Program-made: the position numbers and the translations under genes | The notes under the pieces: model-generated | Told to the model about the DNA's origin: nothing | The model's database searches: none | The model's input: the letters and a program-made list of their open reading frames with translations, nothing else | Assembly: GCF_001194135.2 (NCBI RefSeq) | Contig: NC_068984.1 | Coordinates: forward strand, 100,223,194 to 100,287,193 | Reading direction: 5' to 3' | DNA length: 64,000 bases | Origin: Octopus bimaculoides | Lineage: Eukaryota | In this document: piece by piece, positions 1 through 64,000 of the stretch | How the letters are laid out: each line of letters opens with the position of its first letter | Position numbering within the stretch: position 1 is the stretch's first letter

Positions 1-34
1 TTTTTTTCTCCAAAGTAAAAGAAGTTACAATAAA

Positions 35-372
35 GGCCTCAGGCATGGCTGTGTGGTTAGAAGCTTGCTTCCCAACCACATGGTTCTGGGTTCAGTCCCA
101 CTGCATAACACCTTGGGTAAGTATCTTCTACCATAGCCTTGTGAGTGGGTTTGGTAAACAGAAACTGAAAGAAGCCTATTGTATATATATATGCGTGTGT
201 GTCTGTGTTTGTCCCCCACTGCTGCTTGACAACTGGTAATGGTTTGTTTACATCCCCATAACTTAGCATAAAGAGACTGATAGGGCAAGTATCAGTGTTT
301 CAGAAACAAGTACTGGGGTTTTCAAGGTAGTGCCCAAGCAGTCTAATGTCTCAAACACTACAGAGGACAAAA
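35..372 (+). mobile_element. tRNA-derived SINE, family B (GGCATGGCTGTGTGG head)
   Basis: A-box-like TGGCTGTGTGGT and B-box-like GGTTCAGTCCC; internal (TA/TG)n; homologous to 436-727, 33631-33947 and 43441-43820. Confidence 0.75.
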
Positions 373-435
373 GAAAAAGAATGGGAAGAGAGAAAAGGCA
401 CCATTTCTTACCATACCAAGAAAAACAGGTTTTCG

Positions 436-727
436 ACAAGTGTCTTCTATAACCCCAGCTTTGTGATTGGATTTGGTAAATGGGTACTGAAAGAAGCTTG
501 TAGTACGTGTGTGTGTGTGTGAGTGTGTGTGTGTGTGAGCCTCCACCACTTGACAACTGGTGTGGGATTGTTTTGTCTCCATAAATTAGAGGTTCAGTAA
601 AAGAGTTTGATAGAGTATGTACTAAGCTTTAAAAAGAAATAACTACTAGGAACAATTTGTTTAACTAAACTCTTCAAGGTGGTGCCCCAGCATGGCAGCA
701 GTCCAATAACTGAAACAAATAAAAGAT
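436..727 (+). mobile_element. 5'-truncated SINE family B copy
   Basis: Shares gtgtcttcta...gatttggta...ctgaaagaagc, cttgacaactgg and ggtgccccagcatggc...ctgaaacaa blocks with 35-372. Confidence 0.65.
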
Positions 728-1816
728 TTAAAGATACATACAATCATAAGGTAAAAGACAAAGAGAATATGTTGGAATAATTTTAATATATCATTTTGTG
801 TTGTGTACACATGAGAATATAGTGAACCATTTGTGACTAGAGAGATAAATGATCTGTTGTTGTTGGTGGTGGCGGGGAGGTAATGATATCAAGAGGAGTT
901 TAGGTAAATATTGCAGGAGCAGTGGTCGAAGTACACAAAGAGTAATGGTGGTTGGTACACAGAAGCAGTAGCTATTGATATTAAACTGTTGTATTATCTA
1001 TTTACTGTACAACAACTGTGTTCCTTCATCAGTCTTCTCTCTCTGGAAACATAATTATGTTACACATGCAATACATATATATATATACATGGATATATGT
1101 ATGTATAATTATATATGTATACTCAATAATGTATATACAAAAAGGGTTGGCACCTTACATACATTATATATATTACATACTTAGATATATACATACCCAT
1201 ACACACACATATATACACATACATACAGATATGTATACACACACTATATACATATATTTTTTTACAAATTAAAAAATTTACAGTTAACAACCTGTTATTT
1301 TTAAATATATTCTCTTTCTTTTGTACAAATGTAAGAAATTATCCACAGCAATCTCCTGTACATACATATGCACTCATCTATACACACACATATATATATT
1401 ATATATATACACACACACATATTCATATATCAGTTGACTAATGTATAAAGTCCATTTCCTTTGTCATCAGACAACATAAAACTAAGAGCCTCTTTATGTT
1501 GCATATCCTACCTGGTGCGATGCCTGTATGCCCCTGTATGTGTACATCAATTGGTAACAAACCATTAATGAACATCTGATCAGACCACCATCAGTACTTG
1601 ACTGGTACTTTATTTTATTAACCCTGCAAGGATGACTGGCAAAGTCAAACTAGGCAAGATTTCAACTTAGATTGCAAGAGATTGTAACTATGTATCTTAT
1701 GGAATTTTGTCTAACAGCCTACCAATTCTCTTTGTCCTTCCTCTTCATGTTCCTTTCAAATTATGTAATATTTGTAAAGTAACCCACTTTAACCCTTACA
1801 TCCTGTTTAGTTCTTT

Positions 1817-2241
1817 AGCATTTTAACTGGCCAGATCTGACCAACATAATATACTTGGTTTATCTCCAAACTGGTCAGATTCAGCCTCTAGCGCTTATCC
1901 AGCGGTGAGCTGGCAGAAACGTTAGCATGCTGGGCGAAATGCTTAGCGGAATTTCGTCTGTCTTTATGTTCTGAGTTCAAATTCTACCAAGATCAACTTT
2001 GTCTTTCATCCTTTTGAGGTCAATAAATTAAGTACCAGTTGTGCACTGGAGTCGATCTAATCGACTGGCCCCTTCCCTAAAAATTTTGGGCCTTGTGCCT
2101 AGAGTAGAAAAGAATATTATTCTAAAAATAAACAGTCACATCATTGAAATCTTAGTTACAAGGTAATGCATAACTAATTCATATGAATGTGAATAAATAA
2201 GCATTACATTTGACAGAGAAGTCTGAATGCTAAAGGATTAA
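1817..2241. mobile_element. TTAA/CCCTTTAGCATT MITE interrupted by a SINE
   Basis: Ends ctttagcatt...aatgctaaaggattaa; internal sequence is the reverse complement of 10108-10338; split by the SINE at about 1901-2117. Confidence 0.6.
1901..2117 (+). mobile_element. tRNA-derived SINE, family A (GGTGAGCTGGCAGAA head), young copy
   Basis: ggtgagctggcagaaacgttagc...ctgagttcaaattc (B box)...taagtaccag...ggccttgtgcctagagtagaaaag; CpGs partly retained; dozens of homologues in the window. Confidence 0.75.
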
Positions 2242-2689
2242 TAAATGAACTGAGCTCTGTCTCGGTAGACAACGACCAGCTTTCAGTATAAACCTCTGCA
2301 AAGGTTCTATTGTTATTTATCACAAAAGTAAGATCCGAGATGTGATACACGGCCAACTTATGCAACAGGAAGTTTGCGGAGCCAGAGGAGTTCTATGTAG
2401 TTGTTTAGTTTTGTTAGCAATAACAGCAAAATTTCCAAACCACACCTTACTGTCTTGGAAGAAATTCGTAGATGGATAATGTGGTCATGGATACATTATG
2501 CCAAGTCTACATAAGTAGATGGAATTGACACAGCTGAAATGCCTTGGATTATGAGTTCTGCACATTTAAAGTTGACTTGGAGCTAAACAACAACAGAAAA
2601 CTGTACAACAGTTAATGCTATGAACATCAGAGGTGGATAGCTGCAACAAGAGACTGCCACAAGTCCTTGAAAGGAAATAATAATAATGA

Positions 2690-3430
2690 TAATTTTCTAA
2701 TTTTGGCACAAGGCCATTGATTTTAGGTACAGTGGATTAGTCGATTACATTGATCCCTCTACTTGACTTTATGAATGCCAGAAGGATGAAAGACAAGGTT
2801 TCACTTCAGTAGAATTTTATCCCATATGTAAAGAGCTGAAAGAAAAATTGCAAAGCATTTTGTCTAATCTACTAAAGATTCCACCAACTTGCAGCCTTGA
2901 TAATAAAGATAATAACAATTCTTTCTGCTATAGGTTCAAGGCCTGAAATTTTGGGTGAGAGAGTAAGTCAGTTACATTGACCCTAGTGTTCAGCTGATAT
3001 TTATTTTATCAACTCTGGAAGGATGAAAGGCAAAGTTAACCATGCCAGAATTTGAATGCAAAGATGGATGAAATGTCACTAAGCATTTTGTTCAGTGTGT
3101 TAATGATTCTGCCAGTCAATTAAACCAACCCCTGTATTTGGTATTTTATTCTTATCAAACCTGGAAAACTGTCTTCAGTAAAATTTGAACTCAGAACTTA
3201 AAGGGTTATAACTAAATAATACAAAGCTCCACCATGAACAATTTTACCATGATTTCTAATAGGTACAAAGCCACCAATTTAGATGGTTTCTCAATACTTC
3301 ACCAGTACTTATTTTATCAAACCAACAAGGATGAAAAGACAAAATCAAGCCTGGTGAGAATTTAATTTCCAATACGAAGAAGGGGCATAACTAAATACTG
3401 CAGGCCATTTTGTTCGCTGTACTACTACTA
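2690..3430 (-). mobile_element. Cluster of degenerate family A SINE copies
   Basis: Repeated ggcacaaggcc / ggatgaaaggcaaagt / tttgaactcagaa / aagcatttt motifs separated by AAT-rich linkers. Confidence 0.6.
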
Positions 3431-3770
3431 ATTCTCCTCATCAACCACTCTCAAAAATAATTATTAATTCTAACATTACCACAAAGCCGCACTCATTGAA
3501 GAAGAGGATTAGAGTGAATTAAACCGACATAGGTACATAACTGATATTTTAGAGATTCTGAGAAATTGAAAGGTAAGTTAGACTGTGGTGGCATTTGGAA
3601 TTTTGCAACTAAATACAACAAGGAATTTTGCTCTACTGATTTTATCAATAAACCTTACTAATGATAATGATAATAGTCATGATGATGGTGGTGGTGGTGG
3701 TGGTGGTAGTGAAGATGTCAAAAAGCAGGAGAAATTCTACAGAATCTGCCATAGAGTTTTCTTGTATTTC

Positions 3771-3801
<31 letters not shown>

Positions 3802-6800
3802 TACTAATATGGAATTTGTTAAATTTCTGTATGAAACATACATTACCACATTAATTTGATAATACATAAGTACTACTAAACAAGGGAACTCCATTACAGA
3901 AGGGTCAACAAAATCTTTCTTAAATAATGCTCTACATTATTAAAAAGGGAAAACTAAGGATGTACTGAATAAGATAGTCCAAGATGAGATGCTCAACAGA
4001 AGTTGACTCAACAGCTACTTAGACTAAGCACAATGTCTTAGATATTGTAGTCCTAGGCACACTGTTTGAAGAAAGGTGCTAAGGTCATAGATCAAACAGC
4101 TTTATCTGATCCATGTGAAACTATTTGATCATAACTGACCTGGGGCTCAACCAACAACCTGCCTCACCTGACTTTGTAACAGAAGTAATGCCATTCTCAT
4201 GGAAACTCTACCAATGCAGTTATCATCATGAAGAACAGAAACTGTTATGTTATTTTATCTTGGAAATCATGGTTAGTCATGTAGGATTTTTTTCCGTGTC
4301 AAAAAGATATGGCAGGAATTTTGAGTTGCCAAATCTAAAAAAAGGAATTCTAACAAAAGTATAAGACCACACATTTTGATGGAAAGATCAATTGATTTTA
4401 TGATAATGAGGTTGTGAGTTCTGTTGCTGAACTGGATAGTGCATTGTGTTGTTGAGCAAGGTAGTTCATTTCATATTGCCGCAGGATACTCAGCTGTAAA
4501 TGACTACCAATCTAGTGCTGATGCAGACCTCTCTGTCCTTCCAGCTGTCACATTTTGGATATTTTACTGGGTTGAGTGTGAGAGAACTGAGAAGGAACCT
4601 GCATTTGCTCACATCTACAAAGATACCAGAAATAATTAGTGAATTAGTACATATTGCTTTCTACTATGGGCATAAAAGCCTGAAACTTAGTGGGAGGGGC
4701 TAGTCAATAACATCAACTCCAGTGCTTGACTGGTTCTTATTTTATGGACCCCCAAGAGGATGAAAGGCAAAACTGACCTCAGTGGAACTTGAACTCAGAA
4801 TGTAAAGATATATGAAATGCTGCTTAGCATTTTGGCCAGTGTGTTTACAATTCTACCAGCTCATTGCCTTGAAAGCAAAGTACATACTACCAAGCGATAT
4901 TGTCAGTGATGGCTATGCAGAACAATATTACCTAAGAAAAGACAATTATTTTATTGTCTTTTCTCATGTAACTCTTCTGACCTACCAAAAGGATGAAGGA
5001 CAAAGTAAAAATCGGTGGAATTTTGAAGTTGGATCATAAGCAAGTATACAAGCAAATACTGAAGTGCATGTTATCTATTGCTCAACCAATTCTACCATCC
5101 AAACATGTTATTGTAGTAGTAGTTGTAAATCAAGAATAGGAAGCCCCTCACTCATGGCTACAATTGTACCTGCATTTAAATTTTATGCTAACCTCTAACA
5201 AAGTTTCTGAACATTCAAATAATAGAAAACAGTTTAAATACTGAGACAAAAGCAGTGCTTTAATATGTTACATATCTGGATTTGTAAAATGAAAAATTTG
5301 TTATTTTTCTCAGCTCCAATAGATCATTAAAAGTTGCTTCACTCCTGTTGTAAATGAACAAATTACATTAACTTTAGAATGTAGTAACAATGCAAAGAAA
5401 TCACTGTATCAGCCAAACTACTGGATGTTATACACAACTGGCTACAATGTACTTTTTTGCAATGTTGTAGCTTTCAAATGATGGTATTTTGCAGGGAAAA
5501 AAGAGATGGTCTTGGTTGCAAGTTTCCTTCAGAAATCGTGGTGATAAAAAGAAACTGAGCCCTAAATATTGTTACAAATCCAGCTTTAAATCCAAGTAAT
5601 ATAATAACAAAATGTTCTTTAAAAACAAAAAGCATATCTATAAGCAGCTGTAGTGTGCAAGACTGTACTGGTGCAGATATGTGATGCATATGAAGGATGA
5701 CGATTAGGTGTACCACAACATGTGCCAGACAATCTGTAGTTCACAGAAGAAGAAAATCAACAGAGATGTGGCAAGAAGTGATCATAGGATGCTGAACTTT
5801 ATAGAAATGAAGGTGACAGTAAATAATGATGATATCTGCTATACAAGGTGTACCGAAAGGCAGACATCATTAAATTTCTATTATTTCAAATCACATCTTT
5901 TCAAAGTTCAATGGTACTTGGCACTTGGTTTATTATTTGTATATATATGTGTGTGTGTGTATGTGTGTAAGCATATACACATACATACACACAAGTATTT
6001 TGAATATTATAGAAGTGCTGCCTTTCAGTGTAAAAAAAAAAAGAAGCTTAATAATCAACATTTCAAAAGAGAGCTAGTATTTGGTCACTTAACATTTCTT
6101 TGGTTCAGTGCTCTCCTAGTCAAAAATCACCATCACCAATATCAGAGAACTATTAATTTTTAGAGATGGACATGTACTGTACTATCAAAAGTTCAATTCT
6201 CTACAGAGTTTCCCTTTCTCCTTAGATATGATTTTTATCTTGTGTAAGTACCAGTTAAATACTAAGGTTGGCTTGATAATGATGGTCTCAGGATGTGGTT
6301 TCGAAAGTGCACAGTGGCAAGATACAGGGTAACTGAATGTGCTGTCACAGGAAGGCAAAAATCACAACTTTTTATAGTGGTACTATTAAAAAGTAGTCAA
6401 TCCTTCATACTTATTACCTTAAAATGATGCACCAAGAGGAGTAGAGGGCATATAAATACATAGACACACATATACACACACACACACAGACACACGCATG
6501 CACATCAAGCAATAAAGACCAACTCAAATGCCATTATATTTTGGTTAAAGCTCATATTTTCTAAAAAAAAAAAAAAAAGTGAAATATAAGAAGAATCAGT
6601 TGTTTTTTGGGAGCCTTTGATGGGTTACGGTGAGTACAGATGTAATTGTTGGCACCTTGGATGACGAGACTAATATAGCTTCACCTTGCATCGTGCTTTT
6701 TCTTTGTTGACATGTGAGAAATATTAAGTCAGAGTTATCATGAATTATTCTTGGTTTATCCAACAGGATATATAAAATACAAAAGAATAAAAACAAAAAT

Positions 6801-6807
6801 TATAACA

Positions 6808-6907
6808 TATATATATATATATATGCATGCATATATGTATATATATTCATGTATATATGTGTATGTGTATATATATATATATATGCATGTATGTGTATAT
6901 ATATTAC

Positions 6908-6943
<36 letters not shown>

Positions 6944-7118
6944 TTATGTGTATGTATGTATTTATATATATATTTTTTTGTTTTTATATGTATATTTTAT
7001 ATATATACATATATATATGTATGTGTGTGTGTATTTATATATATATTTATATATATACACATGTATTTGTATTTATATATGTACATATATACATGTATTT
7101 TTTTTTATATGTATATTT

Positions 7119-7151
<33 letters not shown>

Positions 7152-7258
7152 ATTTATATATATATATATATATACACATGTATTTGTATTTATATATGTA
7201 CATATATACATGTATTTGTATATGTATTTTTATATATATGTATATGTGTATGTATATC
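6808..7258. repeat. Compound (TA)n/(TG)n microsatellite with an internal duplication of about 50 nt
   Basis: Direct reading; the block tatatacacatgtatttgtatttatatatgtacatatatacatgtattt occurs twice. Confidence 0.95.
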
Positions 7259-8101
7259 AGTGTGGAGTGAAAATCAATACAATTCAAACAAAAATACCCT
7301 GCAGTATTCATATCCAACCGAGTGATATCTCCGCTTACGCAAATGTTGACTTCACATTTTGTATCATATAAGAAAGATGAAATTTGTACCAGATAAAGTA
7401 CTGAGGTCGATATATTTGACTAAAACACATGAAGGCAGTGCCCAGCATGGCTGCAGTCCAATGACTGAAATCAGTGAAAGAAGAATAAAAAAGAAAAGAA
7501 AAGAGAAAAAAGCCTTTTTAATTACAGTAAAAATTTTTTTCACAAATTACTTATTTTCTCAGTGACAATGTCGGTCATTATGCTGTAAATTGGGGATTTC
7601 ATTAGAGAAAGAGACATTCTCAATAATTAGACACTAATTAATGAATGGCGTAAGTAATGTGAAGGTTGGAATTCAAAGATGATGAAAGTTCTTTAAGACA
7701 ATTTACAGGTATCATGAGAAGAAATGGAAAAATTTTCCATTTCAAAATGCAAAACTGAATTTTCATCACATTTCATCTTATGGAAGGAGAGAATAAAGGA
7801 AAAAAAAAAAAAAAGAAAAAAGCTGGTACAATTTTTTTGTTTTTTGTTTTGTTTTGAAAGCAGTATCTGCATAAGAAATTTAAGAACAATAAGTGAGAGT
7901 GGTTGTTGATGATAAATAATTTATGAGAAGATAGAAATCTTTTGCAAATTGTGACATTACAAACAGTAAAGAAGGAATTAAATGCTTGTTAAATTTCTAG
8001 AAATAAATTAATGAAGTTGACAGAATCTGCTACTACCCCTGACTTAATAAAGCAGTACACCCACTTGAAGCATTTTAAAAAAAAAATATGATGAAGTTAG
8101 A

Positions 8102-8660
8102 NNNNNNNNNNNNNNNNNNNNNNNNNNNNNNNNNNNNNNNNNNNNNNNNNNNNNNNNNNNNNNNNNNNNNNNNNNNNNNNNNNNNNNNNNNNNNNNNNNN
8201 NNNNNNNNNNNNNNNNNNNNNNNNNNNNNNNNNNNNNNNNNNNNNNNNNNNNNNNNNNNNNNNNNNNNNNNNNNNNNNNNNNNNNNNNNNNNNNNNNNNN
8301 NNNNNNNNNNNNNNNNNNNNNNNNNNNNNNNNNNNNNNNNNNNNNNNNNNNNNNNNNNNNNNNNNNNNNNNNNNNNNNNNNNNNNNNNNNNNNNNNNNNN
8401 NNNNNNNNNNNNNNNNNNNNNNNNNNNNNNNNNNNNNNNNNNNNNNNNNNNNNNNNNNNNNNNNNNNNNNNNNNNNNNNNNNNNNNNNNNNNNNNNNNNN
8501 NNNNNNNNNNNNNNNNNNNNNNNNNNNNNNNNNNNNNNNNNNNNNNNNNNNNNNNNNNNNNNNNNNNNNNNNNNNNNNNNNNNNNNNNNNNNNNNNNNNN
8601 NNNNNNNNNNNNNNNNNNNNNNNNNNNNNNNNNNNNNNNNNNNNNNNNNNNNNNNNNNNA
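8102..8660. other. Assembly gap (N run)
   Basis: Run of n. Confidence 1.
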
Positions 8661-8739
8661 AGAACTGAACTTAGAACATAAAGCAATGAAGAATGGATTT
8701 TATCTGCTGTTTTACTGTTTCTGCAATCCACCCACTAAT

Positions 8740-10095
8740 TTAGGCACAAGGCCAACAATTTTAAAGGGAAGGGGAGAGGAGCCTAGCAGATACCACTGAC
8801 CCCAGAACTAAATTGGTATTTTATTTGATTAATCCTGGAGGGATGAAAAGCAAAGGAGACTTTGGTGGGATTAGAACTCAGAATATCAAGAACATTCTGT
8901 TCAATGCTCTAACAATTCCACTATCTAGCTGTTCTAATAATAGTAATAATAATGATGATGATAATAATAATAATAATAATAATAATCTTTTCTACTTTAG
9001 GCACAAGGCCTAAATCTTTTTGTGGGGATAGATTAGTTGATTACATCAGCCCCCAGTAATTATCTGGTACTTATTTCATTGACCCTGAAAGGGAAAAGGC
9101 AAAGTCAACCTCGGCAATATTTGAACTCAGAAAGGTGGTGAGCTGGCAGAATCGTTAGCACACCAGGCAAAACACTCAGTGGTATTTTGTCCATCTTTGT
9201 TCTAAGTTCAAATTCCACTGAGGTCGGCTTTGCCTTTCATCCCCTTCTGGGTTGATAAAATAAGTACCAGTTGAGCACTGGGGTCGATGTAAACAATTTT
9301 CCCCCATCTCGAAATTGCTGGCCTTGTGCCAAAATGTGAAACCAATATTTGAACTCAGAACATTAAAGATGGATGAAATGCTGCTAAGCATTTTGTCTAG
9401 TATGTTAACAATTCTGCCAGCTTGCCATCTTAACAACAATAATAGTAATAATAAGGGATTCAAATTTTGGCACAAAGCCAGCTGGCTTGGGGGAGGAGCT
9501 AAGTTGATTACATCAACTTCAGTGTTCAACTGATACTTATTTTATCAACCCTGAAAGGATGAAAGGCAAAGTTGACTTTGATAAAATCTGATTCAGAACA
9601 AAGATGGATGAAATACTGTTAAGCATTTTGTCTGGTGTACTAACGATTCTACCAGCTCACCACAGTAATAATACTAATAATGAAAATTGTTTCAAATTAT
9701 TGCACAAGACCAGTAATTTAATAGGTGGGTGGGTGTTAGTCCATTACCATTGACCTCAATATTTGGCTAGTACTTTATCATATTGCCCCCAACAGGATGA
9801 AAGGCAAAGTTGACCTTGATGCAATTAATCTCAGAATGTACACAACAAAATATAAGCAAGGCATTATGTCCCACACTAACGATTCTGCCAATCCACCACC
9901 CTAATAATAATCCTTTCTATTAAAGGCTCAAGGCCTGAAATTTTGGGGGCTGGGAGTTGTCGATTACATTGGTCCCAGTGCTTGACTGCTATTTTTATCA
10001 ACCATGAAAGGACAAAAGGTAAAGTCACTCTTAGCAGAATTCTTGAACTCAGAATGTAAAAATGGACAAACTGCTGCTAAGCACAATGCCTTAAT
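8740..10095 (-). mobile_element. Head-to-tail array of about 5 family A SINE copies
   Basis: Five successive cacaag(g/a/c)c...ggatgaaa(g/a)gcaaag...gaactcagaa...ttctgcca units, mostly preceded by (AAT)n. Confidence 0.7.
9133..9343 (+). mobile_element. Family A SINE inserted antisense into another family A copy, with an 18-bp target-site duplication
   Basis: caatatttgaactcagaa at 9115-9132 and again at 9343-9360 flanks a full-length plus-strand copy. Confidence 0.8.
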
Positions 10096-10103
10096 AATAA
10101 TGA

Positions 10104-10342
10104 TTAACCCTTTAGCATTCAGATTATTGTATCAAGTGCAATATTTATTCATTCACCTATTTTTAATTAATCCTGCATTATCTCATAGCTCTGAGATTTC
10201 AAGGATGCGACTGTTGTTTTTTTTTTTCTTTTTTAGAATAACATTGTAGGGTAGATGTGAGAGACCAGATACGGTCTATTTGAACACAAAACAAGCAGTA
10301 TATTTGGGCTGAATATGGCTAGTTTAAATGCTAAAGAGTTAA
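10104..10342. mobile_element. Non-autonomous piggyBac-like MITE
   Basis: TTAA|ccctttagcatt ... aatgctaaagag|TTAA: terminal inverted repeats with TTAA on both sides; other copies at 1817-2241, about 29625-29850 and 47767-47969. Confidence 0.65.
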
Positions 10343-10419
10343 GGAGTAATAATAATATTCCTAAAAGAACTCCAGTGGTATTTTGGTGTTATTGAAATAA
10401 ACATTGTAATTGTTTCATA

Positions 10420-10790
10420 TCAAAGCCTTGTAGTTTTTGCATTAAAGCCTTGCTTTTTAACACATTCATAATTTTATGTCAAAGCCCTATTAACAAATGA
10501 AGGTTTATGTTAAAGCCCTATCATTTAACACATACAGGTCAAAGCTCTTATTTAAAACATTTTTAAATTCAAGCCCTATAATTTTACTCATCTGTAGTTT
10601 CGGGACAATGCCCTATTTTTCAACACATGAGCTAGTCAATAATTTAACATAACTGTTAGTTAAAACCTTGAAATTTAACACATCTGGGGGTTTAGATCAA
10701 AGCTCCACTGTTTAACATATCTTTAAGTTTAGATCACAGCACTATTAACACATCTGTAGTTTCATGGTAAAGATCTGTTGCTATTTTAGC
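10420..10790. repeat. Degenerate minisatellite, about 12 units of 24-38 nt
   Basis: Recurrent aaagccct...tttaacacat...gtc/gtt units. Confidence 0.6.
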
Positions 10791-12288
10791 AGTTTTAACA
10801 AAAGGAAAGTGATAGGTTTGTCAGAACTGAATACCATGGAATGAATAATAACAATGTTCAGTTGAGGTTTTGCTCATAACTTAATAATCAACAGTAACAC
10901 ATGGTAACAATTAATAACTTCAAGTTAGTGTCATCAACACTAACAAACAGCTATTTATAAAGCAATTTATTATTAATAATAATTGTTTCAAGTTTTGCCA
11001 CAAGGCCAACAATTTCGAGGATAGCGTACATCAATTACATAAACCCCAATGCTCAACTTGTACTTATTTTATCAACCCCAAAAGGATGAAAGGTAAAGTT
11101 GACCTTGACGGAATTTGAACTCAGAATGTGAAGATGAACAAAATGCCACTAAGCATTTTGAGTGGCATCCTAACAACTCTGCGAGTTCAATAATAATAGT
11201 AATAATAATAATAATAGTGATAATAATAATTTCTAACAGAAACACAAGGCTACATCCAGCAGGAAGAAACAATTCACTAATGATAAAAATATAATGATAA
11301 TCTTCTGAGATGTGAATGGAGGGGATTAGTTATTTAAATTGATCCCAGTGCTTGACTGGTACTATAATGAACTCTGGAAGAATAAAAGTTAGACAACAAC
11401 CAGATTTAAACTTAGAATGGGAAGAACCAGAACAATACTGCATTTTTTATTCTATTATACCTTCTGGTAATTATCTTAAAAAGGATGAAAAATAACATTG
11501 ATGTTGGTGAGATTTGAACTCAGAACATGACATGTCAGAACTAAATACTACAAAGCATTTCATCCAATTGTTATCAAAAGTAATCTTGTGCCTTGATCAG
11601 AAATCTGTATAACTAATTCTTCAACAGAAGGTTGTAACAGAAACATTTCTTAAACAAGAGTGTCTACAAATATAGACTCATTAACAAACATTTAAGTGAG
11701 CAGGGAATAGAAACAGATTTACATGCAAGTTGGTTCTAACGTAGTTGACCTTAGGTGTTAAGAGTCAAGGACAAAATGCCATGCAGTATTAGTTCTGGCT
11801 TTCACAGTTCAAATCCCACTCAGGTTAACTTTGTCTCAGATAATTTTGGAGTTAATAAAATAAAGTCCCAGTTCAGAGCAGTGGACTGGGAAAACAGTTA
11901 GAACATCAGATGAAATGCTTGTCCCAGGAGTTTATCAATATGAATTACTTAAGAGGGAGATCATATCCCTTCATCCAGTTTAACACCAGCACCTGATCTT
12001 TTAGTAAAGTTCACTGTTGTAAGTATTGAAATCAGATCTCTGGTTTCACTATAATTTTCTCTCTGAAACACATCAATGTCAGAGGCATAGAAAAATAAAG
12101 GGCCATGCCCCTTATTCTGTGACTAAATGGTAAAAAAATAAATCTGGTCAGAATGCAACACAATATGTTTAATAATTTACCCATAACAGAATAAGAACAA
12201 TCATGTGTTGGTGAAGAAGGATCAGTAAGGTTCACAATAAGGGTATGTAAGTCGTGTTTGAAAGGGTTGATCAATATAAGTTAATATC

Positions 12289-12618
12289 TAGGACCTCCTT
12301 TGGTCAAGAATGACTATGGGATTGCACCTAGAAAGTTTCCCTCTGAGGAACAAGTCTGGGCAAGGTTGTTTTGTGGAAGACTAGCAGTCACCCATGCATA
12401 ACAGTCTCCCCTCTCCACACCACCAATGTTGTCCAAGGGAAAGGCCAATACAGCTTAACACCAGTGATGCTGCAATTCATATTTACAGCCGAGAGAACTG
12501 GAGTATCATGAAATAAAGTGTCTTGCTCAAGAACACAACACAGCCTGGTTCAGAATTCAAACTCAAAACCTCACAATTGTAAACCACAAACTCTAACCGC
12601 TGAGCTATGCAACTTCAC
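12289..12618 (-). mobile_element. tRNA-derived SINE, family C
   Basis: Minus-strand head with A box TAGCTCAGCGGTTAG and B-box-like GAGTTTGAATTC, followed by gtgttcttgagcaagacactttatttc. Confidence 0.7.
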
Positions 12619-15600
12619 AATAAGTTAATATATAACAAGTTCATTATATCAGATAGAATAAATTTCATACCTGATTTTAAATGGGGACTTCTCTTTTTTC
12701 TATCTTTGAAATGTAGCACTTATTTTCTCAGTCTACAAATTAAATGCAGAGTTGAAATGACTACAGGAATAGGGAAAATGAGTTCCTAATTTAAATTTGC
12801 AACAGGTAGAAGACTGGATATTCATTTCCACAAGATCAATGCCATTTCAATGCCTTATTCCTAGACATACTAAGTGTACATTCTATCCAATGAAAGACTT
12901 CTCTTTTCAAGTTACTTTTTATGAGCATAATTCTAATTCTAATTAAATACACTGCTTATGTGTTTTAATAAAAGAAAACATAGGATTTGGAAGGGTTTAA
13001 TATAATTTTGACATCATTAAACATGCCCTTGATTTAAATATATACACTTGAAAATGGATATAGTTTTGTATTCTAGAATAGGGACAGTCTCAGGTGGGCT
13101 GATGTAAAAAAATTTAATTATAAAAGTCAGTTCGAAGCATGAGTTTTAATGACCATTTTGTGTGTCATATAGCTAAGACATTATTTGGCAGCTAATGGTT
13201 CCAGGTTATGTTGAACCTTATTGCTACATCTGTAGTTTCTAATGTAGGAGATAAAATATTCATTCGCTTAGCATTTTATAAACAGACAGCAGTAATTAAC
13301 ATGAAATCAAATATTAACTGAGATTTCTGTGGTTAAGATAACTGTCAAAAGAAGGGGAAGTTACTCTGTATTGAGTAATATGGTGTATAACCAACATTAC
13401 AGTACAATTTAAAGTTTGGGCTTTATACAAGAAATACTGATGGTAACGTGGACTTAGTAGGAGGCTACACAAAACACAAACAGTTCTGGCAGTGAAATAC
13501 TAATTCTTTTTTTTTTTTTTTACAATATTCAAATTCAAATGTTAATTCTTTAAATATTTTAATAAATATATTTAAGACATGGTTAGAACCAAGTGAACAT
13601 TGTGTATGAAACCTCTGATTGAATTGCTTTAGAGTAGAATGATAACTAGTTGAGATTATAGCCCTTATTTCCCACACAAATAACTTCCACCAGCCCTCTA
13701 AGAAGTCACCTCCACCCATGGAATACATTCCCTGCCCAGATTTTTCCTAGTCATCAACTCAAAGTTTCTTTAACAAGGATGTTAACAAATCTCACCAGTC
13801 TTAGAGGGCTGGTGAAGGCCATATCACAGCCCCTTACACAAGACCGAATCATCAGTCTCAAAGGGCCTGTGACGGACATCGGACGAGGTAGATCAAAACC
13901 ATGACATTTCATACTCAACTATCACTCTTAAAACAGTGTGACTATCACTATAGTGTCAGAAGTATTAGGCTTTCAACAGTTGAGAGATATGTGGATTAAA
14001 ACTACAAACTATGAATGATCCTTAAACAACTGCTTCCTTCAGACAAACTGGAATGGTATTTTCCAACCTAATTACAAATTATTAAACACATCCATAAATG
14101 AATTTATATAATACCTAGTTCTTTGGGGCCTCCATGTGGTTGTTTGAGTCACTAGAAATAGCTAGCAAATTTTGCACAAATCACAACCACTGTCTTAAAA
14201 AAATGGCATTGACACATAAGACATTGTAGTCCAAAATGGACAGTGAATTGGTAGATAATGGAGCAATGAAGAGAATGTTGGTCCAGTTCTTTGTGTTCTG
14301 AGTTCAAACCTCAAGGTCAACTTTGCCTTCCATTCTTTTGGGTTAATAAAAGTATCAGTTCAGGGCAGTGGATAAGTAAAATATTTAGAGTATGGAATGC
14401 TCTGTCATATCTTTCTTTTCTGTTCTGATGGCAATGCTTGCAACAACACTGGTACAAAGCAGACTTGGCCCTTACTTTTCCTTCCAACATTTGTGATATG
14501 GAAAGAAAAGCCAGATGTTAATTTCCTATAAATATAATCTTACACAAGCCTGCATTTTGGAGAGGAACTCTCCAGGTGAAGATCCATAGTATCAGGAGAC
14601 AGAGACCCTAGAGATACAAAAAAAAAATGTGGGAATGTTATGGCTAGAATACCCTTCATAACTTTGCTTAATCAGGACTGACCAGGAGCCAAAGATGATA
14701 AAAGAGTACAAATTTTGCTACACATATAATATCCCTTAACAAGTTATTTGTTGATACAAATGTGTTTACATTTTTACAAAAGCCAAATGAACTGGTCAAA
14801 GGCCTAACTCTGTTAATTACGAGAAATCAGATCTTGAGTAAGACTCCACTCTATCATGTGTGACTTTTCCTATAAAAAAAAAAAACTATTGCTTATCTTC
14901 CCACCATAACAGCAAAGAGGTATCTTAAGAGTCCCATCAGAAAAGTGGATTGAAGCCCACAAAATTCCAGAATATCTAAAAAGCTTTTCTTTTTCTTAAA
15001 AAAAAAAAAAAGGAATGAAAATACAACTGTGCTTCACATTTTAACTCAAATTGGTACATTAATAAACACTGAGCAATTTGCCTCTAGATATAATATATGC
15101 ATATGAACGTACACAATAAAACATATTAACATATACAATACATGGTGCAGGGTGTGTTTTTGAACATTAGCAGGCCATAAATAGAAGATTAACTAAGGTT
15201 TCATGGCATGCTCCAAATTTTAACTATCATTTTTCTCTCAAACATAGCAACATGGTAGACCTTAGAAATGAAAAAGCAAGCTGTACTCATAGCTGTAGCA
15301 GCCAATTAGTGACTCAGAAATTGTCAACTTCTCGAACATAACTTGGTCCTTTGTGTTTAAGGTTGTGTAAGAGCTGGAGGCTTCTAGCAGAGAAATGTTA
15401 TATGTGGCGAAAGGAAAAAAGAAATTCTTAACAGTCAGATAACATCAGGTCAGCCAAGGCTGTCCAGGTAATCCAGGACATCAACCAAGCAGCTCAAGGT
15501 AGCTTAGTCCACTACCAATGTGTAGGACACAAAGACATCAAGTACAATTCCTGTACAATGGGGAATGCTGCTTAATGACTGGCAAGCACCTGTGTGAACA

Positions 15601-16048
15601 TTGTGATCATATTACATGACTTCCTCTAGTACTCTCGACTTGAATCACCTGTACTTCTGCATCTAGAATGTTGTTGGAAAAATAGAACCACTGAATGGCA
15701 ACCCAACAGTGCTAAGGAATTGTTAGAGACAGGTGGAATCTGACAGCATGGTTAGCGCCGCAAGATCCTGGCATGCAGATGTTACCATAGATATACTGGG
15801 GCTAAGGGAAGTTTTGTTTGGTAGTTTGTTTCTTTGATTCTAGTTGAATGTGTGTGCCTTTTGTTTTCTTTTTGAGTGCTATTTTTTTCATTTTTTTTGT
15901 TTGTTTAGTATCTTTGATTTCCTTGTGTTCTCAGATTCCTCATGCACACTCACACTTATACAGAAGATTAAAAAAATATGTAATAGTATCTCTTAAGTAT
16001 TAATACAGAAACACACAGTATACATAATTACCATATATATATATACCA

Positions 16049-16628
16049 GAGTAAGCACATAAATGCAAAACAAGGTGGAAAAAATAGTACTCAAATACCA
16101 GAGGTAGAGTAATATGCTTTATTAAAAAGCAGCAAAAATATCACAAAAGCTGTTACTCAGAGTTTCACGTTCCTGTTCGTCAGACAGTTTTGTTAAGAAT
16201 GGAACAAAAATAATGTTATAAGCAAACATATACAATTAGTTTAATAGATACCCATTTGAAAATGGTTTTGTTTCATTGGTCCTTTCAACTAATGGTCTTT
16301 ACAATGACCGGTTGCATGCAATGAACAAACTTTGGTATAAAATCAAAGAAAACCTCAAATCATTTGATTTTGATTTAATATAAGCTATTTTTGATATAAA
16401 GTTTTCTTCGATTTTATACCGAAATTTGTTCATTGCATGCAACCTGTCATTGTAAAGACCGTTATTTGAAACGACCAATGAAACAAAACCATTTTCAAAT
16501 GGGTATCTACTAAACTAATTGTATATGTTTGCTTATAACCTTATTTTTGTTCCATTCCTGTCCAACGAACAGGAAAGTGAAGCTCTGAGTAACAGTTTTT
16601 GTGATATTTTTGCTGCTTTTTAATAAAG
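16049..16628. mobile_element. Penelope-like-element-type terminal repeat in inverted (tail-to-tail) arrangement
   Basis: Arms 16117-16353 and 16401-16628 are reverse complements with about a dozen substitutions and one 9-nt indel; each arm carries a hammerhead-like motif, a known feature of PLE pseudo-LTRs. Confidence 0.6.
16145..16191 (-). ncRNA. Minimal type I hammerhead ribozyme motif
   Basis: Minus strand reads AAAACTGT-CTGACGA-ACAGGAACGT-GAAA-CTCTGAG-TA-ACAGCTTTT: intact CUGANGA and GAAA core, palindromic stem III, GUA cleavage triplet, stem I CTGT/ACAG. Confidence 0.65.
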
Positions 16629-16924
16629 TACACACACACACACACAGATATATATATATATATATATATATATAATGCATACAAATATACACAATTATAC
16701 ATACACATGTATGTGTGTGTATATATATCTATATATATACATGCAATATACATATGGTATATAAATTATGTAACTTCCAGTAGATGAAGTGTAAACTATT
16801 AATGGAAATAGTGTAGAGTAGTGTAGCATGTATGTGTGTTGGTACTGTTTATGTATGAGTGTGTTCATAAGATACAATAAGGTAAAACAAAAATGGCATG
16901 ATAAAACTGTACACAGTAGGATGA

Positions 16925-17110
16925 TAAGACAGACCAGACAGATACACAATCCAAACAAGCAGACAGACATACAGACCAGATGGATAGACAAACCAGACTT
17001 AGATTGCATAGACAAACTGACACAAATAGACAGATAAACATAGGTAAAGCAGATAGACAGGTACACATAGACCAGACAGACCAACACAGATAAAGCGGAT
17101 AGACCATCAG
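16925..17110. repeat. Degenerate (AGAC/AGAT)n microsatellite
   Basis: Direct reading. Confidence 0.7.
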
Positions 17111-19027
17111 GCAAAACACATAAAAACCTGGAGGTGGCAGCAGCAGTAGTAGCAGCAGCAGTAAATCTACACAAACTCAATATATTTGCAATGATGTACA
17201 ACTTTATTTCGAGGCCTTAAAAACCTGCCAACAGATTTTTTTTGTTTTTGCTTATATTTTTTTATATATTTTTTGGTTGGTTTTGTTGTTTATTTTTTCT
17301 TTCTTTTTCATGTTGTTCTGAAGTAAATAAATAAGGGAGTGAGAGAAAAGGATGTGAGGGAGACATATATATATGTATGTATATATATATAATTAATAAA
17401 ATGAAGAATGGGAAAACAATTAAGAGATGATCGGCTGGTGAAGAAAGAGAGAGAGAGAGAGAGAGATGGAGTGAGAAGGAGTCTGTGAGAGAGAGAGAGA
17501 GAAAATAAGTATAATGGTGGACTTTGCTGGAAAAGAGGTCCAGACACAAGGAATGTGTTTTTAATTTTTTTAATCATTATCATCATTATTATTGTCTTTT
17601 ATATATATCTTAATATTTTTTTCACTTGTTTTTAATTCCAAGGAAGTTAAGACTTATTGGAAAAAAAATAATGGTTTTGGTCAATGATTTTTTTTTAAAG
17701 GGAGGAGTCAGAGGAAGTGGGTGGGGGACTTGCTTATGTTTTCTTGATTCGGAGTTTGACAGTAAAATGTGTTTTTTTAATAGATAAATTGAATCTTTGC
17801 TGAGAAAGGGAGCTATCTAGTTGATGATGATAATATGGATGCATGGTGTGCATGGGTATTTTGCTTCTTCAATTTTATTTAATTTATTTTTCAAACCGCA
17901 CCTCTTCCACACACACACAAACATTTTTTTTAAATTTGAAAAAATCTCCTATCCAATGATCCAGTATTAGTTTTAGAGTATCCAAAAAACAATTCCACTT
18001 TGATTGTTTTTTCTTTTCTACAAGTAACACCCCATCCCCATAAAATTCTCACACACAGATGCAAACAAATAAAAAAAAAGTCCCTAGAATATAATTAAAT
18101 GTTGAGTTTACGAAGAACCATGCCCTACCAAGTTTAGTGAGCAGGTGTGGCCCTCACCCATCTATGAGCAGAAAGGAGAGTGTGTTGGGGAACATTTAGT
18201 GAGAAAGGGGAGAACAAGAGATTCACAGGGAAGAACATTGGTGATAATGGTGGTAGTGTTTAGAGTATGTTATTTAGAGCAAGAGAGAGAGAGTAAGAGG
18301 GAAGAGTGAAAAAGTATTTGTGTTAAAAAAAACAGTACAGAAAGTAAGGTGAAGAGGAACAAATTGAGAGGAAGGAGTTTAAGCAGATGAGACATGTAGA
18401 ATGTTCTTTAAAATGTTTTTTGCATCCCAAGATCATCCCCCAAGAACTTAATATTATGACAAGTTGGAAAATAAGAAATGTTGATCCCAGATGCAATAAG
18501 AAGGACAAGTCTGCAAGGCATGTATTTATCACACACATAAATATATATGTAAAACAATTTCTAGAGAAATGATGCACCTGGAGAAGAGGTTGGGATGAAA
18601 CAACAGGCAAGCAAATCAAGAGAATTTCATCCCAAATACTAAGGAAAAAATGGGGGAGAGAGGAGAGAGGGACAAAGAATAGACAAGAGGGTGATCAGAG
18701 AAATGCTAGCACAATTATGTCGTTAGTAGAAATAAAGATCTGGTTGTTTTTTTTCTTCATAAAATGAAATTTCAGTCAATTCAAAATTTACTTTCCAGAT
18801 CTGAGCTTATAAAAATATTTTTGTTTGGTTATATCAATTTATTTTATATCACAATTGTCATTGGTCACAAGTTTCCAATGGGCAATTACTGGCTCATTGC
18901 ATTGCTAACGAGAATAACAAGGGTGTGTCTGTAACTTAGGGCAGAATATATATCACAAAGGACTTCATTTGAAGAGTATCAACTTTATTTCTTTCCCAAT
19001 ACTACATACTTCCTGACAAATAATGAG

Positions 19028-19085
<58 letters not shown>

Positions 19086-19288
19086 ACAGGATTCTGCACA
19101 GTTTCCATTTGCAAAATTCCACTCACAAGGTACTGAGCACAAGGCAGCAAAATGAACTTAACTACACAGCCACACCTGCACCCATTTGAAATTTCAAATT
19201 CCTTGAAAATCCTGAGGAAAAGACAAAACCCAGGAAATGTCCAGCATTATACTTCAACTGATATCATAGCAAAGCTATAACACATCCA

Positions 19289-19507
19289 TTGAAGCTTCAC
19301 TGGAAGATACTATCGTTCATGGAATGGGTTCCTCACAACGTTTTTAAACTCTATGAGGACCAGCTATCACAGAGATATTTAATAACCTGCTTACTCAAGA
19401 ACATCAGCAGGCCAGATAAATATTGGGTAAGTCCCACATCTACATGGGTCCACATTTGCTCTACATCAACCACCAAGGTGTTCCACTTCTACCCAGCCAT
19501 TGTTTAG
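19289..19507 (+). mobile_element. Decayed mariner transposase fragment
   Basis: The ORF contains EWVPHNV, matching the mariner WVPHEL signature; no intact DD34D region seen. Confidence 0.4.
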
Positions 19508-19821
19508 CTACATTCATCATGCACAATATCTACTCCACACCAGTGTTTTCAAATTTAGGTTCTTTATTTTTGCTTTCCTTTCAAAGATTTGAAGCAATTT
19601 AAGGAAGATTTTGCTGCTATTTCCATTGACTCAAGAGCCACATCTACTCTACTACACTAAAACACTGCATGTTAGAGTATACAGAGAGAAGGATGTTGTA
19701 ATTAGAGAACTTGATCTGTTAATCTCCAATAGTTGGTCAACTGACTTCAATGTTGATGGTCAACTTGAATGGATGCTGAAGGTCAGTGTGATGAAAACTA
19801 AGACTACACGAATGACCATCA

Positions 19822-20090
19822 ACACAAACCAGTGTTACACTCATTATCTTTGCTCTAATGAATCAATTAACATGTTAACCCCACCCATATACCCCTGCCC
19901 TACATAAACCAATGTTTTCTCCACCCATCTTTGCCCAACACAAACCTGTGTTATCCCTACCTGCTTTTGCCCTACACACATCCAAGTGTTTTCGCCACCC
20001 ACTCCTGCCCTACATTAACCAGTGTTATCCTCACCCACTTCTGCCCTCACAATCCAGTACATTATCATACACACTTCTGCCCTACACGAT
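19822..20090. repeat. Degenerate minisatellite of about 36 nt, about 7 units
   Basis: Units such as cataaaccaatgttttctccacccatctttgcccaa, cacaaacctgtgttatccctacctgcttttgcccta and cattaaccagtgttatcctcacccacttctgccctc. Confidence 0.7.
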
Positions 20091-21959
20091 AAGAACTTTT
20101 TCTTAAAATTATTTTACCTTACTTCCACCAAACCAATACCCTACCTTACATAACCTCAGTCACATCCCATTCACATCAGTCACACCCTGGTACATTAGTG
20201 ATGTAAAGGAGTATCAAAACTACACTCCCAGATAAGTGAAGCTAATGTATCTGAGTTCCAGCCTGAATGGAGGGAACTAGAGATCTGGGATAGACGTACC
20301 ACAGCCTCCTACATAGTGGAACAACTGTTGCATCTACATCCCATCCCTAGGGTAGATTAAAATGACAAACGAGAAACAGCAGTAGAAAGAAGCACCAAAG
20401 AGGATGTTAACCAAAATGATGCACTAATTACACAGTATGTAATTAAGTTGCCAGTAATAATTTGTTAAATTTCTCTACATTAAAACTAGATAGAAAATAG
20501 AGAGAAAAATTAGAAAAGGGAAAGAGATAAAAGTGTGTGAGAAGCATAATGAAGGAGTTCTAGGGGTGAAATAGAATGTATGGATGGACTAGATAGAAGG
20601 AGGAAAGAAAAGTACACACACACACAAACTCTTCTTTTGCATTCACTATATATATATGTGTAGAGAGGGAGAGAGAGAGAGATTCAATATAAGGGAATAG
20701 GGTAGCACGGTGCCTTGCCTACCTGATATAATCAATATAAAGAAGTACGTTGATGAACCAATGATATGTATTGAAATGATTAATTACTTAGGGGCTGGCC
20801 CGGCAGTTAAGGGTTTTTTTTTTTTTAAGACCTTAGAAATGATGAGAGAATTTAATTTCAGAGTGGGGAAGGCTAGTGGCAAAACACTGATGGCTAAAAT
20901 ATAGAAATGATGCTCTAACAGTTCTGCAAGTCAGGCACCCTCATAATAATAACAGTAATTATTTTTATTTCCATCATCTCACATTGGCAAAGGACAAATT
21001 TGTGTAGTGAATTGAATCATCCCAGTATTATCACTGGTACTTATACTACAAATGCATCCACTCAGATGAAAGGAGGTAAAAACCAACACTCGTGTGATAT
21101 CTGACCGGCTTCTTTCCCAAACATATAACAATTACCAATCTAAATGCTGTGAGGCATTTCAGTATTTAACTTGATCCTCTGACATTTAACATTTTTCTGT
21201 CAGCCGAGGAAAGAAGTGGAGGGAAAAGAGGAAGGATCACCTGGAACTATTATTCAAAGACCAACTGGAATGGTCAAGACTTTTGTACTGCTTATTATTT
21301 GTTGTTTTTAAGTCATTCTGAATTTAACTCGATTGAGGAAAGAAAGTAAATGTGCCATAATATGAAAAGAGAAAGAGAAGAGAGAGTAAGTGTGTGTGTG
21401 TGTATGTGAGTGTATATATAAAGCAAGAAATTCCTGCTGAGAGTTCTATGAATGTTGTGGTTTGTGGTGATGATGCTACAAAAGGGACGAAAAGATGAAT
21501 AGACTTTCTCAATCTCATTTCCCCTACTTAAAAAAAAACAAAACTTTTCTGCTCGTTTTGAAAGATTAATTTATAAAGGAATTGTCTTTATAAAGTCATG
21601 ACAGTGATGAGGAAGATGATAGCAGTAATGGAAGTGAAGATGACACGGCAGAAAGCAGCAGCAGCAGAATCAAAAACTGTACAGTCAAGAAAAGGGAGAG
21701 AACAGGAGGTTTGGGGGGGACAAAAATAAAGTCAGAGGGGTGCAGATGTTGGGAGTGGGAGAGTATCAGTGTGTAAGTGTGTATAGTGGAGAGTAGAGAA
21801 TGAGAAAAGGGCCAGACCAGTTATACTAACAGTAGCAATAATTTCTCAAGGCCAGAAATCTAGGTGTGTGTATGGAGTGGGGGAGGGTCAGAAACAGTAA
21901 TTTATGTTAACCCCAGCACATTAGTGATATTTAAAAATAATAATAATGATGATGATGAT

Positions 21960-22460
21960 GATGATTTCTTACTTTAGCCCTATGGCCACAAATTCACAAG
22001 TGATAGGAGGAAAGGGTGCAGAGATGACTAAATCTGAATCCTTCCTCAATTCAAGACTGGTACTTTAATTTTGTTAGTCCCTACCAGAGGGATAAAAGGC
22101 AAAGTCAACCCCAGCAAGATTTCAGAACTCGGAAAGTACAGGGCATGCAACCAAATACTGCAAAGCATTTTGTCCAGTGCTCTACCGATTCTGCTATCAG
22201 CTGCTCCTAAGATAATAATAATGATAATGATGATTTCTAAGTTAGGCACAAAGCCTCACATTTTGAGTGTAGGGGGAAGGAACAATCGATTAGATCGACC
22301 CCAGCATTTGGCTGGTACTTTATTTTATCGACCTCAACTCTGGGAGGATGAAAGGCAAAGTTGGCCCAAGTGGTATTTTGAACTCAGTGTGTACAGGGTC
22401 GCGACCAAATACCGCAAAGCATTTTGTCCGGCACTCTACTGATTCTGCCATCCACTGCCA
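21960..22460 (-). mobile_element. Two tandem family A SINE copies
   Basis: Two units with ggataaaaggcaaagtcaacc / ggatgaaaggcaaagtt and aagcattttgtcc motifs, each preceded by (GAT/AAT)n. Confidence 0.65.
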
Positions 22461-23266
22461 TTAAAATAATACAGAATAATTAATAATTACAGTAGCAATT
22501 AGCTACAAATAAACAAATTCTGTAAGTGAGAAGGTTTAAAAAAAAAAAACAATAAAAAAAACAATCCTTCCCAAAATGATGACACACCAGGCGTCAGCAT
22601 ATAACATCAATCTCCGCTGAGAAGATGTATAATGTCTCTTTTCCTTTGTTAGCTTGGTAATGCTCTCAGCAGTGAGCAGGGTTTCACGAAGCAACCCAGT
22701 TTATATCAAGTCCTGATGAATCAGCTTTAAGGTAGATATTGGTTGAGTCAGTCGGTACGGAAACACACCAACACAGTGCTTAGCTTACATTCCGATTTGG
22801 AGGTTTCAAACTGGGGTGTCAGCTGGAACCATATGAAAAGTCAGTCAGGTAGGACATTTCGTAGGAGAAAGTGAGAGAGGTGTATCCTCCCCCAAAAAAA
22901 AAAAAAATTGAAGTGTTAGCCTGTGTGTTTTGTTTTGTTTTGTTTTTCTTTTTGTGGCTGGAACATGTGGGATGGGGGTGGGTAGTTCCAGCAATCCAAA
23001 TGAATTGTCTCTGTGTCCAGGTGCAAAAAAAGAGGGCATTGCAGAGTTGGTCATAATGACAATGACAGCGGCAGCAACAGCATCGACGATGACAACAGCG
23101 CCCACCAGGTGTGAACGGAACCTCTTTTTCTTTTATTTTGTTTTTCATTTTTTTTTTTTTCACATTCTGATTAAGATTATCAGGAAACAACTCCATGGTG
23201 AAATGATACTGTCCATGTAATAATAATCATAACAATAATAATAATAGTGGTAGTAGTAGTAATAAT

Positions 23267-23302
<36 letters not shown>

Positions 23303-23849
23303 TCAGCTAAATCTGTGTGGAAATGAACTCTTCATTTGCTGATCTGTTCGCAATGAACACTGGTGGGTGCTTGTTGTGGAGGAGTGAAGTTCACTAACTC
23401 GCTATACAATGAACGGATGTTCACAAACCTGCTTGAATTCATTAGACACCAGTCTATTCTTATTGCTTTCCATGTCTCTTAGTCGATATAAATTAGGGGG
23501 CTAATAATAATGATAATAATAATAATAATCATAATAATGTTTCCTCCTTTATAAAGATATATGAAAGACAAAGGGTCGAAGGTTACTTTATGTTTCCACA
23601 TCTCACTTTTCTGATAACTGTCCTCCTCTTTGTAGTTTTGCTTCTTTACATTTCACCTGGTTTTTTTCCTACATTTTGAACATTTTCTTACTGACACCAC
23701 AACCATTTTCATCCAGTATTCATTCTAATTTTGTATGCACATATTAATAATGTTATCTGAAAAGAAAAAGAAAAAACAAGAGAATAGTTATGATACAGAT
23801 ATACTATACATGTATGCATTTAATTTATAATGCATAATGTAAAAAAAGT

Positions 23850-23990
23850 CTGTGTGATGCCATGTAAAAGCACCCAGCACTCTGTAAAGTGGTTGGCATT
23901 AGGAAGGGCATCAGGCCATAGAAACAAGCCTGGTGCAGCCCTCCAACCCATGCCAGCACGGACAATGGACATTAAATGATTATGATGATT
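23850..23990 (+). mobile_element. SINE/LINE 3' tail, family D (aggaagggcatccagc...ccaacccatgccagc...gatgatgat)
   Basis: Homologous to 44117-44313, 44787-44922 and 46505-46765. Confidence 0.6.
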
Positions 23991-24811
23991 TATTCATTAT
24001 TCAAGAATGTATCAGTTTTGAATAATGACAGTAAGCCTCAGCTTCAAATAAATGAAGCTATTCAAACTCTCTCACACATGCACACATACATACACAAGTA
24101 AGAGATAAAGACATATTTGATGTTAAATTATATCTAATACATGGAATACAGATGATGATGATGATAAACTGAACTAAAACAACAATCTGCAAAGCAACAA
24201 TATCAAAACACACATATGTAAAATTGTAAATCTCTGATTTTGATGATTAGGATTCAGTTGATCAATCATCTGAATTAACCACTCCCGAATTAAAGGTTTC
24301 AAAATGTTGGCACAAAAGTATTCAATTCAGAGGAGAGGGTTAAGTCAATTGCATCAACCCCAGGGCTCAACTGGTACTTATTTTATCAACCTCCAAAAAG
24401 ATGAAAGGCGAAGTTGACTTTGGTGGAATTTGAACTCAGAACATAAGGACGGATGAAGTGCTGTTAGGCAAGCAGAGACTGCTTTGTTGACTCAAATTCA
24501 ATAGCAATTGCCATCAAGTTTGGTGAGATTAAGCTCAAGCAAACTAATAAGTTCTATGTCATTAGTATGTTGGCGATGGGGGAGTGGGGTAGGAAGTGAG
24601 AATAAAAAGCAACTTACTCTGACATCAGGGTATGTTTCGATAAGCAATGTGTTGTCTCCATGCCTGAGATTCCTGAATGACATCACAAACTTTGATGGCT
24701 AAGAAAAAAAAAAAAGAGCACAACCAACATTAAACATCAGGCAGACAAAAGATCAAAACAGATTGAACACTTATACACACGGCTTATGAACGTGTGTATT
24801 TATATATATAT

Positions 24812-24870
24812 NNNNNNNNNNNNNNNNNNNNNNNNNNNNNNNNNNNNNNNNNNNNNNNNNNNNNNNNNNN
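24812..24870. other. Assembly gap (N run)
   Basis: Run of n. Confidence 1.
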
Positions 24871-25741
24871 AAATATACATTCACATACACATATACTTTT
24901 CTCATAAGAGCTTCTAAAACATCCTCCAGCACCAACTTACATATTCACCAATATATCAAAGGCCTGATCTAGCAGATGACAAAGTTTCTTGCAGTCATGA
25001 CCACCAGTTTTTTTTTTATACAAATAGCAAATACAGAAAAAAAACTACATTATCTAATGTATTCTTCCTTTTTTAAATGGATTTGAAGAAGATTTGGCTG
25101 CTATTCTAGCAGGTCAAGTAACTACATAAGAAGTTTGTTTATTGGCTGTTGTATTTAATATACATTGTCTGTGTGTGTTTTACCTCTGTTCCTGTTGCGG
25201 CTCATGTACAGGCACTGTGAAACTGCAGCACCCCCTATTTCCACTTGATATTATCGATAACATTCAATATAATGAGTCTTTTTCCTTTAATTCTTTTTTA
25301 TACTTGTACATTTATAATCCTTAAGCTTAATGTCAGTAGCCACCCACTAGTTTATGAAAAGAATCCAATAATCCTTGTATACGTTTCACAGTTCCAGCAA
25401 CGCGGTGTTTAGCTGTGTGCATGCTCACATGTCTGAGATAGGAAACTTCATGCTAGGGAGAGAGAGCACTGTTGTTCATGCAGTGCCAGTGAAAAGTATT
25501 GTTTCTTTTTGTCTCCACGTGTTGTGCTTAAAAACGTGTTTATATTCTTGAATGTGATGAAGTGTAGAATTAGATTATTATCCTGCTTCCAGCTTCAGTG
25601 ATGCCGTCAGGATTTGAAAAATAGGGCAGATTTTCCCTACTTCCGATCAAGTTTATGTATAAATATTCTTTTTACATGTTTGTTTCCTTGTACACAATAT
25701 TAAAACGGCTAAAAGTTTTCGGAAGCAGCACCCCAACTAAT

Positions 25742-25747
25742 TTTATT
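25742..25747 (-). promoter_or_regulatory. Candidate AATAAA polyadenylation signal of the MPP8-like gene
   Basis: tttatt on plus, about 25 nt past the candidate stop at 25773. Confidence 0.3.
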
Positions 25748-25772
25748 TATGAGCCATCACTGGTTCCAGTAA

Positions 25773-25919
25773 TTAACATTCAGTCTTATATTCAGAGAGT
25801 GTACCTAGGATCTTATCCAATGTGTCTTTCCTTTTATAAACAGGCATGGTGTAATTTAAAGCCGATATTATTACTCTTTCTGAGGGGATTAATGAACACA
25901 TAGGAGCTCCCTTACTGTG
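25773..25919 (-). CDS. MPHOSPH8: Probable terminal coding exon of the MPP8-like gene (HSKGAPMCSLIP...SEYKTEC*)
   Basis: Acceptor ctcttttcttccactaaaacttaattaccag; length and weak motifs (CSLIP, YKTE) fit the end of the MPP8 C-terminal domain; reading frame uncertain. Confidence 0.45.
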   Translation of the reverse strand, partial: HSKGAPMCSLIPSERVIISALNYTMPVYKRKDTLDKILGTLSEYKTEC

Positions 25920-25992
25920 CTGGTAATTAAGTTTTAGTGGAAGAAAAGAGGACACGCCCACCCACTTCAAAAACAAGCTAAATGTTACTTAC

Positions 25993-26031
25993 CAAGGATA
26001 CTTGTTTCTCTAAAACACCATTCAACCACAC
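25993..26031 (-). CDS. MPHOSPH8: 39-nt exon of the MPP8-like gene (VWLNGVLEKQVSL)
   Basis: atctcag acceptor and TTG|gtaagt donor; the phase-0 frame resembles MPP8 VVLNDKFQLPVFL as recalled. Confidence 0.6.
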
Positions 26032-26244
26032 CTGAGATACCACAGATTCTCCTTTTAGCCTGCAACCAATTTGTAGTGCTGCTATGTCGTTGACGTGGAC
26101 CAGAAACAGAAGGTAACCTTCATCTACAAAGTAAAATAGAGAAAATCCGAAATGTAAACAATATTAATAAACACATTTTCAAAACAGTGATCTAAATCGA
26201 TAAGACATTTTATTTTCAAGATTAAACATTTCATTTTTTAATAC

Positions 26245-26400
26245 CTTTTTCTTTGGCATCCCTATGTCTGGTGAGACCATGAACTGACTTTAATCTAGGA
26301 CAGTTAAAGTGCAGTGAGGTAACATTAGAGTGTTGTATCCAAAAAGCAGTCATCAATACGAATCTCCTCTCTAAAGACACAAGCCAGTACAGCTTGGCAC
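26245..26400 (-). CDS. MPHOSPH8: Probable exon of the MPP8-like gene (CAKLYWLVSLERRFVLMTAFW...CPRLKSVH...)
   Basis: atacag acceptor and AAG|gtatta donor; the only fully open frame matches the phase-1 upstream exon; 3' boundary uncertain. Confidence 0.5.
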
Positions 26401-26484
26401 CTGTATTATCACACAACTAGCTCCTTCCTAAGCCATTTAAACTAATAGGGCTAGATTGTTGATTTCTGTGGCATATGTACTCCC

Positions 26485-26640
26485 CACTGGATGGGACACC
26501 AGTCTGTCACAGGAATACTTGTTTTTGCCAGTTGAGTGGACTGGAGAAACATGAAATGAAGTGTTTTACTGAAGAACACAACACATAGCTTGGTCCAGGA
26601 ATTGAAACCACATTCCAACACCCTAACCACTAAGCCACAA
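26485..26640 (-). mobile_element. Family C SINE in an intron
   Basis: Minus-strand head TGGCTTAGTGGTTAG ... GGTTTCAATTCC; gtgttcttcagtaaaacacttcatttc. Confidence 0.6.
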
Positions 26641-26992
26641 GACTTGCCAGAAGAAATTTGTATCAATTCTGAAGGACTGATGAAAACAGTGACCTTGGTG
26701 GGATTTGAATCTAAAGTGTACAAAGCAGAAGCAAATACTTCAAGGTATTTTTTGTCCAATGGTCTAAAGCTACTGCTATTAACCATCCCTTTACTTAATA
26801 TTAACACCTACACTAACAATGAAGTTAATAAATAACTCAATGTAGTTACCTCAGATATTTAACAAATAGATCTGGACTATACCTACTTGATTGATTGGCT
26901 ACTGACATTTCATAAATGTCTATGACACTCAATCAGAGCTGACCTCAAACTATACAACAAACAACAAATATATAAACAGTTGAACAACTTAC

Positions 26993-27144
26993 AGTAAGTA
27001 CATTCCTTCACAATGTGACGAAATGAAATTTGGATTTTTCGGCTTTTAGCAAGAGACATACACTGCAGAGGAAAAACCTCTTCCAATAGTGTGTTCTGTT
27101 CACCAAGCCAGTTCTTAATGCACTGATTCATTTGGTTAGAAATC
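26993..27144 (-). CDS. MPHOSPH8: MPP8-like exon after the ankyrin repeats (ISNQMNQCIKNWLGEQNTLLEEVFPLQCMSLAK...)
   Basis: tttttccag acceptor and TACT|gtaagt donor; phase 2 in matches the upstream exon; LLEEVFPLQC parallels MPP8 LLEPVFPIAC. Confidence 0.85.
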
Positions 27145-27735
27145 CTGGAAAAAAAAAAGCAAACAAAAAAACATAAAATAACATAGTTAAATCATATGAA
27201 GAGGGTACTTGACTTAAATGTGTTAAATTTTGTTGGCTTAAACTGAAGTTAATGAAGAGGTAGAAGTACTGTTAATGACTTGTAAAATGAACAAATAAAC
27301 TAAAAAAATTGCTGTAAGAATTACCTCCCTTGAGCAATTACTAGGTTACGAAGCTTAAAACATTATGAACAAGGAAAATTCTATCTGGGGCTGGATCGTC
27401 TGCACAAGATCGGTTTAAAGTAAACTGACAACCTGTAGTAAGCAGAAAAACTATATGCTAGCCACAGTTAGAATCAGTGTTAGGATCCAATGGAACTAAC
27501 ACACAGCTTGGTTTAACACCACCATCTGATACTTAGCTGCCTTTAGTAGATTTCACACTGTTGCAAACGTAGACTAGTTAAAGTCTCTGCCAACATTTTG
27601 GACAGTGTAAAATAGTTTGGTATCAAAAGAACTAATAAAAAGAAATTCCAAACTGATAGAGAAAAATATATAAATCTTGGCTTGGGAAATAGGTGTTGAG
27701 GATATATAAATTTAAAATATCAAAAGACAACTTAC

Positions 27736-27980
27736 TTTTCACTGTAACTGGAAAGAAGGCTCTCTATATCACTGAGGCTTGGATTTTTACTGGCTAAATC
27801 CAAAGAATTTAAGTTGTCCTTGTTTTGAAAACCAATATTAGCACCATGGTCCAGTAGTAATTTCACTATGTGAATATTGCCACTCAAGACAGATTTTATT
27901 AACGCCGTTTCTTTGTTTGTTGTATATTTCTCTAGGTTAGCGCCCAACTTTACGAGGACTTCCACAGCTTCTACTTCACC
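27736..27980 (-). CDS. MPHOSPH8: MPP8-like ankyrin-repeat exon (GEVEAVEVLVKLGAN...ETALIKSVLSGNIHIVKLLLDHGAN...)
   Basis: ttgcag acceptor and GAAAA|gtaagt donor; canonical ankyrin motifs TAL/GA(N/D). Confidence 0.92.
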
Positions 27981-28152
27981 CTGCAATCATGACAAAGTAA
28001 GGATAATTATTTTAAAACAATACAGTTTTAAACAGTTAAATAATACTATATTTTATTGGCTACAAGGGTCCATCAGTACAAAAAGAGTTACAAAACATCA
28101 CACACTTTAATCAGTATTTATTTCATTTACGCTTATATCAAGTAGGCTACCA

Positions 28153-28617
28153 TTTAAATTCCTGTCCAGGTTGTCAGATTAATAAAATAAATACTTTGAT
28201 AAAATTACTGACACCTTGAAGTTGGTGCCCCATTGACTAGAATGAATAAAAATAGTTAAAAAGAAGGAAAAAAAACTAGCAACAACTGAACAATACTTGC
28301 AAGATGCTGAATGCAATCACTAGGTATTTTTGCACATGCTTTCTCACTTCCACAATGTCCAATCTACATTTAGACAGATAAAGTGTACCTCCACATGTAA
28401 ACTGAACTAGCAAGAGCTACACTGTCTTTGTCCTGCATACAGTGCAGAGTAGATAGTGAAATCCACATCAACTAGCATACTACAAATACTCATTTAAATT
28501 TTTTTATTTTAAACTATTTTTTATTAGTTCTAATAAACTTCATAGTGTCAATAATATTGACCGAGTAATTAACAGCTATTTATTTTATTAATCTGTTGAC
28601 CTGGACAGGAATTTAAA
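28153..28617. repeat. Intronic inverted repeat pair
   Basis: 28153-28193 and 28577-28617 are reverse complements at 38 of 41 positions, with weaker similarity extending inward. Confidence 0.75.
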
Positions 28618-29996
28618 CTCAGAGCATAAAGTGACACATTGTAAGACATCTGATGTTACATTTTACCAATTTTGCTATTGCCCATTTATTATAATAAACA
28701 TGAAATTTTGTCTGTCCGTCCGTCTGGGGCCCCTGTATCTCAGTCTACATTTGCTCTACATAGACATATACCTTTTTGGAATCGGGATTATCCTAGGATT
28801 GAAAATCTCCCTTTGATTTAGTTCTTGAACATCCAGCATTGGGATCAGGTCTGGATGAGGATTTGTTATATACTAACAGTTGAAAATTCAAATTTTAAAA
28901 GAATTCCAAAAAGTTGTGAGCATACAAGGTTTTTATTTAAACTGAATGTAATACCATAACTTTGTGAATTCAAAAACTATTTTCAATTTAATTCATTTAA
29001 AATTAGATCCAAGTTAAAGTGAGAGGTTTTGAAATTCCAAAGTTTGTGAATTGAAGGAAATATTGAAGAACTCGAACTTTCGGCCCAAATTGGACTTTCA
29101 ACTAGATTGGACTTCTGGCCAGATTGGACTTTTTGCAGAGTCAGGTTATCCAGAGATTTGGATGCTGGAAGATTTGCAGCTCAGCTACTGGATCTGGGAA
29201 ATGGAAGTATTCAGCAAGACAGAAATGGAGACATCACTTATTCCAGACTGACTGGATAAAGATAGCTCAGAGAGAAGAAAATAAATGACGGCTTGCATTT
29301 ATTTGAACTGGACCTTACAGCATATTGGGTAAATCATTGCGAACAAGCTGAACCAAAAATGTCACCAGGTTCTTGAGAATCTTTAACAAAGTTCACTCTG
29401 TTGAAAGCATTTGGTCCAGGTGCTCTGGCCCATGTCTGTCCTGCAGACACTCAAACTGGACAGAACCAAATTGATTTGATTAATCTCAAATGTGATAGGT
29501 ACCAGGCTTCTTTATATGACTTATTTAATAAGAGAAAAAATTTGAGAAGGGTATATGCCTAACATTCAGTTATTTCTTTACTGAAGTTGCCCACCATGTT
29601 TTTCCTCCAGGTATTCAGGCTTAACCCCTAAAGCATTTTAAACTGGTTCTACCTGGCCCAAATATTCTCCCTGTTTTATGCTCAAACTGGCTAGATCCAG
29701 TTCTTTACACCTATCTTATGGTGTCATTCCAAAAATAAACAAATACCTCTTCAAAATATTTATGCTACAAGTTAATGCATGGTTAATTCAAAACAATGTG
29801 AATAAAAAAAACATTAAACAAAATAATCTGAATGCTGAACGGTTAATAACCACATCAATCTCAGCAGTCTAGGTAGCCTGTAAAAAACACAGGCAGTGCC
29901 CCACCTCTTCCTACTCCTTTGACTTATGAAAGGGATTTTAAGGCATACAACACAGAAATAAAGAGAGTTACAATATATTTGGAAATGAAATCTTAC

Positions 29997-30094
29997 TCTG
30001 GTACAAGCTAAGGTCAATGCAGTTTCACCAGTACTTAGTTCTTTGTCCAACTGAGCTCCAGCAAGTGCCAACAGTAGTGTAATATCACTGAAAC
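29997..30094 (-). CDS. MPHOSPH8: MPP8-like ankyrin exon (FSDITLLLALAGAQLDKELSTGETALTLACTR)
   Basis: tttttttatcattgacag acceptor and AGA|gtaaga donor; phase 1 in, phase 0 out, joining TALTLACTR|GEVEAV. Confidence 0.92.
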
Positions 30095-30953
30095 CTGTCA
30101 ATGATAAAAAAAAACAAACATATAATGTAGAAAATTATACAATCTTAACCATGGGCCATGGACACAAATGAAGACATCAATCTTTTGGTCACACCACTCA
30201 AAAGTTAATTGTAGCAAGAGCTTTAATCACTCAAACTACAAAACACTTCAAATTACATTTTCAGTTACAACATCAAACCCTCTATCACATGTCATCAGTT
30301 ATGCACAAATTAAGGGTAGCAACATTTTTAGCCTTCTTTAATCATTTCGGGACTAAAAATGACCATTTCTGTTTGTTAGGAAAAAAAAATCTTCAAATTA
30401 TATAAAAAGAGCTACATAATAAACTACATAGGAATTTTTAATTTGCTGCCAATTGTTCTCAGCCTTTCATTAGAAGCCGTTTGCAGTCAAATGGACTGAG
30501 CCATTGGAGAGTTTCATGTTTCATGGCCATTGGATGCATCACAGTGGTGGATGCAATATATGAACTGACAACTATTCTGTTACTCTTTTCACTCAACCAC
30601 CTAAAATATGAAAGTTTAAATATCTATCTGCACAACAACATACTGATGTGACACCGGTAGAGCAGTACAGTATTTCTTTCCAGAGAAATACCAAATTCAT
30701 TACGACTACTTCTTGCCACTTAGACTGTAATAAAGCCACAAATTTGCAATAGAGGTGGGAAAGAGCCAATGGGATCTTAAAAAAAAAAAGTTAACCAACT
30801 TTAATCCAATAAAACATTGAAGTTTTAAATACCAATAATACTGCTAAGGTTTAAAGCAATCACCTATAGCCTTGTTTCTCATATAGCACAAATTTATATC
30901 GCATGCTATGACGGAAAACCTCTACCTAAATATAAGGTCTCAGAACAACTTAC

Positions 30954-31088
30954 CTCTCAAGATGGATTGCATTATTAATGTGTAGCCACCGCTGTTTGGA
31001 GATTCTAGATCATATCTCCAACGGTCTCCTCTCAAAGCAGATTTTAATTTACCATAATCACCTGCTAGTACAGCTTGTGTAAATTCAT
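30954..31088 (-). CDS. MPHOSPH8: MPP8-like exon, first ankyrin region (EFTQAVLAGDYGKLKSALRGDRWRYDLESPNSGGYTLIMQSILR)
   Basis: tttcaatttcag acceptor and GAG|gtaagt donor; parallels the MPP8 'AVKNGDY...KVAL...Y.L...SG.TL.M' segment as recalled. Confidence 0.9.
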
Positions 31089-31897
31089 CTGAAATTGAAA
31101 AATATGAAGTGAATAAAATTTTCAGACAAAATGAAATAAATCTTTTAAAAAAAGCTATACCTTAATTTACATATTTTTGTTTTAGTTTTTCACCTGAAGT
31201 GATGCATTAAGTTACTGAGAAAATTCACTTGGTAGACACCTAAATACTTTCTCTGTGAAAATCTCCAATGAAATGTTGATCTAAATGAAAACCTGTTTAA
31301 CATGGACCAGGGATAATTCTAGCTCTTAAACGCGAGACCACCAAACCAAACGCTCAAATACTTAACCCATAACTGAAGCCTAAAGCTATCTATCCCATAA
31401 GAATGCCAAACTAGAGGAAAACTATAAGGAAAACTATAGGTATCAAATTAATATGAGACGGTCATATACTCAAAGACTGAACTATCTTTGGTTATAGGTC
31501 AGTTTGACCAGGACATAACCACTAATATATTGCTGAGATCTTTATTAACTGAGATAATATAGAAATATCTGTATTTAATCATAGGTTTTCATTAAGAATA
31601 CCTATGATCGAAGACATTAGTTACAACCATCTCATCTCTTAACCAAACAGTGTATCTTAAGTTACATTAGCCAATGTGTATTTCTGTGAACCTATTCAGA
31701 AATTTGTCAGCTGAAGTCAAACCAATATTATTTATGAAATGAGAATTTCTGTCCCACAAGAATTGCTATAAGAGATCAGTAGGCCCGAAGCTCAATATTT
31801 GTGAGAAACTCCAAACACAGCTATAATGGCATTTAACTGAAGATTGTTCAAAAGTATTTACTTTACACACAAAAGTTAGTAGAAATCATCAACTTAC

Positions 31898-31964
31898 CAT
31901 TGGATAAGTGAAGAACGGTACCATTGGATAACCTTGGTTTTTTGGTTGATGTGGAAGCTGCACT
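31898..31964 (-). CDS. MPHOSPH8: MPP8-like exon (SAASTSTKKPRLSNGTVLHLSN)
   Basis: cttttcatccttgcag acceptor and ATG|gtaagt donor; 67 nt, phase 0 in and phase 1 out, in frame with the next exon; KKPR is NLS-like. Confidence 0.8.
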
Positions 31965-32157
31965 CTGCAAGGATGAAAAGAAAATTGATTGCGAGTTAAT
32001 TTAGTCAACATACCAACAATGTACATACACATATGCACAAATATTTACATAAGAATAAAACATGTATGGAAATTATATACAATTTTATTAATCTCACAGT
32101 GAAAATATAAATAAATACACCAAATGAGCCTTGGAAGCTAAAAGAGAAAAGTAGCCG

Positions 32158-32200
32158 TATCCAACTAGTTTCGTAATTCTTAAGAGAATCATCAGGAATC
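32158..32200 (-). ncRNA. Degenerate minimal hammerhead-like motif (PLE-type tail)
   Basis: CTGATGA-ttctcttaagaattac-GAAACTAGTT-ggat; core intact but triplet is GUU and stem II is irregular. Confidence 0.4.
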
Positions 32201-32725
32201 ACTTAACTCCCCCTTTCAATCAATGAAGTTAAGAACTGTCTAATAAATACTGAAAACAAACTATTTACTGCAGTAAATATGTGTGTGGTTGATGGCTGGA
32301 ATACCTAACACAAAGTAGTTATCTAATTAGCATGATAGTCTTATTATTTATGTAAGGCATGGTCTGAGGGAAATTTAGCTATCATGCTGACAACAGCTAA
32401 AGGGTTGTGGAGGAATTTAATAAAATAACTAAATACCACTATAATGCTGGCATTTCATAAGTAACAACAGATTCTGATCACACAGAATCTGTTGTAAATA
32501 GATTATGTAAATATCTTATACATCAGTATTATGTAAATTATTTTTTAGTCTATGCTTCTCAGTATATGATATATTCTCCTTCACTTTCTGATGAGTTTCA
32601 ATAAATACAAAGCTAGTTGAATGAGCCTTAATCTCAGCTGTTGAGGATCCTATCATTAATCTACAAGTTTGTTTTCAAGGCAAAATTAAATACATTGTGT
32701 TGGTTTTATATATATATATATATAT

Positions 32726-32759
<34 letters not shown>

Positions 32760-32761
32760 TT

Positions 32762-32950
32762 GCCATGATAGATCGCTAGCCACTAAACCTATTTTATTTT
32801 CTCTCCCTGTTAATTTCTGTGTTCCTTTCTGTCAAAGAGCATAGGCTCGAAACGTAAAACACTTTTTCACTTCCAAAGCATTAAACTAATGTTTCTGTTT
32901 GTTGTTTACACACCTGTCTTTGTCTTTTATTTTTTTGTAAATTATCACTA
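32762..32950 (+). mobile_element. PLE-type repeat tail with a decayed hammerhead-like motif
   Basis: GAGC-ATAG-GCTC-GAAACGTA stem II and core at 32837-32856; the upstream CUGANGA is mutated. Confidence 0.4.
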
Positions 32951-33630
32951 TATATATATACACATACACACAGAAATACATGCACGTGCACAAACACTCA
33001 AAGCTATTAGGATGTACAATCAACAGAAAATATACTTTACATTACACTTTATTAGTTTGAAGCTGATGTTTTATTATTCATTAGCCTGAGTATCACAATT
33101 AGGTGCATTCAGGCAAAAGGTTATGAATAATTTGCTCAAACACAGACATAATTCATTTGGAGTAGCAATGAAATGAATCCTCAGATTTGAATACATATTA
33201 CATACTTTTATACATTTATTTCTCTACATAGCACACACTTGTGTATGTGTGTGTGAACACGCATGCATGCATGTATGTATATATGTCTATTTGTATGTGT
33301 GTGTGTGTGAACACACACACACACCCGTTCTCATAACATCTACTTTTCTGTTCTTGCATACACTGCATGAAGATTGTTGAAGTCGATACCTCTACAAACT
33401 GGACACTCTTCCTATCACTAACTCTCTCACCTGTTTCTACTTAAGGTAATTTTACCCTCCTTTGTCCTTCAAACAGCTCAATGGCTGAGCATGCTCTTGC
33501 AGATCGATAATAAAGAAACACCATATTTGTATTGCAATAACTTTTTCCTTCAATCAGTAAGCACATGTCACAACAATGAAACACACACACACACATACAT
33601 ACATAAGTAAATACAAGATTATAATATGTC

Positions 33631-33947
33631 TTTTATCTCTTGTTTCAGTCATTAGACAGTAGCCATACTGGGGTACTGCCTTCAAGAATTTTTAGTCAGA
33701 TAGATCAATCCCAGTACTTTCTTTTTCTTTAAGCCTGGAACTTATTCTCAGTTTCTTCTGCTGAACCACTAAGTTATGGTAAACACACAAAGGATTCTTC
33801 CAGTTTCCATTTTCTAAATCTCACAATGCCTAACTTGCAAGCTATAGAAGAATACACCAGCTGACAGTGTCCTTGTAGTAGGAACAAATCCCAAATCATG
33901 TAGTTTTAAAGTGAACTTCTTAACCATAGAGCCATATCTGCACTTAC
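33631..33947 (-). mobile_element. Degenerate family B SINE
   Basis: tcttgtttcagtcatt...ccatactgg...ctgaaccactaagtta...ttaaccatagagcca blocks. Confidence 0.6.
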
Positions 33948-34156
33948 ACACATACATCACCCTTGCTTGTTTAAGAAGTGACAAATGTAAGGAAGTGACC
34001 AGCCTGTAATAATTCAGATTTGCAATACATTTTTAGTTTACTAAAGAGTTTAGTGAGCCAATACATTAACAGTACCCTGATAATAAGTGTACCATACTAA
34101 CCAGACAATGTACCCAGACAATGCAAGTGAAGCCATCACTCTCAAACAAAAAAAGA

Positions 34157-34189
<33 letters not shown>

Positions 34190-35750
34190 AAGGAAAAGTG
34201 CAGCAATAGGAGGAGGAGGAGGAGGAAGAGTGGGAATAGACTTAACCTATTTACAAGAGAGGGAGAGAGAGGGAGGGAGGGAGTATAAATGAATAGATTT
34301 GAACTACAATATAGTGAAAGGAGGTAAGGCCTGTGAGGTAGAAATAGGAGAATGAAGATAAAACTATCTGTATGCATGTAAACACACACAACGCCATGAC
34401 ATATACACAAATATGTAACATACATATTCAAATACACACATTGGGTATGTGTGTGTGTGTATATATATATATAATATATTTATTTATAATCATATACAGC
34501 ATACATGTTGATGGAACTTCAGCTGGTTTCCATAATAAGTACATTCTTTGTTCAGTCATTTGAACAACACTTGTGTAAGTGGTAGGGTATTCCACAAATA
34601 TGTATTAACAAATTATCCAGATAAAATCAGCACAAAACTGCATGACAAGTGTGGCTTTTTGAATAAGTGGCACAGTGATTGTAAATAAACTTCTTAACCA
34701 CAAAGCCATGCTTGCAACAGGCACACACACACATGTATACATGTTACAAAAAGTTTTCCATCCATTCGTAAATGACAACCTAGATCCTAAATGTTTTTTT
34801 GGAAAACTCAAACCAAAATGTAAATGGGTACACTATGGGACAAGAGGTTGGCAGTATAGAAACTACTGAACTGAACTATCTGAGTTCCTTCAGATGTGGC
34901 CTGAAATGCCTCACTCCACCTATTTGAAAAGAAGTATAATACAGCGTTTACAACATAGCAACACCACATCAATGGACACAAATGTGGAAGCACTGTGAAA
35001 CTGGTGAATGTTTCCATAAAGTAGCAGTGCCATACTTGTGGGAACAGATTAGAGAAGGAAGGATTTGACCAAGTTAATTTGCCTCCAAATATTACATTAT
35101 GCAAAGATGGACTTCACAGATATTGCCAGGATTCAGTAGATCCTGAGACACTATTACAAGACTCAATACAAAGCAGTCCCTATGCAGCAATTCTACATTC
35201 TATAAATAGCAACCAAATCTTCCTCAAGGTACACATTATCATATTAAATATGGAAAGATACATTGAATACACACACACACGTAAGCATGTATGTGTTGTA
35301 AATGCATGTCAGGTCATTGAGGTGCTTGCAGAATTAAGATCAGGAGGAAATATTGCCTTACTTGGAAGCAGGTAAGAGTTGGTGACACAAAAAAGAAAAA
35401 AAATGCATCTGACCAAAGAAAATCTGCATCAGTAAGTTTCAGTCAATCCATGCCAGCATGGAAAAGTGGCTGTTAACATGGCAATGATACATTCACACAC
35501 ACAAACACATGCTGATATTGTCAAAATATAAATTAAAACATTGTTACTATAAGCTTTATATCTGAGTTTAACTCAAGCAATATAAAACAAACAGCTTCTA
35601 CAAAGAGAAATCCGGAGGTTAATGAAATTATGAAAATTTTGAAAGCAATTTTTACTCTTACAGCACCTCAGACAAACTAAATAGTAATAACAATGTTTAA
35701 ATCAATATAGTGATTTCATATTTTGGCACAAGGCCAGCAATTTTTTTTTT

Positions 35751-35765
35751 NNNNNNNNNNNNNNN
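35751..35765. other. Assembly gap (N run) within a family A SINE
   Basis: Run of n between poly-T and poly-G. Confidence 1.
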
Positions 35766-37290
35766 GGGGGGGGGGTAGGCTAAGTCAACTGTATTGTCCC
35801 CAATGCTCAACTGGTTCTCATTTTATCAAACTTGAAAGGATGAAAGACAAAGTTGACCCCAGCAGAATTTGAACTCAGAACATAAGGATGGACAAAACGC
35901 TGCTAAGCATTTTGCTTGGCATGCTAAAGATTCTGCCAGCTCATTGCCTCTCGATGTGGTTGCTCAACATGCTAGATATAGCAACCTGATCTTTAATATC
36001 TTAAAAAAAACAACCCAAAATACAACCATATTGGACAATATATAGTCCAAGGCATACTAAATAAATGGGTTGGTCATAGTTAGAGTACCTTTGATCATAT
36101 GCATCCTTGATTAGGGCTGATTTAAAGACTACAGAACAACAAGAACTCTTAGAAATAATGTCAGTTATCAACAAAAGAAAGAGCTGTCCCCATCCCCTTA
36201 TCAACTGATATCTCTAAACTGTCATCTTTGGCTTCCTCTCAACAATTCTGCCTTATCAGTTAGTGAAAAACAGATAACAAGGATATGAAAGTGGCAGGAA
36301 GGTGAGGACAAAGACACACAAACAGAACAACCAGGTGGGCAATATCAAATGCAAGGAAATGGACAGAACAGAGATAAGTCAATAAGGCCTGAAGGACAGA
36401 GAATGTGCTATAAATTAAAATACACACACAAACACACACCACGAGGGTGTGGGGATAACAATGTCCCATTTCACATGACCAATAGTCTTTCTACAACTTT
36501 TATTAGTATTTTTTCACACAGACTCATTTGCATATTCACAAGTCTCCACTAAGCTTCCTATTTGTCTCTGTGTCAGACAAACTTATGCACTGTAATTCAG
36601 GATGAGATGAGATAGGCCAGCCACAAGCCAACTAATGCTTTGCTAGTGAAACTTAATAAACAAACTGTGCTGAAAACCATCATGTGTACGCATGCATATA
36701 CATGTGTATGGTTGTGTCAATGTTTAACAGTGAAAGCTGGTGTGCTTAATTGTATCACTTTCATCCCCGCTGCTTTGTCAAAAACATTTTTAAGCTGTTG
36801 AATGTAAGAAGAAATGTGTTTAAGAGAAAATAAACACCCAATTGAAATTGTAAACTGAGGTCGATATGATTCACTAAAAACCTTTGAAGACTACAGCCAA
36901 CTGACTGAAACCAGCTAAAGGGTATGACACCAGTTTTATATGAAGTAACATTAATAAAGAGATCTGGTGTTACATAGTTCTCTTCAGATAATATTCTTCA
37001 AATATTCTGGTGCCATGGCTTCAGTAAACTGAAGTAATGTAGAATAAAATGCTCTAGTCAGAAACAATAAACATCTATAGGAGAATTGAACTTCAGGTCT
37101 TTAAGCTGGTAGCTCAATTCCTTAGACAATTGGTCTCCTCAACTTTACACATGAGTGGCAACAGAGAGAGAGAGAGAGAGGCTAACAAAGACAGATCAAA
37201 TTGTAAACAATGGCTTAGTCATGTACACAAATTCAAATTAGCTAATTAGAAAATAAAATACATAAATCAATCATTCTATGGAAGGAGAGA

Positions 37291-37390
<100 letters not shown>

Positions 37391-37405
37391 AGAATGGGAC
37401 ACTAC

Positions 37406-37488
37406 CTCATAGTCTCGTGACCTTTCCGACCTTCGATAACAGCAACAAAAATTTGTTAATTCTTCTGTTGTACAAGCATCAAAGAAAT
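37406..37488 (-). CDS. Candidate internal exon (FFDACTTEELTNFCCCYRRSERSRDYE)
   Basis: Strong acceptor ttttttcattatttttccag; only the phase-1 frame is open, matching the donor at 53941; weak GAG|gtagtg donor gives phase 0, matching the exon at 31964. Confidence 0.6.
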
Positions 37489-38566
37489 CTGGAAAAATAA
37501 TGAAAAAACAGGTTCAAAATTAAGAAAAAAAAAACACACTAAAATTGACCCCAAGTGACACACTATTAGCATCAATCTACTTCCATTGCACCCACACCTC
37601 CTCCTATAAAAAAAAAAATTAAATGCCTTGGCTTATCTCATTACAAATAATGAATTGCTCTTTTGTATCTCAAGTCAGCCAAGTCTAAATGTTTATTAGC
37701 AAGACTGATACATCAAAAAATTTGTTTTAATATTTTAAAAATTGGTTTAATTATTTGTTATTAGACATGTTTCATTATTTATTTTTTACATTTTTCAGTT
37801 AGAAATTTCAATATTAAAACACAATTGTACTTAATATATCGTACATATATTGGATTATGCAAAACAAATTTCTTTTAAATGTTTAATCAAAAATTACACC
37901 CGTGAAGAAGGGATTAAAAAAAAACACTGGCTCCAATTATAGTCTCCTCATTAGCAGTTAGTATTGATGGATGTAGTTGTTATAAGTAAACCTTTGATCC
38001 AGCAGTGATTATGATGAAAGATCTTCCAGTCATGCCCATATCTTTTATTCAGCCACAGAGTAACTAGAACTATATTATTCAGAGTCTTTCTTTTATGTAA
38101 GATAACAGGATGTGATTTCAGAGATATTTTCTTGCTATTGCACGTCTACAAGCAATAATGGGGTGAACTAGGCCTTATGCAACATTAACAACAGCACATT
38201 CAATAAAGGCTGCTGTTTGGAAGTTTCTTCACATTAAGCTGATAAGAGATCAACATAGTCCTATAGACAAAATGCTAATAAGGAACCTCAGTTAATTATC
38301 CCAGACCTAGCGCCAATTCTAAGCAACTGAATGTAATGAGATCAAATGCAGAATCTAGTGGAACTGAATCTAAGACAAACGTTCAATGCATGACATACAT
38401 GAAGACTATTACAGAAAACAAAGGACTCACTTAAACCCTACTTATTCCTTAAATCAACAAAACTAAAAGATCCCTTCCTGCCTCTGTATTATCTGTAACA
38501 CGTTTTTATCAGCTCCTTGCAACTGTGTGTGAGTGTGTGTTTGTGAAAGAGAGAGAAGATAAATTG

Positions 38567-39030
38567 TCAGACAATTTTCGTTGATTTATTAATTGCTATT
38601 TTGACACTTTTACTGTCACATATGTAGGGGTCTGATATATGTTCTGGTCTCAATTTCAGTGAAACAAAAGTGTCGCCATCTTTAAACAGTTGTAACAACA
38701 CCAAATCTCTCCTATACAAAACACCATACCATTTTGGAGAAGGACACATTGAAGGTAGTTGGGATTCACTGTACTGAAGAAAAAGAAGGATTCTTCATGG
38801 GTGGAGTGCCTTGGTTCACAATTCAACTAAATCAAGCATATGCTGGAGTTAAACAACAGGCTTAAAGTATTAATGGCTGCACATTCTCAAATTGATAAAT
38901 TAACCCACCAGTTGTGTAGTTTACCAAACTTTCACACAGTGTATGTATTCAAAATCAGTAAGATGGAATGCTTGGTCAATCCAGCAAAAAACCACGAGTT
39001 CAATATTCACTGGCTCTCAATTTCCATTGT
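38567..39030 (-). mobile_element. Possible decayed reverse-transcriptase remnant
   Basis: Stop-riddled frames with loose RT-like motifs (DQAFH, QLFKDGDTFV resembling RYVDDTFV); weak. Confidence 0.25.
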
Positions 39031-39849
39031 CTTTCATATATCCTGTATACACCCTTTCCTTCAACCCAGTATTTATGCCTATTATATACACATAAACACA
39101 CATTAGGCCAGTTAAAGCAGTGATTCCAGTTCATTTGTCAAGGCTGTAGATATTTAGACCAGTTAGGGTCAGCTTTCATGGTCTGCCTACTCACTTCCCC
39201 TCTGGTCTTTCAACTGCCCACAAGGTCATGACATTTGAAGGACAGCATGGGTGCAGTTTCTGGAAGGCACCAGCTTATGGGGGTCATACCAGTTAACTAC
39301 CATTTTAGATAATCCTTTTCTTTTCAAGACCACCATATTTTCTGAAAGATATAGCTGCTATCTTTAGCTGGTAAAGTGACCCTGTAAAAACTATACAAAA
39401 CCAAGCCTTCTCAGTGACCACAAGAAATAATTGTGGTGGTTGACAAAAGGTTTAACTTTACATTTTTATCTCAAGATTTCTATTTAAAACACACTTGCCT
39501 TCATTCAAATCAATACTAATTTATAAACAACAATCTGCAATGGTTTATTAAAAGAAAATGCCTTTTGTCAGTCATCTTAAACTTGGTTCAGTCATTAGAC
39601 TGTGGCCCTGTCGGGGTACTGCCTAAAAGTATTTCAGTTGAACAAATCACAAACCAGCCCCAGTACGTATAGAAAGTTTTAGTTTTAAATACATTTTAAA
39701 AATCTAATCTAATTTTAAATTACATAAGACTTTTTAACAAAAAAAAAAGGTAGTCTCAGATGACTTTGAAAAGTATTAAAACATGGGATTAGTTTGAATG
39801 CCGAACAATAACTTTATTAAGGGTTGTAAATTAAATATTTAATCTATTA

Positions 39850-40500
39850 ATCATAAGGCCTGCATTTTGTGAGAGTAATAATATATTATATAGACTTCAA
39901 TCAATACTTGACTGATTCTTTATTTTACTGACCTAGGAGGGATGAAAGGCAAAGTGACCTTGGCAGGATTTGACCTCAGGGGCAGTAAACAAATACTGCA
40001 TGACATTTTGTCTGATGCGTTAGCAATTCTACCATTTCATCACCCTTCCTACCAATAATAACTGTTTCTGATTTATGCCCAAGGACTGCAATTCTGAGGG
40101 GAGAGATTAGTTGATACCATTGACCTTAAAACTACCTAGTACTTTTATTTCATTGAACCCAGGGGGGTAAACATGAAAAATGGGTCTCAGCACGATTTGA
40201 ACTCCGAGTATAAATGGCCATAACTGAAGATGGCAAAGAATTTTGTCCTATGCTTCAATGATTCTATAAATCCAAATAATAGTAATGGTAGCAAATTTGA
40301 CACAAGGCTAGCGGTTTTAGCAGGAGGGGGTTAATCAATTACATTGATCCCTAGTATTTCACTGGTACTTTACTTATTTTATCAACCAGGAAAGGATGTA
40401 AAGCCAAACTGACTTTGGTAGAATTTGAACTCAGAATGTAAAAAAAAAAAAACAGAAGAAATGTCACTAAGCATTTTGTCTGACACAATGACAATTCAGC
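39850..40500 (-). mobile_element. Cluster of about 3 degenerate family A SINE copies
   Basis: Repeated cacaaggc / ggatgaaaggcaaag / tttgaactc motifs. Confidence 0.6.
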
Positions 40501-40778
40501 AATTTTGACAAGATGAGATGCCTGGAACTGATTTCATACACCTACAGCTGAGGGATATATAAGAAAGACAAAGTTATCCTAAATGGTTTGGAACTGAATG
40601 TAAGCAGACGAAACTAATCACCACAAGGTACCTAATCAAGATTGTATGAAGCATTGTAGGATGAAGGGTAATGATGAACCCTCTATTTTTAATCATATGA
40701 CTGACTGACCTAGGGCTAAACAACACTAATTTCTGTTAGTATTAGTCAGAGGAAACCATGATGTCACGTGTATGTGTG

Positions 40779-40820
<42 letters not shown>

Positions 40821-40909
40821 AGAGAGAGTGATTAGTGGAAAGATTCTTTGTTTTAATCATTCTGTCACTTTACAGACTATCAAATAGCTATACTAAATTC
40901 TTACATGTG

Positions 40910-40949
<40 letters not shown>

Positions 40950-43384
40950 ATAAGAATACGTAGAACACAGTATGTGTGGAACAAACACAGAGTCGTTCTT
41001 TCTCTGTCCCTTTCTGTTTATATTTTGCTATGTTGTGCGTGCACACACGCGCAGACACACCCATCCACGTACAGCAATACGTGTATTTCATCATCTTAAT
41101 GATGCAGAAGTCAGGGTGGCAGCACAGCTAGAAAAAGGGGTGTAAGGAGGCAGGGCTTGGGTGGAAAGTTGGGTAAGTTAAGTAGTTAGGGAGTGGCTGG
41201 AGAAGAATCGGAGGAGGGTGTTGGAGGGAGGAGGAGAAGGGAGAGTGTAAGGAGCTTACCAATAGTGGTGGCGGAAGAGGCAGAATAAGGGAGTGTGCTT
41301 AGCAGAAGTAAATTGTTTTTGAAGCATTGACACAAACATTGAATTACCATCCACTACACACCCCCAACATCCACCCTCACCATCATCACCACAAGGCCAA
41401 CTTATGTAAGTAATCATTTAACCCAGGGTCAGCCCGGATCCAGTAGTCATGATCAAACGCATTCTAAGTGAGACAATTTTGTCTTTGTATATCTAAGGAT
41501 TACATTATCCACTGCATCCGTCTATTTGAAAGATGGCATGATAAATCTGCTGCTATTTCTACCAGGTCAAATTGGAAAGTATGAAAGTTTGTGAGAGGTG
41601 AGGGGGGGGGAGGGAGGCAAGGGGTACATACCAATGGTAATAATTTCAGATTTGTTTGGCGATAAGACATGAGATTCCAGCTACAGACTTCACTCAGGAT
41701 CATCAACTAACTCCCCCACAACCATCACACACCCATACTCAAACAAAATATTTCCACAACCCCATCCCGCACACCATCAAAAATACGTAAGCATTCCTCT
41801 ACTACAAAAAATTCATAGTCCAATAAAATAACACAGACATATACTGACAGCTGTTCACACATTCATACATAGGCTTAAATACATATATGCAGTCTTTGAG
41901 AAAAAAGAAGAAAAAAATAGCCAGATTGCCTTCCCTGTGTGTGTGTGTTATAGTAACATAATACTGTGTGACACCATCTGATTATGGGTGTGAAGGTAGT
42001 GATATTGGGTGGTAAGAAATGGTTCTAGAACTACCAGGGAAGAATGAGAAAGAAAATTTTAGTAATACAAGTCTGTATATATATATATACACACACACAC
42101 ACAAGGATATATATAATGTTTGTGCATTAGGAATAAACAAAAATTGTGTCTCCATTTTCTTTATTCATCTCAACAAGCTGAGTCTTCAAACATTCGTGAT
42201 TTACATTGACAACAGAGAAAGCAGAAGGGAGTAGCCTTATTTTTCTTCAAATATTCTATAACTTAAGAATGGTTGTAGTGGTGCTGGTGTTAGACCAGTT
42301 TGGGAGAGGGAGAGAGAGAATGAAAGCAGTGGGGGTAGAGGGTTTACAGATAAGTTAGAGAGAAAGGGCAGGAGGGAGCTAAAACCATGAAAACAAAAAA
42401 ACAAAACAAAAAATAATAATAATAATAAATAACTAGTGGTGCCAGAGAATCTAAGCTAAGAAAGAGGGTAGTGTGTTGGGAAGAGAGGTGTGAAGGGGTA
42501 AGATGGGGGTGGGGGACACAGTGTAGGGTGTATATCAGGAAGTCCTATGGAATGTAACAGTGGCCTAATTAATAGTCATGCTTTGAAAACAAAATTAGAT
42601 TCTTCCACATCAACGTTTTACAATTTATACAAAAAAAAAAAAAAAAAGGCACTGCACCATACTAAATTGTACTGCAAGTTGTTATTGTTTAACACCAGGT
42701 CAATCTTCATCAAGATGCACCATATGCAAATGTACCCAGAACTACATTGTCAAGGAAATTTGGCTGTTATTTCTACTATATTGAGTAAGGAACATGGAAC
42801 TTACTACTTTTTTTTCTTCTTTTTTTTAACTCAACAATTATTTCTAGCTAACATATTTAATGGTACCTACATTAAATATGTTACTTATATAACTCTGGCT
42901 TTTTTCGGCAGATGTCAACCCTGAGTAATATGTACTATAACTAGCCTAGAGTAGGACACCATGGAAGTCTTATTTGCTTCAGGTCAGTTCTAATTGAGGC
43001 ACACATATGACCATCCCATATTTTTCCTATGTAGAGTGAACCCAACGTGCCAACCCGTCCCCAGTGTTTTCTTTGAATGAAGGTTAAGTGCAATTTGAGA
43101 GATCTGTCTGCTATTTCCAGCAGGCTGAGAACAAGTTGCTTAGTTTGAACACATCACTGCTGATGTCATCAGTTATCAGAAGGATGGAGTGTGTACAAGG
43201 ATGGGTTGGTGAGACAATATTACTAACTAATATTCGGTCACACAGCTAACGGCAGATAACGATTTCAAGGGCATTTTCATTGCACAGCACCTTAGGCTGT
43301 CTTCTACTACAGCCCCAGGCCAACCAAAGACTTATGAATGGATTTGGCAGATGGAAACTGAAAGAAGTCCATTATGTGTGTATA

Positions 43385-43440
43385 GATGAGGGGTTGCTGA
43401 AAAGTTCCTGGCTTTGGGTAAAAGAAAAAACAGGAGGATC
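43385..43440 (+). mobile_element. Mariner-type terminal inverted repeat fragment
   Basis: gaggggttgctgaaaagttcctggc resembles mariner TACGAGGG...AAAAGT termini; partner TIR not seen. Confidence 0.4.
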
Positions 43441-43820
43441 TCTTTTACTTGTTTCAGTCATTTGACTGCGGCTATGCTGGAGCACCGCCTTTAGTCGAGC
43501 AAATCGCCCCCAGGACTTATTCTTTGAAAGCCTAGTACTTATTCTATGGGTCTTTTTTGCCGAACCGCTAAGTTACGGGGACGTAAACACACCAGCATCG
43601 GTTGCCAAGCAATGCTAGGGTGGGGGGCAAACACAGACACACAAATATATATATATACATATATACGATGGGCTTCTTTCAGTTTCCGTCTACCAAATCC
43701 ACTCACAAGGCTTTGGTCTGCCCGAGGCTATAGTAGAAAACACTTGCCCAAGGTGCCACGCAGTGGGACTGAACCCGGGACCATGTGGTTGGTAAGCAAG
43801 CTACTTACCACACAGCCACT
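43441..43820 (-). mobile_element. Near full-length young family B SINE
   Basis: CpG-rich; minus-strand head AGTGGCTGTGTGGT (A box) and GGTTCAGTCCC (B box) through the cttgtttcagtcatttgac tail. Confidence 0.85.
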
Positions 43821-44116
43821 CATTCCCCTCTCAGATTCACATACATTTGCGTTTGTGATTCCTCACCACTGGTGTTGGTTTGTTTACATTCCCATAACTT
43901 AGTGGTTCAGCAAAATAGAGACTGATAGGATAAGTACAGGAGCCAAATCATTACACTAAAATCTCTCATGGTGGTGTCCTAGCATGGTCACAGTTCAATG
44001 ACTGAAAGAAGATATATTTCTGTGTATCTGTATGTATGTGCACTCATACAGTTTCATCACTGTTCTAACATTCATTTAACCACGCCTGCATCTTCTCTCT
44101 CTTCTTCTCTTTCTTG

Positions 44117-44313
44117 TTTAACGTCCGCTTTCCATGCTAGCATGGGTTGGACGATTTGACTGAGTAGTAGTGAACCAGATGGCTACACCAGGCTCCAATC
44201 CGATTTGGTAGTTTCTACAGCTGGATGCCCTTCCTAATGCCAACCACTCCGAGAGTGTAGTGGGTGCTTTTACATGCCACCAGCACGAAGGCCAGTCAGG
44301 CGGTACTGGCAAC
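44117..44313 (-). mobile_element. Family D element
   Basis: Reverse complement of 44787-44922 and 46505-46765. Confidence 0.7.
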
Positions 44314-44727
44314 GGGTCAGAAAATTTACTGAGGCACATTTTCCTAAGATTTGATGCTTTTGTTGTCACCAACTCCCACCTGTTTCAAAGCAAGCCAACA
44401 TTTCCTCTGGTCTTTTAAACATGAACAGCATAATGGCTGGATATATCTTCAGAGAAGACTGAAAACAAAATGACATTGCTGATATGATGGTAATGTCTGT
44501 TTATAATCAGCATGGGACGTCAAGACAAAGAGATCCAAACACACAATAGGCTTCTTTTAGCTCCTATCTACCAAATCCATAAACAAAACTCAGGTTGGTC
44601 TATGGCTCTAGATTATAGCAGTGAGATTGAACCCAAAACAATGTAGGTGTAAAACAAACTTTTTAACCACATAGGCATGTGTGCACCTATATACTCTCTC
44701 TCTCTCTATATATATATATATACACAC

Positions 44728-44786
<59 letters not shown>

Positions 44787-44788
<2 letters not shown>

Positions 44789-44922
44789 CGTTAGGAAGGG
44801 CATCCAGCTGTAGAAACTCTGCCAAATTAGATTGGAGCCTGGTGTAGCCATCCGGTTGCACCAGTCCTCAGTCAAATCGTCCAACCCATGCTAGCATGGA
44901 AAGCGGACGTTTAAACGATGAT
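44787..44922 (+). mobile_element. Family D element, 5'-truncated
   Basis: ggcgttaggaagggcatccagc...ccaacccatgctagcatggaaagcggacgtttaaacgatgat. Confidence 0.7.
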
Positions 44923-46465
44923 ATATATATACATGCATATGCACATACACATACATATATACACATGCATATGCACACATACATATATACATATGAATAT
45001 GCACACATATATATACATATCTATAAACATAGACTTCCACATAGTTTGTGTCTACCAAATTCCGCTCACACTCCCCAGTATTTCGCTGCTCTGTCACTAC
45101 TACTCTATTGCCCAAACCTTCACCGCTAAAGTATACAACTCTTACAATGTAAGCATAAAAAGTACAATTTTAATTCTACCACTTATATACTATACACATG
45201 TACATTCAAAAATGATGATGTGTGTGCATACATATTGTAAAACAATGCTGAATAATAAGTATTCACCTAACCCATGCTGGCATAGAAAAATGGTTGTAAA
45301 ATAAACAAAGAAGCAAGTATGGCAAGCCAGAGTGAGAACAATTATATTCAAACATACACACACACAGACATATATATTTATATGTTTGTATACATACACA
45401 CACATACAAATATATATAGGCATACACATATGCTGCATCATTTATGTCAGACTGCATGATCTCTCCTTACAACACCCACTTTGTATTTTCATATCTTGTA
45501 AGATCAATAAAATAAGCAACAAAGTCAACATAATCAATTAAAATGTTTGAAGGTGCCGCCCCAGCACTGTCACAGTTCAATAAATGAAACAAATAAAAAC
45601 AAATTAAGAAAAGAAGAATAGGATACATGCACTGAACGTATTGAAGAATTGAACTAAGGACGTTTCTGTTTTAAACCAAGTGTGGCTGTTGAGAAAAAAT
45701 TATGTCAATAGTCTTGTATGTTTTATACAGTAGCTCAAGTTAAGGCCAGATTAATAAAACACAGGAGGTCAGTGTTTTGAAGTTGTAGATTGCAGGTAGG
45801 GCTAAAGAGCACTGGAGGATGCGATAGATGTGCTCACTGAAGCAACCATACATACAACACTCAGTTTCACTGATGAAACAAGTACCGCAATGTTTGCATA
45901 TGATGCAGTGTCGGATATTGATACATGAACAAATTGATGTTTTGGGTGATATATTACTGGAATTTGGGATCAGTGATTGATGTAGCATGTGTGGCAAGCG
46001 GAAGTGAAAGTACTGCCTTGTTGGATGTGCTGTAGAAGATGAAAAACTTGCCTTCTCTTTTGAAGGACATGTGGTGCAGGCAAGTTTAGAGCTACAAAGG
46101 GCTCAGAGAAAAGAAACTGGAAGTTGCAGAGAAGAGTGTTTCAATAGGAAGGTGGCCAAAGAAAGAGTGAAGAGGTGCAAGGAAGACAAGAATGGTTATG
46201 GGGTATCACATATATGCAACAATTAAGTCCCTGACTTTTCCTATCATTCTCCACCGTGTGCATGGGCTCATGGATGAAAGATAAACAAACATTATTCTCA
46301 CTCACTCAAAGATTTTTGCTAAAAACATTGCAAGCACCACTTTCACTGACATACTAACTTAAGAAACCAGGAGAGAGTTTCGCAATAAATATCTTTGTTA
46401 ATATAGACTATCACTACTGAGCTGAATGCTTGGATTCAGTTTTTAAAAATACACACAAACACATG

Positions 46466-46504
<39 letters not shown>

Positions 46505-46508
<4 letters not shown>

Positions 46509-46765
46509 CCAGTGCCTTCTCACTGGCTCCCATGCTGGTGGCATCTAAAAAGCACCATCCGAGCATGGTTGATACCAATGCCGCCTCACTGGCCCCCGTG
46601 CCAGTGGCATGTAAAAAGCACCCACTACACTCTCAAAGTGGTTGGCATTAGGAAGAGCATCCAGCTGTAAACACCTTGCCAGATCAGATTGGAGCCTGGT
46701 GCAGCTTCAGTCAAATCATTCAACCCATGTCAGCATGGAAACTGGTTGTTAAACGATGATGATGA
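46505..46765 (+). mobile_element. Family D element
   Basis: Same diagnostic blocks, with a gatgatgat tail. Confidence 0.65.
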
Positions 46766-47766
46766 TAATATACACACATATCAGTTACCCTTTATCTATA
46801 CATAAGTAGTCAAGTCCTTATCTTTAAATCTGATATTAGTAAATATATATATATATACACACACACACCTATATGCACCATACACTCCTATCTCCATGCT
46901 ATCTAGTTGCATATATGTATAATAACAAAATTCAATTTATTCAGAATGACTTGCAAATTCTCAGAAAACAATAAACCCTGTCCAGCAAGATAGAGTGGCT
47001 TTAGATAAAATAAAAAAGTTGATTTATTACACATCCATTGAAAAGGAGATTTCATCATGAAAAAAAGATATAAAAAACATTGCTTTTCTAAGAATACTGA
47101 ACTTCCTGGTTCACAATATTCATGGTGTGAGTGTATGTGATGTTACATTATCTAGGTGTAGTGGTACATACAAGTACTAATATGTTTCAATGATAAATTG
47201 AATGTACTTATATTTTCAGGAAGTTGTAAACAATTTTGAAAATTAAAACTTGAATAAAATATATGTAAGGTTTCAAATTTGTTTCAAAGTCAGTTGCTGG
47301 AATAAATGTCCCATTGATAATGATTTTTGACAACAGGAATTTCTACTGTCTCCCTCTCTTCTCAACCCGGGACATTAAACAAAATCCTGTCCCACTGATC
47401 ACAGTTATCTAGTCTGGTCTTGTGACTGTTAACAAATATTTATCATCTGTTGTACATTCAGGCGAAATGGACAAAATACACTATTTATTTGGCCTTCTTA
47501 ATATTCTGGGTATGAATCCTGCCAGGATCATTTTTGCCTTTCATCCCCATAGGGCCAATGAAATAAAGCATTATTAAAGTACTAGGGTCAACTGAATCTA
47601 CTATACTCCTCTCCAAATTTTATGTTTAGTGTCTATGTTAGAAACTGTGGTAAGTGGCAGTAGCTGGGAGAATTGATAGAAGAGCAAACAAAAAGTCTTC
47701 CACTGTTGAAGTTCCTCTAAGTTGACATAGGTCAATAATTACTGGAGTAGATTCAGTCATGCTAAT

Positions 47767-47969
47767 ATAACTTTTTAGTATTTATAATCAGGCCATATCA
47801 AGCCCAAATATTCTATCTATTGTATGTTCAAACCAACCAGATCCAGCCTCTCACACCTAACCTACAATGTATAAATAAACAATCACATCATTGAAATCTT
47901 AAAGCTACGAGATAATGCAAATAAATAAGCATCACATTTGACAGAGTGATCTGAATGCTAAAGGCTTAA
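47767..47969. mobile_element. TTAA/CCCTTTAGCATT MITE copy
   Basis: Ends ctgaatgctaaaggcttaa; internal homology to 10108-10338. Confidence 0.6.
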
Positions 47970-50574
47970 GAAGAAAGCAGAAGTGATGTAGTGTTGATCA
48001 ATATCTTATAGTACTTATCATCATCAATATTACGGTAAGTGTGATACACTGTTAGAAACATTTGGTGATTTTCCTCAATAGATTTTATCTTACACTGTTG
48101 CAAGATACTAGCAATATATTGAGGTCAATTTAATCAGCCCCACATCTCTCCATGAAACCAATGGCACCGTGCCAATATTTTCAAGACAGCAGTGTCACAT
48201 TGGCAGGATATATGTTTCATAATCTTTAGTTATCTGATTGGGAGTCAACTTTTCCTTCAATTCTTCTGAGGTTGGTATGTCCTAGTAATAAACTGGACAT
48301 TGTTTCGACTCCACATACAACTTTCAGACATTTTACTGATGTAAAGCACCATTAGTGACACCATTTGTAGAAAAATGGTAGATGAAGGTAGGTGCCTCAC
48401 TTTTGGCTTAAATTCAAACAAGATAAGGCACTGCATTTATGCCCTCCAATCTAATTGACACCAGTAATATTATGGCATAACTGAAATTCAAGCCAAGAAT
48501 GCACTTCCATCTCACTATAATAATGATAGTCTTATTACAATTAGACTGCCAGTATTAACATCACCATGATGTGAATGACATTAAGTTATCAGTTGCCATA
48601 ACAAGCATGAACACCTATCACCATAACAACACCTATTATCATTTTTATTTTTCAATTTGCATTTGATGCAAGTTCCTTTCATATATATGACACTAATACT
48701 CTTGCAAAAACAAAACAAACAAAAAGGGAATATCACACTTCACCCTTTCATGACCTTACACCTAAAGAAATATAGCTCTAAGTTTGATCTTGAAATAATC
48801 AAGAATTTGTATCGGCTAAGTAAAATACCTAACTTTTTCATTATTTTGTATATATTAAGCCAGTATTTGAACTACAAATTTAAAAATTCATATACTAAAT
48901 AATGACTGAAGGTTTTAATTTAATTATCAATATTTTAAACCAGTTTTGTATCATCAAGTTCAGGGTAGACTTAGGCAGGTTTAGTATAAAAAGAGTTAAT
49001 TAGTGGCATTGCTTCATTGACAGAAATAGTTTTTTGTGAAATAGGTGTGGGTGTTTTTCTCTTCCTTATTTAGTTGTTCGAGGAAAGCCCAGATCATACA
49101 TAGCTTTTATGTGTTCCAAAACACTGTGATATACTTAAGACAACAAAATTAACTCTTAACATTAGCTTAGCACAAGAGCAGAAGTTTCATGAGATGGCCA
49201 GATTTATTTGTTTTAAATATATCTTATATCATGTCTTTAGTGATTAATAGTGTTGTTGGTTATAGGTTTCAAATGTGAAAGCCAAACTAGAATAACTACA
49301 ACTGCTAGTTTAATGACCCTGGAAGAACAATAGATAAACTAGAATGATGACTGTTAGCTTATTTTATTGATTCTAGAAGGATGACAGTTAAACTGAAATA
49401 ACTACAACTGTTAGTTTATAGATCTGGATAAGATGGCAGGTCAAGTCAGCCAATGGTGTGATTTGAACAGAGAATATAAAGAGACTTTAAAGTAAATAAT
49501 GGTTCCTAACAAAGGTAGAAATATTGGTGAAGATGTATGAACATTGCTTTATTAGTGGTACCTTATCAACCCCACAGAGAATGGGCAGCAAAGATACTAC
49601 AAAGGGGTTTAAACTTACACAACTAACAGTTATGATTACGTAAGATCTGTAGTCCCCTTCCCCCTATCATACTTAGTAATTAGAGTAATCCTTTCTACTA
49701 TAGGCACAAGGTCTGAAATTTGGTGGGACTCAAGTGCTCAACTGGTAGTACTTTATTTTATTGACCCTGAAAGAATGAAAGGCAAGTTGACCCCATGGAA
49801 TTTGAATGCAAAACATAAAGCCAGAAGAAAAACCACTAAGTATTTTGTCTGGTATACTAATAATTCTGCCAGCCTGCCACAAAACAATAAAAAGAACTAT
49901 ACATAAATGGTGGTGCTCCAGCATGGCCACAGCTCATGAGCTGAAACTAGATAAAATGAAAATGAAAAATGAATTAATTAATATTTGCTTCATTTAAAAC
50001 AGCTAAAATAGAATTGCCACAACCTTGTAGGTTATTCACAAAGAAAGAGGACAATTGACTGAATTGATGCCATTAAATTATTGCTGCTCATTTTACTGAT
50101 GATGTCCAGAAGAATGAAAGGTAAAGCTCATGCTAACAAGATTTAAACTTGGAACAGAAAAAAACTATTATTGTTATAGTTTATTATCATCATCATCATT
50201 ATAATTATTATTACTGAAGTGGATTAGCAGAATCATTAGAGCATTAGAAAATCTTACTTAAGTCAAGTTTGCCTTTTGTCCCTAACCCTAGACTTTAAAA
50301 TTGTTGGCATTGTGCCTAAATTAGAAATTAAGTACCACTGACAGTATTACTAAGATGGTGGAGAATTTGCAGAATCAGAAAAGCTATTAGACAAAATATT
50401 AGGCCGTATTATGTCCCCCTGCATTAAAATTCAAATCTTGTTGAAGACAAATTTATCATTCATCATTTCAGGGTTGATAAAACAGTACCAGCCAAGTACT
50501 GGAATGTTAACTTCACTTGAATTTACAGCTTTTTGTCTACATTATAAATGAATTCTTATTAGAATCAAGAGCAC

Positions 50575-50616
<42 letters not shown>

Positions 50617-52102
50617 TGTGTGAAAGAGAGAGGGAGAGAGGAGGAACGAAAAGTACACTAAAGGAAATTGAAGTTTTAGATCTTGCTCTCTTCAACATTT
50701 GAGTCCAGAAGAGGTTTGTCAACACATTAAATGTACATGTGTGTGGCAGTACAAGATAATCTAATGGTTCAAACCACAAAAGAGTTGCCATAACTTTGAT
50801 CAAAGCTAACAAAACAGGCTGATACAGTTAAAATTTACATTAAACAGTGATGTGCACACAAAGAATTTAAGATTTTTTTACAAATCTTAAAGAATTTAAG
50901 AGCATCTATGTAGTTGCTCGAGCTGCATGAAATAACAGTCAAATTTCCTTCATGCCAGACCTTACTGCCTTAAGAGAAAAAAGTGGGATAATTATGGCTG
51001 GAATGCCTTTGACCATATATCTCAGGAACTAAACAACAAACCAATGCAAGCAGATAAGGTAAAGAGTACCAACACAGCTAAGAGAAATACCATTTAATAC
51101 AGTTTATTGAGAAACATTGACATAGCTTACATTCACATGAAGTACAGGTATATGAACAAGAATATTAACAAATCTCTCTTACACACAGACAGAATTAAAC
51201 AAAAGTGCTAAGAGATAACCATGGTTAACATCATAAACTGATATACAGAATTAAAAATGTCAACAGCATTTCAGTAGTGTAGTAAACTCAGAATATGCTT
51301 TTGTTTATAATGATTTCATTAGAGAAACATGGACTTCCTGGTGTTTATCGGTGTAGTGACAATAGAGTCACTAAGTTAAAACACATGATTAGTACAGGAT
51401 TTAACATTTTTAATTCTGATGGTAATTCTTGAATAACTTACAGATCACAAAAAGGGTACAGAGTTGAAATGCACAAGCTTGTAGTCGGGTAGATTAGTCT
51501 AGCATTTTAGTGTCACAACCAGTGTGTCCTATCAACTTTCTTACTTCAACCAGGGGGGAATAGATATATTGAGGGCCAAAAGGAGAAAATAAGGGAATGT
51601 TAAGTAAATTCTAATCCCACAGGAACTGTCTAATTATCTAATTGAGTGTTGTTAGAAGCAGAACAATTGCCAGAGTGAAGTGATTATCATGACCAGAAGG
51701 TCAACCTCACCACTACCACCAACAACACTACTAAAGCTGAAGTATTGTGTGGTCCAAAGCAAAGAGACATCATAACTCTTAATAAGAACACATGGTAAGC
51801 AGCCAGATGGAACAACTGATTCAATAAAAACTAAGGAAAGGAACTTCTGAAGTTGGCAGTTTTAATCTCCTTGGGTGGCTAAAGTCAAGGGAGCATTAGA
51901 TGTTTGACAGGGTCATGATTTTTGTTTTGAAATATATTTAAACCAGGTACACCACTTCAATTTTAAACAGATTTTCAAAAAACATTTGTTACGATTAGAA
52001 TCATGAGAAAGACAGTTATTGGAGAGCAGAAAACATAACTGACAATGCACTAAGGTTTAATATAACTTGATTTGGTAAGTCCTCACCACCTTTTATATCA
52101 AT

Positions 52103-52152
<50 letters not shown>

Positions 52153-52358
52153 TTTGTCTAAACATTACACAATGTCTGCAAATGGGCATACGAATGAGGT
52201 TGTTCATTCCCAGTCTTCCATGAAAAACCGTTTGGATCGGAAAAAGTTACTTTACTTGGAAACAAGCGATGGTTGGCTACACAAAGGGCAGCTGGTCACA
52301 GAAAAGTATACTTCAAGAAACTTCATTTGACCCATGCAAACATGTGTGTGTATGTATG

Positions 52359-52392
<34 letters not shown>

Positions 52393-53940
52393 AAGCATAT
52401 ATGTATACATATGTACACATACATACATATACATGTATATATTCACACACAAATGTACAAATATGTACATATATATACATACATACATGTCTACATACAC
52501 ATGTATACATGCATATACACATATGCTTTCATTTTTACATACAATTTTTTTCATGGAAGGATGTGTTAAGACAAATTAATTATTGAGGCACTGTTTAACA
52601 GCTGGATACCCCACCTGTTGCTAACCCTTACTCGTTTCTCAAGTAAGGGATGTCATTTCACACGTTTTCAAATATAAGAAGCAAGCAGACAATTTGTTGA
52701 CAAAAACGACAAGAACATCACCCTCAGAAAATGTAAACAAACATACAGGCACATAAATATATCAATACATACACACACACATGTATACATATACATGATG
52801 AACTGCCTTCAGTTTCCATCTACTAAGTTCAATTATAAGGGGTTAGTCAACCTAGAACTGCACTTGAACATACCTCCCCAATGTGCTGTGCAGTGGAACT
52901 GAACTAGAGACCAAGTGGTTAGGAAACATCTCTTTACAGAGCTATGCCTACACCAATTGCATATAAATATTTATACACACACATACTACGTATAAATGCA
53001 TATCTATACATAAATATATATATATATACACACATATACATATATATTGTATAAGCATGTGTGTGTGAGAAAGGGAGAGAAAGAGTATATTTGTATCTCC
53101 TTGTTTTGACTTTGTATGATAGTTACAAATGAATGCCACTGTCATCCAAGCAGTGTCATTCATTTACAATATTGTGCAAATACATGCTTGTGTCCATGGA
53201 AATGTAACCTTGCTTGGAAGCAGGTGAGGTGTCAACATATAATAAATCTGCCTCACTCCATGCAAGCATAAAAAAGACGATGATAAAAGAATGAGATATA
53301 TACATACATATATACACACACACATATATATATATATACATACACTCATTGTCCATATGGTCTGTAAAAGAGACAGCTACTACATCAGTGCAGGGCTGAG
53401 AGAGCCAAAGAGGTGTCCAATAAATATCTGATACCAACTCCACCCTACTGTTAAAAACAAAAAAAAACTCACAGCCTGTTAAAATCTAAAGGCAAAACTC
53501 CACCAACAGGTCTCGAAATCAGTTTTGACCCTCCTTGCAGAGTTTCACTTGAAAGCCTTAGTTACACATATGTAAGTACACATTCTCATATTTCACTCTC
53601 AATGCATCAGCCAGTCCAAGGCCAGATAAGACATGTGCCTAATGTACTACCCTTTACCCTTTGGTATGGAATGGAAAACTATTTGGTTATAAAGCAATCT
53701 TCATTATGGCCCACAGGCTGGTTATTATTAGGAATGTGCATATATTTTGCAATTGTGAAGACGCCCTCTCTTAAATTTAACATATATGTATATGTATACA
53801 TACACAAACACATGTATATCCTCTTTTTAACTCTGTATGATTTCTAAATGCCATTGGCTGTGAAAAGTAATGGTGGATCACAGCAAAATTATTTCATCTC
53901 AAAGTACAAAATGCCACAAACTTCAACAATGTATACTTAC

Positions 53941-54783
53941 TTCGGACAATTTTGTTCCTTATGGATATTAAAGGGTTCTGAAGCTTTAAAAGAGCACTCA
54001 TTTCCCATCGGTTAGAAGTTCCGAGAGAGCTTTTAGAATTATTATACATTCCATAAGTCTGGTCAGTCAAAGAATATCCACTTGCATTTGAAGACGCAAG
54101 TGACTGTTTCGATACAGAATTTCCTTCAGGACACATGTCCGTCGTTGATCGACATGCTTTGATCTTGGAAGCGTAACGGTTGTTAATGCTTCCATATTTG
54201 TCTTCTGTTGATGACAGTTTGGAATCTGTGTTGAGCTCATCACATGGCAATAATAACTGACTATTACTATTACTGTTATTGCTACTACTACACATAGGAG
54301 TGAGCAGATCAGAAACAAACAAACAGGGTTCTGATATAACATTATCCTCTTCTAGTAAACTCACACTTCCAGTGTCTTGTGGGGTCATTGATCGTGATAT
54401 TGACACTGTCGATGCCACGGACTCCAGCCCTGGAGAATTACTGTCCATTTCAGTTTCGGTTTCGTTTCTTAAGCTAGACACTCCACTATCAACACTGCTT
54501 TCTCCCACTGCAAATATATTGCAACTAGTCTTTTCAGGAGGCAACGAATTCATCGTAGTCCTCATCGTCCTTTTCGGAGGTGTCCGTAGGTTTTGAAATT
54601 TAGTTTTTTTCCGTTTTGAAGAATAACTTATTACTATGTTTCTATTTGGCTTTAGGCGAGTTCTTCGTTTTTTGGCAAGACAATGTGGAGGGTCTTTCGA
54701 GTTCTGATGATGCACTGCCGAGGATGGCGATGAAGATGGTGTCGAGAGGTTATCACAGTCACAATGCTGACTTGACGCATCAC
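53941..54783 (-). CDS. Large internal exon encoding a Ser-rich, largely disordered region with basic NLS-like clusters
   Basis: 843-nt open frame (contains ORF 53894-54715); acceptor tttctttatttctag and donor CGAA|gtaagt; phase 1 at both ends; KKRRTRLK and KRKKTK motifs. Confidence 0.85.
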
Positions 54784-55374
54784 CTAGAAATAAAGAAAAA
54801 ATTACTGTAATTCAAGCAACAACAATAGATGTCACAGAAGATGGTGAATAAAACAGCCACTGCAAGATTGGAATTATGCCGGAGAGAATACATAGTTTAT
54901 ACACAGGATAAATTAAACGAATGGATTAAAGTGTGCAATTTGTTTGGCAATTCTTTGGTATATGTAGACGACGTCATTCACCCTCTTTTTCAGCCTAGCC
55001 TTTTTATTTATGCCATGAGGAACCTTGTGTGGGTGAATAAAGTTGTTTACAAGTACAGAAGGATTACCATTTTCTTTTTATTTACAGTGAATTATTTTAA
55101 CCAACTCATAATGGGTTAAAACACTTCAGCCGTAATAATTCTTTAAAACGACCGCGAACACCAAGAGTCCAACATCCTCCCCACATCTTCAATTAATCAT
55201 ACCAAAACATAAGAATAAGCGCTGCCAACATGGCTAAGAAATTTGAGGGAAGGGTTGGTTAACTGATTAAATTGACTCCGGAAGACTGAAACTCAAAGTT
55301 GACCTTGGAGGGATTTGAACTCAAAACAACCGGAAAAACATCGCAAGGCATTGCCATGATGTAAGATCCTGCTG

Positions 55375-55412
<38 letters not shown>

Positions 55413-55930
55413 ATACACAAACGACAGACAGAAAAAAATAAATTAAAATAAACTAGTCTTCTAAATAAACCCTTTCCACAGCGAAAAAAAAAACCCACCC
55501 AAAAACATGAGTAGAATTTGGGCTGACATGAAATTCCTTGAATACGGGAGGAATTTCTAGAATGTTCACTAATTCCTTTCAATAAAAGAAAAAGGGAAAG
55601 AGAGCAAAAAAACGAAATAACTGTTGCCTGAGCAGCTGGCCAACTTGGGATTCGAACTTTTGATCTACATGATAGCAGACGTACAATGTTTTTTTTTAAA
55701 ATCCTATACCAAAATATGGAGAAGAGGGAGAACAAGAACAAAAACACGTGTCTAAGAGTAATAAAGCTGATTAGCTCTACTTTTACAACAAAGGATCTCA
55801 CAAAATTCGCGGAACTATAATATATATACATATATATGTGTGTGTGTACTCTTCTGTAATAGTGAAAGAGAGGGAAGAAAGTTTGAGAAAAGTTTCCCAC
55901 TAAAACTTACAATAAAAACAAGAAATATAG

Positions 55931-55991
55931 GGAAGGAGTGGAGAAGGTGGAAGGAGTGGAGAAGGTGGAAGGAGTGGAGAAGGTGGAAGGA
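55931..55991. repeat. 18-bp tandem repeat, 3.4 copies (ggaaggagtggagaaggt)
   Basis: Direct reading. Confidence 0.9.
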
Positions 55992-56160
55992 TGGTGAGTA
56001 AGGTGACATAAGACAATAGACCGAGTAGGAAGGAAAATGGTAAGAGTAATAAGATAGTGCAGAGGAAGGAGGGGAGTAAAGAAGACTAATAAAAATCATA
56101 ACAGACGACCTGTCGCAAAAACAAATGACAAAACGAAGTATTGACGAACAATTAAAGACG

Positions 56161-56168
56161 TGACGTCA
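56161..56168. promoter_or_regulatory. Perfect CRE palindrome TGACGTCA
   Basis: Exact motif inside the CpG-retaining zone. Confidence 0.4.
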
Positions 56169-58666
56169 ATTAATCGACCGTAGCAACACACACACACACA
56201 CAAGGATAAATAAGGTATTATGAGAGGATGGGAGGGTGGTTGATAAAGACTAAGCTACGTCAAACTAAGATAAATCACATCATCATCATCATCATCAATA
56301 GGTAGACAAACTGACACTTACAATAAGACAGTGAGCTCGGAATACGTGGAGACATCAAAATTGTCGACCAGACAACATCAGATTAGTTCTTTAAAATACT
56401 GCTATCACGCACTTGCTCTTTCTCTCACCCTGCCTCTCTCTCTCTCTCTCTCTTTCCTCCTCGGCCCCATACCCACGCAGAAACACACTGATCGTGTGAG
56501 AGAGTGGGTTGGAGTTTGTAGACCACCTCCTCTCACTGTATGTACGCAGTCGTCACCACTCACCTCTAACACTGCCCTACCATTTACTATCTATACCACT
56601 TCATACCACCACTACCACCATATACTATCTAAACCATTCCAAACCACCACCGCCACCACTAAAGAAGCCATCAGTCACTGGGTAGAGCTGGAAGTAAGAG
56701 TCATGTTGATCCAAAACTGATGACGACAGTTGACGGGAAGACATACAAAGCTGTGTGTATGTATGTATGTATGTATGTATGTATGTGTAGATAGATAGAT
56801 ACTCACACATACACACATAGGAAGGTTTGGATAGAAAGGGTTTAAGTAAATATATACGTTTAAGAGGGGAAAAAAAGAGGAGTAACAAATTTACAGATAG
56901 GCGAGAGAAAACAAAACGAAGTAGGAGGAAGAGCAAGAGAAAGCGGAGGAGGTAAAGATGAGAGGCGGTAGAAATATATTAGTGCCAAATTTAGACACTT
57001 CTTAAAAGTCAGATTGACTATCGGACATTGTTCCCACTCATACACACAACACATTTTCTGTTTTTATTTTTCTTTTTTAAAGCTTCACGCCAAGAAAAGA
57101 TGTACTCGACACATATTGCAGGATAGAATTATTGCACGCAGCTGGCACTTTCCTCTGCCGCTGCTCGGAGTTTTACTAGTTTCCTATTATTAAAAATAGA
57201 CAGGAGTACCCGAGGGAGTGTACAAGGGAAAAAAAGACGAAAAAGAAGACGCAGGGAGAGATGTAAAAGGAAGCGAGAGCACTTGTTAACGGAGAAACCA
57301 TCCTAAGTCGTCATAGAAACCACTGTACTCCTTCCTCTCTCACGATAAGATAGTAGAAAGAAATGACAAGATACAATGAGAATAATAAAACACACACACA
57401 GATATTTATTTATATATATATATATATATACATACACACACACACAAACTAACAAAGGCCACAATAACTATACTATTAGTGATAGCAACAGTACTAATAG
57501 TAGTACTACTATACTATTACTACTACTACTGTTGCTACAACCGTCGTAATAATGGCGAATAAGTGATGACTTCAACAGCGGAAGGTGACTGTATGACACC
57601 ACTAAACAACGTACTATCACAAATAACAGTAATATATTGAGTATGGTTCGATTTGTTATACAGGCATCTCCCTTCCTCCACCAAAATTGGTCATGTGCGC
57701 AGAATTTTTTTTTTCTTTTTACTACAGTTAGACTGATACCAGATACCATTAAAACAATTACTACTACGACGTCGACGGATACACTACAGACTGTATACTA
57801 TCACCACAGAAGAACGAACCCCTACTACTACCACTACTATCACGATTGATAACACCACCACTACTACGAACATAACCACATCATAGCCAACTGCTGCTAC
57901 TGCCAGTGATAGCACCGCTACCATCACCACCACCTGCTAAATTATTACTACTAGTACCACCACCACCATAACTTGCAAGTAATACTACTAAAACCTGCTG
58001 CTGCTGCTACTACTACTACTACTACTGGCAGCAGCAACTGCTGGCGCCACGTGAGGAAGTCTGCAGAGGTAGAAAATAAAGCACAAGACCCACTGCTCGA
58101 TTTATTGCGTGTATATATGTGTATGTATACATGAATGTATGTACATGTCCGCGTATGTAAGCTTATATACACACATTATGCTGAATAGAGAGAGTGACAG
58201 CTGAATGTTATGAGAATTTTTAATGTGCCAGTGTAACTGGGTAGCAAGATGGTCTTTTGTGTTGGTCTACTGAGGTAAAGACAAGAAAACAGACACACAT
58301 AACCACCACCACTACCGCCACCGTAAAGATAACAGGAACGACGGTAGGGGTGGCCACACAGGAAGGGAAAGTTGACATGCATCTTCTCACCTCAGACATG
58401 ATGTAAAGCATTGCTGCCAACGCCTACTGCACTAAAAGCTGCAATGACTGCAGATAATATATCCATAAAGCCCAGCTTGATGGAGTAGTAGTCAATGGCT
58501 GCCTTGCATTGCTACTAAACCAACATCCATATATTCTCCATCTTCCTCATCCCGTATACACATACACACACACACACACGTGTGCAAATGTGAGTAATGT
58601 ATATGGATATTAGTAATGTGTAAGTAGCGTGTATGTGTATATATGAGTAATGTGTGTTTGTATATG

Positions 58667-58712
<46 letters not shown>

Positions 58713-59695
58713 GTATGTGAGAGTAATCAATGTATATGTGTGTAGCCAGTGAGTCAAGAAGATGGCGATCCCACATTTGTCATTGCAGCAAGAAAATATT
58801 TTACAGTGGTGGTGGTGTTGATTGTGTACAGATAGGGAGAGGGGGAACAGGAAGGAATACCATTGAATATGGTAATAGAAGACAATCAAATCACACAAGT
58901 GTTTGAATATACACGGTCGCTGTTATCTCGTGTGACCTACGTTGAATGTCGACCTAATAAACTACACTTGAACAGGTGGATTGGTACTCATTGGAATTAC
59001 ATACAAACACACACACGTGTGTTAGTGTGTGTGTGTGTGTGTATACCCTTAGACACTTATAAAAAAGAAAGCCGACGGATTGCAATAGATATAGTTCATT
59101 CAACAGAGTAAACATTCTACCAAAAATAGGGGCTAAATCTTGCCGAGCTTAACTCTGCCTTTTCATCCTTCTGGGGTTGATTTAATAGAATACCAGTCGA
59201 TAGCATGGACTAACCATTAACTTCAAACATTGCTGGCCTTGAGCCTAAAGGATCACTATTTTTATTAGAGTGAGCATGGGTCTTGTGAAAACATTCCTTT
59301 TAATGCAAAATGATTTTTCCCTTTTAAATTACATAGGCCGATGGTTACATAAATAATAGAGCACAGATATGACATTCGTGACTAATTTAGAGCAAACATG
59401 TGCCAAACAATTATTAACCGCAGAGCAACATGTGATGAGAACACGGAAAACACGATAGTCAAGTTTGTTTTTGTCTCGAGCGTGAAAAAGTTCGTGAGAA
59501 CTTTCTCTTCGCTACCAGTTTATAACGTACCCACACATATATATATATACATCAATATACACACATCTATGTAAATGCATTTATACAAACATACACATTA
59601 ATATATACATACAAAAACATACAGAGAATCGTATATACACAAACTACATATCTTATCTATTTATTTGTAATATATTGTATTTGTGCTTCACTTAC

Positions 59696-59873
59696 CCGGG
59701 TGGCCGCGGTGGAGGCTATGACAGTGTAAGAGTCTACAGCTAATGGAGAGTGCCTCTTGCAAGGAATAAAACAACAGTGCAGTCCTGCCAATATGGTGCA
59801 GTAGCAGCACCTTTAAGGTGTTCTGATCACAGTAAAGGTCCGTCTCACTTTGGTGAGATCTTAAACATTTCAT
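59696..59873 (-). CDS. Candidate first coding exon (MKCLRSHQ...HRGHP)
   Basis: ATG-initiated open frame ending CCG G|gtaagt; phase 1 joins in frame to the exon at 54783 (G|GT GAT GCG). Confidence 0.5.
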
Positions 59874-60699
59874 TTCCTATGTCCGGTGATACAAAGAATC
59901 ACAAGCATCTTTTACGACCAAAAACCAAAGAATAACAATAACCCAAAGAATTAAAACAAACAGATTCACAAATAAATAAATAAAATAAAATAAAAGCAGT
60001 CAACAAGTCCCACGGCAAATTTGTGTGTAATCCTTTCTACAAACAAATTTCGATCTCATGACCTATTAGTTCAGTCTAATAATCATCATCAATGGCAGTA
60101 ACAAAATCATAAACAAACTACTTATTTTTAGAGTGTACTCCTGGTTCCTACTCTTTGAGTTGTTATATTGGTGTTGATTTTTTAAAATCTCCATCGGGTG
60201 GGCGGATGGAATCTTGCCAAAGTTGCCGTCCTTTTTGTTTCTTTCCTTTTTTAAATATCAGGATTGTTTTTGTTTTTTTTCTTTCAATCCCTATTTCACC
60301 ACATTCACATTTATGTACTCGCCAACTGTAGCGAAATCGGGAAGATTAACTTGGTTAACAGTATTTCAACATCGTATATAGCTTTACTCCACAGATGTGT
60401 GGATGAAAGTATAACCGTATGTATATGTATCTGTAGTATGTAAATAGTGAGTGTGCGAATAGACAAACACTGATGTAAAAAGGGAGAAAGAGTAGCAAGT
60501 GCGCGCCAAGTATTGTTTATCACTGATGTATTACAGTCAACATTACCAACAGGAACTCTCGAGCAACAATAGAGAAAAGACGTAGAATGAATAAACTACA
60601 CTAACTGATTACAATATATATTACGTATACATGTAAGCATATAGTTTGAAGAATAAATTACGGTAGATTAGCTGATAGTATTTCTTACGTAGGAGGAAT

Positions 60700-60880
60700 C
60701 AAAAGACTTCGGTTCCGGATTCCTCCGCACCCTACGTTTAAACAGAACAACTGCACGAACCGGTGACTGACCACACAGTGAACCAATCAGATAATTGTCC
60801 GACACGCATATACATACATATATATAAACACATACATACACATGCGCATTACACGGTGTTGCTTCCCCCTGACGTCAACA
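60700..60880. promoter_or_regulatory. Candidate promoter: CCAAT (60783), ATGCGCAT (60842), TGACGTCA (60870)
   Basis: Motif cluster in CpG-rich sequence about 0.9 kb upstream of the candidate first exon. Confidence 0.4.
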
Positions 60881-61849
60881 TGAGACACCAAGATTTCTGT
60901 CCCTCTATCTTTCATGATTGTTATATAAGAAGGCTAATCTGGCATCAATTTTAAAGAATGCTATAATATATATACGTACAGATGTGTGTGAGACAACATT
61001 TATAATAAGTCTGTGTAAGGGTGTATAACAAAATTTATAACAAATGTGTGTGTGTGTGTTCGCGCGCGAGTATGTTATGGCAAGATCTGAAAATAGCTCA
61101 ATGCTTACTCAATATATCGATTTTTCTGACTGAACCCCAAGCCACAAATTTATAGGGAAACAAGCATAGTTGATAGAATAAACCCCAAGCACATGACTTT
61201 TTTTTTGTTATTGTTTTCTTTTCTTTTTTTTACTTCGCATGAGGAAAAATACCACAAAGCATTTTATTTGGCACTATTGTTGTTTAGTTTGTCATCCTTA
61301 AGGAATTGAGAGTAATTTTGTATAGGATTGACATGGCGGAGGTCGTGAGTGGTGGTGGTGTATGCATTGAAAGCATATCACTCACCTACACATTCATTGC
61401 CTCCAATCAATCTTAACCTTTCCCCACTTCCTCCCGAACTACAGGTGATTGTCGTCAGCTTTACCAAGGTACGTAATTAGGGTAGGTTCACCACCACCAC
61501 TATCCTTACTTCCTACGCACTCTGCATAACCGAAGATCCTTATCATAACAGAAAGACAAGGAGCATTAAATTAAATTTCAGCTGTAAACTGGATACCTTA
61601 ATGCTAATTAATTAAAGGCATTAAAATTATTAATATTGTTGTTGCCCTTGTTTTTAAAGGTAATGAATGATATAAGGTATTTAGTTACATTACTACGTTT
61701 CAAATTCAAATCCTGCAAGGTCGAATTTGCCTTTTCTTCTGGAGGTAGATGAAATTTACCAAAATAAGTACCAGTTATCTATGGTGTTCATTACATTAAC
61801 TATTGCCACCTTCCCTCAAAATGACTAGCTTTGTCCTTGTTACAAACTA

Positions 61850-62500
61850 TAATTAGTAACAATTCTATTTTATTTTATACTCTATTGTTATTATATTATT
61901 GCAGCAAGTTGGCAGAATCTTTAACAAGGCATTTCTTCTAGTTTTACATTCTGAGTTCGAATCCCACCGAGGTGCATTTTGCCTTTCATCCTTCCAGAAT
62001 TGATAAAATAACTGTTTAGTACTGGGGCCAAGGTAGTCAACTATGCCCCTCCCCACAATTTTTAGGATTTACACCTATAGTAGAAAAGATTATTATTATT
62101 ATAAAGGTAGGAAGATGGCAGAATTTTTAACAGGCTGGACAAAATGCTAAGCCTTGTTTCTTCTAGCTTTATATTCTGAGTTCGAAGTTGATAAGATAAA
62201 TACCAGTCAAACAATGAAGTCAATGTGACAAATAAGCCCTAGTACCCATAGTAAAAAGAATTATTATCATTTCTTTTTTAAGGCACTGAGCTGGCAGGAT
62301 CGTTAGCCCGCTGGGCAAAATGCCTAACAGCATTTCATCCATCTTTACATTCTGAGTTCAAATTCTGTAGAGGATGACTTTGCCTTTCATCCTTTCAGGG
62401 TCGATGAAATAAGTACCGCTACGAACTGAGGATTGACTTCCCCCACCCACCAAAAAATTTCAGGCCTCGTATCTATAGCAGAAAGGATTATTATTATTAT
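61850..62500 (+). mobile_element. Tandem plus-strand family A SINE copies
   Basis: Three successive ggcagaat...ctgagttc...ctttcatcc...gtagaaaag units with (ATT)n tails. Confidence 0.7.
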
Positions 62501-62520
62501 TGTTCAGTAGTTTTATTTTT

Positions 62521-62668
62521 ATAACTTGCTTTCACTTCACTACCGAGCGCTGCTCTGTGTGCCTTGGGTATGTGCTGTGGTTTGCTGTGATGCTCTTATC
62601 ACAGCAAACCACAGCACATACCCAAGGCACACAGAGCTGCGCTTGGTAGTGAAGTGAAAGCACGTTAT
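62521..62668. repeat. Near-perfect 148-nt palindrome (71-bp arms, 6-nt loop)
   Basis: 62521-62591 pairs with 62598-62668 with only 3 mismatches; loop gctctt. Confidence 0.9.
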
Positions 62669-64000
62669 GTTCTGAGTTCGAGGTTGGTAAGATAAATACC
62701 AGTCAAACACTGAAGTCAATGTGACCAATAAGCCCTAGTACCCATAATTTCAGGCCTTCCACCTATAGTAGAAAGAATTATTATCATTTCTTTTTTAAGG
62801 CACTGAGCTGGCAGAATCGTTATTATTATTATTATTGTTATTATTATGTGGCAAGCAGGCAGAATCATTAACACACAGAACAAAATGCTGAACAGCATCA
62901 TTCTTCTGGCTCTTTATAGCCACCAAAATCAACTTTGCTTTTCATCTTTCCTAGGCACTACTACTTTTAAAAACTATTACAGTAAAGACAGAACTGGAAT
63001 CTGAGTTCAAATCCCTCTGGAGCTTTCTTTCTTTTAACTGCAGGTTGTTCTAATCACTACTCGTTAGCCCCTACTTATCAAACCTATGATCAAAGATGTT
63101 CCAACTATGACCATCTTCAGACATTAACATCACTGTCTGAGGAGCCCAGAAATAGTTTGTTACCACATGAACAACAGTGACGATAATTTTGTGCATAGAC
63201 ACAAGGCCAAATGTTGAGAGAAGAACCAAATATATAGACTCATGATTTCACTGGTATTTTGTCTTATTGATTACAGAAGTCAATACAAAAAGTTAATCCT
63301 GGAAAGATTTGGACTCAGAATGTAATACAGCAATTTTGAAGAAAGGGTGTCAGTCAATATTATTGACCCTAACATTTAACTGGTTCAGCAACCCCAAAAA
63401 GATGAAAAGCAAAGTTGATCTTGGTAGGAGTTGAACACAGAATGTAAAGAGACATTACTACTAAATACCACTAGGCATTTTCTCCAATGCTTTAAAAATG
63501 TTGCCAATCCCCTAACATGTATATAAATGAATAATATAGGCATAGGTTTGATATTTTGGAGAAGGAATAGTCAATTAGTAGAATCCTAGTAGTTGATTGG
63601 TACAATTTTAATAAATTCGGGAATCTATATATATAAAAATGAGAATGTGTGTCTGTCTGTCTGTGTGTGTGTGTGTGAATCCCTAAAACTCGAGAACTAC
63701 GCAACCAATTTCATTCAAATTTTACAGATGCCTTACTTAGGGTTCCAGTTGTGTTTTAGTCAAAAAAATTTTTTAACTTCTTGCAGAGTTCGAGCCCAAG
63801 GCAACATAATATCTCCTCCACTATTTAAGTATTACGTGTCAAAAGTGAAACAAAAACACTCATGTCAAATACTTTCACTTAAAAAATGAAACTATTCCAC
63901 TAACTGAAAGAATCACATTTCTATACTGTAATGACAGATACATTCAGAGAGAGATGTATATGTATACATATAGATGTATATGTACACGTATATGTATAGA

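Follow-up and report, generated by a model that had tools for sequence, protein, structure and literature searches.

The window analysed here, 64,000 nucleotides of the Octopus bimaculoides genome, carries on its minus strand a gene that is almost certainly the O. bimaculoides orthologue of MPP8 (MPHOSPH8), which in vertebrates reads chromatin as a subunit of the HUSH silencing complex. The gene is not new: it is an ordinary, already annotated gene with a model in RefSeq, GenBank and UniProt, named “uncharacterized protein” in the O. bimaculoides record and already MPP8-like in O. vulgaris. The window holds its 3′ two-thirds, namely 10 exons with GT-AG introns and consistent phases that span positions 54783 to 23709. 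Translated, they give 626 amino acids that match residues 400-1025 of RefSeq protein XP_052823274.1 (LOC106867328) letter for letter. The LOC106867328 gene is 143 kb long, also on the minus strand, and its chromodomain exons are found upstream, outside the window. A previous reading made from the sequence only had called the genome octopus-like; the translation is exactly that of O. bimaculoides and differs from those of O. sinensis and O. vulgaris.

The first exon of the window (53941..54783; all exons are on the minus strand) codes residues 400-679 (tblastn 96% over residues 400-694), has an AG acceptor and a GT donor, and translates to a stretch found unchanged in XP_052823274.1. The central region that it encodes is serine-rich and of low complexity, with patches of basic residues (KKRR/KRKK); its counterpart in MPP8 is the disordered linker. 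The 3′ end of this exon is homologous to an upstream exon in the transcript contig of another cephalopod. Exon 37406..37488 (residues 680-707, NFFDACTTEELTNFCCCYRRSERSRDYE) is defined by its splice sites and its exact match to XP_052823274.1; a (GT)42 microsatellite begins ~30 nt past its donor. Exon 31898..31964 (residues 708-729, SAASTSTKKPRLSNGTVLHLSN; splice sites and exact-substring translation) codes an extended segment immediately N-terminal to the ankyrin repeats, which by its position may be analogous to the human segment described in bioRxiv 10.1101/2023.12.21.572340. The repeats are encoded by exons 30954..31088 (residues 730-774; repeat 1, the cap with GDY..LKSAL, then the first part of repeat 2; helices 14-23, 26-34 and 52-58 in the AF2 model), 29997..30094 (residues 775-807; repeats 2-3; splice sites and exact-substring translation) and 27736..27980 (residues 808-888; repeats 3-5, then the beginning of the long helix alpha10; Pfam matches Ank_2, Ank and Ank_3). 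Exon 26993..27144 (residues 889-939), identified by its splice sites and by alignment to 8qfb_B, completes alpha10 (…LLEEVFPLQC…) and opens the PINIT-like sandwich with its first beta strands; the sandwich core (YLLFLVHV…CRLKGESVV…LNG), in which L, F, G and N columns are invariant across the family, is found in exon 25993..26123 (residues 940-983). The two last coding exons, 24618..24698 (residues 984-1010, PSKFVMSFRNLRHGDNTLLIETYPDVR) and 23709..23756 (residues 1011-1025, ITLLICAYKIRMNTG, followed by a TGA stop), complete the protein, and the product of the latter lines up with human MPP8 at its C-terminal strand (KLLIGAYRVQL).

This gene model extends the one drawn in the sequence-only reading. 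The five peptide strings quoted there are all translated from the minus strand of the window (31089-31033, 30987-30952/30092-30054, 30029-29997/27980-27936, 27911-27837 and 27143-27060), and the three junctions proposed (ILRG|FSDIT, ACTR|GEVEAV and SYSEK|ISNQ) have canonical AG/GT sites and consistent phases. The spliced peptides are not due to chance because their product is an exact substring of the RefSeq protein. The upper limit of the interval given (25773-31964) is a true acceptor, while at the lower one an ORF stops (25988-25776) that is not used as an exon, the real exon nearby being 26123-25993. The exon starting at 27144 was ended at 27060 and actually reaches 26993, 67 nt further. 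Two terminal exons below the interval (24698-24618 and 23756-23709) and two upstream (37488-37406 and 54783-53941) had been missed.

The family assignment is carried by the region that follows the ankyrin repeats. Its 153 amino acids have human MPP8 (8qfb_B, E 6.8e-11) as sole match in the PDB, with query residues 9-150 aligned to 193-335 of the 336 residues of that chain, at its C-terminus; the octopus sandwich thereby has its sequence homologue in residues 741-860 of human MPP8. The 210 amino acid peptide that includes the repeats matches 8qfb_B in one 77-bit stretch (query residues 25-210), whereas ankyrin-1 is ahead only by summed repeats (best single stretch 46 bits). A HMMER scan of 1.84 billion representative sequences with the PINIT-like domain found 18 proteins. 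Wherever the name is specific to a family, it is MPP8 or MPP8-like (proteins from molluscs, a nemertean, echinoderms and sturgeon); those from an annelid, a myriapod and some molluscs are labelled uncharacterized. The domain is positioned at or near the extreme C-terminus in every full-length match except one, Pfam identified an N-terminal Chromo and Ank repeats in 8 of the 9 matches tested, and Octopus is represented by a single cluster. This diagnostic-domain search, carried out in the forward direction only, reaches vertebrate MPP8 (Acipenser). The octopus and sturgeon proteins are collinear, with 32% identity over 291 amino acids in the C-terminal domain (E 3e-37) and 44% in the chromodomain (E 2e-12), and from molluscs to sturgeon family-invariant residues are found throughout both the repeats and the sandwich. 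Both motifs singled out in the sequence-only reading hold: in alignments, GDY..(V/L)K.AL has a counterpart in sturgeon MPP8, and LLE.VFP..C one in both the human and the sturgeon protein. Sequence, architecture and fold all support its proposal of a true orthologue with a likeness exceeding ankyrin consensus.

The full-length octopus protein has an N-terminal chromodomain (PF00385 on record for XP_052823274.1; Pfam Chromo at residues 43-92 of the O. sinensis orthologue, E 8e-13). The PDB matches of this domain include Rhino, CDYL, MPP8, SUV39H1 and HP1. The chromodomain alone is not diagnostic of MPP8 because Drosophila Rhino and CDYL score slightly above human MPP8; as judged from its sequence, it belongs to the H3K9me-reader class.

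Structure prediction of the C-terminal domain, proposed earlier as a check, yielded an AF2 model (pLDDT 89.4, pTM 0.86) with five helix pairs, a helix at residues 159-187 and a beta-sandwich. The best four Foldseek matches were chains of human MPP8 structure 8QFB (E 2.4e-26), which superpose with TM 0.87/0.90 and rmsd 2.4 Å over about 300 columns. The next matches, DARPins, cover the repeats only (~157 residues, TMq about 0.46), and with the whole module as query nothing except 8QFB covers the sandwich among the best 50 matches. The same result was obtained for a squid-like orthologue. As modelled, the C-terminal 310 residues make up the module specific to MPP8, in which five ankyrin repeats are followed by a double-length helix with a PINIT-like beta-sandwich packed onto it.

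The explanation that best accounts for the whole, and in which we have good confidence, is an MPP8 orthologue that would act in HUSH-type retroelement silencing. By homology with human MPP8, the chromodomain would read H3K9me3 or an H3K9-like methyl-lysine, while the ankyrin/PINIT-like module would dock on the SPOC-DomI domains of a TASOR-like scaffold. The two proteins would form a HUSH-type complex recruiting the H3K9 methyltransferase SETDB1, which would reinforce silencing of transcribed retroelements. The human module is both required for TASOR binding and sufficient for it (PMC7532188; bioRxiv 10.1101/2023.12.21.572340), and its octopus counterpart probably binds a TASOR-like protein. 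Whether a HUSH-type complex would silence retroelements in octopus is, in our judgement, evenly balanced, and the HUSH-like module of the sequence-only reading is still a hint. The literature searched reports no binding or silencing data for any invertebrate MPP8. Downstream effectors may differ in octopus because its transposons lack 5mC (PMC9476566).

It is also conceivable, although unlikely, that this genuine MPP8-family protein works in octopus outside any HUSH-type complex, as a methyl-lysine reader acting alone, with another partner for its ankyrin/PINIT-like module, for example a component of the SUMO pathway or a methyltransferase; the three-subunit HUSH retroelement sensor would then be a vertebrate assembly. 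HUSH is still called vertebrate-specific (PMC7532188), the literature searched has no report of periphilin beyond vertebrates, and PINIT domains in other proteins bind SUMOylation substrates. Searches with vertebrate TASOR (a query whose residues 2-224 were matched to 6tl1_A) listed vertebrate proteins only and no octopus TASOR-like protein. Furthermore, a motif of the invertebrate MPP8-like proteins (FWKDLExG…DMYSKVK) is absent from sturgeon MPP8, which suggests lineage-specific partners. Against this stand the invertebrate TASOR-like proteins with DUF3715-SPOC-DomI, reported in general and not for octopus specifically (PMC10578480), which feature exactly the two domains, SPOC and DomI, bound by MPP8. 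The fold of the TASOR-binding module is also conserved entire (TM about 0.9), as are invariant residues across its repeats and sandwich from molluscs to sturgeon.

A decaying or unexpressed gene copy is very improbable. The product name “uncharacterized” in RefSeq would fit such a copy, but the frame is intact over ten exons and every splice site is canonical. Relative to a genomic contig of a related octopod the exons are 96.6% identical without gaps, compared to 78.2% with many gaps in the introns, and the protein is 96-99% identical to the one of O. sinensis region by region. In addition, the single Octopus cluster argues against a decayed copy, and the spliced transcript contig of another cephalopod (68% identity) crosses all C-terminal junctions. 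The octopus gene is, from these sequence comparisons, under purifying selection. A generic ankyrin-repeat protein with mere consensus likeness to MPP8 has practically no chance of being correct: the best PDB matches of the 210 amino acid peptide by summed score are ankyrin-1/2 and DARPins, and Pfam gives only Ank families for the part covered earlier, but this reading is refuted by the PDB match of the non-ankyrin region to MPP8 alone, by the library-wide scan that returned MPP8-type proteins only and by the 8QFB fold match (about 300 residues versus about 157 for DARPins), and the full protein carries a chromodomain.

The presence of relatives in molluscs, annelids, nemerteans, a myriapod and echinoderms makes the MPP8 architecture, including its complete TASOR-binding module, at least as old as the bilaterian ancestor; flies and worms lack MPP8 (PMC9635835). 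This spread complements that of the TASOR-like proteins published across metazoa and renders a HUSH-type pathway directly testable in cephalopods, a test case with repeat-rich genomes whose transposons lack DNA methylation. As the sequence is already public, the value of the locus lies in the question that it raises rather than in its discovery. Our tentative proposal, held at somewhat less than even confidence, is that HUSH did not originate in vertebrates: an MPP8/TASOR-like silencing hub would be assembled in octopus and in most bilaterian lineages, Drosophila and Caenorhabditis would be among those that lost it, and in cephalopods it would police the very abundant retroelements. If so, the hub might also control their independently expanded clustered protocadherin genes (the question of Hagelkruys et al. 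2022).

Human MPP8 (8QFB; chromodomain 3QO2, 3LWE) and the octopus protein have the same domain order: chromodomain, long disordered serine-rich linker, five ankyrin repeats, alpha10 and C-terminal PINIT-like sandwich. The octopus model is about 31% identical to 8QFB (TM 0.87-0.90), and the segments LLE.VFP..C and …LLI.AY… align. The octopus protein is longer (1025 versus 860 amino acids), its linker sequence is unrelated, and after the chromodomain it has the motif FWKDLEEG…DMYSKVK, conserved in invertebrates and absent from sturgeon MPP8, the only vertebrate protein examined for it. TASOR binding is a property of the human C-terminal module; its octopus counterpart is known here from sequence and predicted fold. 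O. vulgaris CAI9721350.1 (“M-phase phosphoprotein 8-like”) and O. sinensis LOC115210952 are the same gene as LOC106867328, with no biological difference. In an older annotation the gene appeared as two models, one N-terminal (“MPP8-like / cec-3-like”) and one C-terminal and uncharacterized. MPP8(-like) names already exist for snails, a bivalve, a nemertean, sea urchins and a sea star (Elysia, Gigantopelta, Mercenaria, Biomphalaria, Lineus, Patiria and Lytechinus/Strongylocentrotus), and uncharacterized relatives are found in Nucella, Batillaria, Capitella and Strigamia. Common to these invertebrate proteins is the C-terminal PINIT-like domain (27-34% identical to the C-terminal domain of octopus), and most also have the Chromo and Ank architecture; the Strigamia record lacks a Pfam chromodomain. 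Divergence within the set is greatest for the two cephalopod sequences (for example YLLFLVHV versus the family consensus LLFIAHA). According to the 8QFB authors, PINIT domains found in the Siz/PIAS SUMO E3 ligases have the beta-sandwich fold class in common with this module. The S. pombe RITS subunit Chp1 (with Tas3) is a functional analogue (Douse et al. 2020), being a chromodomain H3K9me reader linked to a SPOC-containing, RNA-linked silencing complex, but it combines chromodomain and SPOC on one chain and lacks the ankyrin/PINIT-like module.

Four independent lines of evidence (sequence, distribution, architecture and fold) strongly support the gene in the window as MPP8, as the sequence-only reading had rightly proposed. 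The peptides quoted in that reading are all present in the six-frame translation of the minus strand, from 31089 to 27060. The boundary DNA provides canonical acceptors (ending in ag) and donors (starting with gtaag) at its junctions, whose phases join as proposed. These junctions are spanned by P0001, a transcript-derived homologue of 320 aa and 68% identity from another cephalopod (Logan run SRR27666074). The extent first assigned to the gene, 25773-31964, was correct in that exons are found there, but its lower limit was wrong and further exons lie below and upstream. P0001 continues beyond the stop originally chosen, which led to three exon corrections. Following this continuation on the minus strand, the coding exon 27144-26993 is longer than first drawn, the coding exon 26123-25993 replaces the ORF 25988-25776, a further downstream exon is found at 24698-24618 and the last coding exon, 23756-23709, ends with TGA. 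The ORF 25988-25776, which had set the lower limit as a terminal exon, is missing from both the transcript-derived homologue and the RefSeq protein; the true donor is at 25993.

Two upstream coding exons of the minus strand (54783-53941 and 37488-37406) were found using the O. bimaculoides RefSeq protein XP_052823274.1 as a guide. The resulting ten-exon model, whose reading frame is unbroken throughout, yields 626 aa identical to residues 400-1025 of XP_052823274.1 (393-1018 in isoform X2). Neither the O. sinensis nor the O. vulgaris protein contains them exactly, which identifies the window as O. bimaculoides. Residues 1-399, chromodomain included, are without match in the window, where chromodomain exons were found neither by tblastn with residues 1-405 nor with approximate chromodomain sequences. 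LOC106867328 extends over 143.5 kb in assembly GCA_001194135.2 and the chromodomain exons therefore lie upstream, past position 64000. The transcript contig of P0001 (L001, SRR27666074) carries in positions 1-250 a homologue of the 54-kb exon joined to the ankyrin exons in one cephalopod transcript. The frames of the two parts differ, indicating an indel of 1 nt close to a homopolymer run (an assembly error or a polymorphism); owing to this indel, the P0001 call starts at an internal Met. A related octopod genomic contig covers two of the exons and matches them at 96.6% identity with zero gaps; across the introns its identity is 78.2%, with 139 gap columns. At the protein level, O. bimaculoides and O. 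sinensis share 96-99% identity in each region.

An interspersed SINE-like repeat of ~170-185 nt, with zero matches in Rfam and tRNA scans, occurs in both orientations (1906-2089, 4675-4874, 9198-9349, 10978-11189, 24349-24443, 35773-35949, 62276-62417); its copies are 73-83% identical and several lie within MPP8 introns. Downstream of the gene, two 166-nt arms (16197-16362 and 16392-16557) that are 93% complementary and separated by a 29-nt spacer form a near-perfect palindrome; it resembles a foldback or MITE-like element and folds as single-stranded DNA at -150.7 kcal/mol (z = -29.7). A (GT)42 microsatellite (37293-37376) begins ~30 nt beyond the donor that ends exon 37488-37406. Further TA, CA and GA microsatellites are numerous, and a dense TA/CA-rich block (6750-7260) is a source of spurious long ORFs. 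A 118-aa open frame of the minus strand (26451-26807), in the intron that separates exons 26993 and 26123 and outside the gene model, is probably repeat-derived. Runs of N mark assembly gaps at 8102-8659, 24812-24870 and 35751-35765, the second one within the intron directly upstream of exon 24698-24618.

A HMMER scan with the C-terminal, non-ankyrin 153 aa of P0001 matched 18 proteins among 1.84 billion cluster representatives. The closest full-length match is an Octopus cluster that includes O. sinensis LOC115210952, CAI9721350.1 of O. vulgaris, named "M-phase phosphoprotein 8-like", and, under the name "uncharacterized protein", O. bimaculoides LOC106867328 (XP_052823274.1). The domain is at or near the extreme C-terminus of every full-length match except that of the myriapod Strigamia (P0013). 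Matches labelled MPP8 or MPP8-like come from gastropods (Elysia, Gigantopelta, Biomphalaria), the bivalve Mercenaria, the nemertean Lineus, the sea star Patiria, sea urchins (Lytechinus, Strongylocentrotus) and sturgeons. For Nucella, Batillaria, Capitella and Strigamia the names are generic or say "uncharacterized"; a few other matches are unnamed transcripts. An earlier word-indexed homologue search did not go beyond P0001, a read-through fragment and ankyrin proteins of bacteria; it says nothing on the family. Eight of the nine HMMER matches tested with Pfam combine an N-terminal Chromo domain with Ank repeats, among them the representative from Octopus (Chromo at 43-92, E 8e-13), and the O. 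bimaculoides protein has a PF00385 entry of its own. The chromodomain alone was rejected as an MPP8 diagnostic, Rhino and CDYL scoring marginally above MPP8. About 90 residues past the chromodomain, outside the window, XP_052823274.1 carries the motif FWKDLEEGKVDLFETDMYSKVK (residues 185-206). It is kept in MPP8-like proteins of mollusc, nemertean, annelid and echinoderm origin, is lacking in sturgeon MPP8 and may be an invertebrate-specific short linear motif.

The gene model and name are already public and many invertebrate proteins bear MPP8 or MPP8-like labels; the identification is thus right, yet this is an annotated gene and not a discovery. The 2015 O. bimaculoides annotation split the gene into an N-terminal model (XP_014778773-6), named "M-phase phosphoprotein 8-like" or "chromo domain-containing protein cec-3-like", and a separate C-terminal "uncharacterized protein LOC106867328" (XP_014767654/5), whose uninformative name is retained by the current merged 1025-aa model. 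HUSH is still called vertebrate-specific in the research literature searched (PMC7532188). Outside vertebrates, that literature notes only that flies and worms lack MPP8, and raises the question whether octopus protocadherins are a target of a HUSH-like complex; no description of invertebrate MPP8 or HUSH was found in the literature searched. The question whether this cephalopod has a HUSH-like silencing module is a reasonable one.

In the PDB, the post-ankyrin 153 aa match human MPP8 alone (chain 8qfb_B, E 6.8e-11); the alignment extends from the long helix through the last strand at the chain's C-terminus. The motif LLE.VFP..C, pointed out in the sequence-only reading, reads TLLEEVFPLQC in octopus and ALLEPVFPIAC in human, and the GDY..K.AL cap aligns with sturgeon MPP8. 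When a 210-aa peptide was searched against the PDB, MPP8 appeared as one 77-bit stretch (query residues 25-210), preceded by giant ankyrins and DARPins solely through summed repeats. Sturgeon and octopus MPP8 are collinear at both ends, with 44% identity in the chromodomain and 32% over 291 aa in the C-terminal domain (E 3e-37). Structure prediction of the octopus C-terminal 310 aa (AlphaFold2, 15-sequence alignment; pLDDT 89.4, pTM 0.86), a check suggested with the sequence-only reading, gave five helix pairs, a 29-residue helix and, after the repeats, a beta-sandwich. This predicted architecture is the one described for human MPP8 in 8QFB, whose chains are the top four Foldseek PDB matches (E 2.4e-26, TM 0.87/0.90, rmsd 2.4 A, ~300 columns); all later matches are DARPins covering the repeats alone. 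A squid-like orthologue gave the same fold result.

In human cells, MPP8 binds TASOR 354-633 (SPOC and DomI) through residues 547-860, which are necessary and sufficient for the interaction and needed for HUSH repression. Residues 536-562 of human MPP8 were modelled along the SPOC domain, deletions spanning 521-559 abolish repression, and the chromodomain recognises H3K9me3 and H3K9-like methyl-lysines and accelerates repression (PMC7532188; bioRxiv 10.1101/2023.12.21.572340). TASOR-like proteins with DUF3715-SPOC-DomI have been reported in invertebrates (PMC10578480). Searches for an octopus TASOR-like protein with human TASOR 110-640 (in agreement with 6TL1 for part), run singly and as an 8-sequence vertebrate profile, gave vertebrate sequences only among the matches listed. 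The whole C-terminal module is conserved in the octopus gene, with family-invariant residues in repeats and sandwich. Together with the human MPP8-TASOR data and the invertebrate TASOR-like proteins, this conservation suggests as the best-supported mechanism that octopus MPP8 would act, by analogy with its human counterpart, as a reader-adaptor tying H3K9 methylation to a TASOR-like scaffold.
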